From assembly GCA_964016885.1 (NCBI GenBank), contig OZ024750.1, positions 36,704,001-36,768,000 on the forward strand: a stretch of 64,000 nucleotides of DNA, given 5' to 3'. Positions 1 to 64,000 of this stretch are shown here, in pieces. This DNA is from Eledone cirrhosa. Taxonomy: Eukaryota. The number at the start of each line of letters is the position of its first letter. The stretch's first letter is position 1. Position numbers and translations under genes: made by a program. Under the pieces are notes generated by a model. It made no database searches, was not told the origin of the DNA, and saw nothing but the letters and a program-made list of their open reading frames with translations.

Positions 1-615
1 TACTCTTGATGCTTTCAGCATCTCAGCAACTATCCATGACAGTCCAATGGCCTTACCATTCTTCATTTCCTTAATTGCCTCTTGTACCCTATAGTCGTCA
101 ATCTTAATAGCTGGTCCCTCTGTCGAGTCTACTGGGGGTAATTTCTCTCTCTCCCATTTGTTCTCCACATTCATCAGTCTCTCATAATGACATTTCCAGG
201 CCTCGTTTTATTTATCATTCGTGACACTAAGTACACTGGCATCATTTCGAACACACTTATCTCCAACAACATCTGATTTACACTGACACACTGTCTTGCA
301 ATGCAGAACACCGCACATCTCTGATCTTCTTGTCGCAGAACATTGGCAAACCTTCTACTCTCAGCTTCCCTGTGTGTTAAGTATACCTGATGCCTAGCCT
401 CTCTTTTAGCGACTGAGTATCGGTTTCTACTCCCCCCATTTTGCCAAGACTTCCATACTAGATTTTTGTCTTTAATCCCTCTATCTACCATGCTGTTCCA
501 CCACCAGGTCAGTTCAGTAGCCTGAAGTAAGTTGTCACATAAGAAATTCAAGTTATCATCTATGTCATACGATTCTAAATCGTCTTCTTTTTCGTCGTAC
601 ACATCTTGAAGGGCT
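1..615 (-). mobile_element. Degenerate RTE-clade LINE fragment (region between endonuclease and RT)
   Basis: Minus strand gives TWWWNSMVDRGIKDK...AKREAR and, in another frame, PAIKIDDYRVQEAIKEMKNGKA...AEMLKA, typical of RTE ORF2; frameshifted. Confidence 0.7.
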
Positions 616-722
616 TTCCAGTTTGTTTATTTTCCATGCTTGAATGGATTAGATAGGTTTTCACATTGTGAGGCTCGACAAGTCAGGTCAGCTCCTCTCA
701 TTCACATATTCCATTCTAGCGT

Positions 723-1220
723 GGTTTCTACAGCTGGATGCCCTCCCTAATGCCAACTACATCACAGCATGTACTGGGAGAAGGGTTTCTACAGCTGGAT
801 GCCCTCCCTAGTGCCAACTACATCACAGCATGTACTGGGAGCAGGGTTTCTACAGCTGGATGCCCTCCCTAATGCCAACCACATCACAGCATGTACTGGG
901 AGCAGGCTTTCTACAGCTGGATGCCCTCTCTAATGCCAACTACATCACAGCATGTACTGGGAGCAGGCTTTCTACAGCTGGATGCCCTCTCTAATGCCAA
1001 CTACATCACAGCATGTACTGGGATCAGGGTTTCTACAGCTGGATGCCCTCCCTAATGCCAACCACATCACAGCATGTACTGGGAGCATGGTTTTTACAGC
1101 TGGATTCCCTCACTAATACCAACCACATCACAGCATGTACTGGAAGCAGGGTTTCTACAGCTGGATTCCCTCCCTAATGCCAACCACATCACAGCATGTA
1201 CTGGGAGCAGGGTTTCTACC
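723..1220. repeat. 61-bp minisatellite (~8 copies) amplified from the SINE/RTE-tail body
   Basis: Unit ggtttctacagctggatgccctccctaatgccaac(t/c)acatcacagcatgtactgggagcag starts at 723, 784, 845 ... 1211. The same ctacagctggatgcccttcctaacaccaac core occurs in dispersed SINEs. Confidence 0.9.
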
Positions 1221-2304
1221 TGTTGCCCTAAAACCAACCACACCACTATGTACTACATGTGTTTTATCATGACATCAGCACTTCCAGACAGAATGGTCTG
1301 GGTGATTTTTATCATAATTCTAGCACTACTACTTTACAGAGTGGACTAAGTGCTTTTTATTTTGATACCAGTCTTGTTTCATAACATGACAATTTATCTA
1401 ACCCAAGGTGGGCAAACTTTTTGGATCGGGGTCCACATTGACTGGGTCATGAACACCAGAGGGCCGAACCATTTATTACTTTTCTTCAGTTAGAATTTAG
1501 AAAATATAAAGATGTTAAACGAAGATGATGATGATGATGAAACTGCTTCATTATAATTCATAAATTAATAAAATGATTAAATACAAAATCTTAAAACAAA
1601 ATTTTCTTTAATTTGTGTCTGTATATCACAAAATATACCAGAACAAGCGATTTAATGAGACAAATGCAACTAGTCACAATTTGTTAAGATTTGTTGTGCC
1701 TGTTATTTGAAATAAAATGGTCACACTTGCCCTCTGTCTCTCTGTTTTCTCTGTTTTCTCCCGTACAAAAATGTAATTATATCTAGTCTCGGCTTAAGTA
1801 TTATATACAAAATATGTTTATTTTATTTATTTTTTTTTTTTATTATTAATTCACCGAATGCTTCCACAGGCCTCACAAAACTCTTTAGTGGTCTAATCCT
1901 GATCTAACCCATGCAAACATGGAAAATAGATGTCAAACAGTAATGATGGTGACAACTCACAAACATGCAAACTTATATTTTATATAAATGTGAATGAATG
2001 TGCAAGTGTTTAGCGATCTGTATATGCATGATACTACATATGATTAGCTGTGTGTATTATTACAAACACTGTACAGAAGACAGAAGTTGATGAGTATAAA
2101 TATATACATGGAATAAGTAGACGAAGAAGAAAAATTAGTAATTATATTTAACTCTTCCAAGACAACATTTCTAATGTGTCGAATGTCTATCTGTTTTAAT
2201 TAATTTTCAATAATGATTAAAAATAATATAATTAAGATATTGAAAGTGATTACTAAAATATCTGTAACTTTATATACTGATGTATCCTGATGTTTCTGAA
2301 CAAC

Positions 2305-2590
2305 GGACAACATTCTTTATGGCATAGAGTTATGGCCTTTTACGATCTTAGTTCAAATCCTGCTGAGGTTAGCTTTGCCTTTCGTTATTGCAATTTTGCC
2401 TTTCATTCTCACGGGGTCGATGAAATAAAGTACCAGTAATGCACTGGGTAATTGCTGGCCTTGTGCCAAAAGTAGAAACAATTATTGCAAGGTCAATAAA
2501 ATAAAGATCCAGTAATGTACTGGGGTTCATTTAATCGACTTTCCTGTCCTCCAAATTGTTGACCTTGTACTTAAATCAGAAACCAATATT
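2305..2590 (+). mobile_element. SINE family B, rearranged/partial copies
   Basis: gttcaaatcc B-box, tttgcctttcat...ggggtcgat..aaataaagtaccag body, ggccttgtgccaaaagtagaaacaattatt tail. Confidence 0.75.
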
Positions 2591-2639
2591 ATTTGTTGTC
2601 ATATTTTTCTTGAGATTTTAATTTAACCCTTTCATGACT

Positions 2640-3010
2640 GCAATACACTCTAGAAAGCTAGCGAATGACTCCCCTCCTATTGAGATGGGAATCTCCCCTC
2701 CCACTTCTGAAGCCCTCCTTCCTGGCTCAGAAGCACCATGGGTCCAGTGGAAGACACTCAACCGCCTGAGAACAGGAATGGGGCGATCAAAAGCTGCTAT
2801 GGCCAGATGGGGCTACGAGACCGGGGCCCAACCATCTGCGAATGTGGAGAGGAGGACCATACTATGCAGCACTGCCTTGTTTGCCCTCTACTGCCCAACC
2901 AGTGCAGCTTAAAAGATCTCGCAGAATTTAATAATAATGCAAAGGACTGTGTAAAGAAATGGGAAACTGTCGTATAACCACATGCTTCGAAGATACGAAA
3001 AGAAGAAGAC
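2640..3010 (+). mobile_element. 3' end of a non-LTR retrotransposon (Ingi/Vingi-like C-terminal Zn motif), frameshifted
   Basis: WKTLNRLRTGMGRSKAAMARWGY followed in another frame by CECGEEDHTMQHCLVCP; ends in a short GAA-rich tail. Clade assignment tentative. Confidence 0.65.
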
Positions 3011-3573
3011 GAATGAAGAATTTCAAGGGATTTACTAAAATTATTAATTATTTCATTAATAAGTTAAGTTAGTAACTTAATGTAAGGTTCTTATTTTATA
3101 GAACCAGAGCCAGTTTTGGCTGGGTTGGAAACATTTTAGTATAGTTTTATTACAAAAAGGTTAGTGTTAATAGAGTTAACTGACATTTTATATGAATAAT
3201 TGTAAGTGCAAATAGTCAACTGAGGAGTTTGCAGTTCATAAGCTGTCATTGATGCAGTTTGTATTATAGTCATGGTCATCCAACCATGAAAACCTGAGAC
3301 TTTTAAAAGAAAAACCACCATTCAGGTGATTTTCTGCTAGCATGTGTACTGTTCATATTGATATTATGCGCAAATATATATGCATATAGATATGATACAT
3401 CAAATGAAATCGTCATTGAATGAAGTTTGTGTTACACTCTCTTATGTAATCAGTAAAGTAATCCATGATTCATTAAAAAGAAGATGATATTATATATAAA
3501 CTGCATATATAATAAACTAAAATGTTATGAAAATAAAAAAGTAGAAATTTGCGACTTAACATAAACCTTATAT

Positions 3574-3768
3574 CACCTCCACGACCACTTTGCAGTGGAA
3601 TGATAGGGACCCCAGTCCCGATCATCTCATTTCTACAGCTGAGAAAACTGGAGCAATGTGAAATAAAGTGTCTTGCTCAAGGAAACAACACATCACCCGG
3701 TCTGAGAATTGAACTCACAACCTTTCGATTGCAAGCCCAATGCTCTAACCATTAAGCCATGCGCCTCC
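3574..3768 (-). mobile_element. tRNA-derived SINE family A, 5' part
   Basis: Reverse complement of the ggaggcgcatggctta.tggttagagc...gagttcaattctc...ccttgagcaagacacttt head. Confidence 0.85.
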
Positions 3769-3979
3769 ATATATAACAATACATATATATGAACGGTTAT
3801 ACAAGCGATGTAATAAGTGTTATACTATTTACGTTTAATCAAGAGCTACGAAATTTAGTAGATAAATTACATAATATTTATTCATTATTTATTCAAAGTA
3901 ATCCAACTTATTTTACTAATGGGATTAAAAATTATAAAACAGATGCTGTCCTGTATTCCTCCCTTTAATATATTATAGA

Positions 3980-5105
3980 TTGTTGTTTCTGTTAGAGTCA
4001 TGGTCACTCAACCATGAAAACCTGAGACTTTTTAACTCCTAATTGTTGTTGCTGTTAGAGTCAAGGTCACTCAACCATGAAACCTGTGACTTTTTAACTC
4101 CTAATTGTTGTTTCTGTTAGAGTCATGGTCACTCAACCATGAAAACCGGAGACTTTTAACTGTAAATTGTTGTTTCTGTTAGAGTCATGGTCACTCAACC
4201 ATGGAAACCTGTGACTTTTTAACTCCTAATTGTTGTTTCTGTTAGAGTCAAGGTCACTCAACCATGAAACCTGTGACTTTTTAACTCCTAATTGTTGTTT
4301 CTGTTAGAGTCATGGTCACTCAACCATGAAAACCGGAGACTTTTAACTGTAAATTGTTGTTTCTGTTAGAGTCATGGTCACTCAACCATGGAAACCTGTG
4401 ACTTTTTAACTCCTAATTGTTGTTTCTGTTAGAGTCAAGGTCACTCAACCATGAAACCTGAGACTTTTAACTGTAAATTGTTGTTTCTGTTAGAGTAATG
4501 GTCACTCAACCATGAAACCTGAGACTTTTTAACTGTAAATTGTTGTTTCTGTTAGAGTCATGGTCACTCAACCATGAAACCTGTGACTTTTTAACTCCTA
4601 ATTGTTGTTGCTGTTAGAGTCAAGGTCACTGAACCATGAAACCTGTGACTTTTTAACTCCTAATTGTTGTTTCTATTAGAGTCATGGTCACTCAACCATG
4701 AAACCTGTGACTTTTAAACTCCTAATTGTTGTTTCTGTTAGAGTCATGGTCACTCAACCATGAAACCTGAGACTTTTTAACTGTAAATTGTTGTTTCTGT
4801 TAGAGTCATGGTCACTGAACCATGAATCCTGTGACTTTTTAACTCCTAATTGTTGTTTCTGTTAGAGTCATGGTCCCTCAACCATGAAACCTGAGACTTT
4901 ATAACTGTAAATTGTTGTTTCTGTTAGAGTCATGGTCACTCAACCATGAAACCTGTGACTTGTAAACTCCTAATTGTTGTTTCTGTTGGAGTCAAGGTCA
5001 CTCAACCATGAAACCTGTGACTTTTTAACTTCTAATTGTTGTTTCTGTTAGAGTCATGGTCACTCAACCATGAAAACCTGAGACTTTTTAACTCTAAATT
5101 GTTGT
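3980..5105. repeat. 62-bp minisatellite, ~18 copies, with internal hairpin
   Basis: Unit ttgttgtttctgttagagtcatggtcactcaaccatgaaacctg(t/a)gactttttaact(cct/gta)aa, no spacers. A solo monomer-like copy lies at ~3268-3306. Confidence 0.95.
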
Positions 5106-5464
5106 TTCAATTGTGGTCGCAGTCACCCAACTGTGAAAGTCGAAGACATGTTTAACACTAAAGTGTTCTTAATTTTCTTCTGAAATATTGTTTCACAGGC
5201 AGCATTATCTAATGCATCCAATTATTCAATGATATACTGTGATTTGGGTTTGAGGGCAATTCAGCAGCTATTTCTAGTAGACCAAGGAATTTGTAGAGGT
5301 TCTTTCAATGGTTCATTGCCTTCTTTTTAAGTAGGAGCAATTGGTGCTATGGTTTGCCACTGTAAGAAATACTAAGACTGGAACTGGTATTTTTTGTGAA
5401 CCACTAATTGTGATACTTTGTGGTACTTTGTGTTGTAAGGAAATTTACCTTACAGCTCAATTAA

Positions 5465-5975
5465 CCCTTTATCATTTACATTACTCTATATATACTATTG
5501 TATTTTCACAGTAAAGGCTTTACCTCACATAATATCTCACATAACATTCACATTACTCTATATATACTATTGTATTTTCACAGTAAAGGCTTTACCTCAC
5601 ATAATATCTCACATAACATTCACATTACTCTATATATACTATTGTATTTTCACAGTAAAGGCTTTACCTCACATAATATCTCATATAACATTTACATTAC
5701 TCTATATATACTATTGTATTTTCTTAGTAAAGGCTTTACTTCACATAATATCTCACATAACATTTACATTACTCTATATATACTATTGTATTTTCTTGGT
5801 AAAGGCTTTACCTCACATAATATCTCACATAACATTTACATTACTCTATATATACTATTGTATTTTCTTAGTAAAGGCTTTACTTCACATAATATCACAT
5901 CTATAAGATTGTGATATTTATTTTGAGAACAATACCTTAAGATCAGTATGAGCGGCTGGTTATGGCCCGTTTGTA
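5465..5975 (+). mobile_element. piggyBac-like MITE (family D) with an internal 72-bp tandem expansion (~6 copies, 5474-5895)
   Basis: Starts TTAA-CCCTTT and matches MITEs at 15511, 15951, 30280 and 35462. The 72-bp unit produces the repetitive 5498..5914 ORF. Confidence 0.75.
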
Positions 5976-6298
5976 AAGTAGTTGGTAAAAAAAAGTGACA
6001 ATGTAGTATTGATAAGATCATGACATCCTCTCTAGTACTGGTCCCATGTTGAACTATACACACTAGATTCTGGGAAGGTTATGGTGTTAAGAACCACAGA
6101 CACTCTAGTAGACAATGGAATGTATAAAGGAAATGTTGTCCCTGGTTTGGATCATGAAAATTCTTTTAACATATGGGAAACTTGAGATGAGGGTAAGGAA
6201 GATGAGTAGAGTTTAAAAAACACAAGTCAGCAAAATTGATGACAATTAACTAAGGTTACCACTGGTGAGGTTATAATTGTTTTCGTTAATTCAATCAA

Positions 6299-6560
6299 CT
6301 TCTTTTTCTTTTTCCTTTTCTTTTTCTTTTTCTTTTTCTTTTTCTTTTTCTTCTTCTTTTTCTTCTTCTTCTTTTTCTTCTTCTTCTTGTTCTTCATCTT
6401 GTTCTTTTTCTTTTTCTTCTTCTTCTTTTTCTTCTTCTTTTTCTTTTTCTTCTTCTTCTTTTTCTTTTTCTTCTTGTTCTTGTTCTTGTTCTTCTTTTTC
6501 TTTTTCTGTTTCTTTTTCAGTTTCTTTTTCTTCTTTTTCTTTTTCTTCTTTTTTTTCTTC
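6299..6560. repeat. Polypyrimidine (TTC/TTTTTC) low-complexity tract
   Basis: Direct reading; source of the poly-K/E/F/S ORFs. Confidence 0.95.
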
Positions 6561-6971
6561 TCCCCCCCCCCCCTCCTCATGTTGGCAAAGTTCGCAAAAA
6601 CTCCTTCCAGCAGGTCCTATCACAAGAAATCCTCTCTAGTAGATCTGATTGGGTCCCTAAGCGAGGCCAGCTGAGCTCATGGATGTTATCGAAACATCTT
6701 GCTCAAAGTCTGACCCTGGGTCTCTTGCCTGCTGGCTTTGCCCGTAAATCTGTCCATGTTAGTATATTTAATATGCAAGGATTAAGTATAAAAAATAAAA
6801 ATAAATTAAATATGGAAACACATTAAAGTCAAATCAATTTATATCTTGGATTGATATTTTTTTTGTTTTATTGTAGGAATCTTGCTTGGTTGCTAAATTC
6901 TGCATCAGACATATCAGATGGCTGTATTTGATTGGCGTTTGTTAGCGGAGCTGTGGATGTGCTGGTAGGAG

Positions 6972-7370
6972 CCAGCCCAACACATTCCAGAACCCAACTT
7001 AACACATCCCAGAATACAGCTTAACACATTCCTGAACCCAGCCCAAAACATTCCTGAACCAATTTCAACATATGATCGAATCAAGCTCAACATTTATGAA
7101 CCCAACTCAACACATCCCCAAACCAAGCTCAACACATCTCTGAATCCAGCCCAATACATCCCTGAAGCCAACTCAAGACTTTTCCGAGTCCAGCTCAACA
7201 TTTATGAACCGAGCTGAACACTTTTAAACCCAGTTCAACACATCCCTGAACCAAGCTCAACACATCCAAGGACCCAGCTCGTCACATGTCTTAAACTAGC
7301 TCAACACATTCCTGGACCCAGCTCAGCACTTCCAAACCTAGCTCAGCACATTCCTGAACCTTGCTCAGCA
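6972..7370. repeat. Degenerate ~21-bp tandem repeat (cccagctcaacacat(t/c)cctgaa)
   Basis: Many imperfect copies visible; the reading frames I translated contain stops. Confidence 0.8.
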
Positions 7371-8468
7371 GATAGGTTTGTTGAAATATTTGCTGTATTT
7401 TATTAACATCCATTATTGTTAACACTTTGTTGAATATCAAATGTTACACAACACATGTAATCATAAAGCAGACAGAAAAAAAAAGAGAATTTAAGCTGTA
7501 TTTATTTGAAATGCTTGTTTGCTGCCAGACTCTTTTTCATTGTTTTGTTTTTGTACTAACCAAACTCATAAAGTTTCTTTTGAATTTGATTATCTTAGAA
7601 GTCTGAATTTAAAAATACCCTCCATTGCTATTGATCAAATCCATGTAGCTTGTTTTCAGAAATATTTTGAATATTTTTAAATATGATAAAAGGAAGAAAA
7701 GATTATTTGAGACGATAATACAGAAACTATTTAACTAAGAACAAAAGATATATTAAGATCTTAACTGTGATAAGAAATAAAATGAAGAAATCAAAAATAT
7801 TTTATAAATTGTCAATTTAATGTGTGAGGATTATCTGAAAGGCTTTTGATTGTTACATCAGAGGGTCATCATCTTTCTATGATCATTGTTTGAAAGTAAT
7901 AATTGTATAAGAAATTCATTTGCAGAATGTATAGATAATAAACTCTACAGAATTCTTCAGATATAAGATCTGACAATTTGTCGCATGTTCATTTATGAAA
8001 TCTATAGAACCAATTATTATCATGGAAGTGACATTACTAGCTGTTAATAATAATGTCTGTAATATGATAATTATCAGCCTGAGCAACATAAAGCATCAAC
8101 AACAGCGCTATTTAACTAATATGACAGCTATATATTAGCAATGGCAGTAATTGCAGTTTTGCTAATGACAGTAGCTGTTAAAGCTGCGTATATTATTCTA
8201 TAAAGGATTGGGCTAGATTACAACTGGAAATGACATTGTTATTAATATTTGTGTAAGATTTGGCCAAAGATATTAATACAATAATCTCTGCTACAGAAGA
8301 CATGGAACTTAGACACAGGTAAGATCACCATTCAATCGTATTGTTCACGTATTTTCTCCAATTTCTGAGTTTAAAATATTTGCTGATATTGACATTACAG
8401 CTGCAGTTGATGTTGACACCAAATCATTTTATTTGTAACATCTCTCCCTCTCTCTTTCAATCCCCCTC

Positions 8469-8504
<36 letters not shown>

Positions 8505-8515
8505 ATATATATATA

Positions 8516-9513
8516 GTCTCGCTGACCGAGCTGCAGTCCTGGGTCAAGCAAAGACCGAGGAAAATGGGCGACTGGCACATCGAGTGTGCTCAGGCATTCA
8601 CAACCCTCTGGCAGGCGGACCCGGCGATCAGTGGAAACTCCACTTAGTCATTCTATTGAGGGTTGATCCGCAGTAAGTGCGACGACGTGCTCGGAGAAAC
8701 TCTAGGCGTAGAGGAAGACGAACTGGCCAGTCTGTTCGGTAGGACCTTCCGCCCGGGACCGATGGACAATTTCCAAAAGTCCTTGGCCTGGCAGTGCTAC
8801 TGAGGAGCGCTACCAGTTCGAGACAAGCTCTACAGACATGGACGCCCGGGCAGGGACCCTTCGAAAAAGATCTGTCCAAGGTGCGTGCGAGATGAAGAAA
8901 CCGTCGTGCACGCATTCATACAATGCCCGGGCATTACCGACCTGTGGGGCTATGTAGAACGACTATTGTCGCGGGTGGGACCAATCCGGTTGACCACTGA
9001 GTCCATTGTCATGATCAAACCGCCACCCTCCTTCAGAAACGAAGGAGAGGCGGTTTTCCTTTGTGTGATAGCTATGGCGAAAGAGGTTGTATGGTGGACA
9101 AGGTTGAAAGGGCTGAGGTCAGACACCTTTCTCTCTGGCCAACAACTGATTCTTTTTTTCAAATACCACTTTAGAAGAAGAATCAGGATGGAGAGAAAGG
9201 TGCTGTACCCCAGCAAGTTTTATGAAAGGTGGGTGAAAGTGGCAAGAATGGCCTTCTCTCTATATCAGCCTGTAGGTTGAGGAAAAAGAGGAAGAGAGGA
9301 AAGGGGTACAAACTCTTCGTACTCCTGGAGATGAGGGTTGCACATTTTTTTCGGGGGTATGTGTTACCCATATGTAATGTCTCCCCCTATTGTGGAAAAT
9401 TGATTAACTTTTAAATTGTATTTGTGATAGTATTTTACACGCTTTTATTGTATGTAAACCTCCCCATTTGTATTTGTCCCCTTCTTTTGTGCCCCTGTAG
9501 CTAATAAAGAAAC
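8516..9513 (+). mobile_element. 5'-truncated L1/Tx1-clade LINE 3' end
   Basis: GALPVRDKLYRH...CPRCVRDEETVVHAFIQCP (zf-RVT-like motif), in-frame stop present, T-rich 3' UTR, AATAAA at 9503; both flanks are TA/TC microsatellite. Confidence 0.8.
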
Positions 9514-9548
9514 ATATCTATATATATATATATATAGAGAGAGAGGGA

Positions 9549-9882
9549 GGGAGGCATGGTTTAATGGTTAAAGTGTTGGATTCACAATCGTGAGGTTGTG
9601 AGTTTGATTTTGGGACTGGGTGATTGCATTGTGTTTTTGAACAAGACACTTTATTTCAAGTTGCTCCTGATTACTCAGTAGAAATGAGTTGTGACATCCT
9701 AGTCCCAAACTGTATCGGTCATTATCTTTCCCTTGGACAACATCGGTGTCATGGAGAGGGGGAGAATCGTATGCATGGATGATTGCTGGTCTTCCACAAA
9801 CAACTTTGCCCAGACTTGTGCCTCCAAAGGGAAACTTTCTAGGTGCAAAAATCATGGTCATTCGTGACTGAAGGGGGTCTTT
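9549..9882 (+). mobile_element. Older tRNA-derived SINE related to family A (different 3' half)
   Basis: ggaggcatggtttaatggttaaagtg head and aacaagacactttatttc central block. Confidence 0.65.
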
Positions 9883-9922
9883 TTATATATATATAAAGAC
9901 CCCATATCTTTATATATATATA

Positions 9923-10245
9923 TGTGGCTTAGTGGTTAGAGCATTGGCCTTGCAATCGAAAGATTGTGAGTTCAATTCTCAGACCGGGTGATGTGTTGTT
10001 TCCTTGAGCAAGACACTTTATTTCACATTGCTCCAGTTTACTCAGCTGTAGAAATGAGATGATAGGGACTGGGGTCCATATCATTCCACTGCAAAGTGGT
10101 CGTGTAAGCGCCATGGCAAAAAAGCACCCAGCACTCACTGTAAATGAGGTTGGTGTTAGGAAGGGCATCCTGCTGTAGAAATCAAGCTAAAATCAGTTGC
10201 CGTCCCACCCTTGCAAGCAGGGATAAGCAGACGTAAAATGATGAG
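9923..10245 (+). mobile_element. SINE family A, near full length
   Basis: A-box tggcttagtgg, B-box gagttcaattc, ccttgagcaagacacttt core, RTE-type tail ending cgtaaaatgatga. Confidence 0.9.
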
Positions 10246-10269
10246 TCATGATTCATATATATATATATA

Positions 10270-10860
10270 TCAGTTCAATTTACCACTCTCACTTACCATC
10301 ACCAATATCTACTGATGTCCAACATTTTTTTTCATATCCAATAGCAACAGCCTCTACCATTAACCATTCACTTACCCACATGATATTTGTTACTCTCATT
10401 GACGTACCTCAATTCACCCTCATTGCTATCCCATCATGCTGCTCTGCCTTCTTATCACATTGTTCCCCCTATAACACTCATAGGTTTAGTCTCCCTTCTT
10501 TCATACTCATAGTCATCATCAGCTTCTGGGATAAAAGATAAGAGGATTTCCTCCACCAATTGCAGAGCATTGACTAATGGAGCTCTTGGAATGGCAGTCA
10601 CTGGCTTATGTGGTTTCCCCCATCATTGGGGGGAGGGGGGCAGTTTGTTTTTAGTTCCTCAGGGTAGTAAGCTTTTAAGCAACTTTTCCTGCCACATGTA
10701 TAATAACTTGGCCCTCTACCTTCCTCTGATAGTCCCCATGGTTTAGTTTCTGCACTGACGATGGGGCATAGCTCAGGAATAGCACTGTGTCCTTGAGTTG
10801 TCATAAAACCTTGTAAGTCAATGCTGCCTCTGTTCCTGATTATGATCTCCTCCACTCACC
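10270..10860 (-). pseudogene. Possible decayed LTR-retrotransposon gag/protease relic
   Basis: GPSYYTCGRKSCLKAYYP resembles a degraded CCHC knuckle; weak protease-like VEAV/LLD text downstream. Confidence 0.25.
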
Positions 10861-11974
10861 ATACTGATAAAGAGAAGTCAGAGGTTAATATCTCTACTAA
10901 TTCCCCTGACTCTCACCTTTGTTGTGTTTTGCTAACCCATGTGTTAAGGTCTGTGTCAGTAAGTGGCTGTTTCATGAATTGTCACTGCCTTACATTCTGT
11001 TTCAGCTTCTATCTTGAAGGGCGAATCAATAATACTCTATACCATACTTCAGTCAGAGGAGGTGATGTTGCTTTACATGTCATTCTAAGAGAAAACTGTT
11101 CTTTTTTCATTTGTAATTCTATTTGACAAAGTATTTGTTGTTATTGAATGACATATTAACGTCACTGTCAATGCTGAAAGAATCATTTTTTTTTTTTTTA
11201 TTATATGTTTAGAAGTTTCTGTGTTTCTACAAAATATTCATTTTCATATTTTTTCTTGTTTAGTATTTCCAAAGATATTTTTATTTTTCTTGAATTCTTG
11301 AAACCCTCCATCTCCACCATTATTAAAGGCAACAGAAATCAAACTAAGTTGAAATAAAAAATATTTGAAAAATAAATTATATGATTTTTTGCCTCAAAAG
11401 GACAAAATAAATGCAAACATTTTGCAATAGTATACATATTTCTAAGCATGAATCCAAGTTAAGAATTCTACGTCATGAGAACTAAAAAAAATACATGTTT
11501 TGATACTTCTCTTCTTCACCTACATATTCCTGGGAGTGTTGTAGGGGCAGAGTGCTCAAGCACACGTTCCAGCAGGTCAGAAGTAGCTGTCTCAAATTGA
11601 TCTGGCTAGAACTTCAAACAAGACCAGCCGAGCTCATGCATGTTATCCACCCATCCCGCTTGTTGTTTACCCCTGTGTCTCATTCTAGCCACATGTATGT
11701 AGTATAGGCACTGTGATCTCTCAATTCAGAGTGGTTGATAGTATATAGTTTCCACCATTTATCTAGACACATATTAGGGTATTTATATAGAGATTTCAGG
11801 TTAACAAGACTCACCATCGATCCAATACTCCTGCAGAACTTTCCACAACAGGTCTATGAAACAAGCATACATACTTTGGTAATATTCCCATGCTTTCTCA
11901 AAGAATTGCTACTGTTTTGACTCTACAAGAACAAAAATTTAAAAAATAATTCTTTCAGGGTATAGAGATACAAT

Positions 11975-12205
11975 TAGGTGACACTAAAACTCAGCACCAG
12001 TCCCTCAATGATGCAGGCCCAGGTGGAGTGGATGGTGGATGATCGTTCCCTTGTGTGTGGTGGGACCCATGTGTAGGACACATTGTGATCCCAGCTGACA
12101 GAATGGAGAAAATCTTGCCCTGGAGAATGGCAAGAGAGACATATTGAAATAGCCATTCCAACTCCTGGGGCTCACTTCTGCACATTTCCAACTCCATTTG
12201 ATAGA
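11975..12205 (-). mobile_element. 3' end of a CRE-like (RLE) non-LTR element; second copy at ~50790-51030
   Basis: ELEWLFQYVSLAILQGKIFSIL resembles the CRE-clade C-terminus (FQRxSxAxQRGNAxSxL); the two loci share clear nucleotide similarity. Confidence 0.5.
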
Positions 12206-12226
12206 AACTTTTACTTTCATGAGAAA

Positions 12227-12360
12227 ATAATTGTTTCTACTTTTGGCACAAGGCCAGCAATTATCCCAGTGTATTACTGGTACCTTATTTTATCGACTCC
12301 GTAAGGGTGAAAGGCAAAGTTAACCTCGGCGGGATTTGAACTCAGTCCGTAAAGGGATGA
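12227..12360 (-). mobile_element. SINE family B, 5'-truncated
   Basis: aataattgtttctacttttggcacaaggcc...gggatttgaactcag. Confidence 0.85.
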
Positions 12361-12643
12361 GAAAATAATATGCTTCATCAAACTTTTTTTACCATAGAGT
12401 TATAATATGGTAACATATCTGCCCAGCAAGCACGAAGGTATGGGTTCAGGTCCCTCAGGTGCTAATGTCCATATTTTTTCCCAATAACTGTTATTTAGAA
12501 TATTTTTTCTATAGTAAAAAATCAAAAATAATTCAATGAGGCTTATATATAACTTTCTCACAAATTTTTAATTTGTCTGATCGTTTCTTAACACCAGTTT
12601 CTAACTTTTACCGTTGTTTTGGTGTTGATTTGTTAGAAATTAC

Positions 12644-13522
12644 ACTGCTGCTGCTGCTGTTGTTGTTGTTGTAGCTGCTGCTGTTGTTGTTGTATCTGCT
12701 GCTGTTGTTGTTGTATCTGCTGCTGTGGTTGTTGTATATGCTGCTGTTGTTGTTGTATATGCTGCTGTTGTTGTTGTTGTTGTTGTTGTATATCCTGCTG
12801 TTGTTGTTGTTGTATCTGCTGCTGTTGTTGTTGTAGCTGCTGTTGTTGTTGTAGCTGCTGCTGTTGTTGTTGTATCTGCTGCTGTTGTTGTTGTATCTGC
12901 TGCTGTTGTTGTTGTTGTTGTTGTTGTATATGCTGCTGTTGTTGTTGTTGTATCTGCTGCTGTTGTTGTTGTATCTGCTGCTGTTGTTGTTGTAGCTGCT
13001 GCTGTTGTTGTTGTTGTTGTATCTGCTGATGTTGTTGTTGTTGTTGTATCTGCTGCTGTTGTTGTTGTTGTATCTGCTGCTGTTGTTGTTGTTGTTGTAT
13101 CTGCTGCTGTTGTTGTTGTTGTTGTATCTGCTGCTGTTGTTGTTGTTGTTGTATCTGCTGCTGTTGTTGTTGTTGTATCTGCTGCTGTTGTTACTGTCAT
13201 TACTGAGTGTAACTGTCAACAGTGTCATTACTGCTGCTGGTGACTGGCAACTCTGGTAATGACATTGTTTATGTTGTTGTTGTTGTTGATGTTGATGATG
13301 GGGTGGGAGTGGGGGTGATAATGGGAGGAGGGTGGGGATGGTACTGCTGTTTTTGTTGCTGCTGCTGCTTCTAATGTTGCTGTTGCTACAAACAATCACT
13401 GCTGCTGCTGTTGCTGCTATTACTACTACTACAGCTACTACTGCTGATATTGCTGCTGCTGCTACTACTATTACTACTACTACTACTGCTGCTGCTGCTA
13501 CTACTACAGTCACTACTGCTGT

Positions 13523-13553
<31 letters not shown>

Positions 13554-13711
13554 GCTGCTGCTGCTACTACTATTACTGCTACTACTACTGCTACTACTAT
13601 TACTACTACTACTGCTACAACTGCTGCTACTGCTGCTGCTACTACTACTACTATTACTGCTGCTACTACTGTTACTACTACTACTACAGTCACTACTGCT
13701 GCTACTACTAT

Positions 13712-13763
<52 letters not shown>

Positions 13764-13765
13764 GT
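12644..13765. repeat. Compound trinucleotide repeats: (GTT/GCT) block 12644-13200 and (CTA/GCT) block 13400-13765
   Basis: Direct reading; first block has a higher-order unit gtatctgctgct(gtt)n. Confidence 0.95.
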
Positions 13766-14159
13766 TGACACTGACTCAATTAGTGTCACTCTCATTACCT
13801 TTCTTAAAACTTTACAATGTCACCATTTAAACCATTTACTTTAAAGTCAACAAGAGAGCAGCCTTCTGCATCAACACTTGACATGCTAGAAATAGCTACC
13901 AAATCCACCTTGAATTATACCTCACTGTCTCAAATTATCCTCACCAGACCATTGTCTCCCCCCACCCCTGCTACACCCCTGCTACACCCTGATCTGGTGA
14001 GGAACGTGACTGGAACCTCAGCAGCACAAAAAAACAAGAGCTGTTAAAAAGGTGGATGAACTCCTCAGAGTCAAAGACATCCACCCCGACTGGTACGTCT
14101 TAACAGCATTATAAACCCCCCCCCCCCCGCCCCCAGGCAGATCTTACTGTATAGTATAT

Positions 14160-14498
14160 CATCATCATCATCATTTTACGTCCGCTCTTCCCTGCTTGCA
14201 AGGGTGGGACGGGAACTGACTCTGGCTTGATTTCTACAGCTGGATGCCCTTCCTAACACCAACTTCATTTACAGTGAGTGCTGGGTACTTTTTTTGCCGT
14301 GGCGCCTACACGTCCACTTTACAGTGGAATGATAGGGACCCCAGTCCTTATCATCTCATTTCTACAGCTGAGTAAACTGGAGCAATGTGAAATAAAGTGT
14401 CTTGCTCAAGGAAACAACACATCACCCGGTCTGAGAATTGAACTCACAACCTTTTGATTGCAAGGCCAATGCTCTAACCACTAAGCCATGTGCCTTCA
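14160..14498 (-). mobile_element. SINE family A, full length
   Basis: Reverse complement of family A including the (GAT)n tail. Confidence 0.9.
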
Positions 14499-15158
14499 TA
14501 GTATAGAATTTATCAATTGACAGCAAGTCGCTACATACATAGATTACCATGGGCCCCCTATCCTCGTGGGTCCCGGGCAACTGCCCAGCGTGCCCATGCA
14601 TTTAGACAGTCTGCCCCAACTATGGGTTAAATAGCCTCAACTACCCACAATTGGCCAAGCGTGGTGAGTACAGCTACACCCCTGAACACCTGACCAAAAC
14701 TAAACAGAAAGCAGTGAAGGTCAACCAAGGAGGGGTTTGTGGTTCCGCCAACAGGAGCGAGAAGACCCAGGATTGGACTGGATATGTATGTATGTATATA
14801 TATGTATGTGAGTACAGCTACACCCCTGAACACATGACCAAAACTAAGCAGAAAGTGGTGGAGATTAACCAGGGAGGGGTTCTTCCAACAGGAATTAGAA
14901 GGCTCTGGATTCGATCTCAAATAAAAATGAAACATTGGCTATTACAGTCTGAAACATCTGAAAACCAAGATTGGGAGGGAAAACTTTTTGTCATTCATGG
15001 GTTTACATAATCTATTGGTTGTGCTGTAAGTGATGATGATGATGGTGGTGCTCGTGGTGGTGGTGTAAGTGATGATGATTATGATGATGACAACAACGAT
15101 AATCATAATGACAAGGACGATGATGATGATGATGATGACACAGTGGTGATGACCACGT

Positions 15159-15189
<31 letters not shown>

Positions 15190-15510
15190 GATGGCAACTA
15201 TGATGATACCACTGTAAGAATTTATGATATTTCCAATGCTAATGTTGACATTTTTATTACAATTACTGCTGTTGCTGTCATTATCATTGATATCATCTTG
15301 TTAAAATAAATATATTACATGAAATAATTAATTATTTGATTAGAAACTGACAATATCTATTATCTTTTATTATTTTCTCAGATAATTAACATAACTATCA
15401 TCTTCAGAATCCTTCCTTACCTCTTCCATCAAATCATTGCATAAGAAAATGAATGAATAGTTAAGCTATAGAAAGTTATAGACTTATTATAGATTTATAA
15501 TTTAGCTTAA

Positions 15511-15894
15511 CTCTTTAGCATTCATATTTTTTTTATATATATGCGGTGGATTGGCAGTATCGGTAGAGGGTCGGATGCCATGCTTTCCAGCATAGTTACG
15601 TCCCTTTATGATCTGAGTTCAAATCCCGCCGAGGTTGACTTTGCCTTTCATCCTTATGGGGTCGATAAAATAAAGTACCAGTAATGCACTGGGTAATTGC
15701 TGGCCTTGTGCCTAAAGTAGAAACAATTATTTTATATATACTATTATATTTTCATGGTAAAGGCTTTCCCTCGCTTAATTATCTCACATAATATCAAATC
15801 CATGAGACTTTGAAATGAGAACAATACCTTAACATCAGTTTGAGTGACCAGTTACAGCCAGTTTCAACAGAAAAAGGTAGAGAATTCTGGCCGG
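15511..15894 (+). mobile_element. piggyBac-like MITE D interrupted by SINE B (15543-15730)
   Basis: TTAA-ctctttagcatt start, TTAA end; SINE B flanked by ttttatatata duplication. Confidence 0.7.
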
Positions 15895-15950
15895 TTAAGA
15901 AAATAACATGCTAAGATATATTATACTTCTCAGACAAGACTAATACTTAA

Positions 15951-16161
15951 CCCTTTAGCATTTAAACCAGCCAGAATTCTCTCACCTCTTTCTTTTCAAA
16001 CCGGCCATAACCGGCCGCGCATACTGATGTTAAACCATTGTTCTCAAAATAAATAATATCAAAATCTCATAGATTCGATATTATGTGAGATAATTATGTG
16101 AAATAAAGTGTTTACCATGAAAATGCAATAGTAAATATGAAGTAATGTAAATGCTAAATGG
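15951..16161 (-). mobile_element. piggyBac-like MITE D
   Basis: TTAA ccctttagcattt ... aaatgctaaatgg TTAA terminal inverted repeats with TTAA duplication. Confidence 0.8.
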
Positions 16162-16718
16162 TTAAACTCTTTTGTATTAAGGTTGTTTGAGAATGTAATG
16201 CTTGCTGGTTAGTTGTTCTTCCTCTGAAAATCCTCCTGCTGTCTGCTTGCCCTGTCTCCAGTTTCCACCTAGTACATCTCAGACAACCCTAATACTTAAA
16301 TTGCTCAGTCTATGATATTAATTTGTTTGACTGAAGCAACCTCTAAGTGATTGCTTTAATTGATAGAACTATTAGCCAACGCTTCTTCAAATTACATCCG
16401 ACCAGCTTGAAAAGAGAAAGATAAATGTGTACCTAGGATCATGTAGTCGATTCTACCATCTTGAAAAGGGAAAGAGATAAATGTACCGGGATCATTTTCT
16501 CTCTCTATTTATGTGCATATCTCTCACTTGTGCTCTCTATATAGATGAGGGTGACATCATAACTTTCTCTTTATCTACCTCTGTTACCTCAAAAACACAC
16601 AGAATTCCCTTTTCTTTCTCTCTCTATGTACATATGTCTTGCTTGGTGCTCCCTCTTTAGAGATAAAGTGAGTGTGATGGACAGATGGACTGACAGACAA
16701 TACTCTTATAATATAGGC

Positions 16719-17070
16719 CAGAGGTTCTCAAACTTTTTGGGCCACCGCACCACGCACGGCTGCATAATACCCTCATCAATCCCAACCCCTATTTCCAGAA
16801 AGATCTACCTAAATGCAAATTGTAAATAGTATATTATAAATAAAATCATTAATTTATATCTAATAAATAATATAATATATATTATGTATGAATAAATATT
16901 ATATATTTTTTTCATTTTACTAAATTTATATATAATGTGTATCATTTGATATTTAATATAGTATTATATCATCTCTACCGACCATCCTCCACCACCCCTT
17001 AGGCCCTAGTGCTCCCTGGACCTTCTCAATGCTACCAGGAAAGCGGTAGCACCCACTTTGAGAACCTCTG
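16719..17070. mobile_element. hAT (Charlie-like) MITE
   Basis: TIR cagaggttctcaaa / tttgagaacctctg; imperfect 8-bp TSD atataggc / atatagat. Confidence 0.75.
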
Positions 17071-17381
17071 ATATAGATTAAACCATAATCTTCATATTTC
17101 AAGGAAATAATCAAAGATTAGAAATAATAGTAGTAGAAGGATTAATGTAAAAGAAAGCAAGGCTGAGCCATATAAAGCCATGTTAACAATAAAGTTGCAT
17201 GAGAATCAATATAACATTCCTAGAGTCAGCAATGATACAATCAATGAATCTGTCCGAAATTTCTGGAATAAAAAACAAAAAAAAACAGAAAAACAAAACA
17301 AAAACAAAACAAAATAAAAAAAAACAGTTTTGATGGCTGCTGTTTTACTAAGTATCAGTTGCAACAGTCTATTTTCAGTTT

Positions 17382-17383
<2 letters not shown>

Positions 17384-17435
<52 letters not shown>

Positions 17436-17515
17436 GTCATCATCAACACCACCATCACCATCATCGTCATCATCAACACCACAGTCACCATCACCATCGT
17501 CAGCATCATCATCAC

Positions 17516-17589
<74 letters not shown>

Positions 17590-17860
17590 CCACCATCACC
17601 ATCATTACCATCATCACCATCATCATCAACATCATCGTCATCATCATTGTCATCATCATCATCAACACTATCATCATCATCACCATCATCAACATCATCA
17701 ACATCATCAACATCGTCATCATCACCACCATCACCATCATTACCATCATCATCACCATCCTCATCATCATCATCATCAACATCATCACCACCAGCACCAT
17801 CACCATCATCATCATCACCATCATTACCATCATCACCATCATCATCATCAACACCATTAT
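17384..17860. repeat. (CAT/CAC)n microsatellite
   Basis: Direct reading; source of the poly-H/S/D/M ORFs. Confidence 0.95.
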
Positions 17861-17865
17861 TATTT

Positions 17866-18590
17866 TGGCAGTATCGGTAGAACACCAGACACCATGCTTT
17901 GCAGTATAGAGTTGTGGCCCTTTATGGTCTGAGTTCATATCCCGCCGAGCTCAAATTTGCCTTTCATCCTTACGGGGGGTCGAGAAAATAAAGTACCAGT
18001 AATGTACTGGGTAATTGTTGGCCTTGTGCCAAAAATAGCTCAAATCTCGCCGAGGTTATCTTTGCCTTTCATCCTTATCATCATTACGGTAATTCAGTGG
18101 GCTCAATTTAATCGACCTTCCCCTCCCCTTCAAATTGCTGGCCTTGTACCTAAAGTAGAAACAATTATTATCAATTATTAACAATTATTATTAGATACAT
18201 GTATCAGTGGATTGGGCGGTGGATTGGCAGTATCGGTAGAGGGTCGGACGCCATGCTTTGCAGCATAGTTACGTCCCTTTACGATCTGAGTTCAAATCCC
18301 GCCGAGGTTAACTTTGCCTTTCATCCTTACGGAGCGATAAAATAAAGTACCAGTAATGCACTGGGTACTTGCTGGCCTTGTGCCTAAAAGTAGAAACAAT
18401 TATTAGATACATGTATCGGTAGCAGGTCGAACGCCATGCTTTGACTCATAGAGTTACGGCCCTTGCCATTCTGAGTTCAAATCCCGCCAAGGTTAACTTT
18501 GCCTTTCATCCTTACGGGGTCGATAAAATAAAGTACCAGTAATGTACTGGGTAATTGCTGGCCTTGTGCCAAAAGTAGAAACAATTATTA
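17866..18590 (+). mobile_element. Cluster of SINE B copies (17866-18170, 18214-18402, 18411-18590)
   Basis: Repeated family B consensus; attattagatacat occurs three times around the last two copies. Confidence 0.85.
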
Positions 18591-18600
18591 GATACATATA

Positions 18601-19004
18601 TCTAAAACAGAGAATGTCTGTCTGACTCCCTAAAACTCGAGAACCACCCAACTGACTTTTTACAAACTTTACACATGAAATACTTATGGTCCTGTGAGTG
18701 TTTTCAGAAAAAAAATTTCAAATTTTCAATTCCCTACGGCATTAGGCGATTTAACGATCTCTCTCTATAATTCTTAGTCTTTCTTTTTAGATAGATAATA
18801 ACGTTGTGTCCTTATAATATCTGTCTGTATGACTGGATGTCTGCATTGTGACATTATGACGCCGTGTGTGTGTGTGCATATATATATAGTGTGTAACGTT
18901 TTTCGAAATATTTACTTCTGCATTCACAAATTGATTTTTTTTAGTTTCAGAAGATCCCGTTAAGGGTGAAAGCAGCGATTCTTTGCTTAAACTTTAATCT
19001 GTTA

Positions 19005-19035
<31 letters not shown>

Positions 19036-19329
19036 GCAAAAGTTCTATTTAAAACTGATATATATTGTATTTTGTCTGATGAAAGCATACCATAATTTAA
19101 CATGGTATCCTTGAAATATGTATAATAAAATAGATATGGTTTTATAAATATAGTTTCCATTTTTTAATATCGTATATATATATATATATAATTATATATT
19201 TGTGTACAGATATTTTTGTATACACAATAACAAAATATAAACAAACATATTTATTTTACAAGGCGCGATAAGGATAAATATATAAGAACCCTAGAGCAAA
19301 TCCCAAGCAACGCCGGGCCATTCTGCTAG
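18601..19329 (+). mobile_element. Non-autonomous Helitron-like element containing an HHR element insertion
   Basis: A|TC 5' end (tctaaaacagagaatgtctgtc), subterminal ccc..gcaacgccggg hairpin, CTAG|T 3' end, no TSD. Confidence 0.7.
19068..19132 (+). ncRNA. Minimal type I hammerhead ribozyme motif (family H1)
   Basis: tattttgt CTGATGA aagcataccat-loop-atggtatcctt GAA ATATGTAT A ataaaata: 8-bp stem I, near-palindromic stem III, AUA triplet. Confidence 0.65.
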
Positions 19330-19343
19330 TTATTACTATTATA

Positions 19344-19670
19344 AGTTCAAATCCCGCCGAGGTTAACTTTGCCTTTCATCCTTACGGGGTCAATAAAATA
19401 AAGTACCAGTAATACACTGGGTATTTGTGGCCATGTGCCAAAAAGTAGAAACAATTATTATTATTATTAAGGGCAGTGGATTGGCAGTATCATTAGAGAG
19501 TTGGACTCCATGCTTTGCAGCATAGAGTTACGGCCCTTTATGATCTGAGTTCAAATCCCGCTGAGGTTGACTTAACCTTTCATCCTTGCAGGGTAGATAA
19601 AATAAAGTACCAGTAATGCACTGGGATAATTGCTGGCCTTGTGCCAAAAGTAGAAACAATTATTATTATT
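19344..19670 (+). mobile_element. Two tandem SINE B copies
   Basis: Family B consensus, (ATT)n tails. Confidence 0.85.
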
Positions 19671-19849
19671 AGTTGTGGTTTTTTTTAGTGGAGATAAGTG
19701 CTTCCTAAATAATTAATTAGAAATGGTTTCATATGTTTCGTCTCAAAAGGTTTTTCTATATGTTTTATTTTCTTTCTATTTCAAGCAATAGTTTTTTTGT
19801 GATATTATTGTTTTGACATCTTAGTTAATAATCTCCCTGGCAACCAACT

Positions 19850-20155
19850 GAAAGCAGTAACAAAAAACAGTAAAAACAGCAGTAAAAACAGTAAAAAAAA
19901 AAGTATTTTAAAAACAGTATAAAAAAAACACTAACTAAAAATTGTTTAAAAAATAGTTAAAACAGTCATGAAACAGTTAAAACAGTTTAAAAAAAAACAG
20001 TAAGTAAAAAGTGTTAAAAAACAGTAATGAAACAGTTAAAAATAGTAAAGAATGGCAAAAACCCCAAGTAAAAACAGAAAGACAGCGTAAAAACAGGAAA
20101 GATCAGTAAAAAACAGTTAAACAGTAAAAAAAAACCCAGTAAATTACAGTAAAAC
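19850..20155. repeat. Degenerate ~10-bp (aaaaacagt) tandem repeat
   Basis: Direct reading. Confidence 0.75.
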
Positions 20156-20385
20156 AAAATGTTGGTTTATAAAAAAGGATGATTATTTCTTCTTGTTTAT
20201 GTTTGTCATGTGTTTATGTTTCTCACTTCATCCTTGCAATTATCATCGTCATCATTGGATATATTAAAGCTCTGACGTCTGGCAACTGACTTGGTAAACA
20301 CCCACAAAATTATTAACCATCTTGCCAACAACAACCCTAAGCACCTTTTTGAATTCCATGTCTAACATCTGTGGACATGTTTATC

Positions 20386-20875
20386 ATCATCATCATTTTA
20401 CGTCCGCTTTTCCCTGCTTGCAAGGGTGGGACGGGTCTTATTCAGCACAGCATCTCTCCACTTGTCACGGTCCTTCGTCATCTCCACCATGAGCTTCAAT
20501 GATCTGAGGTCTGTTCTCACCACCTCCGCCCATGTTTTTCGTGGTCTACCACGTCTTCCTTCAACTGGCATTTCCTGGCACTTCTTCACCCATCGGTCAT
20601 CCTCCATGCGCATCACATGTCCATACCACCTCAGTCTCCTCTCTCGCACACTACATTCTATCCCTCTCAGACACAGTTTCTCTCTCAACACATTCATGCT
20701 GGGTCATTCACACACATTGACATTGCACATTCAACGGAGCATGCTTGCCTCATTTCTCTCCAGCTGTTGCATATCCTCTGCAGTTGCTGCCAATGTCTCA
20801 CTACCATGCAGCATTGCACTCCTCACACAAGCATCATATAACTGGCCTTTCGTACCCAGGGAAATAGGCCTTTAG
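20386..20875 (-). mobile_element. 5'-truncated RTE LINE 3' end
   Basis: RERRLRWYGHVMRM...GRRGRPRKTW...DRDKWR, stop, then (GAT)n tail. Confidence 0.9.
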
Positions 20876-21163
20876 TACGCAGGGAGAAAGGCCTTTCAAA
20901 ATCAGAAAACAGTACAGCTCCCATGACTTTCAGAAACATTTTTCCCGCTCGGAGTTGCTGAAGCATAGAACAAACTACCTGCATCAATTCTTAGTTGTTG
21001 GGATGCTGCATCCTTTAAAATTTCCGAGCTTCCCGAAATTTGCCAACATTACACCTGATATTCCGTCTCCATACTCGCACACACATGTATCTGTGTGTAT
21101 ATCATGACTCATACACTGTTCACTTTCCTGACATTTGTACGTTATTTTATGTACTATACATAG

Positions 21164-21500
21164 ACGCACATGGCTTAGTGGTTAGAGCATTAGCCTGCAA
21201 TCGAAAGGTTGTGAGTTCAATTCTCAGACCGGGTGATGTCTTTTTTCCTTGAGCAAGACACTTTATTTCACATTGCTCCAGTTTACTCAGCTGTAGAAAT
21301 GAGATGATAGAGACTGGGGTCCCTATCATTCCACTGCAAAGTGGTCGTGGAGGTGCCACGGCAAAAAAGCACCCAGCACTCACTGTAAATGAGGTTGGTG
21401 TTAGGAAGGGCATCCAGCTGTAGAAATCAAGCCAGAATCAGTTCCCGTCCCACCCTTGCAAGCAGAAAAGCGGACGTAAAATGATGATGATGATGATGAT
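21164..21500 (+). mobile_element. SINE family A, full length
   Basis: Consensus match; atacata flanking duplication. Confidence 0.9.
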
Positions 21501-21831
21501 ACATACACCTTTGATGAGTTGTAGTACACCTGAGCACTGTACACAATAATTTTCATTATTATCTTTTTCTTTTTATTATTATCATTGTCATTTTCATCCT
21601 GACTGCCGTTGACACTACTGCTGTCACTTGCATCACCACTACCACCAACAAGGACATCACCACCAATGACATCATCAGCACCACAATGATCACCACCACA
21701 ATCACCACCGCCAACACCACCACCACTTATGAAACTGAAAATACTGGTTTCTGAATTTCAGCAGGTCATCCAAATGTGTGTGTATGTGTGCTTATATACA
21801 TGTATGTATGTGTATATATATATATATATAT

Positions 21832-22434
21832 CACTGATGAGGGACTCATTTTATAACATGTAATCCATGTGCAACCATGCAGTATTCTTCTCCCCATATT
21901 TTTCACATATATTTACCTAAACTGCAATTCTGTGTTTCTCTCTTTCTCTCTTACTGCTCCCTCGTTCTCTCTGTTTCTCTTACTTTCTTTCGTCCCCTCT
22001 GTCATGTCAGTTAACACTTTCTCTCTACTGACCTCTTCCTCGCACTTCCACTCACTCACTCTCTGTTTCTCCCCTTCTTACCTCCTCCCGTTCGCTACGA
22101 AAACGATTTTCCTTCTTTCTTACATCGGATTCACTAGCGGAAGGTCTGTTTCTTACTCGAACATGTATTCAAACAGCTTATACTGACAGAATAACCATGT
22201 TGCTTGTGTTTCTTTCTATCTTTGGTTAGCTTTCCCCTGTGTTGTTTACTTGTCTCACTCGCTTTACGCGTTTCAATTGTCCTAATAACTTATTTTAGTT
22301 ATTATCGCACCAACGTGAGGTATATGATTTTTAATGCGATGAAATACCAATGATCGTTGGCAAATCACTGATGAGGGACTCATTTTATAACATGTAATCC
22401 ATGTGCAACCATGCAGTATTCTTCTCCCCATATT

Positions 22435-22442
<8 letters not shown>
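21832..22442 (+). mobile_element. Non-coding Penelope/retrozyme-like element with terminal direct repeats (21832-21910 and 22365-22442), flanked by (TA)n
   Basis: ~78-bp direct repeat starting tcactgatgagggactc; pyrimidine-rich body; related minus-strand copy at ~41495-41765. Confidence 0.65.
22310..22377 (+). ncRNA. Candidate permuted (pseudoknotted) hammerhead ribozyme
   Basis: ccaacg-tga-GGTAT-A-TGATTTt-taatgcgat-GAA-ATACC-aatgat-cgttgg-cAAATCA-CTGATGA: stems III and I plus a clamp helix all pair. Confidence 0.6.
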
Positions 22443-22495
<53 letters not shown>

Positions 22496-22801
22496 TATAC
22501 ATATATATGTGTGTGTGTGTGTGTATGTGTTATATACTTGTATGTGGAAGAACGGACGTAAAACGGTGATGATGATGATGATGATGATGATATATATATA
22601 TTATGGAATACTGTTGGCTTCTTGCTACAATAATTTAATATTCTTTTCATTTATATATATATATATCTATATGTGTGTGTGTCTGTATGTTTATATACAT
22701 GTACATATGTGTATGTGTCTGTGTACATGTACATATATATGAGCCTGTGTGTATATTTATATACATGTATATGTATATATGACTATGTGTGTATACATCT
22801 T

Positions 22802-22832
<31 letters not shown>

Positions 22833-23508
22833 TTGTGTTGTGCTTTTGTACAAATATTCTATTTGTGCTGCGCTTTTTTAAAACTGATCTTCTTGTATGT
22901 TAACTTTTAAAATTTATAAGGGAAACCATTCTGTGATTCTCTCCTTGTAAATAATATATTAAATAATCTACCCATATATGCAGGAAGGCGTTGTTTAAAC
23001 TGATCATCTGCCCACTTGTTAGTCAACATTAATATGGTTTAAATTCAGAAACAAGTTTTTTCAGTATCATAGGGCCTCATAAATAATGTTTTCCGTAGAT
23101 TTTTTTTTTTCTATTAATATTGTCAACATGTTATTTCTTCTGGAAATGTTCTAAAAACTGTTTATCTCCATCATTGCTTTCATTGGTATTGTGGTAGCTG
23201 CTGCTATCATAAAATTTATTATGTTACTCTATTTTTCTCATATTAATGAAGGTTGAATAAGTTTACAAACCTTTGCTCTGACAGCTAGCAATGTTTTTCT
23301 AATATTTCCATGTTGCTAACAACAACCCTGATATTCCCTCTCCATATACATGCTGGCATGTATCTGTGTGTATATCAAGACTCATACACTGTTCACTTTC
23401 CTGACATTTGCACATTATTCTATGTACTATACATGCACCTTTGATGAGTTGTATTGCACTTGAGCACTGTACACAATAATTTCATTATTATTATTATTAT
23501 TATTATTT

Positions 23509-23730
23509 CCTTTATCTTGCTTTATGTTCACATGAGTTATCACCAAGTCACAACCAGTGACTTCAAAAGACAACAAGGTCTACCCTGTTCAAGAAAGAAC
23601 ATACATACACACACATGCATCTTTAGGTGTTTAGACTTGTGATGTACTTATATTGACAGAATCTTCCTTAGTATATGGGCAGTTCCCATTAGTACTATCT
23701 TTTGTATTTCTTCTATACGTCCCATTTGTA
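23509..23730 (-). mobile_element. R4/Dong-clade LINE extreme 3' end
   Basis: IEEIQKIVLMGTAHILRKILSI*, then 3' UTR ending in (TAA)n. Confidence 0.7.
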
Positions 23731-23857
23731 AGAAGAATTATTATATCACAATTGTTTTAAATATGTAAAAATCAAAAACTTATGGAAGCGATTCCACAAT
23801 ATTCTATCCACCACGTGCGTCTTCTTCCCTTCTTCCTCATTATTATTATTATTATAG

Positions 23858-25352
23858 TTCTTTGAGTCTCAGTCATTGATGTTATTTAAATGGAAAGTTT
23901 GTTGAAATGAATATCAAGCCGCTACCTGCAGCCTCAGATATTCAGGACGTATTGGAGGGTTCTTGCTGTTCCCAGCAAGCATGCCTTTTGAAGTGTTCCA
24001 AAAAACGGGGCGGGACCAATTTTCTTTAACCATCCTTGGAAACTCTTTGAGATAGTACCTAGTGCGCCTATGACAATCGGGACCACTTTGACTTCATGGC
24101 AGTTCCAAATCCTTTTTACCTCCCACTTTAAGTCCTGGTATCGGTTAATTTTCTCCCTCTCCTTCTCTTGCACTCTTGTATTGAATGGGCAGGCTAAAAC
24201 CACAATCAGACACAATCTTTTTTCCTTGTCCAAAACCACCAGATCAGGTCTGTTATGTTCCAGTTTCTTGTCCGTCTGTATCCTAAAATCCCACAGCACC
24301 TTCACCTGATCGTTTTCTATTACCGACTCTGGCTTATGCTCATACCACTTCTCAGAATGTGGTAAATTGTTTACTTTGCATAGGTGCCAGTGGATCACCC
24401 TGCCCATCACATCATGTCTCCAGCCTTTATAGTGAGTCTGGGCTAGGTGTTTACACTTGGATACAATGTGAGCCACAGTCTCCTCTCTCTCTCTCCACAG
24501 ATCCTACACAGTGGGCTAGCCTCCTCCTTGTAAATATGGTGTTTCAGCCACTTCGTTTTGAGGGCCTGCTCTTGCGCAGACATTAGCATTCCTTCTGTAG
24601 CCTTTTTAAGGTCTCCTCTTTTCAACCAGTTCCATGTCTGTGGATCTCTGAATTCAGTTTTCTCAAAGAAGGTACTATGAAGGGATTTTTCATGAAGGTT
24701 GCTCTTTCTCCTTGATGTTATTTCCTCCTTGGACATCCCCTGGTCTACTGTCCTCTCCTTCAGTACAATTCTGAGCATAGGCTCCCTACTATCAGTCACG
24801 TATTTGTGTAGGTTGTTTTTCTCCATCTGAACACAGTCCTCTATGCTGATAAGACCTCTTCCACCTTCAGATCTCCTTAAGTAGAGTCTATCAACATCAC
24901 TCCTCTTGTGGAAATGTTGTAGATAGTCAATAGCTTCCTAGTCTTCCTATCCATTTCTTTTTGTTCAGCAACATTCCATCTCAGAATTCCCGCACTGTAC
25001 CTAATAATAGACACAGCTCGGGAATTTACTGCACTTATAGCATTCCAACTGTTCAGATGGGATCTTAATACGCTCCTTACTCTCTGAATGTATTCAGATC
25101 TTATCAATTCCTTTATTTTTTGTTCTTGATATCACAGCCTCCAGAACACCTAAATATTTGTATCCTTCTTCAGTGTCAATTTCCTTTATCCTCTCACCTG
25201 TTGGTACCTGGATTCCGTTGCTTCTGCTCAATTTACCCCTCTTCATCACAAGGACTCCACACTTACTAATACCAAATTGCATACATATATCATTGCTGAA
25301 AATACGGACAGTGTCAACAAGTACATCCAACTCCTTCTCACTCTCACTCTTC
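23858..25352 (-). mobile_element. 5'-truncated R4/Dong-clade RLE LINE (end of RT, CCHC finger, restriction-like endonuclease), frameshifted
   Basis: FGISKC, YKYLG, CRICG...HIVSKC, RHD, WDFRIQTD...NRPDLVV...KINRY, PIVIGALG, QKACLLGT across ORFs 25094, 24877, 24443 and 23934; both ends lie in (TAA)n. Confidence 0.9.
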
Positions 25353-27177
25353 TTCTTATTATTATTATTATAATTATTATTATTATTGTTATTATTATAT
25401 ACATACAGAGACAAATATAAATACATATATATATATACATGCATATAAATATACACACACAGGCTCATATATATGTACACGTATATGAACACACACAGAC
25501 ACATATTCTTTGTAGAGTTGGAGAAAGGAGTGTTTAACTATAAAACTACCCCCCTACCAACCATCCATACACCTAAAAAAAGATACAAAGTATGAGTATG
25601 ATATTCAAAAGTTTATATGTGTATAACATGTTTCCAGTATGAGAAACCTTAACAAAGAGACTTATGTAACAAATATCTGTCATGGTGTAATATTTTCTCC
25701 TAAATGTTCAGAAGTAGACCTAGCTAGAAACTGAAAATAAAATAATATATTACTGAGTAAACCAATTTATTGAGGATTACTACAAGAATGTTTTATTAGA
25801 GTGAAGCAAGAATTTGGTGTTGTACTAGTCCTGACAATAAAAATAATTTATTATCTTGGATTCACCAAGTACAAAAGTAGAAAGAGCAATAAAATTATAT
25901 TTATTGAGTTCAGAAAAATAACATGAAACGACCTCCTAAAATTATTTGATCTTAATTTGATCATTACTGTTATGACCTTAACCAAGATCAAGGCAGTGAA
26001 ACGAAGTCATATTCTATAATATGAAGAATAAATCTTTATGATTAAAGTAGATATATAATATGAATGTCAACTTGTAATATTTTTATAGATCTAATTTTGC
26101 ACTTGTATTAGTACACAGACTATTGGAAAATGAATGTAATATTTGTAAATGCAACAGATCATTAATTATTTAACATCAAGCCAGAAAATGTTTCTAATTA
26201 GATTTTATGGTAATTCTTTTCACATCTGTAGCTGTTGAACTGGATATTTCCATAAAAATAAACTAACATTCTAATAGAAGGAAATAATGAAGTATGAAAT
26301 TAAAATGAAAATATTATAGCTGACGCATAAAGAAAAATATTTTGGAGGAAATCAATTTGAATAATTTATTGATAGATATCAACAATCAATTTTAATTGAA
26401 ATGGCAGTTTTATTTTCAGAATTATTCATTTTCCATTTTTCTTTAATTTTTGTAATGTTTATGCGTTACAGTGTTACAATTGAAAAATATTTCTTAATTA
26501 AAAAGTCATACAGTTGTGTATATATTAGAAATACAGGATATATTACACTTTCTCAGTTGATTAATATTATAATTTCCATAGAAGTAAAAGAGTAATGATG
26601 CTAATGACTAGTTTCATTGGCTGACTGCAACAATCCAGTCATTTGCTCAATAAATTGCCCACACAATGTAGCTAGAAGAGAAATCTGTAATGAACCAATT
26701 GAGAATTTTTATCATGTCTGCTTTCATTCTTTAATGTAATAGAGAGATAAAACCTGTCTAGTTAGTCGTTCTACTAGCTTTATACAGTTATTCACATAAA
26801 TCTATAAATCGGAACAAAACCTTTATAGTACAGTATTATTCTAGCTTCTATTTCACTCCATATATTATCTTACAAATACAAAATTAGTTAACTTAAGTAG
26901 AAATCTACCTTAAAATGAATTATGCAATGTGAGCAGAAATATAAAACTAAAGGTCAACAGTACAAATAGTTTAGCTTTTAACATCCTGAAATGATTTAGC
27001 AGTAAAATATCTAAAAAAATGTTTTCCTAATTGAAACGGTTCATATTTTTATTGGTGGATAGATTGTTGGGGAAATTTGTAGTATTAATGAAAACGCTTT
27101 AATATTTAATGGGATATATTTGACCTGAGCCCATCCACTGCCCAGTCATGTAAAGGTTTAAAGGACTCTTTAGTTGT

Positions 27178-27528
27178 ATCATCATCATAATTTTACATCC
27201 GCTTTTCCCTGCTTGCAAGGGTGGGATGGGAACTGATTCTGGCTTGGTTACAGTGAGTGCTGGGTGCTTTTTTTTCCATGGTGCCCACATGTCCACTTTA
27301 CAGTGTGGGCTGGGTGCTTTTGTTTTGCCGTGGCACCTCCACGACCACTTCGCAGTGGAATGATATGGACCCCAGTCCCTATCATCTCATTTCTACAGCT
27401 GAGTAAACTGGAGCAATGTGAAATAAAGTGTCTTGCTCAAAGAAACAACACATCACCCGGCTTGAGAATTGAACTCACAACCTTTCGATTTTAAGGCCAA
27501 TGCTCTAACCACTAAGCCATGTGCCTCC
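27178..27528 (-). mobile_element. SINE family A
   Basis: Consensus match with a small internal duplication and deletion. Confidence 0.85.
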
Positions 27529-28006
27529 ATCATAGACATGACAAATGCCCCTAGTGGTCATGTGCACCCAATACATACTGTAACATGGTGATAAAAGGGC
27601 ACCTAGCCATAGAAAACTTGCTAAACAAAAGGCCTGGAGAACTCTTCATGTATCAAAAACATCACAACATCTCTAGATTTGGTGTACATTCAATACATGC
27701 TGTAAGATCCAGATATAAAAAATCTGCTAAACAAAAAGTTCAGGACTTTTAATGTGTGTCAAGGACATAACAACACACCTAGTGTTGGTGCCAATTATAA
27801 ATGTTCCTGGCTCACCTGGAGGTCAGTGGTTTTGCTTGAGTATTGATTGGTCAATGATAGGACATCTAACCTTTGCTAGCAGGGAAGGTGGGACGCTTAA
27901 AGATGATAGTGATGATGATGACAATAATCTTGAAGTTGTATTTAGACACAGCAGTAAACTCCTTCAACTCCTACAATCAGCACCGAATTTGCCATTGTGC
28001 TTCTAA

Positions 28007-28310
28007 GGCAGCAAATTGGCAGAGTTGTTAAGACGTCAGATAGAATGATTTACGGTATTCGTCCCACCCTCATTGCGGGCTCTGAGTTCAAATCCTGCGG
28101 TGGTCAACTTTGCCTTTCATCCTTTCGAGGTCGATATAAAAAGTACCAGTCCTGTACTGGGGTTGAGTCTTCCTCTATAGAAAAAATTGGCTGTGTTCAG
28201 ACCTGGAGAAGGTTGGGCTCCACCAGGTTTAAAAGTGCCCTAGACGTGCCGTATGACGGTGCCTCTATGACTTCACAAGACATTATGGGATCTTTATCCT
28301 TAGCTGTGCC
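28007..28310 (+). mobile_element. SINE B variant with alternative 3' tail; second copy minus at ~53108-53405
   Basis: B-like head and core followed by gtgttcagacct...agtgccctagac...gggatctttatcc, shared by both loci. Confidence 0.7.
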
Positions 28311-28334
28311 CTGTTGGCCTTGAAGGATATCTCT

Positions 28335-29020
28335 ATGCAATACAAGAACAAGAAATCCCTACAAAATATCTGCTACATAAAAGAAGAGGGCCATCAGTCG
28401 ACAATAAATGTAGGCTTTGTTAAAAAAAATCTAAGATGTTAGCCACATTGTTGCCAAGCGAAAGAATGTTGTCTCGCCACTACCTTCCTATGAGACACGA
28501 TGCGATAGAATTATCTGGAGCGCACTTAGGAAAACAAAATTTTAAAAAAATGAGGAGGAATATGTTAAGATTGATGACACTAAAGAATACTGGTGGAACC
28601 TGAAAATAAAAATTGCCACCAAATTAAAGCACAACTGGCCTGATATTGTTATTTGGGACCACACATTAAAAACATGCTCTGTTGTAGAGATCAGTTGTCA
28701 ACGTTGTAAGAAAAATACAAAAGAAGGAGGACATCTACAAGCCATTTATGAGGAATTTGCAGATCCAGTATCCAAGATACACCTTCAGCTTCATACCATG
28801 GAGCTACAGGTTATACGCTTGAACCAAAGTATAACTGAACTCGGATTTGTGGACAAAGAGCGCAGCTTCCTAATTCATAGACTACAAATGGCTGCGATAG
28901 GTGGCACCTTCAAAATTTGCAAAACATTCTTGTAATTCAAGGGATGACAATTTCTTTTCTTTTACAACCTTGCCACCAGGAAGGTGGCCTGTCAAAAATG
29001 TACTCGAAATTAAGAGAGAG
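28335..29020 (+). mobile_element. Degenerate R4/Dong-like RLE LINE 3' fragment
   Basis: IQEQEIPTKY...CRLC, RHD, YWWNLKI...HNWPDIVIWD...VVEISC, GTFKICKTFL*. Confidence 0.7.
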
Positions 29021-29037
29021 ACATACATACATACATG

Positions 29038-29525
29038 GTGGCTGCCAACTCGTTTTCGAGTACGGCCACTACTTTACATCCATGTAGGATAACCCCTACC
29101 GAAGCGCTGAACGAGTGTGACTTTTTAGTCCAGCCAGCGACTTGAAACCTCTGGTACAAACACTACACCTGTGACAATTATTGACACATAGTGCTGGGCC
29201 CATGGTAGGACAACTATTGACACATAGTGCTGGGCCCATGTGAGGACAAGTGCAGAGAGATCTCCACATATAAAGCAATGCCTGTGCCGTGAAGCTTTTA
29301 TAGTGAGCAAAGGCACTGCACAAAGCCAGTCCCACTCTCTTAACCAAAATGATATTTACCAAAAAGAAGAACAAGTCAACATCATTGGATACCATCAGGG
29401 TTGCAGGTGTTATATCAGTTTTCCTTCTCCTAGAATTCTGCCTTGACAAAGGCTAAGGGGTCATCTCTCCTGGTGATTTTGGATGGCCATTGACTCTTAA
29501 GAGCTCCTTTGCCCTTTGACAGGTT
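29038..29525 (-). mobile_element. Non-autonomous bipartite RTE derivative, 5'-truncated
   Basis: Near-identical to 43296-43848; ends in a C2H2-like CSVCTRGFKSLAGLKSH segment and (ATGT)n. Confidence 0.65.
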
Positions 29526-30279
29526 TTGACATACATACATACATACATACATACATACATACATACATACATACATGCATACATTATAAAATTAATGAAG
29601 ATCACTGGTATTGAGTCAATGTTCTGCAGCCAACATCTAGCTCACTCAATGAATCTGCCAAATTATAGTAATGCTGTTGCAATCAGCTGTTCAGATTTAG
29701 TTAATAGCAGACGTGGTGTCTTTGGTAGAGATAAAAGTAAACATCTCAACTCCTGAAGGATATCATTTCTGTGCAACATAACTTCACAAATGCAGATATT
29801 ACATCCACAATGTTCAGAAAATCACACAATATCAGCAGATATTTATGTAACCAGGCTATTACATATCTTCAGCAGGGTTGACCAAGTCATAAGATAGGTC
29901 TATGCAGTGTCTGTTAGTGGATAAGGTATCCAGCTGTTCTTGGCATTCTCACAGTGCATCTAATGAAAAAGAGGAAGAATTCTAAAACACGTGATTTAGT
30001 GGTTGAATTCTAACAAAGGAATTTGTGTCAATATATATATATATATAAACACTTACAAGGATACTCCAAATTCATTGGATTCTTACCTTGAAAATGGACT
30101 TCACCCAGACTTTACCTTAACTTCTACCTGGATATCTTCCCAGATCACTAGACATTTTGCATTATACAACTCACCACCACTTTCAATTCACCATTCTCTT
30201 CTGACTATTGTTTTCTCACTATTATCTTCTCACCATTATCTTCTCACCATCTTCATATAACTATTGTCTTCCCTTTTAA

Positions 30280-30700
30280 CGCTTTAGTGGCCAGAAATCT
30301 CTTTACTGGCCAGAAATCTCTCAGCTTTTTCTGTTCAAACTGGCCATAACCAGCTACTCATACTGATGTTAAGGTATGGTTCTCAAAATAAATAATTGTT
30401 TCTACTTTAGGCACAAGGCCAGCAACTATCCAGTGCATTACTGGTACTTTATTTTATCGACCCCGTAAGGATGAAAGGCAAAGTCAACCTTGGCGGGATT
30501 TGAACTCAGATCGTAAAGGGACGTAACTATGCTGGAAAGCATGGTGTCTGACCCTCTACCGATACTGCCAATCCACCGCCCTTCAAAATAAATAATATCA
30601 ACATCTTGTAGATTAGATATTATATGAAATAATTATGTAACATAAAGTGTTTACCATGAAAATACAATAGTATATATAGAGTAATGTAAATGCTAAAGGG
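30280..30700 (-). mobile_element. piggyBac-like MITE D with nested SINE B (30394-30581, minus)
   Basis: TTAA at both ends, aatgctaaaggg terminus; SINE TSD tcaaaataaataat. Confidence 0.8.
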
Positions 30701-30787
30701 TTAAACCTCGTTTCAAAAAAAATTTCTTCCCGTTCCTTTCTCTTTTCACTCTCTATCTTTCTATTTCTTTTTTTTATTTCTTATTCT

Positions 30788-30825
30788 GTTTTCTGACGAA
30801 GAACTAGTATCTGAAATGTTAAGAC
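30788..30825 (+). ncRNA. Minimal hammerhead motif (family H2)
   Basis: gtttt CTGACGA aga-actagta-tct GAAA tg T T aagac. Confidence 0.5.
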
Positions 30826-30920
30826 TCTTTTCCTACCATATCAAGAATTAAACTAATATATCTCTTCATTGTACTGTGTTGTTTGCTTTGCTGTTTCCAT
30901 TTAATTTTCGCATTCATTCA

Positions 30921-30968
<48 letters not shown>

Positions 30969-30999
30969 AACAAAAGATGGTTAAAAGAGTTCCATGTAT

Positions 31000-31064
31000 T
31001 TTATTATGCGCATTTCAAAAACAAATATCATCATGCAATAATATTTGTGTTTTCATCAGATAAA
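31000..31064 (-). ncRNA. Type I hammerhead motif (H1-like), inverted copy
   Basis: Reverse complement of 31142-31206. Confidence 0.65.
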
Positions 31065-31141
31065 ACAGGAAGACATGATATGAAGGTTAAAAAACACTTG
31101 TGGATAGTGCAGTTTTAAATCAACATATGTTGATTTAAATG

Positions 31142-31206
31142 TTTATCTGATGAAAACACAAATATTATTGCATGGTGATATTTGTTTTTGAAATGCGCAT
31201 AATAAA
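31142..31206 (+). ncRNA. Type I hammerhead motif (H1-like)
   Basis: tttat CTGATGA aaacacaaatatta..tgatatttgttttt GAA ATGCGCAT A ataaa; perfect palindromic stem III. Confidence 0.65.
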
Positions 31207-32666
31207 ATACATGGAACTCTTTTAACCATCTTTTGTTCTTATATATTATGTATACTCCAGTCCTACAAACTGTAGAGTGCTTCTTATCCGATATCTGCAT
31301 TGCTTTATTGTACTACCATAAAACTCACCTCCTACATATATATATATATATATATTTGTGTGTGTGTGTGTGTGTATAATAATAATAATGTTTCTACGTT
31401 TGGCACAAGGCCAGCAATTACCCCAGTAATATGTAATTAAGTTTGTGTATGATGCAATACTGATTCTTTGTTCCCAATATTATTATTATTGATACTCTGC
31501 TCCCCACGAACATAAAGTACTCAGCTTGGCAGACTGCCTAGAGACTCATTTTATTTGCACTTTTAATACTTATATATATATACATATATACATACATATA
31601 TATATATGTGTGTGTCAGTATACATAGATGATATCTATAATACATACATTAAAGCTGATGGAGAAAAAACAGATGAGATGTTGGAAGATTGATAGAATTA
31701 GGAAAACCATAGATAAACTGAATCACCAGGATATTCTTCATCTATTTATGATTATGGATGACATTTAAACACTTTTCTTCCAGTTCTGTCTGACCTTTTT
31801 TTATGTTTTATGATTTTCTACATCCTTTGATTGACTGAAAATACATTATAAATCATGAAATATTTATATTTGCTTTACAAAATGTTAGAATCTGTCACTG
31901 AAGATGTTGTATATATTAGTATTTAGTTTAAAAAATAAAACCAGCTTTACAGTTTAAATGTTGGTAGTATTCTCATATTTTCAATTACGATCTGTTTAAA
32001 GCTACTGCTTCTGGCACTATTTCAGGAGTTTAATTCAGTTGTTTAATTAAATGTCTTTAAAGAATTTGTTTTATATGAATACACAATCACATTATACTGA
32101 TTGTTATGAAGTAAATGATATTGAAAAAAAATCATCATTAACATCATCATGGTCTCCTAACTTTCAGAGATGTTGGGTCACTGCAGTGTCAAATCCTGCT
32201 CCAACTGCCTCCCTCTCTGGTGATCATGGACAAGTGCTTCGGTTGTGGCAAAGTTCTTCATCGTCCAATCCACTGCTTCCTCTGTTCACCCCGCCTTCTC
32301 TTATGATTATATTTATTCTATTTCATAAGTAAACCTCAGGTTATAGCAAATAATTTGAAAGAAGTGATTTCGATTTTCTTTTATTTTAAATTTAAAAATT
32401 TTATAACATATTTTGTGAAAAATCTCATTAATTCTTAGAGATTTGTAATGAGCTAATCTCTGGTTCACTGTAGTTACTATTGTGAGAGGGAGTAGTAAGT
32501 GTTTAGAAAGCTTGGGTGGAACAAATATAGTTTGGTATTTCACCCATCATCAGCAAAAGATATACACACAGCAAATATATTAGAGTATTGAGTAATATAT
32601 ATACGGACCTGTTATTTTTCCAATTCCACCCCACCTGTCCCTTCAATCTATCTTATTTCTCATTCT

Positions 32667-32704
32667 TTCTTCTGATGAAGGACTAGCGTCCGAAATGTTA
32701 AGAA
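32667..32704 (+). ncRNA. Minimal hammerhead motif (family H2)
   Basis: ttctt CTGATGA a ggac-tagc-gtcc GAAA tg T T aagaa; resembles the Penelope-type minimal HHR (GAAACGUU with CpG decay). Confidence 0.65.
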
Positions 32705-33197
32705 CCTCTTCTTGCTATTTCAAGCATTAACATAATATATTCCTTCCATATAATGTACCGGTTGTTTTGTTATTTCTGTTTACCTTTATATATATATATA
32801 TATATATAGTAAACGTAGTTGGTGTTAGGAAGGGCATCCAGCTGTAAAATACCCAGCCAAATTTATTTACAGTCCTTGCTGGAGCAAGGTGTGACACATG
32901 GTCAATCTTGGCCAGACTTGCCTCACGGAAATGATGATGATGATCATCATCATCATTTCATTTTATGTCCGCTTTCCCCTGCTTGCAAGGGTGGGACGGG
33001 AACTGATTCTGGCTTGATTTCTACAGCTGGATGCCTACAGCTGGATTTCTACATGCACACATATATATATATGAACGTATGGGTTTACCGAACATTTATT
33101 TATTATAATGTTCGGTTTGTTGTAAACAAACAGCCCGAATTATGCCGTACAGTGCTCGGCAATGATCGTTGCCCTTTTGTTCAACACTGACACAGGA

Positions 33198-33240
33198 ACG
33201 ATGTACTAGTTTCAAGCTTATTAGCTATCGTTAGCATCGT
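33198..33240 (-). ncRNA. Hammerhead motif with core G5A substitution (probably inactive)
   Basis: acgatg CTAACGA tagct-aata-agctt GAA ACTAGT A catcgt, inside a TA-flanked ~230-bp element. Confidence 0.55.
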
Positions 33241-33293
33241 ATACCTTTCTTTCAGATTATTGAACGTTTGAAAAATTTGATTGTTTTATATTT

Positions 33294-33345
<52 letters not shown>

Positions 33346-34748
33346 CACATACATACACACACACACACAGCAGATATATTAGTGTATTAAATGATATATA
33401 TATATATACACAGTAGCTATATTAGACTATTGAATGATAAATATGTATATATACACACAGAGCAGATATATTAGGCTATTAGGTGATATATATATACACA
33501 GCTGATGTATTAGATTATTAAATGATATGCACAGTAGGCGTATTAGACAATTGAATAATATATACACCCAGCAGACTATTAAGTAGGACCAATCTAATGT
33601 TGAACTGGCAGAATCATTAGAGAACTATTTGTTTCATCTCTTTGCATTTAGAATTCAAATCCTGCCCTGGTCTATTTAGATTGTAGACTTAATCCCTCAC
33701 TCAGTTTAACACCATCACATGGCTTGTGGGTGGTTTTAATGGAGTCCACTCTATTGTAAATATTCAGGATGGGTCAACTGTTTAAGTACATCTTCCTCCC
33801 AGTCACCACCCAGTACTCTTGAAGGCTCCTAGGTATTGCATTTCTCCCTGAATAACTGATAACTACGTTTACCAGCTCCAGTTACAGTCAATAGATGTAT
33901 AAACCTCTGCACTCTTAATGAATGTTTCAGTGAGCAAAATCTGAAAACGGATTTAAATGGTGTAATTTTTGTTGTTTGATGAACACGTGGTGTTTATTCA
34001 TTATTATTTTTTTTTATTTTACAAAATTGTTTACTGATTGTAATCTTGATTAAAAACATGTCAAATTTCCTCTACCATACAAAAAATAAATAAATAAAAA
34101 TAAAACAAATCTTTCTTCCATTACTGATAACTTCATACTCTATAGAATCCATATACTATTTCTTTTTAGTAAAGACTGATAGTCGAAATTAAATTGTAAC
34201 AAATTTTAATGAGTTCAATAGTATCTTTAGTTCACAATTAGCTTATCTATTTGTGTGCATTTGTGTGAGACATAAATGTATTATCATTTCTAAAGCTGTT
34301 GTTGCATTATCAGTTAGAAAAAAAAAGTCTATTATAAGCTAAAATTTTCATGTATTATTCATTCATTTTATTTGTGAAAATATAATTAACTGTCAGTGAC
34401 TGAAACATTTGTTGAGAATTTTCTCAAGAGAATGAAACCTTACATTTTATCTTTAAAATATTTCACTTTCTCTCTTTTATTTTGAAGCATACACAAAGTT
34501 AGAGAGTATTTATATTAACATGAAATCCTTTGTAAAAAAAAAAAAATATATAAATGAAACGTAAAAACTTTGTTTTTAAATATCTAAATATTTTTTATCA
34601 TTTTTAATGTATGTGTGTGTTGAGAGAAAGTAAATTAAATTTGAAATAGTAAACATTGTGTTGGAAACATGCATGAAGATGAAGATAAATAAAACCCTCT
34701 CCAAGATGAATATTATTTCAAATTAGACTTCATTATGTGTATCAAATA

Positions 34749-35338
34749 GGGCGGTGGATTGGCAGTATCGGTAGAGGGTCGGACGCCATGCTTTCCAGCA
34801 TAGTTACGTCCCTTTACAATCTGAGTTCAAATCCCACCGAGGTTAACTTTGCCTTTTATCCTTACGAGGTCGATAAAATAAAGTACCAGTAATGAACTGG
34901 GTAATTGCTGGCCTTGTGCCTAAAGTAGAAACAATTATGTGTATCAAATGTACCGGTAGAGGGTCGGACGTCATGCTTTGACGCAAAGAGTTACGGCCCT
35001 TTCTATTCTGAGTTCAAATCCCGCTGAGGTTAACTTTGCCTTTCATCCTTACGGGGTCGGTCGATAAAATAAAGTACCAGTAATGTACTGGGTAATTGCT
35101 GGCCTTGTGCCAAAAGTAGAAGCAATTATGTGTATCAAGACAGTAGAGCAAATAATTGTTTCTACTTTAGGCACAAGGCCAGCAATTACCCAGTGCATTA
35201 CTGGTTCTTTATTTTATCGACCCCGTAAGGATGAAAGGCAAAGTCAACCTCGGCGGGATTTGAACTCGGATCGTAAAGGGACGTAACTATGCTGGAAAGC
35301 ATGGCGTCCGACTCTCTACCGATACTGCCAATCCACCG
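34749..35338. mobile_element. Three SINE B copies: + 34749-34938, + 34950-35128, - 35154-35338
   Basis: Consensus matches; TSDs attatgtgtatcaa (three times) and gacagtagagcaaataat. Confidence 0.9.
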
Positions 35339-35461
35339 ACAGTAGAGCAAATAATATAAGTAAGAAATGCTTAATATAGTTTAGAAGTGTCAATGAGTTA
35401 TGTTCATGAAATTAACCCAAAATTTAATCAAAAACAATATTTAGAATCACAAGCAACTTAA

Positions 35462-35683
35462 CCCGTTACTCTATATTTACTCTTATATTTTTATGGTAAA
35501 CACTTTATTTCCCTTAATTATCTCACATAATTATCTAATATAATATCAAATCTATGAGATTTTGATATTATTTATTTTGAGAACAATACCTTAACATTAC
35601 TATGAGTGGCTGGTTACAGCTGGTTTAAACAGAGAGACGTGAAATAATTCTGGCCGTATCCGGCCAGATTGAATGCTAAAGGG
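35462..35683 (+). mobile_element. piggyBac-like MITE D
   Basis: TTAA-ccc ... aatgctaaaggg-TTAA. Confidence 0.75.
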
Positions 35684-35767
35684 TTAAAAGAAAATGTATT
35701 CTTAACAAAATCTTTGTATCATTTTTTGCTAGAACAACATTTTGGTAGAACAACATTTTGGTTGTTT

Positions 35768-36055
35768 CATCATCATCATCATCTTCGTTTAACGTCTATC
35801 TTCCATGCTAGCATGCGTTAGAGGGGAGTTGTCCCACTTGAGGCAAGGTTGGTCGGGTAACCGTGTCTCGCTCATATAGGACTATCTGGCAGGTTTTCTA
35901 CGGCTGGATGCCCTTCCTAACACCAACCACATTTACAGTGTGGAACTGGGAACTTTTTACTGTTACCTACACGGCCACATTACAGCTGTGTGTGTTTTTT
36001 TGTTGTGACACCTACACAACCTCGATCTCAATCTCATTTATTTGGACTGGATGTT
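35768..36055 (-). mobile_element. Family C (RTE 3' UTR / SINE-tail) copy; others at 38350-38750, 40580-40995, 43990-44385, 63145-63415
   Basis: Shared gtttaacgtc...tggatgcccttcctaacaccaaccacatttacagtgtgg...gacacctacac body with (CAT)n tail. Confidence 0.75.
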
Positions 36056-36079
36056 TCTTATATTGAATATAACTGAAAA

Positions 36080-36740
36080 ACCATACATAATAGAGCAGCT
36101 TTACACTCAATGTTTCATAAAGTGTCAGCTGAAATTATCATACACTAACCAAGATACCCTCATAGAATGACCAAATGCTGTTTATTTTTCAACATAGTTC
36201 CTGGAAAGAAACAATGCATTTATTAATAAGAAGAGTTGAAATTAATGTATGTAAGATTTCACAGCTCTAGCATCACTCCTTCATAGTTGGCCTATGAACT
36301 TTTCAACCTACCCTCATATGTGTGTGAGTATATATATATCCGACTATGAAGGAGTGATGCTAGAGCTGTGAAATCTTACATACATTAATTTCAACTCTTC
36401 TTATTAATAAATGCATTGTTTCTTTCCAGGAACTATGTTGAAAAATAAACAGCATTTGGTCATTCCATGAAAGTATCTTGGTCAGCGTATAAACGTTTCT
36501 GCTGACCATTGCATATATAGAAAAATAAACCTCATTTGCTCATTCCATGAGGGTATCTTGGTTAGTGTATGATAATTTCAGCTGACACTTTATGAAACAT
36601 TGAGTGTAAAGCTGCTCTATTATGTATGGGCAGCCTATGAACTTTTCAGCCGACCTTCATATATAGAAAAATAAACCTCATTTGGTCATTACATGAGAGT
36701 ATCCTGGTCAGTCTCGAAACTTTTTAGACGACCATCATAT
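36080..36740. mobile_element. Rearranged mariner-type MITE with inverted duplication
   Basis: gcctatgaacttttca.c..accctcata TIR-like ends at ~36290-36318 and ~36633-36661; 36081-36290 is reverse-complemented in 36341-36630. Confidence 0.55.
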
Positions 36741-36928
36741 ATCTAAATTTCAAGTAGAATACATATAACGTTTCCTTGTTATAATTCATTGGTTCTCCTG
36801 AATTCCTGTGGATTCAAATGTAAATAATTTACCTAATGATATGCATGAGGTATTGAAGGCTTATCAAAATGACATTTTCTGTGGAATAAACAAGATAATT
36901 TGAAAAATCTTCTGAAGAAGCAATTGTA

Positions 36929-37134
36929 CAGAGTGGTCTGAAAGTCATATCACCCCCCTACCAAAAAGTAATGAGAAACAGTTTATGTTTCCATCGCAGT
37001 ATCGTCAGAGCTGGTTTGCCGAATCTTGCAGTGAAGTCATGTCACACATCCTCCATGCTCTTGCCAGAATGCACACGATCTTGTGTCCATACACTTGCAA
37101 GCAGCCTCTCTTCCAGCTCTGAAATAGAAAATTA

Positions 37135-37177
<43 letters not shown>

Positions 37178-37578
37178 TATAATTAATAATATTATATATT
37201 ATATTGTTAAATCAAAAAATAATTGTTTCTACTTTAGGCACAAGGCCAGCAAATACCCAGTGCATTACTGGTACTTTATTTTATCGACCCCTTAAGGATG
37301 AAAGGCAAAGTAAACCTCGGCGGGATTTGAACTCAGACCATAAAGGGACGTAACTATGCTGGAAAGCATGGCGTCCGACTCTAAAAAATAATTGTTTCTA
37401 CTTTTGGCACAAGGCCAGCAATTAGCCAGTGTATTATTGGTACTTTATTTTATCGACCCCGTAAGGATGAAAGGCAAAGTTAACTTTGGCGGGATTTGAG
37501 CTCAGAAAGGCAAGGGCCAAAATAATGAAAGTTAAAACAATATGTGACAAGGGGTGACAAGACTTTCAGACCACTCTG
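36929..37578. mobile_element. Tc1/mariner non-autonomous element with two nested SINE B copies (37219-37520, minus)
   Basis: TA cagagtggtctgaaagtc ... gactttcagaccactctg TA. Confidence 0.8.
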
Positions 37579-38011
37579 TATTTCACAAAATCCTCTTCCA
37601 AACATGAAATAACTCCTTCGTTTTGGGTTGAACAAATAAGAAAACAAAAATACTGAAGAATTCATTAGAATGAAATTAGAATTTTTATTAAAGTAATACA
37701 AAACTTTGAAGGCAAGACTGATACTGCTACTTAAAAGAGCTGCACACCTTAATTGCAATAGAAACAGTGAGGGGAATGCTAAATATTCAGTCTTTTTTAA
37801 GAAAACATTAATCACAATATTTTATAACAGTGATGTATTTGATTCTACATATTACATTCTGGTAAAGCTTAAAGTGTATAATCTGGGTAATACTGTCATC
37901 ATTTTCTTATAGCTTTCTCTTTCTTGACATGAACAGAAGAAGATGTTTGAACAAAACACACCTATTTTTCTATCCCTGTATCTATCTATCTATCTATCTA
38001 TCTCTCTCTCT

Positions 38012-38350
<339 letters not shown>

Positions 38351-39038
38351 TCATCATCATCATCGTTTAACGTCCGTGTTCCACGCTTGCATGGGTTTGG
38401 ACGGGGGTTTTCCCACTTGAGGCAAGAGTGATTGTCTTGCTCGCATAGGACTGTCTGGCGGGATTTCTACAGTTGGATGCCCTTCCTAACACCAACCACA
38501 TTTACAGTGTGGGGCTGGGAGGTTTTTACCGTGTTGCCTACACAGCCACATTACAGCGTGGACTGTATGGCGGGTTTTCTACAGCTGGATGCCCTTCCTA
38601 ACACCAACCACATTTACAGTGTAGGGCTGGCAGGTTTTTACCGTGTTGCCTACACGGCCACATTACAGCATGGACTGTGTGTTTTTTTTGTCGTGACACC
38701 TACACGATCTCATTTGTTTCGACCTGGATGTTCTGGCACCAACATAACTATATATCATTAACGATATATTCTCCTTTGTATTCATTCCACTCTGCTTATA
38801 TTCCCGCCTGCTAAATATTAACGCTTCTAATATTTAACCCTATAGGCGCAAGTATTGGGCACATTTGCACAAGCTATTGGCAACTAAATATATGTATTGC
38901 TTATCCCTTCTTCTTTCTCGCGATACTTAAATATTCTATATATATATATATATCATCATCATCATAGTCTTTACGTCTGCATTTTCATGCTTGCATGGAT
39001 TGCGCAATATATATATAATATATAGCAGAGCATAGTTT

Positions 39039-39068
<30 letters not shown>

Positions 39069-39070
<2 letters not shown>

Positions 39071-39270
39071 GGAACAAGTAAGACCCCGATGGCTGAGCTC
39101 AAGCTATTTCGACGGCTAATTCTGGACTGTAGTCCAGAATTAGCCGTCGAAACGGCTTGAGCTCAGCCATCGGGGTCTTACTTGTTCCTATTACCCACTC
39201 TACTACCCTAAGTATTGAGTACTTTGGTGCGTTATGGTCCACCTGGTTCCTTACCACATTTCCTTCGTTA
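39069..39270. repeat. TA-flanked element beginning with a palindrome of 60-bp arms
   Basis: 39069-39128 pairs with 39131-39190 (2 mismatches); relative at 59984-60047 and 60430-60572. Confidence 0.8.
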
Positions 39271-39524
39271 TATATATATATATATATATATATATAAGAA
39301 GTCTGCATACATTTGTCATTTATATTTGAGAATGATATGCAGTATACAACTCTGAATATTTTATTTAGGTCCCATTCTAATATTTCTCAAATCTTCATAA
39401 ACTAAAAAAAAAGTTATATGGTAGTATAAATATATTAAATACTGAAATATTTTATAGAAACCTTCATAGTTTTGTCACAGTGAATTGCATGAGTTTATCA
39501 GGCAGTCCTTGTCTTCAAACCATT

Positions 39525-40230
39525 ATTCTACATACACAAACACTACAACAGTTCTTGTATAATACTCTCCTACACAAACACTACAACAGGTCTTGTATAA
39601 TATTACCTACACAAACACTACAACAGTTCTTGTATAATACTCTACCTACACAAACACTACAACAGTTCTTGTATAATATTACCTACACAAACACTACAAC
39701 AGTTCTTGTATAAGACTACCTATACAAACACTACAACAGTTCTTGTATAATATTACCTACACAAACACTACGACAGTTCTTGTATAATACTACCTACACA
39801 AACACTACAACAGTTTTTGTATAATACTCCACCTATACAAACACTACAACAGTTCTTGTATAATACTCTACCTACACAAACACTACGACAGTTCTTGTAT
39901 AAGACTACCTATACACACACTACAACAGTTCTTGTATAAGACTATACCTACTCAAATACTATTACGTTGGTTCTTGTATAATATTCTACTATATAAATAC
40001 TGTAACAACTTTTCTTGTTTAATATTCTACCTGCACAAATAATATTACAATGTTGCTTGTATAATATTATACCTACACAAACACTACAACAGTTCTTGTA
40101 TAAGACTATACCTACACAAGTACTATTACATTGGTTCTTGTATAAGAATATACCAACACAAGTACTATTACATTAGTTCTTGAATAACACTCTACCTTCA
40201 CAAACACTATAACTGTTCTTGTATAATATC
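39525..40230. repeat. ~38-41-bp minisatellite (cctacacaaacactacaacagttcttgtataatact)
   Basis: Many tandem copies, degenerating toward the right. Confidence 0.9.
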
Positions 40231-41007
40231 CTTTAATATAATATATTTAGTAAATAATATTTTCAAAACAGATAATGTTAAGATATTTACATAATCTTAG
40301 AGCTGTATTTATATGTACATATCAAATTTTCTGTCAATTTAAGTCTATAAAATACATTGAATAATACAAGGACATTAACTCATGCTTTCATTTTATATAT
40401 TTTCTCTCTTAGTAAGTCCTCATTAAATGAGGAATCAGAATGACTGAAAGAGGTTAGTGTGTTTATATACGAAACCATTGTAAATAAGGTATTCAGTAGA
40501 AACACAGTTTAGGTAATGGAATTTCAGAAGGATAGAGTTCTGGAAATGAAGATATGTAGAAAAGGTTTTATATTAGGGGACACATCAAAAAGCACCCAGT
40601 CTGCCCTGTAGGTGGACCTGGTGGTATCATGATGAAAAAAAATCCAGTCCACTATGTAAAGTGGTTGTATTGGTGCCACAAAAAAAAACATCAAGTCCAC
40701 ACTGTTAGTACCATAATGAAAAATCACACAGTCCACTATGTAAGTTGGTCATGTTGATGTCAAGATAAAAAGCACCCAGTCCACGCTGTAAAGTTGTGGA
40801 AGTGGTGGTGCCACAAGAAAAGCTCCCAGTACACTGTAATATAGGTCACGTTAAGAAGGACATCCAGTTATAGAAAACCAATCCCCAAAACATATCTGTA
40901 TGAGCAAGAAGTGGTCACCTGACCTGGCTGTCCTCATAACAATTTGTCGAGCCCAATCATAGAAAATAGACATTAAAGGCTGATAATGATGATGATTAAA
41001 TATATAT

Positions 41008-41353
41008 GGAGGTACATGGCTTAGTGGTTAGAGCATTGGCCTTGCAATCGAAAGGTTGTGAGTTCAATTCTCAGACCGGGTGATGTGTTGTTTCCTTGAG
41101 CAAGACACTTTATTTCACATTGCTCCAGTTGACTCAGCTGTAGAAATGAGATGATAGGGACCGGGGTCCATATCATTTCACTGCAAAGTGGTCGTGGAGG
41201 TGCCACGGCAAAAAGCACCCAGCACTCACTGTAAACGAGGTTGGTGTTAGGAAGGGCATCCAGCTGTAGAAATCAAGCCAGAATCAGTTCCCGTCCCACC
41301 CTTGCAAGCAGGGAAAAGCGGACGTAAAATGATGATGATGATGATGATAATGA
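41008..41353 (+). mobile_element. SINE family A, full length
   Basis: Consensus match with (GAT)n tail. Confidence 0.9.
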
Positions 41354-41504
41354 TATATATATACATTTATTAAGGCTAAATAGTGAGTGTTGTTACTCTA
41401 GAGTTTCACCTTTTTATCACAAAGTCATCAGACAAGAACTAATTCTTTTCTCTCAGCCAGCAACCCCATATGGATATATATACATACATATGAATAAAAT
41501 GAGT

Positions 41505-41572
41505 CCTTCATCAGTGATCTTCCAACCTTCATTGGTATTTCATCGCTTTAAAGATCATATACCTCTGGTTGG
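41505..41572 (-). ncRNA. Candidate permuted (pseudoknotted) hammerhead ribozyme
   Basis: Minus strand: ccaacc-aga-GGTAT-A-TGATCTT-taaagcgat-GAA-ATACC-aatgaa-ggttgg-AAGATCA-CTGATGA-agg. Confidence 0.65.
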
Positions 41573-41992
41573 TGCAAGCAACAGCTAAAGAAAGTCATTG
41601 GGACACGTAAATAGGGGGAACGAGCGAGACAGTAAACACACAAACAAATATGGTAATGCAACGAAAAGTGAGGAAGAAGGAGTCAAGTCCCTGAAATCGA
41701 TGAACATAAGTTCTGTGAAATCGTAGACGAGAGAAAAAAAGACCATCCAACCTGGTTACATACATGTATATATTATATATATATATATATCCTTTTTTCC
41801 CTTTTCTCTTTCTTTTTTTTCCCTCTTCCAACGACTTAATTTAAATATACTGTTATTTAAACCTTTCCAACACTAATTTGCATAATAAACCAACAATAAA
41901 TCTAATTGCTCCACTATCCAGGAGACTCTAACCCTGAAGGTTGCATTTTTTCAGGGTATGTCAATATTTATTTATAAAACTAATCTATATTA

Positions 41993-42058
41993 TATTTTAT
42001 CTGATGAAAGCACACCATAATCTGCCTTGGTGACCCTTGAAATATGTATAATGAAATA
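41993..42058 (+). ncRNA. Type I hammerhead motif (H1)
   Basis: tattttat CTGATGA aagcacacca..tggtgaccctt GAA ATATGTAT A atgaaata. Confidence 0.55.
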
Positions 42059-42098
42059 AATATGGTTTTATAAATATAGTTTCCATTTGTTAATATAT

Positions 42099-42132
<34 letters not shown>

Positions 42133-42311
42133 GATAATAATAATATTTATACTTATATATACACTATATATAATTATAAACAGGAAAGGTCAGTAATTCA
42201 TTACCACCTTATTACCAGTAAGAAAAATAGCTCAATGTAAATACATCAGATGTTTTACAGAGTCGGAATATAAATTACAGAATAATCAAAACTATGTTCA
42301 AAACATTTTAT

Positions 42312-42358
42312 TGCTGACAATCGTTTCTTCCAAACTTTCGTTTGGAATCATCAGAGCA
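42312..42358 (-). ncRNA. Type I hammerhead ribozyme with GUC triplet
   Basis: tgct CTGATGA ttccaaac-gaaa-gtttggaa GAAAC gatt GTC agca, with AATAAA immediately 3'. Confidence 0.8.
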
Positions 42359-43263
42359 CTAACAAAGTTTAGACATATAATTAACCTCCTATTCCACAGA
42401 ACAATTGTAAAGATACGTAGATGTTAGTGTTGTCATTAACAGTGTAATATTTAAAGAGTGGAGATGATATGGTCAGTATCAGTGGGTGTGACAAAGATTA
42501 TAAAATTATAAAAGAATAATACAACAATTATAGAAGAATTAAAGAAGAGAGTTACTCGCAAAACGAGAACATTAGCAGTACATATGCAAACGTAAAGAAA
42601 GAGTGCAGAGGTATTAGGCATGTACAGAATAACCAGGTAAGATACAAACAATGGTACTAAGCATATATATCACAGTATGGCAAAGGTATCACATAATACA
42701 ATACAGGTATAAAAGCATATCAAGCAACAGAGATGCGTCGGTATGAAAAGCAGTTTCTATGAAGTTTATGGTGGATGTAATGTGATAATTGTTCCGGTAA
42801 TTTTCAAATGTGCATGTGTTGTGAGTATTAATATCAAGGTTTTCTTTTCCATTGCATTGGTTATATTTTAGTAAGTGTTTATCAGTGGCTACAACTATGG
42901 ATTGTATATTGGTCCTATTACAATCTTATCAAGGGTTAAAGTTGTTCTGGACTAATTTGTCTAACAGTTTAATTTCAGGAAATTAAACCGTTAGACATAT
43001 CACTCCAAAATATGATGCCTATTCACATTTGAAAAAATATGATGCCTATTCACATTTGACAAAAATTATTTACAAGAAACAAAATAAGAATAAGATTTAA
43101 TAATGTAATTTTGATTTGATATATTACAAAAAATGTTTTCCAATTTTTCATGCATTACATTTTACATTGAAATGCAGAGTTTTTCTCCATAAATTATATC
43201 ACTGATTTAAAATCAATCATCATTTTCTTACAAAAAAAAATGGCGTGGGTAATTCGGCTAGTG

Positions 43264-43294
<31 letters not shown>

Positions 43295-43295
43295 G

Positions 43296-43848
43296 TTGGC
43301 TGCCAACTCGTTTTCAAGTACGGCCACTACTTTATATCCATGTAGGAGAACCCCTACCGATGCGCTGAACGAGTGTGACTTTTTAGTGCAGCCAGCGACT
43401 TGAAAACTCTGGTACAAACACTACACTTGTGACAATTATTGACACATAGTGCTGGGTCCATGGTACCATGTGACGACAAGTGCAGAGAGATCTCCAGATA
43501 TAAAGCAATGCCTGTGCCGTGAAGCTTTTATAGTGAGCAAAGGCACTGCACAAAGCCAGTCCCACTCTCTTAACCAAGATGATATTTACCAAAAAGAAGA
43601 ACAAGACAACATCATTGGATAGCATCAGAGTTGCAGGTGTTATATCAGAGTTTTCCTTCTCCTAGAATTCTGCCTTGACAAAGGCTAAGGGGTTATCTCT
43701 ATTGGATGGCCATTGACTCTTAAGAGCTCCATTGCCCTTTGACAGGTTTTGTTTTTAGTCCTGCAGGATGTCCAAAGTCACCCTCCTCACCAAGAAACCT
43801 TGGTGGGGTTGCCAGTTTAGTCGCCAACGACCCGACCATGTGACACCC
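43296..43848 (-). mobile_element. Non-autonomous bipartite RTE derivative (RTE-like 5' UTR joined to 3' end)
   Basis: 5' part gggtgtcacatggtcgggtcgttggcgactaaactggcaacccc...ctaggagaaggaaaactc resembles RTE 5' UTRs; 3' part is a C2H2 remnant; no RT. Confidence 0.65.
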
Positions 43849-44480
43849 ATACATACATATATATATATGCACACATACATACATATATATATATTATTAC
43901 TATAATATATATAATATGTCTATATAATATGATTTGCTAATTTGTTGTGAAACTAACTCTCTCTCTCTCTCTCTTTATATATATATATATCATCATCATC
44001 ATCGTTTAACGTCCATCTTCCACGCTAGCATGGGTTTGGACGGGAATTTTCCGACTTGAGGCAAGATTGGTTGTCTTGCTCGTATAGGACTGTCTGGCAG
44101 GTTTTCTACGGCTGGATGCCCTTCCTGACACCAACCACGTTTACAGTGTGGACTGGGAGGTTTTTTCCGTGTTACCTACACGGCCACATTACAGCGTGGA
44201 CTGTGTGTTTTTTTTGTCGTGACACCTACACGACCTCATTTGTTTCGGACTGGATGTTGTGGTACCAACATAACTTTACATTGGAAGGGGTGGTGTGGAT
44301 GGGGTGGGGGTAGTGGGACGGGGTGTATTTTTGTTAGAGGTGCCTACTGACTGTAGGTTTCGCTTTGTACTTAGGCGAGGCGGGTATATATATATATATA
44401 TATATCCGGGAGCTTCCAACAGTAGTGGTTGCATTTTTTAAGGGTATGTCAATATTTATTTATAAAACTGATCTATATTG

Positions 44481-44545
44481 TATTTTGTCTGATGAAAGCA
44501 CACTATGATTTAACGTGGTGTCCTTGAAATATGTATAATAAAATA
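44481..44545 (+). ncRNA. Type I hammerhead motif (H1) in TA-flanked element 44405-44676
   Basis: tattttgt CTGATGA aagcacactatg..cgtggtgtcctt GAA ATATGTAT A ataaaata. Confidence 0.6.
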
Positions 44546-44672
44546 AATATGGTTTTATAAATATAGTTTCCATTTGTTAATATCGTATGTTTACTCCAAA
44601 TACTTGTTGAGTGCTTTATATCAGTTATAAAAATATTTGCTTGTTGTATCCCAACAATTTAAATAGAACTTT

Positions 44673-44722
<50 letters not shown>

Positions 44723-46089
44723 AACCCATGCCAGTAGAGAAAACGGATGTAAAATGATGTTGATGATAAATTTTCTTCTGTTTGATCTGATTCGCTCTCA
44801 ATTAGATACAGATCTGTTTTGCACTTAAACTGAATTAACATTTGCTACTCCCATGAAGATAAGAGGGACATTTTCATGAGTTGACCTTTTCAACTGCTGG
44901 TTTCAGTTGCTTTGCAATGTGGCAACTTGAATAGAAATGGATATTCTAATGATCAGCTAGTTTGGTCAGATGATGATTAACGTCTGTTTTCAAGGTCAAT
45001 TTGTTATAATGTGTATATATTTGTTATTTTATAGAGATGATGAAAATGGAAATTATATAGCCTAATGTTTATTAAACAGAAATATTGAAGATATTTTGAT
45101 GAAAGCATTTATATTTCATGAGGATTGATTTGAATTTATAAAATATAGCAATCCTTTGATGCCATAGAAACTACATCAGTAGATTCTATTTACCATTATA
45201 GATTTCTATAATAGAATACATGATGAGAATTTCCAAATTATTATTAATATTCAACTACATAGCAAAGTCTCCTTGAAGATCATTTTTCAAAGAACATTTC
45301 CACCATTGTCTCAGTTATGTGCAAACCTTTATCTTGTTTAAAGATGAAAGCAGTATTATTCAATAAATTTAAACTCATGTCTCTTGTATTAGTTACATGT
45401 CTATTCCTGCTTCTTATAATGATGTTGCTACTTAAACAAAACTACTAACATTTCATCAATAAATTACTCATGAATAAAACACACATACTAATTCCATTGC
45501 AATGATTACTAGTTACAGCTTCCATGGCAGCTTATATTATTGTTGAGTTTGTTATTGATTCTGGCTTATTAGGAAACACACAAGCAATTAACTGTGAAGC
45601 AAATCTTTGCTCTGAAGACAACCAAATGAAGTTAATATCAACAGAAGCATTCATTCAAAGAGATTTATTATCACCCTGTATAGAGTGTAATAGGCTTCTT
45701 CCTGCACTTCAGATAGTCAAGATTCTAAGGTACGAGGTTAAGGTCAAAATGTGATGAAAAAGCAACAGAAAGAATTATTAATTCTGTAATATTTCAAAGG
45801 TTTAAAGTGTAGTGACAAAAAGCTATTATTCTATGTTTCGGAACACCATTCTTGAACCAAACATACAATATATTCTGAGTTAGGTAATTTAAATATAATT
45901 AAACCTACATTCTTTAGATATAAACACCAGTAAACACTTATTCTTTCTTCTGATGAAGGACTAGCATTTGTAAAGTTGAGACTCTTTTCCTACTATATCA
46001 AGCGTAAAACTAAGAACATATTTCTTCATTGTACTGTGTTTTTTGCTTTGTTTTATTTCTGTTTGCCTTTTGCATACATATATATACTA

Positions 46090-46180
<91 letters not shown>

Positions 46181-48628
46181 ATAAGAGGCACAATACCTTT
46201 CCCTTGTCGTCACGTGAAACTTCTATGTGTGCTTGTCATAGCTTAATTGCTATAAGTTGCTGTTTTGTCTTCTCTCTTACTTCATTGGACAGTGCTTTGA
46301 TATGTGTCAGACACTGTGACCCTCAGGTGAACCAACAGTACCGTTGGTAGGGGGTCAGAACTGCCAAAGTCCATCTCAATGGCCCTAGAGTTCTGTGTCT
46401 TTCGTTTGTATTTTTATTTTCTAAAAATAATTTTTTAAGGTTTCCTATCCATATGTAACCCCAATATATAGGATAAGTATAAGGTCTTTCCCTGATTATG
46501 AAATACCATATCTCGGATGCTATTTCAGATTTTATTTTTTCATTGTTTTAATTCATAAATTTTTAGTTTAAAGTTTTCCTGAACATGTTTTACATTTTCT
46601 CTTCTACAGGAAGTAGTTGTCATTTTCAGTAACAAAATAGCAACTATGAAACAAAACACACAGTATTTTTGTGGTTTGCTCACTCTGTATTTTTTGCAAA
46701 ATAGGGCACTGTTTGTTACTAGGGATTACCAAAACATTTTTTAAGGGGGATTAACAAAATAACTTCATTCATCTTCCATGAAAAAGGGAGTTCTAGCAGA
46801 GCTCTTTTGTTTTATAAAATGTTAAAAGAATTTTAGTCTCCCTTGAACAATATATAAAATGTTCTCATCGATAGCATCAATAAATGTTTGATAAGACTCA
46901 TTGATTTTAACAGTTCAGTGAGCATGAAATTACATGACACTAAAAATAAAAATTGACTCCTTTACCTTTCTGAAATCTAATCTAGAGTATTCTGTAATAT
47001 CTTATCTGCAGCAAATCACTTTTATTTTATACACTTCATCCAGTCTTCATGTTGATTTATTTGGCAAGAGGTTTGTACCTTTATAACTGATATATGTAGC
47101 TGGTATTATGGTTATTGTATAACAGAAAACTATTGAAACTATTGTATATCATGCGAAAGTAATAAAGACATTATTTTAAGTTTTTTCTGAAACATCATGA
47201 GAGGAAATGAGACAAACCAATATTAACTTTAATATCTGTTGGAGAATCCAGTTTCATTTAAATAACTAATATTTATTCCCGCTTAAAAAGATATAATACG
47301 ATTTTGCACTGTACAGGAAATCTGGTGCAACCGAATAAGGAAAGTATAAAACAGTACAAGGAACACAATTATTACAGAATACAAAAAATTCCTACAGATC
47401 TTGTTGAGAGTAATAAAAAACAGTAACAATATCTAGACGAAAATCAATACAAGCAAAAAAAATAACTGCATTATGAGGAATAATTTTTGTGTATGCTTTT
47501 ATGCTCCTTGAAGTGTAAAATCTAGAGCCTCCTGAGAATTATTTGATTACTTTAGTAGCTTAGCTAGTGTGTTAATGTATCATCTTTGAGAAATAAAAAT
47601 GTTGAGATTCTAAATATTTTACTACAGTACAGAATGATATAATGTCATAAAATTTCTGAACACGACTTTTCACTATGTTGTTAATGTATTTTAATACATG
47701 TATAAATAAACAAATTATAGCTGTTACACTTGCAATTTATGAAATACCACATACAAATTTGAATAGTCTATTGAACGTAAAATAGTAATGTTCAAATTTG
47801 CTTAAACTCATTATAGAAAGATGGAGAGACAAGTAGAAATATGTTCAAAAGGGCCTAATGGAAATTGATCATTGAAGATATTTTGCTTTTAGCTGGAAAA
47901 CAGAATCAATGTTATTCTATTATTAAATATAGCTGATGGCTTACTCAGTCATTGAATATAGTCACTCTTTGAACTACTTGTTAAACACTGGTTTTATCTG
48001 ATTAACTGCTGTAAAAAAAATCAATGTTACATCAACTGAATACATCATTTAGTAATTAAACTAAGTTAGTGGATACAATATAATTCTTTAACTAAATAAC
48101 AACATAGATCTGTTGTCAAAATGTATTGGTTAGATCTTAAAACTTGAAGTACATTCAATATTTGAGTTTCAAAAATTATAGCAAAAATAATAGATTAAAA
48201 TAACAAACCAGCCAAGCTAAAATCAATTTCGTATTTACTAGTTACACCAAGAAATTTAATTTAATTTAATTTAAATGTTACATTATACTGCATAGTAGCA
48301 ACCCATGGCCAAATGGATACAAATATGGTAGCTTCTTTCTTGAGATCTGTTTGCTTTTATCTAAGAAATATGAAGATAAATAGCTATGGGTAAAGGTAAA
48401 AATATCTAAATAAGTACTTTTTATGTTTAACTGTGTGAGAAATAACTAAATCATTTAGTGCTAATTTTATCATTTTAGAGGGTGTTTCTATAATTCTATT
48501 CCATTAAACAAGTAGAGACAACAAACCTATGTCAGAACTTCATTTAACCTGAGACAAAGCCAAATTTTTTCAGTGTTAGTAAACACATTTGGAAGTTTCA
48601 TACCATACCAATATTCCCTTTGTTACTA

Positions 48629-48820
48629 ATAATTGTTTCTACTTTAGGCACAAGGCCAGCAATTACCCAGTACATTACTGGTACTTTATTTTATCGACCC
48701 CGTAAGGATGAAAGGCAAAGTTAACCTCGGCGGGATTTGAACTCAGAATGGCAAGGGCAGTAACTCTATGCTAGAAAGCATGGCGTCCAACCCTCTACCG
48801 ATACTGCCAATTCACCGCCC
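48629..48820 (-). mobile_element. SINE B, full length
   Basis: Consensus match; TSD tttgttactaataat. Confidence 0.9.
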
Positions 48821-49305
48821 TTTGTTACTAATAATATAGATGTGATTGAACTAGCAAATTAAATTTCTTATTTTAAACACAAAGAAACTCTTATTCTATA
48901 GATTATTCTATTTATAAGCTAATTATAATATTTTTAAAAGATATAGAATGATTTTTTTTTTTTTTGTACTGATTAGTTTTACAGAGAGGCACAATTTAAG
49001 ACATGTCACTTGAACATTACATACTACACTTTACACAGTGTTTAGAATGTGTAAAGTGTAGAATAAATACAGACAATAACATCATTTGTGCTAAACATGA
49101 GACATAAATTAACATTGTTCAGCAGATGTCATATCATTCTTTACACAGAGATTATCAAGCTGTAATTACCATTTCTGTTGAAAGAATTTCACATACTCAG
49201 TCATTTTTGGACCCCATTAGTTGTCAGGCATAAATCCACTGACTAATGTATGTATTTATAAGCATTCCTCGACACTATTTTATTGGCCACAGTCAGTTAT
49301 ATATA

Positions 49306-49697
49306 TTGATTTCTGATTTAAGCACAAGGCCAGCAATTTTGGAGGAGGGAAAAGTTGATTAAATTGACCCCAGTGCATGACTGGTGCTTTATTTCATCGA
49401 CCCCATAAAGATGAAAGGCAATGTTAACCTTGGCAGGATTTGAACTCAGAACGTAAAGGGCCATAACTCTATGCTGCATAGCATGGTGTTCAATGCTCTA
49501 CCAATTCTGCCAATCCACTGCCCTAGGCTGCTATATATAATTGTTTCTACTTTTGGCACAATGGGCCAGCAATTATCCCAGTGTATTACTGGTACTTTAT
49601 TTTATTGACCCCGTAAGGCAAAGTTAACCTTGGCGGGATTTGAACTCAGAATGACAAGGGCTGTAACTCTTTGCATCAAAGCATGGCGTCCGACCCT
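49306..49697 (-). mobile_element. Two SINE B copies
   Basis: Consensus matches at 49306-49523 and 49538-49697. Confidence 0.85.
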
Positions 49698-49843
49698 GTT
49701 ATATATAATGAAAGGAAGTTTGGACATAGTTTATCATGTTTTATATGGTTGTCTTATGATGTTAACTTCTTAGTGTCTTCCAAACATTATAGGAAATGTT
49801 ACTTTACTAAACTCCCTTCTGTTAATTAATATAGTGGTGTATA

Positions 49844-50739
49844 CGAGGTGTGTCAAAAAAGTTCCGGGACTGATATCACAAAAGATTTATTTCAAACCTA
49901 AACTTCACACTAAGAGTTTTCTCCTTCAAAGTAATCCCCCTGGAGTCTAATGCACTTTTCCATCCTTTTCTGCCATGCTTGCATGCACTCCTGGAAGGAT
50001 TCTTCCGGGATCCTCCGCAGTTCTGTCGTCACGGCCTTTTTGATGTCGTCCACGTCTTCAAAACGAGTCCCCTCTGGGTCATACTCGAAGATCCATGACT
50101 CATCACCGCTGATGACTGTCCCTAGCAAGTCTGGTTTGGTTTCAAGACGCTCGAAGATGTCCTGGCACACTTGCATGCGTCGACCCTTCTGGTCATCGTT
50201 CAGCAGTTTTGGCACCATCTTCGCGCACACTTGCCGCATGTCCAAATCTTCAGTGAGAATCTTCCAGACGCTGTCCCGATTCATGCCCAGTTCATTTGCC
50301 ATCAGACGAACAGTCAGCCGACGATCCCTACGCACCTTCTGCCTGACGGGCCCAACGTTGACCTCAGTCCTGGTTGTTGTGGGCCTTCCGCTCCTGGGGT
50401 CATCTTCCACATCCTCGCGTCCTTCTTTAAACCTCTTGCACCACTCAAAAACACGTGAGCGTGACATCGTCTCATCTCCATACACTTGCTGCAGCAATCC
50501 CAGTGCTTCTGACGGAGTTTGCAAGTTTGTTCGTTGCTCTGTGCTCATTCCTTGACGATCTGAAACAGAGGACATGTATACAAAATTATGAAGAAAAAAG
50601 TTTGATCGCTGCAGGGAGCTAAGATTACAGTTACATACTCCAGGGGGATTACTTTGAAGGAGAAAACTCTTAGTGTGAAGTTTGGGTTTGAAATAAATCT
50701 TTTGTGACATCAGTCCTGGAACTTTTCTGACCCACCTCG
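49844..50739 (-). mobile_element. Internally deleted mariner element with 103-bp TIRs and TA duplication
   Basis: 49844-49946 is the inverse of 50637-50739; TA on both sides. Confidence 0.9.
49910..50548 (-). CDS. Truncated mariner transposase (HTH domains kept, most of the DD34D core deleted in frame), 212 aa from MSTEQR
   Basis: SRSRVFEWCKRFKEGREDVEDDPRSGRP, CAKMVPKLL, then GDESWIFEYDPE joined directly to GTRFED, ending GDYFEG; HDNA and YSPDLAP motifs absent. Expression unknown. Confidence 0.7.
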   Translation of the reverse strand: MSTEQRTNLQTPSEALGLLQQVYGDETMSRSRVFEWCKRFKEGREDVEDDPRSGRPTTTRTEVNVGPVRQKVRRDRRLTVRLMANELGMNRDSVWKILTEDLDMRQVCAKMVPKLLNDDQKGRRMQVCQDIFERLETKPDLLGTVISGDESWIFEYDPEGTRFEDVDDIKKAVTTELRRIPEESFQECMQAWQKRMEKCIRLQGDYFEGENS

Positions 50740-53519
50740 TATATTATACTTTAGATAAAGATGAGATGATACTTGTGAAAGATAAACAGAGGATAAAGAT
50801 TAAGTGGCAGTACAAACTCAGCATTACTACTCCAGTGATACAGGCCTGAGCAGAGTGTGTGTGGGGGGGGGGGGGGCATTCACTCTTGTGTATATGAACC
50901 CAGCCCGGTCTCAGTAAACAGCAGAATAGAGAAGACATTACCCTGGAGGATGGTGAGAGAGACATGTTGGAATAGTCATTCCAACTCACAGGGCTTGCTT
51001 CAGCATATAGCAAACTCCATTCTGATAGTTGTGAGTAGAGATGTGGCTATAATATGTGCAAAGTGCCAGAAGTCTCCACTGCTACAGGTTATACCCCAAA
51101 CTTATTGGAGAGTAACCAATATTTGGGAATGTGATGATCATACTTTGAACACTATTGATTATCAATCTGCTCCATTGATATGACTTGCTGCTAAATCGCC
51201 TCTTCCTCTTTCTTCTTCTCCCCCTCCTCTTCCTACTTCCATATGAATTAGTCTCAGGCAGCCTGTTGTTGTTCTTCTGACTGAGATCAAAGATCTGCGA
51301 TCAGTTTCAAGGAACCACTGAGAGGAGGACAACAAGCTTGTGGAGCCCTGCTGCTAAATAACAACCAGTTATCTATGATGAATACAGAAATAGGAAAATA
51401 TTTTAATATTTTTATAAATTTGAAATTTTTACTTGACATCAAACATTCAAATTATTCTTCATTTTCTCCGATATCTATTCATTGAAATCTGCCTCTCACA
51501 TCAATATCAAGTACGGTAGTTAATTTAAATGATAATAATCTCACACAAATTTTAAGCTATCATGAAAGCAAAGTAGAAAATTAACTCAAGTTTTTGAAAA
51601 GTCATATTTCCTCATGCTTAAATAAGTAACAAGGTTTTGCTAATCAAATTGTAATGAATGAATAACAAATATCATGCTTAAATATGATACTGAAATAGCA
51701 TGTCTGTATTGTTCAATTTATGAAAGGGTAACCAATGTGTGATTTGATAAATAAAATGATAGAATGCATAATTCACACATTAAACAAAACCAAAATTCAA
51801 TATATATGAGCTTTTATTGAGTTAAAGCTACATTACAAACATTTGTCATGAAATTATTTATATATATATATATATGTGTGTGTGTATACATATCATATAT
51901 ATATATATATATGTGTGTGTAGCAAAGAATCAGGGTGCAACAGCTGAGCTCTTGCAGTTTCAACAGACAATTCCAGTAGATACTAGATAAAATACAGGTA
52001 TCCGCTTTTTGTAGGCAACCTTACTCTTTTGTATTGTAAGGTGGATGGATGCATTTAAATATATGTGTATACACACACACATACACACACATATATATGT
52101 GTGTGTGTGTGTAAAATGACAAAAACTTATTACAATCCAGTAGTTTTCTTTTCTTATTTATAGAAACCTTTTATTCATTATACCTTCTTAACATGGCATG
52201 ATTAAAATGAAATGAGAAGATCATTTCTAAATTATTATCATATTAAAGTTCTGAGCTTCTAATGTTACAGTGTGATTCTGAAAGGATAAAATTCAACTAT
52301 TTAATTTTGTATGAGCAATCACTGAATGATAATGAGCTTTCAAATAGACATTAAGCTATTCACTAATAACTGCATTCACCTGAGACTGGAATTCATGTGA
52401 CTATCTTGTTAATTTAATGGTTTTCAAACAAAAATATAATTTAAAGTTATCTTGTACAAATGGCTGGTTGTAATTATAAAAAACAAACACACATACTTAT
52501 GTATATGTGTATTTATTAAATGCAAATAATAAAAATGAAATATTTGTTTAAATTATCTTTAGAGACTCATTACAATACATTTGTATAATAATATTTTCTC
52601 TAAAATTGGTTTGAATCACAATTTCTCTTCTATAGCTCCATATTGTATTCATTTTAAAATTAAATTTCATGCTTTGTCTCCCAAATGAATATATGAGGTT
52701 CAAATTTAAAATATTGTCAAAAACTTATCCTTTTATAGAAGAATATTCACGTAGCCTTTTATAGAAGAATATTCACAATATTTAATCCTATCATCAGCCA
52801 ATCAGAACTTACAAACATGAACACTAATGTAGAGATACCCACTGAATACATAACCAAATTAGTGTCATTGCTTTCAGAAAACTTTGAATCTAAAAAATGT
52901 ATGAAACAGGTAAAAAAATGCAAAAAAAAATTAGATATGAAATTCATTAAATTTAGCAACCTGAGACAGTAGAATATCTTCAGAGTTGACACATCATCTA
53001 ACCCTGTTAGTAAACTCTGTGACTATAATAATGGCTTATACATATCTCCAATACAGTCTACCTAGCTTATAAAAGAGTCTCTTTATCGTCAGTTACACTA
53101 CGTGTAAGGATAAAGGATAAAGATCCCGTAACTCCTTGTGGAGTTGTAGAGCCACCGTCAAATGACGTGTCTAGGGCACTATTTAAGCTGGCGGAGCCCT
53201 ACCCTCTCTAGGTCTGAACACAGTCGATTTGTTTCTATATAGGAAGAATTGACCCCAGTACTGGACTGGTACTTTTTATATTGACCTCAAAAGGATGAAA
53301 GACAAAGTTGACCCCAACGGGATTTGAACTCAGAGATTGCAATGAGGTAGGATGAATACCATAAAGCATTCTATCTGATGTCTTAATGGCTCTGCCAATT
53401 TGCTGCTAACAGACAAATCTCCCTAAAATTAGCCCTGTTCTTTGCTGTCGTAAAACAAAAATGAGATGCCATGGACAATATAATCTTAGATATATGGAAT
53501 GACAGAACAGTCACAAAGA

Positions 53520-53745
53520 AAACATTGATCATAGGTCAACACAATCAAATCTTCAGCTATAACCTCTTGTTTAAGCATCATTGATCATAGATCTATGCAA
53601 TCAGGTTTTCATCTATGACCTCTTGGTTAAATACCATTGATCATAGGTCTATCCAATCAAGTCCTTCGCTATAACCTTTTGGTTAAACACCATTGATGAT
53701 AGGTCTACACAATCAGGTTTTCATCCATAACCTCTTGATTAATAA
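53520..53745. repeat. Degenerate ~55-60-bp tandem repeat (cattgatcataggtcta..caatca)
   Basis: Four imperfect copies. Confidence 0.7.
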
Positions 53746-53919
53746 TAGCTCTTAAAACCATATCACTCTCTATCAAGTTTTATATTGTGATCCACAAGGT
53801 ATTAATGAAATATTAAAGCCATACACTTTATACCATATAGAGGCAATGGAAGGTGCAATATTGTGCCTTTCTTAAAGGTGTTAACAACTTTAACTGAACA
53901 GAAAGGGTTTCAATCATTG

Positions 53920-54390
53920 ATACTGTGACACTGACTGTAGATTAGTTGAGTGACTGACTGCGTTCATTGGTAGTTTAGCTGTTATACTACAGTGTGACAT
54001 ACACTGCATTTATTGGCAGTTTAGCTGTTATACTACAGTGTGACACAGCCTGCATTTGTCAGTAGATTAGTTGCTGTAATATAGTGTATCACAGACTGCA
54101 ATTGTTTACAGCTTATTTGTTGTAATACAGTGTGACACAGACTGCATTCATTGGCAGATTAGTTGTTACACTACAGTGTGACACAGATTGCAATTGTTTG
54201 CAGCTTAGCTGTTGAAATACAATTTATCACCGACTGCATTTTTTTTTGCAGTGTGACACAAGCTGTATCTCTCAGTAGATTAACTGTTAGAATATAGTGT
54301 ATCAAAGACTGCAATTATTTGCAGCTAAGCTGCTGCAATTCAGTATTTCATAGGCTGTATTCATTGGCAGATTAACTGTTGTAATACAAT
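53920..54390. repeat. Degenerate ~40-45-bp tandem repeat (cagtgtgacacagactgcatt..gcagattag.tgtt)
   Basis: About 10 imperfect copies. Confidence 0.75.
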
Positions 54391-54904
54391 GCTTTAGTGA
54401 ATCCTGCAAAATATTTTGAATATAAAAACCATTCAGAATAATTTCCATGTCCAAATCTACCATATGCTGCTGACAGTGATCATCTTAATCTTGATAAATC
54501 AAAATACTTGGCTGAATCCATATTATTGTAATGTTCTTATTTAGGCACTCATATTTTACTTTGCAATCTATCATGAATCTAAGAAGTGTGTTTATCTTCA
54601 ATATTGTCAAATGCTGTGAATGTTAACATATATGAAAAGATAGTATCACAGCTATCTACTGTAGTTGACAAGAGTGTATTATTGCAATATATGATATCAA
54701 AACATATTATATTTTTACCATTATGTCACTGGTTTTACAATGTAATATTAGAGACGTAACATCATGTAAGTAGATTGTACTTTTATGGAGACAGATTTCA
54801 TATGTTACAAAAATACACTCTCTATAAACACTTTTATGATTATTTCTTTCCATAATCATTATATCACAATAAAATCATCCCAGAGTTAGTATGTATGTGT
54901 ATGT

Positions 54905-56020
54905 GTAGTAGACAACTGACGAAGGGGAACTGACCATCTCTTGTTTGTGTTGCCTTACTTTCTAACACTCGTTATCAGTAACCACACAGCCTCATCTCCC
55001 TCAATCCATATTTTTGTGTGTATATATATATATATATATCATACATGCACACAGCCAGACACACAAGGCGGTGGATTGGCAGTATCGGTAGAGGGTCAGA
55101 CACCATGCTTTGGTGCATAGAGTTATGGCACTTGCCATTCTGAGTTCAAATCCCGTCGAGGTTAACTTTGCCTTTCATCCTTACGGGGTCGATAAAATAA
55201 AGTACCAGTAATACACTGGGTAATTGCTGGCCTTGTGCCATAAGTAGAAACAGTAACCACACAGCCTCATCTCCCTCAATCCATATTTTTGTATTTACTA
55301 CTGTGACCTTCGCTACATCCGCTCTACCTATCTCGCTTGATTTGTTTTTCCTGGTCCGACTTATATCTTGCCACTCTTTTGGATCAATTCCTTCCCTTTC
55401 TCTCATCTCCATTTCTCTCTATCGATCTCCGCTCATTTGTTGATCTTGGTTGCACCTGCGTCGTGCCACCCTTTTGGATTAACTCCCTTTCCCTCCTCCT
55501 CCCTCCCTCTCTCTATCCCGCTTACTCACCTCCTCTGCCTTCTACCCTCCTCTCGCATCCTGTTCCTCCGTCTTTCTCTCTGCGCTCACTTTCACTGAGA
55601 ATAGACGTGTTTACTTAGCTCTGCTGTTATTATGGCCCCTGGGCTTAAACCCAATGGCTTTTTTTAACTTGGTCTTATTTCTTCTCATTTGCTTACTTAC
55701 ATGTGCCATTGTCCTGTATTACCCCCTTCTATCGGTATGCTTTCTTCTTTTTTTTTTCACTTTTTTTCTTCCTTTTTTCCATCTCTCTTTTTTTCTTTCT
55801 TTCTCTCTCTTCGTTATCGCTTCTTTCCCTCATAGCTTTTTGATAGATAAAAGGCTAAGGGAGCACTACGGATTGATGTATTGTCTATAATGCGCTGAAA
55901 CATCTGTGACCCGTAGTAGACAACTGACGAAGGGGAACTGACCATCTCTTGTTGTGTCGCCTTACTTTCTAACACTCGTTATCAGTAACCACACAGCCTC
56001 GTCTCCCTCAATCCATATTT
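54905..56020 (+). mobile_element. Non-coding Penelope/retrozyme-like element with ~108-bp terminal direct repeats; SINE B inserted at 55067-55252
   Basis: gtagtagacaactgacgaagggg...caatccatattt at 54905 and 55913; pyrimidine-rich body; TG/TA microsatellite flanks. Confidence 0.65.
55866..55933 (+). ncRNA. Candidate permuted (pseudoknotted) hammerhead ribozyme, GUA triplet
   Basis: ctacgg-att-GATGT-A-TTGTCTA-taatgcgct-GAA-ACATC-tgtgac-ccgtag-TAGACAA-CTGACGA-agg. Confidence 0.7.
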
Positions 56021-56042
56021 GTGTGTGTGTGTGTATATATAT

Positions 56043-56374
56043 GGAGGCACATGGCTTAGTGGTTAGAGCATTGGCCTTGCAATCGAAAGGTTGTGAGTTC
56101 AATTCTCAGACCGGGTGATGTGTTGTTTCCTTGAGCAAGACACTTTATTTCACATTGCTCCAGTTTACTCAGCTGTAGAAATGAGATGATAGGGACTGGG
56201 GTCCATATCATTCCACTGCAAAGTGGTCGTAGAGGTGCCACGGAAAAAAAGCACCCAGCACTCACTGTAAATGAGGTTGGTGTTAGGAAGGGCATCCAGC
56301 TGTAGAAATCAAGCCAGAATCAGTTCCCGTCCCACCCTTGCAAGCAGGGAAAAAGCAGACGTAAAATGAAATGA

Positions 56375-56378
<4 letters not shown>
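56043..56378 (+). mobile_element. SINE family A, full length
   Basis: Consensus match. Confidence 0.9.
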
Positions 56379-56412
<34 letters not shown>

Positions 56413-56504
56413 TACATGCACACAGCCAGACACTCTCACACACACATGTGTGTGTGTACACATATATATATATATATATGTACACACACACACACATATA
56501 TATA

Positions 56505-57029
56505 TGTGCAGGGCGATCAAAATTGATGGAAGTTGCAAAGTAGGTAGACCTAGAAAAACCTGGGACGACATGATAAAGTCCGACCTTGCACACTTGCACC
56601 TCTCTAAGACAATGTCAATGGATCGAGATCTTTGGCGCCATGCAGTAATACAGAAGACCAGCCTTCCCTACGTGCAAAGTTAACCTACAGTCAGTAGGCC
56701 CCTCCAAATCAAAAATACACCCCAATCCCCTACCCCATCCTCCCACTCCTGCCAACAACACCCTTTATCTATAAAGTTATGTTGGTACTACATCATCCAG
56801 TCCAAACTAATGAGATTGTGTAGGTGACACGACAAAAAAACACGCAGTCCACACTGTAATGTTGCCGTGTAGGTAACACGGTAAAAAGTTCCCAGCACTC
56901 ACTGTAAATGAGGTTGGTGTTAGGAAGGGCATCCAGCTGTAGAAAGCAAGCCAGAATCAGTTCCCGTCCCACCCTTGCAAGCAGGGAAAAGCGGACGTAA
57001 AATGAAATGATGATGATGATGATGATGAT
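56505..57029 (+). mobile_element. RTE LINE 3' end with long 3' UTR ending in the SINE A 3' half
   Basis: GRPRKTWDDMIKSDL...DRDLWR, stop, family C UTR, then cagcactcactgtaaatgaggttgg...cgtaaaatg. Confidence 0.8.
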
Positions 57030-57369
57030 TGCCCCCCCCCCCCCCCCCCCCCCCCCCAATTACACCAGGATATACACATATGCCCATGCACACAAAAAAA
57101 TAGGGTCAATGCCTATATATGTACATTCTCGATCCACATAACACAACAAAAATATAACTTTTGTCGCATCACCAGTCTGAGGAGCAGGTCCATAACTCCT
57201 ATGTGTCATTTTGACCCAATCATCTGTGAAACGCGTGTAACAGCTTGATACGCAATAAACATTTTTCATATGTAATCGAAAGTTCCTCGTTCTTTTTCTA
57301 TTATATACACTCTGCCTGTGCATAGAGTGCTTGATTGATACCATCACTAGTATTTCACCTTACTACCTA

Positions 57370-57430
<61 letters not shown>

Positions 57431-57475
57431 GAGAGTAAAACAAAGAATCCTTTAATACATCAAAAGTTTTTATTA

Positions 57476-57513
57476 GCCGACAATGTTTCGTCCTATTAAG
57501 GACTCATCAGGGC
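57476..57513 (-). ncRNA. Canonical minimal type I hammerhead ribozyme with GUC triplet
   Basis: gcc CTGATGA gtcct-taat-aggac GAAAC att GTC ggc, then t-AATAAA; at the 3' end of an AT-rich segment (~57430-59065) bounded by TA tracts. Confidence 0.85.
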
Positions 57514-57842
57514 AATCAAAACAACAAGAGGTAATTTCGGCAGATACAAGCCAGAAACTCTGAAGAATATGGAGTTTACATACACTAATGTCTTACAAGG
57601 ATATACGATAATAAAAATGAAGATAAAACTAATAAAATTATAATAACTAAGGATGTAGATAACATTAAGAACCATATTACAAATATGGTCCAAAGTCACC
57701 AACTTAAATCTAAACAAATTTGGTTATATAGAACAGGAATTATATATAACACAGTATAATACATTATAATAATAATATATCTATACCAACACTGAAATTC
57801 CAAATCAAAAATCAAAAGGTACAATATATACATGTATATATG

Positions 57843-57874
<32 letters not shown>

Positions 57875-59098
57875 TATTACAATACACATATCTATTTTCT
57901 ATTACACAGAAATTAAGCCCTATTGGAAGTTTAAACATCAAAAATATTAAAAATAAGCATGGTAATAGTGAAAATAATGCTAATACATCTACCCAATATA
58001 CATGGGGCAATAATTACAAGAAACACTTATAATAAATAATAAACAACAAAATTATATAATATAATACAATATAATAAAGTAGAATATATATAAAATAAGA
58101 ATATATATAATCTCCGGTTAATTTACAGAAACAATATAGATGTCACAGTGAAATACAATGATAAGTTGTTAACATTATATTAACAATTACCATAATCAAT
58201 ATGTACAACATGGTTCATATTGGGTTACATAATAAATGGGGAAATATCAATCATATAATATAATACAATAATACAATAATACTCAAAAAAACTATATTGG
58301 TACAGGGAACAATTATGATGTTACAGAAGAAATATGTTGTTACAGAAAAAATATATAGACATCTAACATGATATGTAAAGTTTAAATACCATAATGTTAC
58401 ATACTACAATATTAAAATATTAAAATATTAAAAAATATAAAGTTTAAGTATCTTAATGTTATATATAATAAACGGTAAGTAATAAGGATCTATATCATAA
58501 TGTAATATATTTTTAAAATAGGCATATAATATATAAATAAATACTTATAATTTCAAGGTTAGTAGACAGACATATGTGGATGAGCAAAGCCAGACAGTGA
58601 GTGGTAAATAAAAACAATCAACCGGAAATTACAAAACGAAGCAAATGTATACACACTTAAGTCCCGCGTGCATTAAGAAATTTGGTAAGCACCCAGGAAA
58701 ACGATCATTTTAAATGACTCCCAACCCTATTTGATAAATTAATATAAAAAATATCAAACCCGTCCGATAAGGTAGTATAAAATTAGCTATAGTCTCAGTC
58801 ATTAAAGTATATAAACTTTAATATATCGTTACAAATGTTTACAAAAAGGAATAAAATTACACTATCATACACGCAACGATATCTAAAAAACTGACTTAAG
58901 TAAAGTTAAGGTAAGCTAATGGGGACAGAATTGACGAAATATATGGAGGGTGCGAAGTAGCATAAAATATATTCGATATACTATAATAAATAATAGAACG
59001 GAGCATAAAAGAGTGGGGGGGGGGTTAATATAATCATATTTAATCTAGAGGGGTTGACAATAAGTTTATATATATATAAGGTCGCCAAAGCGATGAGG

Positions 59099-59141
<43 letters not shown>

Positions 59142-59234
59142 ATATATGTAAAGTTATATTTAAAATTGTTGGGTTACAACTAGTAAATATTTATAACTGA
59201 TATAAAAGCACTCGACAAATACTTGGAGTATATT

Positions 59235-59630
59235 TACAATATTAAATAAATGGAAAACTATATTTATAAAACCATATTTATTTCATTATATATATTTCGG
59301 GGATATCATATTAACAATATGCTATGCCTTCATCAGACAAAATACAATATAAACAGTTTTATAGATAAATATATTCGACATACCGTAATAAACATCAACT
59401 TCATTTGAAGAGGTTTACTCTAGCAGTAAAGAGGTTTACTGCTAGAGTAAACCTCTTCAAATGAAGTTGATGTTTATTACGGTATGTCGAATATATTTAT
59501 CTATAAAACTGTTTATATTGTATTTTGTCTGATGAAGGCATAGCATATTGTTAATATGATATCCCCGAAATATATATAATGAAATAAATATGGTTTTATA
59601 AATATAGTTTTCCATTTATTTAATATTGTA
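59235..59630. repeat. Fold-back with 196-bp arms and 4-nt loop; each arm carries an H1 hammerhead (59279-59344 minus, 59521-59586 plus)
   Basis: 59235-59430 is the reverse complement of 59435-59630; tattttgt CTGATGA...GAA ATATATAT A atgaaata. Confidence 0.9.
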
Positions 59631-59648
59631 TATATATAATATATATAT

Positions 59649-59975
59649 TGGCTTAGTCGTTAGAGCATTGGCCTTGCAATCGAAAGGTTGTGAGTTCAAT
59701 TCTCACACCAGGTGATGTGTTGTTTCCTTGAGCAAAACACTTTATTTTACATTGCTCCAGTTTACTCAGCTGTAGAAATGAGATGATAGGGACCCCCGTC
59801 CCTATCATTCCACTGCAAAGTGGTCGTGGGGGTGCCACGGAAAAAAAGCACCCAGCACTCACTGTAAATGAGGTTGGTGTTAGGAAGGGCAGCCAGCTGT
59901 AGAAATCAAGCCAGAATCAGTTCCCGTCCCACCCTTGCAAGCAGGGAAAAGTGGACGTAAAATGAAATAATGATA
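59649..59975 (+). mobile_element. SINE family A
   Basis: Consensus match. Confidence 0.9.
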
Positions 59976-60215
59976 TATATTTATAGGAAAATGTTTAACC
60001 CAAATGGCAGAGCTCAAGCCATTTCGATGGTTATTTCTGGACTCCATTTATGAGGTTAAAAAGTGGCAAAGTAACAAAAAAAAAAAAAAAATCTAAAGAC
60101 TGTTATTTGATACAAAGATTTTTCAGAAAATATTGCTTTATCTTCTTGTTGCCTATTTTTTTTATCTAATTATACTACAGTAAACATAATTTACCAGATA
60201 AAGTCTAGGAATAAA

Positions 60216-60399
60216 TAATTGTTTCTACTTTTGGCACAAGGCCAGCAATTATCCAATACATTACTGGTACTTTATTTTATTGACCCCTTAAGGATGAAAG
60301 GCAAAGTTAACCTCGGCGGGATTTGAACTCAGACCGTAAAGGGACGTAACTATGCTAGAAAGCATGGCATCTGACTCTCTACCGATACTGCCAATTCCC
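60216..60399 (-). mobile_element. SINE B
   Basis: TSD ggaataaataat; the uninterrupted site is visible in the related sequence at 62640-62840. Confidence 0.9.
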
Positions 60400-60584
60400 C
60401 GGAATAAATAATGTTACTCAGAAGCATCATGGAGTCCAGAAATAGCCGTCGAAACAGCTTGAGCTCTTCCGTCGGAGTTAAACATTTTCCTATTACCCAC
60501 TCTACTATCCTAAGTTTTGAGTACTCTGGTGAATTATGGTCCATCTGGTTCCTTACCACACCTCCTTCGTTATAAATATATATA

Positions 60585-60980
60585 CGAGGGCAATCCCAAA
60601 AGTAAGGTCTCCTTCCGATATTGCAACTTTTCCGTCAAAATCCTGTGGATGGTGCTTCGGGAAACCTCAGGAACCAAAATGCAGAGAGCATCCAGAGTGA
60701 TCCGCTGATCTTTACGCATGTTTTCCTTGGAAGGAGACCTTACTTTTGGGATTTCCCTCGTATATAATAACTGCGCGAAATTCACACTTGGCAGTAGCGT
60801 TCAACGGGAGCTTTATTCTCAATGGCTGCCAAGCCAAGATTGAACATCCCAGCGAAGCGCGCACATGCTTGTTTGGGAGTGAAGGAAGCACCAATCACAA
60901 CAGTGTTGCCAACAGTCGTACTATCAGTTTCTCTGCATCCCCATCGCTTTGGCGACCTTACTTTTGGGATTATCCTGGTG
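60585..60980 (-). mobile_element. Three-TIR mariner-derived mini element
   Basis: TIRs at 60585-60616, 60729-60760 and ~60953-60980; transposase fragments AKCEFRAVI and RITLDAL..STIHRIL. Confidence 0.75.
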
Positions 60981-61485
60981 TATATATATATATATATATA
61001 TTAATTCAAAATATTAACAAAAATAGACATTCGTGTGATCAAGTATATTTTATTATACATATTTCAAGTATATTTTATTTTTACATATTAATAACTCCGG
61101 AAAACCATTTGTTGAGTGCTTCCAATCTATTGTAAAACTCATTCTTTGATTTATTCATTGAACCTTGTTTAACCTTTAAATATATATATATAAAAACAAA
61201 TAACGAAACGAAATTAAATTTCGTTTCGTTTGTAACTCACTTTTGTATGACTGACGCTTAAACAATTAAGTTAAAGATGTACATCCATATATGTATACTG
61301 AAATACTAGTATGTATATGAATACACACACGTATGCATATGTAGATGTACCAAGTTTTTTCCCTGGTCACTTTACTGTGAGTGGCCAGCTATTCTGTATG
61401 TAAACACACAGACAAACCGGTTTTTAGAGTCATACTGGTTTTTGAGGAAACACCTTTCCTCTATTCCCCACAAAGCCAGACAAGG

Positions 61486-61530
61486 AATATTGAACTAGTT
61501 TCGTTGTTGTTACAACTCATCAGCAATATT
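61486..61530 (-). ncRNA. Type I hammerhead ribozyme
   Basis: Reverse complement of 61965-62009. Confidence 0.8.
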
Positions 61531-61964
61531 TACCTATCTTCCGGCCTCTCTAGAGAATCGTAAAAGCACATATCGTTATATGCTTTTTCTATGAAAATTA
61601 GTAGTGGGCAGACTAATTTGCATAGAGTGTGAGTAAGTACCGGTTCAACGGAGACGATAAAAACAAATAACGAAACGAAATTAAATTTCGTTTCGTTTGT
61701 AACTCACTTTTGTATGACTGACGCTTAAACAATTAAGTTAAAGATGTACATCCATATATGTATACTGAATTGTTTAAGCGTCAGTCATACAAAAGTGAGT
61801 TACAAACGAAACGAAATTTAATTTCTATTTGTTTTTATCGTCTCCGTTGAACCGGTACTTACTCACACTCTATGCAAATTAGTCTGCCCACTACTAATTT
61901 TCATAGAAAAAGCATATAACGATATGTGCTTTTACGATTCTCTAGAGAGGCCGGAAGATAGGTA

Positions 61965-62009
61965 AATATTGCTGATGAGTTGTAACAACAACGAAACTAG
62001 TTCAATATT
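61965..62009 (+). ncRNA. Type I hammerhead ribozyme
   Basis: aatattg CTGATGA gttgt-aaca-acaac GAA ACTAGT T caatatt: 7-bp stem I, palindromic stem III, GUU triplet. Confidence 0.8.
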
Positions 62010-62228
62010 CCTTGTCTGGCTTTGTGGGGAATAGAGGAAAGGTGTTTCCTCAAAAACCAGTATGACTCTAAAAACCGGTTTGTCTGTGTGTTTACATACA
62101 GAATAGCTGGCCACTCACAGTAAAGTGACCAGGGAAAAAACTTGGTACATCTACATATGTATACGTGTGTGTATTCATATACATACTAGTATTTCAGTAT
62201 ACATATATGGATGTACATCTTTAACTTA

Positions 62229-62482
<254 letters not shown>

Positions 62483-63711
62483 CGCACACATTCCAATTAG
62501 TTTTAAACACTGTGGGCAATATAATACAGAAATAGCTATAGTTTATCATGATAATTATCAAGCTAATAACCAGTTATACTAATGATATCACAACCAATCA
62601 TTGTTTATTTGATGATATACAATTATTTTATATATCTGCCATGATGCTTCTGAGTAACATTATTTATTCCTAGACTTTATATGGTAAATTGTTTACTGTA
62701 GTATAGTTAGATAAAAAAAAAAATAGGCAACAAGAAGATACAGCAATATTTTCTGAAAAATCTTTGTATCAAATAACAGTAGTCGTTTGATTTCTTTTAT
62801 TTTATTTTTTTTTTTGGTTTGCCAGTAAACCTCATAAATAGAAGGCATTGGTTTTCTAAACTAAAGCTAAGTTAAAACATATTTATGCCTCTAGAAATTA
62901 CAAATCTAGAAAAAAATAATATAAGCTTCTGACATAACTTTAATAATATAAACTTCAGACTTCATTTCATGGTTGTTAATGATGGTTATTGCAATATAGA
63001 AAAGTAAAACTTCTTTCCTATAGCAAACAAACAACCAAGCAACTACAAAACAAGCTATCAATACCACAAACAGTCTTGGACAGATTGTGTCCATCATTCT
63101 ACCATAATTATTCTAATAATCAGTGTTAATGTATCAGCTTGGAATCATCATCATCATCTTCATTTAACGTCCATCTTCCACGCTAGCAAGGGTTAGACGG
63201 GAGTTGTCCCACTTGCGGCAAGGTTGGTCGGGTGACCATGTCTCATTCATATAGGACTGTCTGGCAGGTTTTCTACAGCTGGATGCCCTTCCTAACACCA
63301 ACCATATTTACAGTGTGGAACTGGGAACTTCTTACCGTGTTACCTACACGGCAACATTACAGCGTGGACTGTGGGTTTTTTTTTTTTTTGTGACACCTAC
63401 ACGATCTCGATCTCATTATATTTTTATTAATTATATTTTCATGTTAAAAAAGTAATCGTTTTGCAAGATCTTTCACATAAACATTGAAAATACATAAGAT
63501 TAAATCTATATCAGATGAAATGCTGACTATGGGAAAAAAAAATTTATTCTAAGATATATATATCTACAGTAAAGCAAGAAAATGCTTCTAAAAGAGATTT
63601 TTCAACAGATAACCTTATATATATTTTATTTTAATGCATACCAATACAAGCCTAAGCTTGTAAAAATGGACAATATATATATATATATATATATATATGT
63701 ATAAAAAAGTG

Positions 63712-64000
63712 AAGGGCAATAAAGATAGATGGTAGCCACGGAGTAGGCAGACCCAGAAAAACCTGGGACGACCTGATAAATTCCGACCTCACACATTTAC
63801 ACCTCTCCAAGACAATGTCACTGGACCGAGATCTTTGGCGGTACTCAGTAATAGAGAAGACCCGCCTTGCCTAAATACAAAGTAAACCTACTACAGTCAG
63901 TAGGCATCTCTAACAAAATACGCCCCCGTCACACCACCCCCACCCAATTCACACCGCCCCTTTCAATGTAAAGTTACGTTGGTGCCACAACATCCAGGCC
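63712..64000 (+). mobile_element. RTE LINE 3' end (same family as 56505), running off the window
   Basis: RAIKIDGSHGVGRPRKTWDDLINSDL...DRDLWR, then family C UTR. Confidence 0.8.

Follow-up and report, generated by a model that had tools for sequence, protein, structure and literature searches.

A conserved hammerhead-core fold of S-G-C block order, probably self-cutting, at the tail of a non-coding retroelement in Eledone cirrhosa

The window analysed here is a stretch of 64,000 nucleotides of the Eledone cirrhosa genome (assembly GCA_964016885.1, contig OZ024750.1, forward-strand positions 36,704,001 to 36,768,000), and all positions below are counted from its first letter. At 21830–22439 (+) it holds a non-coding repeat, family A, in which one 534-bp unit follows a partial copy of its own tail (21830–21915 (+)) in a pseudo-LTR-like arrangement between (TA)n tracts. 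The partial copy begins inside the predicted ribozyme, just before CUGAUGA, and the 3' end of the element has entered a (TA)n target that can be read in the sequence at 22440–22508 (+). ORF and motif scans found no open reading frame in the 534-bp unit. A family B copy lies at 41494–41642 (-) and is 80% identical to family A over 152 nt (core 41578–41501, H17 at 41558), and a family C element is represented by a ribozyme copy at 55822–55939 (+) (core 55860–55937, H17 at 55880, k-turn position 1n altered) and, by sequence comparison, an upstream partial tail copy at 54905–55003 (+). A first look across the 3.0-Gb host genome gave 1826 matches for family A, 1768 for B, 645 for C and 1413 for a further family, F; these are counts of candidates and not copy numbers, and the A and B sets may overlap. 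Elsewhere in the window, a frame at 49913–50743 (-) has motifs that we take to be those of a mariner-like transposase, and weak tRNA matches occur at 3702–3759, 9923–9986, 14431–14488, 27458–27525, 41011–41078, 56052–56109 and 59648–59707, at least those at 41011 and 56052 being head copies of one SINE-like repeat.

Family A is young, with 9 of the 40 top genome matches 100% identical and 31 of the 40 at 99% identity, and it has a fixed 3' end, variable 5' ends and no fixed start. Among 30 copies picked by their 3' part, the ends of 26 lie in a microsatellite, no more than 2 nt from a single site, and four continue into the next unit; all of 20 copies picked by the 5' part of the unit run on into a previous tail (for three of them the walk ended early and the flanks were used). 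The marks of a non-autonomous Penelope-like element, namely partial tandem (pseudo-LTR) copies, 5' truncation and microsatellite targets, are all present in family A. The 5' ends of 13 of the 30 copies fall inside 31 nt, from -48 to -18, with the predicted cut at -44/-43, versus one of the remaining 17 in the 71 nt upstream, end positions beyond about -130 being inexact. Just two of the 13 clustered ends match the predicted cut exactly, and the claim that many copies start at the cut was reproduced only partly. Since 17 of the 30 copies span the predicted site, and all keep about 70 nt 3' of CUGAUGA, the RNA templates were intact there. The cluster at and 3' of the site does not prove cutting; polymerase stalling inside the fold predicts the same cluster.

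The motif at the tail of family A carries the blocks of a hammerhead in the order S-G-C (cleavage site, GAAA, CUGANGA), and the circular orders CGS, GSC or SCG of type I, II and III hammerheads do not describe it. In the 22310 copy (+), the alignment places its parts as follows. The 5' strand of a helix P0 (22279–22283) pairs with 22375–22379, and in alignment A1 this helix is 97.3% paired, with two-sided changes in three of four pairs. A hairpin Px of 7 bp with a 6-nt loop (22284–22303), which appears in both the minimum-free-energy and the centroid structure of this copy, separates P0 from the 5' strand of stem II (22304–22309), which lies upstream of the cleavage block; its first column pair is weak. 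The clamp 5' strand (22310–22318) is also the non-bulged strand of a predicted k-turn (3n, 2n, 1n = U, G, A). Block S (22319–22331) comprises the stem III 3' strand, H17 = A22324, 3' of which the cut is predicted, and the stem I 3' strand; it is followed by a 3-nt linker and block G (22332–22348), in which the stem II 3' strand (22335–22340) and GAA precede the stem III 5' strand (22344–22348). The k-turn bulge of 3 nt, 1b–3b (G, A, U), and the clamp 3' strand occupy 22349–22360, and the stem I 5' strand, CUGAUGA (22368–22374) and the P0 3' strand complete the motif at 22362–22379. The bases after CUGAUGA close an extra helix, P0, which together with Px would give a four-way junction inside the core. 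Px is present in families A, B and C and absent in F. The first stem II pair can be read in two ways in families A, B and F, where the base after A9 may still supply it.

Between stem III and the clamp, families A, B and F have a loop with the sequence of a k-turn, a 3-nt bulge followed by G1b.A1n and A2b.G2n, and so do two metagenomic loci discussed below, L176 and L180. The standard k-turn is defined in this way in the accessible part of PMC5061560, where 2n = U and 2n = A are given as known non-standard forms; as a match of sequence, family C has the 2n = U form, its 55866 copy being without A1n, and one reading of the RLE1 family (see below) the 2n = A form.

The sequence-only reading of this window had placed permuted-hammerhead copies at 22310 (+), 41505 (-) and 55866 (+), positions that we retain, and had built its fold from stems I and III and the clamp. 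These three helices stand; stem II, the closing helix P0, hairpin Px and the k-turn were missing from that model. It had also pointed to two compensatory changes between the first two copies, whose gap-free 78-nt cores (22304–22381 (+) and 41578–41501 (-)) differ at 11 positions. Both changes are as described, a G-C to C-G exchange in the clamp (22315/22355) and a U-A to C-G exchange in stem I (22329/22363), each Watson-Crick on both sides, with stem III and the AUA triplet, including H17, identical in the two copies. When 11 substitutions are placed randomly, at least two two-sided Watson-Crick pairs arise in 1.4% of 200,000 trials, and the two double substitutions taken alone would be modest evidence for a selected fold. 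Overlooked at that stage was a third two-sided change, U.U to A.A at k-turn positions 3n/3b. The true stem II also has three one-sided changes that had been missed, and two of them disrupt its terminal pairs in the 41505 copy; two terminal stem II pairs are broken in family B. The 41505 copy is atypical of its subfamily, as the clamp carries a mismatch in 29 of 43 B-type copies, a count in which overlapping loci are not fully de-duplicated.

The 55866 copy differs from the 22310 copy at 34 positions. The statement that all its helices differ in sequence and still pair holds for nine two-sided pairs, all paired in 55866 (eight are paired in 22310 and one is mismatched there); one stem II pair is broken. 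GAAA and CUGANGA are indeed retained, and the stretch taa(t/a)gcg(a/c)t, which had been taken for a conserved linker, is present but consists of a 3-nt linker plus the stem II 3' strand. A search against Rfam gave no hammerhead match at any of the three copies up to E = 1; a covariance model scan of the window matched only these three copies and one partial tail.

To extend the comparison beyond the window, we assembled alignment A2, 28 hand-picked copies from families A, B, C, F and G out of 103 distinct motif matches; rows were chosen by motif and by eye, on the core motifs and the UAA linker with up to one mismatch allowed, and truncated, decayed and chance matches were left out. The four helices comprise 24 pairs, of which 17 have changed on both sides, and 672 cells, of which 92.4% are paired; controls in which the partner strand was slid are 30–48% paired. 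Stem I is paired in 95.9%, stem II in 79.2% and stem III in 97.9% of cells, with two-sided changes in each. Stem II is formed here from the six bases upstream of the clamp, and its columns 2 and 3 covary between families. We rejected a canonical stem II built from the bases 3' of CUGAUGA, which is 50.6% paired, apart from its first pair, the only one that holds (24 of 28 rows). Shuffled alignments reached the covariation score of A2 in 0 of 500 cases and the count of 17 pairs in 197 of 500. Because the shuffle ignores relatedness and 197 of 500 reach that count, the weight rests on independent families, and on other animals, in which every helix is kept although the letters differ. With these further families added, the proposal of the sequence-only reading that the RNA fold is under selection during replication of the element is supported.

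C3, G5, A6, G8, A9, A13, A14 and A15.1-U16.1 are invariant in A2, G12 and U4 reach at least 90%, and N7 is free; the hammerhead core is present as CUGANGA, GAAA, A15.1-U16.1 and H17, in rows selected on these motifs. Likewise, the UAA linker between stems I and II is invariant in 28 of 28 rows that had been selected with this linker at no more than one mismatch. Besides these core letters, stems I, II and III, the clamp and P0 covary, one strand of stem II lies upstream, and the bases after CUGAUGA lie in P0. Nested minimum-free-energy folding did not recover the fold and mostly gave no unusual stability (the three copies in the window have z of -0.8 to -1.7, two further B/C copies -1.1 and -3.0, and an F copy +0.6), pseudoknots being outside such models.

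How does this wiring relate to known hammerheads? The closest likeness is to the type-SGC RNAs, HRIMA-1 and its variants, which according to the accessible text of Eckert et al. (2023, PMC10085705) have the order S-G-C and come from metatranscriptomes only, not from genomes of known organisms, and which, like the type-CSG RNAs of the same work, cleave in vitro. The window fold shares with them the S-G-C order, three mutually crossing stems, a link of about 3 nt between stems I and II and intact core letters. It differs in having an upstream 5' strand for stem II, P0 and Px placed at A9/10.1 and a k-turn sequence in stem III, and in being part of high-copy animal retroelements. Type-SGC is described as having an extra helix between the far ends of stems I and II; in the window fold the clamp provides a covalent connection between these ends but is itself a continuation of stem III. 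In that paper CUGAnGA is assumed to lead directly into the stem II strand, whereas in the window fold at most one pair could come from the base after A9. The motif would work like a type-SGC hammerhead yet lacks this defining feature, and we do not class it as one. Type-CSG, known from two metagenomic sequences in the same source, follows the same non-circular cycle, opened between G and C and with no four-way junction; in the window fold the cycle is opened inside block C.

Non-LTR retrozymes are described, in the portion of 10.64898/2026.07.22.740005 available to us, as short non-coding tandem units with one hammerhead per unit that derive from Penelope-like tails. Their hammerheads, and those of Penelope-like pLTRs of type I, are wired C-G-S and sought by type I descriptors, which would miss the window motif, and the window repeat has no type I hammerhead in its unit. 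PMC13725137, as far as its text was accessible, cites Weinberg 2015 and PMC10162972 for hammerhead variants with extra helices, and the accessible part of PMC10162972 has length variants with no extra-helix variants seen. Our literature search found no publication on this wiring; subscription papers, supplements and Weinberg 2015 may hold a precedent. Conventional hammerhead-like sequences also occur in the window: a type I match (RF00163, 31.7 bits) at 57472–57516 (-); a perfect inverted duplication, 61395–61595/61900–62100, in the inverted arrangement typical of Penelope-like pLTRs, where both arms contain a Hammerhead_HH9-like match that stays under the gathering score; and canonical-order minimal motifs of two families with a very short stem III at 19076, 30793, 32672, 42001, 44489, 45950 and 59529 (+) and at 59336 (-).

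Naiads, as reported in the accessible text of Craig et al. (2021, PMC8557442), are Penelope-like elements that insert into (TA)n, form partial tandem pseudo-LTRs and have no canonical hammerhead, with 'core' or 'half core' flags only. Family A resembles them in its (TA)n preference, its pseudo-LTR partial tandems and the fold at its 3' end, and differs in having no ORF. The clade is recognised by an ORF with N-terminal GIY-YIG, CxC and RT, or by a tail in common with an element of this kind; of these, family A shows a tail that looks like that of Naiad_Obim by eye. The available supplement was read by eye at 60 of 62 CTGATGA, 30 of 43 CTGAAGA, 15 of 23 CTGACGA and 15 of 25 CTGAGGA places, a procedure that misses matches spanning line ends. 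On this reading, at least 10 of the 54 published Naiad consensi end in P0, Px, an upstream stem II strand and the S-G-C fold. They include Amil, Aacu, Anas, Obim and Ovul, named from the adjacent headers, and five unnamed consensi in supplement parts 9, 12, 12, 19 and 25 (the one in part 25 weaker); the coral versions, in the part available, have another asymmetric loop in place of the k-turn. At least six others as read, Nbra-1, -2 and -3 and three unnamed consensi in parts 13, 15 and 16, in the nematode region, have an intact type-CSG order, and one in part 17 is of S-G-C order, interrupted by long inserts. Three octopus Naiad consensi in the accessible File S5 of PMC8557442 share, in their 5' regions, a conserved stretch that contains CTGAAGA.

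Family A is most likely derived from the tail of a Naiad-type Penelope-like element. ORF and motif scans of the loci found no autonomous partner carrying family A's tail, and two primer patterns based on Naiads gave 0 matches; a degenerate endonuclease primer search yielded one decayed Naiad-like endonuclease remnant with no fold nearby (L173:2290–2900, cut off before the reverse transcriptase). The protein of this remnant, like the repeats, resembles published octopus Naiads. A Penelope-like endonuclease at another locus, L110, was rejected as a partner of family F: it inserted separately, has a type I-like motif of its own and is divided from the F copy by (TA)n.

The fold is not confined to Penelope-like elements. 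A spacing-pattern search of metagenomes returned seven loci, six of which fold (22–23 of 24 pairs) and one of which does not. At L174 and L176–L178 the end of an ORF overlaps the fold. Relatives of this ORF have RVT_1 and zf-RVT, and homologues occur in fish, lancelet and mussel. At L176:547–624 the UGA of the k-turn is the stop codon of this RLE-type ORF, and P0, Px and the stem II 5' strand are therefore coding; at L180:897–974 the fold stands alone, with a weak P0, in the apparent 3' UTR of an unrelated ORF, possibly as an exaptation or a truncated insertion. Among the best 30 loci for the RLE-type protein in the E. cirrhosa genome, 23 belong to one family, RLE1, in which each helix and core motif is present in 20–23 of the 23 copies. 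The ten copies that fit a strict spacing have 402 of 420 pair cells paired, flush P0/Px/II junctions and helices of 12 (P0), 8 (Px), 5 (II), 5 (clamp), 6 (III) and 6 (I) bp. From their motifs, we take RLE1 and L174–L178 to be HERO-like. The RLE1 protein comprises a reverse transcriptase (Pfam RVT_1), a sub-cutoff zf-RVT and a C-terminal RLE-type region. These are features of the HERO clade in the accessible part of PMC9004415, a likeness that we draw from motifs rather than a tree, and RLE1 departs from that clade in its Penelope-like tail-to-head copies. No publication linking HERO with a hammerhead was found in our literature search.

Could such RLE retrotransposons, rather than Naiads, copy family A or have supplied its ribozyme? 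We regard this as possible, though doubtful. Family A is young, whereas cephalopod Naiads are described, in the text of PMC8557442 available to us, as long inactive, and only the decayed remnant mentioned above was found here. RLE1 has the same fold and often continues into (TA)n, and its copies are joined tail to head at L191/L216, where 3599 nt separate the ribozymes, and at L203. In RLE2, a decayed family with the fold in its majority line, the majority k-turn arm equals that of families A and B at 13 of 14 bases, and the RLE-borne L176 core has family A's exact spacing, which the search pattern imposed, with 44 of 78 positions identical. Against a role of this kind, family A shares an exact 12-nt Px stretch and a similar P0 with Naiad_Obim, and family F a k-turn arm with Naiad_Ovul, both seen by eye in the accessible supplement; blastn finds no similarity between family A and the RLE loci, the RLE1 copies examined are frameshifted, and a young RLE family with intact 1141-codon frames lacks the fold in four of four loci. 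A decayed copy of this young family, seen also at L219–L222, lies in the window at 23937–25537 (-), ends in (AAT)n and has no permuted fold.

We propose the following model for the family A motif, to which we assign a probability of about 0.7: a non-coding, tail-to-head retroelement carries at its tail a conserved fold with the hammerhead core in S-G-C order, which likely cuts the element's RNA after A22324 and likely re-joins a unit-length circle for a borrowed reverse transcriptase at (TA)n. P0/Px and stem II/core would stack as a four-way junction that replaces the A9–10.1 link, while the k-turn would bend stem III back and bring both of its strands to the far ends of stems I and II. Cuts after A22324 at successive units would free a monomer, and after cutting about 22 bp may hold its two halves together, favouring re-ligation of the monomer's own ends. 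The borrowed enzyme would then start at an internal AU-rich site on (TA)n and copy round the circle. Copying of a circle is in keeping with a 3' end that is fixed, a start that is not, and copies that read through the cut site; the last of these is explained, too, by a long linear transcript left uncut. AUA is a weaker hammerhead triplet than GUC or GUA.

The main rival to cutting is that the fold is selected but mostly does not cut in vivo, and serves as a hammerhead-shaped scaffold that lets the element's own protein recognise the tail of the RNA and begin reverse transcription, or as a protein-gated switch, the k-turn being a possible site for an L7Ae-family protein. Several observations suit this view: no insertion has lost the sequence 3' of the site, 17 of 30 run across it, family A, RLE1 and L174–L178 all carry the fold directly 5' of the 3' end, and the split at A9 may distort the core. 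The conserved letters, however, are the catalytic set, partly through row selection, and they are kept across phyla and element classes; the Naiads of the nematode region, in the supplement as accessible, moreover have intact type-CSG versions of the same cycle. We consider a scaffold unlikely.

It is less probable still that the RNA cuts as a minimal or dimeric hammerhead, whose stem II would be no more than one pair, joining 11.1 to the base that follows A9, while pairing with the upstream strand, P0 and Px would be accessory or form between copies. This pair holds in 24 of 28 rows from the animal's own genome, versus 10 of 28 for the upstream partner of 11.1; family F is without Px, and dimeric cleavage of Penelope-type hammerheads is known, to judge from a title among the references of PMC10085705. 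Yet in RLE1, L175–L178 and L180, as in the fold-bearing Naiad consensi read by eye in the available supplement, the partner of 11.1 is the upstream G and not the base that follows A9, and columns 2 and 3 of stem II covary from family to family. That neutral differences were fixed in a few master copies and the helices over-read, as the four or five independent families in the genome, the two-copy probability of 0.014 and the choice of A2 rows by motif and eye without decayed copies might suggest, is barely credible and largely refuted already, since RLE1, RLE2, L174–L180 and 10 Naiad consensi retain six helices that are spelled with different letters, and the spacing pattern gave 0 matches in viral contigs and one, non-folding, in 596 Gb of prokaryote genomes.

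Beyond the family A motif itself, we tentatively, and at somewhat less than even odds, extend the cutting model to a wider one. A hammerhead core that is interrupted at A9 and restored by a four-way junction and a k-turn may be a mobile module common to Naiads and HERO-like RLE LINEs, which are unrelated classes of retroelement, RNA circles may explain the pseudo-LTR insertions in both, and the Naiad clade may carry a non-circular cycle that is opened in various ways by phylum. If true, non-circularly permuted hammerheads would move from host-less environmental RNA into high-copy animal genomes, the stated rule that CUGAnGA leads directly into stem II would be broken, and the reported lack of hammerheads in Naiads would be explained. 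The finding gives a test of how the tandem insertions of Penelope-like elements originate, from a circular or from a linear template, and it suggests that ribozymes may have been exchanged between classes of retroelements.

Follow-up and report, generated by a model that had tools for sequence, protein, structure and literature searches.

A predicted hammerhead ribozyme of reversed strand order, opened beside A9, in non-coding retrozyme-like units of Eledone cirrhosa

Hammerhead ribozymes of types I, II and III share the cyclic order C-G-S of their three strand blocks. Eckert et al. (2023; PMC10085705) defined these blocks as S, G and C and described natural ribozymes of type SGC (HRIMA-1 and variants) that cleave at 0.007-0.19 per min. 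In their account all four helices are needed, constructs carrying a single type SGC ribozyme cleave co-transcriptionally, and CUGANGA is assumed always to be followed directly by its stem II strand. The type SGC ribozymes presented there come from metatranscriptomes only and type CSG is represented by two metagenome sequences, RefSeq 85 also having been searched. A paper from 2026 (PMC13725137), where it treats alternative permutations, cites only Eckert and Forgia. Among Penelope-like elements (PLEs), the Naiads are described by Craig et al. (2021; PMC8557442) as having no canonical hammerhead, some of them being flagged 'HHR_core' or 'half_core' and fitting no descriptor; their absence from Naiads has been used to suggest that hammerheads may be mere parasites of PLEs. 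The Naiad reverse transcriptases (RTs) are reported there as dead in cephalopods too.

The window analysed here is a 64,000-nt stretch of the Eledone cirrhosa genome in which an initial annotation had picked out a candidate pseudoknotted hammerhead near position 55866. The whole ribozyme, a copy of what we call family A, occupies 55860..55931 on the plus strand in the block order IIa-Xa-IIIa-site-Ia-IIb-GAAA-IIIb-Xb-Ib-CUGANGA-10.1. Its upstream stem II strand, IIa (55861..55865), pairs with 55891-95 (80.5% of cells paired across copies, double changes in 3/5 pairs) and is followed by the 5' strand of helix X, the 'clamp' (CTACGG, 55866..55871), whose partner is CCGTAG at 55911-16 (88.9% paired, double changes in 5/6 pairs). 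The segment 55875..55880 contains the stem III 5' strand GATGT (55875-79), which pairs with ACATC (55900-04), and ends in the GUA triplet with A55880 unpaired (92.8% paired). Next comes 55881..55890, made up of the stem I strand 3' of the site, TTGTCTA (55881-87; 87.4% paired), and a 3-nt linker as in published type SGC. Block G (55891..55904) holds IIb (55891-96), GAA (55897-99) and the stem III 3' strand, and the 3' part (55911..55931) holds Xb, the second stem I strand TAGACAA (55917-23), the core CUGACGA (55924-30) and A55931. Stems I and III and the extra helix were already placed at these coordinates by the initial annotation; all are found there, and the extra helix also covaries across copies. 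The hammerhead core (CUGANGA, GAAA and NUH with U16.1-A15.1) is present, and cleavage is predicted 3' of A55880. As annotated, the strand order falls outside types I, II and III (the cyclic order C-G-S is not found and a scan for S-G-C matches), and the reading of this order as a pseudoknotted hammerhead is right. Standard descriptors do miss the motif: no ribozyme in Rfam was matched by the whole window at the gathering threshold, or by 55200-56030 at E<=10. A type I reading through a GAAA 3' of the core was rejected; it exists in family A only, has no stem III, and the GAAA is missing from families B and C. Nested minimum-free-energy folds of the copies are alternative hairpins. The topology had been put forward as undescribed; the order S3-S2-S1 is that of type SGC, published with cleavage in 2023 (PMC10085705), and the strand order alone is therefore not undescribed.

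A descriptor scan for S, GAAA and CUGANGA in order, with stem I >=5 and stem III >=4, found three S-G-C sites in the 64 kb, whose predicted cleavage nucleotides are 22324(+), 41558(-) and 55880(+) and whose spacings are identical; 30 dinucleotide shuffles contained 0.07 sites on average (3 vs 0 and 2 vs 0 at stricter cut-offs). This bears out the earlier observation that the same layout and spacings recur at 22310 and 41505, the latter copy lying on the minus strand. The second full ribozyme (22304..22375, +; subfamily B2) has a perfect 6-bp upstream stem II and belongs to a partial tandem, with a further core 534 nt upstream at 21834; the third (41507..41578, -; subfamily B1) sits in a 5'-truncated element at 41485-41757. 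B1 is the youngest subfamily sampled, its copies being 95-97% alike. No fourth full copy was found in the window by profile search, and the 5'-truncated partial copies have their cores at 54916 and 21834. The genome-wide scan for the layout that the annotation had proposed was carried out on 3.0 Gb with the pattern GTA-N16-GAAA-N23-CTGANGA and gave 912 matches vs 57 for the reversed control, a lower bound; among the matches listed, a few arose by chance or come from a type I family with no relation to the motif. DNA searches returned 645 first-look candidates for family A and 2501 for family B1, of which 40 each were scored. Three families are distinguished, A (the 55866 copy), B (the copies at 22310 and 41505) and C, with many subfamilies, and compensatory changes in every helix separate the subfamilies A, A2-A5, B1-B5 and C.

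The weak point of the initial annotation was a stem II of only 1-2 bp (ag/ct), and on this it was wrong: 5 bp come from the strand just 5' of the clamp, 55861-65, and one pair only from downstream. The hexamer ahead of GAAA is complementary to the hexamer that immediately precedes the clamp; examples are ATCGCA/TGCGAT at 22310, ATTGCA/TGCAAT in a sister copy and GGCGCG/TGCGCY in family A. The terminal upstream pair is not kept (33%). From the other side, A55931 is able to pair with U55896 (10.1-11.1), and across copies this position is 83% paired with four pair types. When a 6-bp stem II is instead drawn from the strand after the core, 51% of it is paired, which, the first pair excepted, is background (37-50% for slid helices). 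Stem II in the Eledone genome is the 10.1-11.1 pair from the 3' side plus about five pairs from the 5'-most strand, and it closes on GAAA through the upstream strand and that one downstream pair. At 55862 the 55866 copy itself has A in place of the C found in most family A copies; its stem II therefore contains one A.G mismatch, and the duplex comes to -2.8 vs -8.2 kcal/mol in a typical family A copy.

Covariation was assessed on two sets. When the loci were extracted in a fixed register, 116 distinct matches were obtained. Of these, 97 were kept and 19 dropped before counting, 5 because they had no relative and 14 because their 5' part was not homologous; alignment A1 contains 42 copies from ~27 sequence clusters and excludes L084 and L085, a type I family that is kept in the 97-row set. 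On A1 the five-helix model has 87.3% of cells paired, with 19/24 pairs changed on both sides, and the covariation score is 0.646 vs 0.253 for shuffled and 0.08-0.15 for slid helices, a comparison uncorrected for kinship and made with a structure derived from the same sequences. For two of five covariation measures, the ones that count pairs or types, the shuffles came too close for a clear difference (51/500 and 26/500). The split between upstream and downstream stem II also holds on the 97 fixed-register matches. Covariation across genomic copies, the check that the annotation had asked for, is thus seen on 42 copies, in counts that are not phylogeny-corrected. Core invariance in A1 is circular because the copies were chosen with a core-fixing pattern. 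In loci picked by BLAST, and so biased to similarity, the core deviates less than stems and flanks in family A (1.9% vs 6.2% and 7.3%) and in B1 (0.3% vs 2.1% in stems and 1.1% in flanks), and it is intact in 21/26 family A and 28/29 B1 copies. From the comparison of copies, the motif is a real, selected hammerhead fold, and a predicted ribozyme, in a new setting.

Two published ribozymes, SGC-1 and SGC-3 (from the oligos in PMC10085705), have the same helices and the same 3-nt Ia-IIb linker, with an extra U between A9 and G10.1. As the helices and linker are shared and IIa-Xa stands at the 5' end, the motif is a circular permutation of type SGC, opened at A9/10.1-10.2; completion of stem II by the upstream strand makes the separation from published SGC a real one. 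No published description of an opening at A9/10.1-10.2 was found in the literature outside subscription journals. PLE hammerheads conserve an extra nucleotide at the A9/10.1 junction in the account given in PMC4209133, and the junction is therefore tolerant. A metal site is made up of the A9 phosphate and G10.1 (PMC7151607) and would presumably be kept without the covalent link.

The 55866 ribozyme lies in a family A unit at 55253..56018 (+) that is non-coding and pyrimidine-rich, recurs with a period of ~733 nt and ends at a (TG)/(TA)n tract; it contains no ORF with a recognisable protein. A 5'-truncated upstream copy of the unit (54905..55017, +) begins in Xb, with its core at 54916, to form a partial tandem; between it and the rest, at ~55060-55252, lie a (TA)n tract and a SINE. 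Copies share up to ~500-590 nt upstream of the ribozyme, have variable 5' ends and end 20-100 nt past the core in (TA)n or similar tracts. The shared sequence stops where the 3' end of the previous unit starts, which defines a closed non-coding unit. Unit or tandem spacing is 706-780 nt in A, ~515 in B1, 534 in B2 and 380-480 in C, and several copies are present in 30 of the 129 loci with a profile match, 16 neighbours being inverted. These are the insertion traits of Penelope-like elements: 5' truncation, partial tandem and inverted copies, and a microsatellite target. As in retrozymes, the units are tandem, non-coding and equipped with one ribozyme each; that ribozyme is not a type I hammerhead. 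At none of the copies examined was there an RT ORF within the A, B or C units, or an ORF with an N-terminal GIY-YIG and RT upstream. The annotation's suggestion of a retroelement family as carrier is sustained by the Penelope-like ends and the tandem or inverted, (TA)n-flanked units; it left the carrier unnamed, and the evidence points to Naiad PLEs and their non-coding derivatives.

The window is rich in other hammerheads and repeats. CUGAUGA cores with a downstream GAAA occur at 19076, 31059(-), 31147, 42001, 44489, 59336(-)/59529, 57510(-), 30793, 32672 and 45950; most are apparently canonical type I PLE hammerheads, some having been folded by eye. A perfect inverted repeat at 59229-59636 is a head-to-head pair of type I PLE hammerhead ends, and at 61192-62236 there is a 411-nt perfect inverted repeat of a 466-nt tandem unit bearing a type I hammerhead with palindromic stem III, an ordinary retrozyme family that is also found in L084-L087. 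A tRNA-derived SINE of ~300 nt is present at 9925, 21170, 41017, 56052 and 59649 and, on the minus strand, at 3574-3775, 14290-14500 and 27323-27530, three copies scoring above the Rfam tRNA threshold. An interspersed repeat of ~190 nt occurs at 15543, 18216, 30390, 34751, 35150, 48627, 55067 (where it splits the family A tandem) and 60213. Minisatellite arrays with periods of 61, 62, 72, 37-39 and 46 nt occupy 657-1327, 3906-5198, 5398-5973, 39505-40229 and 53944-54391, and stop-free stretches at 50743(-), 24503-25537(-), 8804(+) and 60701(+) resemble, by eye, fragments of mariner/Tc1 transposases and non-LTR retrotransposons.

The same fold appears in published Naiads. The contexts of exact CTGA[TCGA]GA matches in 54 Naiad consensus sequences (PMC8557442 supplement) were read by eye, a procedure that misses motifs split by line breaks. 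Non-circular hammerheads were recognised in this way in 18 of the 54 consensus 3' UTRs, 11 of the A9-opened form, 6 CSG and 1 SGC. The A9-opened form is placed by sequence header in Acropora (three), Morbakka-2, Pomphorhynchus, Octopus (two) and Euprymna (stem II weak), and by file order in Beroe (stem I only 2 bp), a Clytia element and Paralithodes, its hosts thus being a ctenophore, cnidarians, an acanthocephalan, a crab, octopus and squid. CSG occurs in nematode Naiads (Nippostrongylus three times by header, three more nematodes by file order), and the single SGC Naiad, with a hairpin in the linker, is probably from a spider. In 11/11 of the A9-opened Naiads, 11.1 finds no pairing partner in the base after A9; in 10 of them a G-C pair is provided by the upstream strand instead, so that there the break lies inside the core. 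The other 36 of the 54 consensus sequences had no match or no motif that could be parsed by eye; matches in ostracod, bivalve, hemichordate, fish and several chelicerate Naiads were not foldable in this way, and a search of the supplement for cores of the U3.A8 type gave nothing parsable. Ostracod and some chelicerate Naiad ends in the supplement have a conserved CCCC-CUGACGA in structured context that is not foldable as a hammerhead, and hemichordate Naiads have other structured terminal motifs in common that may be a different ribozyme. No report of non-circular hammerheads in animals or Naiads was found in the literature outside subscription journals. Family C contains a 19-nt stretch of the Naiad_Ovul ribozyme, identical at 3 loci and present at 39 when <=1 mismatch is allowed, vs 2 in the control; the tie of A, B and C to Naiad rests on the common fold and this short similarity between family C and Naiad_Ovul. 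A pattern with the Naiad_Ovul spacing (N13) was set aside, its 258 matches (45 in the control) being, among those listed, mostly other families or chance.

In the Eledone genome the Naiad RTs are all decayed, with 93 matches of <=74% identity, most carrying stops; a degenerate PMGGNCSP motif had no match in the genome and YWIPK had one. When 4.5 kb downstream was scanned, 11 of 20 RT remnants had an S-G-C hammerhead on the same strand. The remnant-linked subtype is distinct from that of the 55866 copy, its core being UUGAUAA (U3.A8), its linker containing a hairpin and its helix X standing at the 3' end, and it resembles the spider-like SGC of the published Naiad consensus. Among 37 copies the site is GUC in 24 and U3 occurs with A8 in 31. 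U3.A8 can stand in for the C3-G8 pair. Stem III is paired in 88% of cases, stem I in 90% and helix X in 86% (4-59% for slid helices), which is complementarity and not covariation because only one family is involved. The subtype has 1110 first-look candidates genome-wide, with loci at L235:2645-2768, L237:2428-2557(-), L197:3759-3874 and other G000 loci, and the profile for families A, B and C does not detect it. A family C copy beside the RT remnant in L197 was considered as the linked ribozyme and rejected as a separate insertion.

A PLE with C-terminal endonuclease, with 51,312 candidates genome-wide, was also considered as the carrier. In 20 loci the lone complete SGC match and a second family B core lay in inserted family B copies, and this carrier was rejected; in 15 of the 20 a canonical type I hammerhead lies ~1.1 kb past the ORF. 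In L121 and L139, family B (an inverted piece, then a sense copy) is joined to the ORF of this PLE, ~13 nt apart and with short microhomologies. Only one junction of this kind is independent of the query (1/19). These junctions may reflect template switching and thereby indicate the mobilising RT, and the element is a candidate, if a weak one, for the helper of the young family B1.

Taken together, the evidence makes it probable that the motif is a monomeric hammerhead of reversed cyclic order (the SGC/CSG/GCS class) opened beside A9, that it is the 3'-UTR/pLTR ribozyme of Naiad Penelope-like retrotransposons, and that families A, B and C consist of retrozyme-like units, ~380-780 nt long and non-autonomous. 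The ribozyme would have the four helices of type SGC (I, II, III and the bridging X) on a chain opened next to A9, with the upstream strand supplying even G10.1 in the Naiads of other animals. Tandem transcripts would be cut 3' of the NUH site by the monomeric ribozyme to yield unit-length RNAs, perhaps circularised, and a Penelope-type RT would copy these into (TA)n targets. Counting against this reading, none of the family A, B or C copies was found to adjoin a Naiad ORF, the Naiad remnants of this genome bear another subtype, and B1 is young though the Naiad RTs here are all decayed. The same decay is what would be expected had the fold been real in ancestral Naiads and the non-coding families, the 55866 copy especially, survived as inactive relics copied passively; that copy is mismatched in stem II, and single copies carry neutral-looking mutations. 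The compensatory changes between subfamilies, found in every helix, indicate selection during diversification, and with 28/29 B1 copies core-intact we regard the relic reading as unlikely.

A simple type SGC ribozyme, in which the nucleotides after CUGANGA provide a stem II of 1-2 bp and the upstream pairing is an accessory or serves as an off-switch, we consider quite unlikely. In its favour, the first downstream pair is genuine, covarying among A-U, G-C, G.U and U-A, two downstream pairs are possible in family A, and the terminal upstream pair is poorly kept; against this, pairing at downstream positions 2-6 does not rise above background, every subfamily shows 4-6 bp with the upstream strand, double changes included, and in the Naiad consensus sequences, as read by eye, the base after A9 cannot take the first downstream pair at all. 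A motif functional only as an intermolecular or tandem dimer, rebuilding ordinary three-way junctions like minimal type I PLE hammerheads, would suit the tandem copies common in the Eledone families and the dimer requirement reported for metazoan PLE hammerheads (PMC4209133). Stem III here has 5 bp and is not palindromic, unlike the short self-complementary stem of dimeric PLE motifs, helix X and the fixed linker lengths suit an intramolecular fold, units lie 380-780 nt apart, and the published constructs with a single type SGC ribozyme cleave on their own during transcription (PMC10085705), all of which renders the dimer very unlikely. Chance complementarity, for which only the AT-rich, repeat-rich context speaks, is refuted by the shuffle, reversed-pattern and slid-helix controls and has a negligible probability.

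The monomeric, A9-opened reading places in animal genomes, at high copy number, a class formerly known from anonymous environmental sequence only, and the opening breaks its discoverers' assumption that CUGANGA stays joined to its stem II strand. This reading also revises the published view of Naiads as devoid of hammerheads, and if Naiads keep a ribozyme in another topology, then a ribozyme looks like a general need of PLE retrotransposition. Because standard descriptors and Rfam miss these motifs, censuses of invertebrate ribozymes and retrozymes are undercounts. We lean slightly towards a wider reading, in which reversed-order hammerheads would be an ancestral hallmark of Naiads in at least 6 phyla, with openings SGC, CSG and A9-10.1, a dispensable link between core and stem II, and active 'permuted retrozymes' in cephalopods; if true, this would give the reversed-order class its first genomic home and biological role.

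Compared with known systems, the 55866 motif has in common with type SGC the S-G-C order, helices I, II and III, a bridge between I and II (helix X here corresponding to the stem I-II interaction helix of type SGC), an intact core and a length of ~70-80 nt. The 3' end, after CUGANGA, is where IIa and Xa stand in type SGC, whereas in the 55866 motif they stand at the 5' end, ahead of the site; the multi-bp stem II and bridging strand directly 3' of CUGANGA that define type SGC are not found in the 55866 family. Canonical PLE hammerheads of the minimal or type I kind, as described in PMC4209133, are separate, with C-G-S order, palindromic stem III and dimer dependence. The window families share with Naiad PLEs (as reported in PMC8557442) the (TA)n targets, 5' truncation and partial tandem and inverted copies, as well as the fold seen in Naiad consensus 3' UTRs, and unlike autonomous Naiads they lack an ORF. 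Non-LTR retrozymes (Cervera and de la Pena, 2020, as cited; bioRxiv 10.64898/2026.07.22.740005) are likewise built of tandem units that code for nothing, derive from PLE pLTRs and have a single hammerhead apiece; those described in these sources, found with type I descriptors, are all type I, whereas the units of families A, B and C carry the reversed-order fold.
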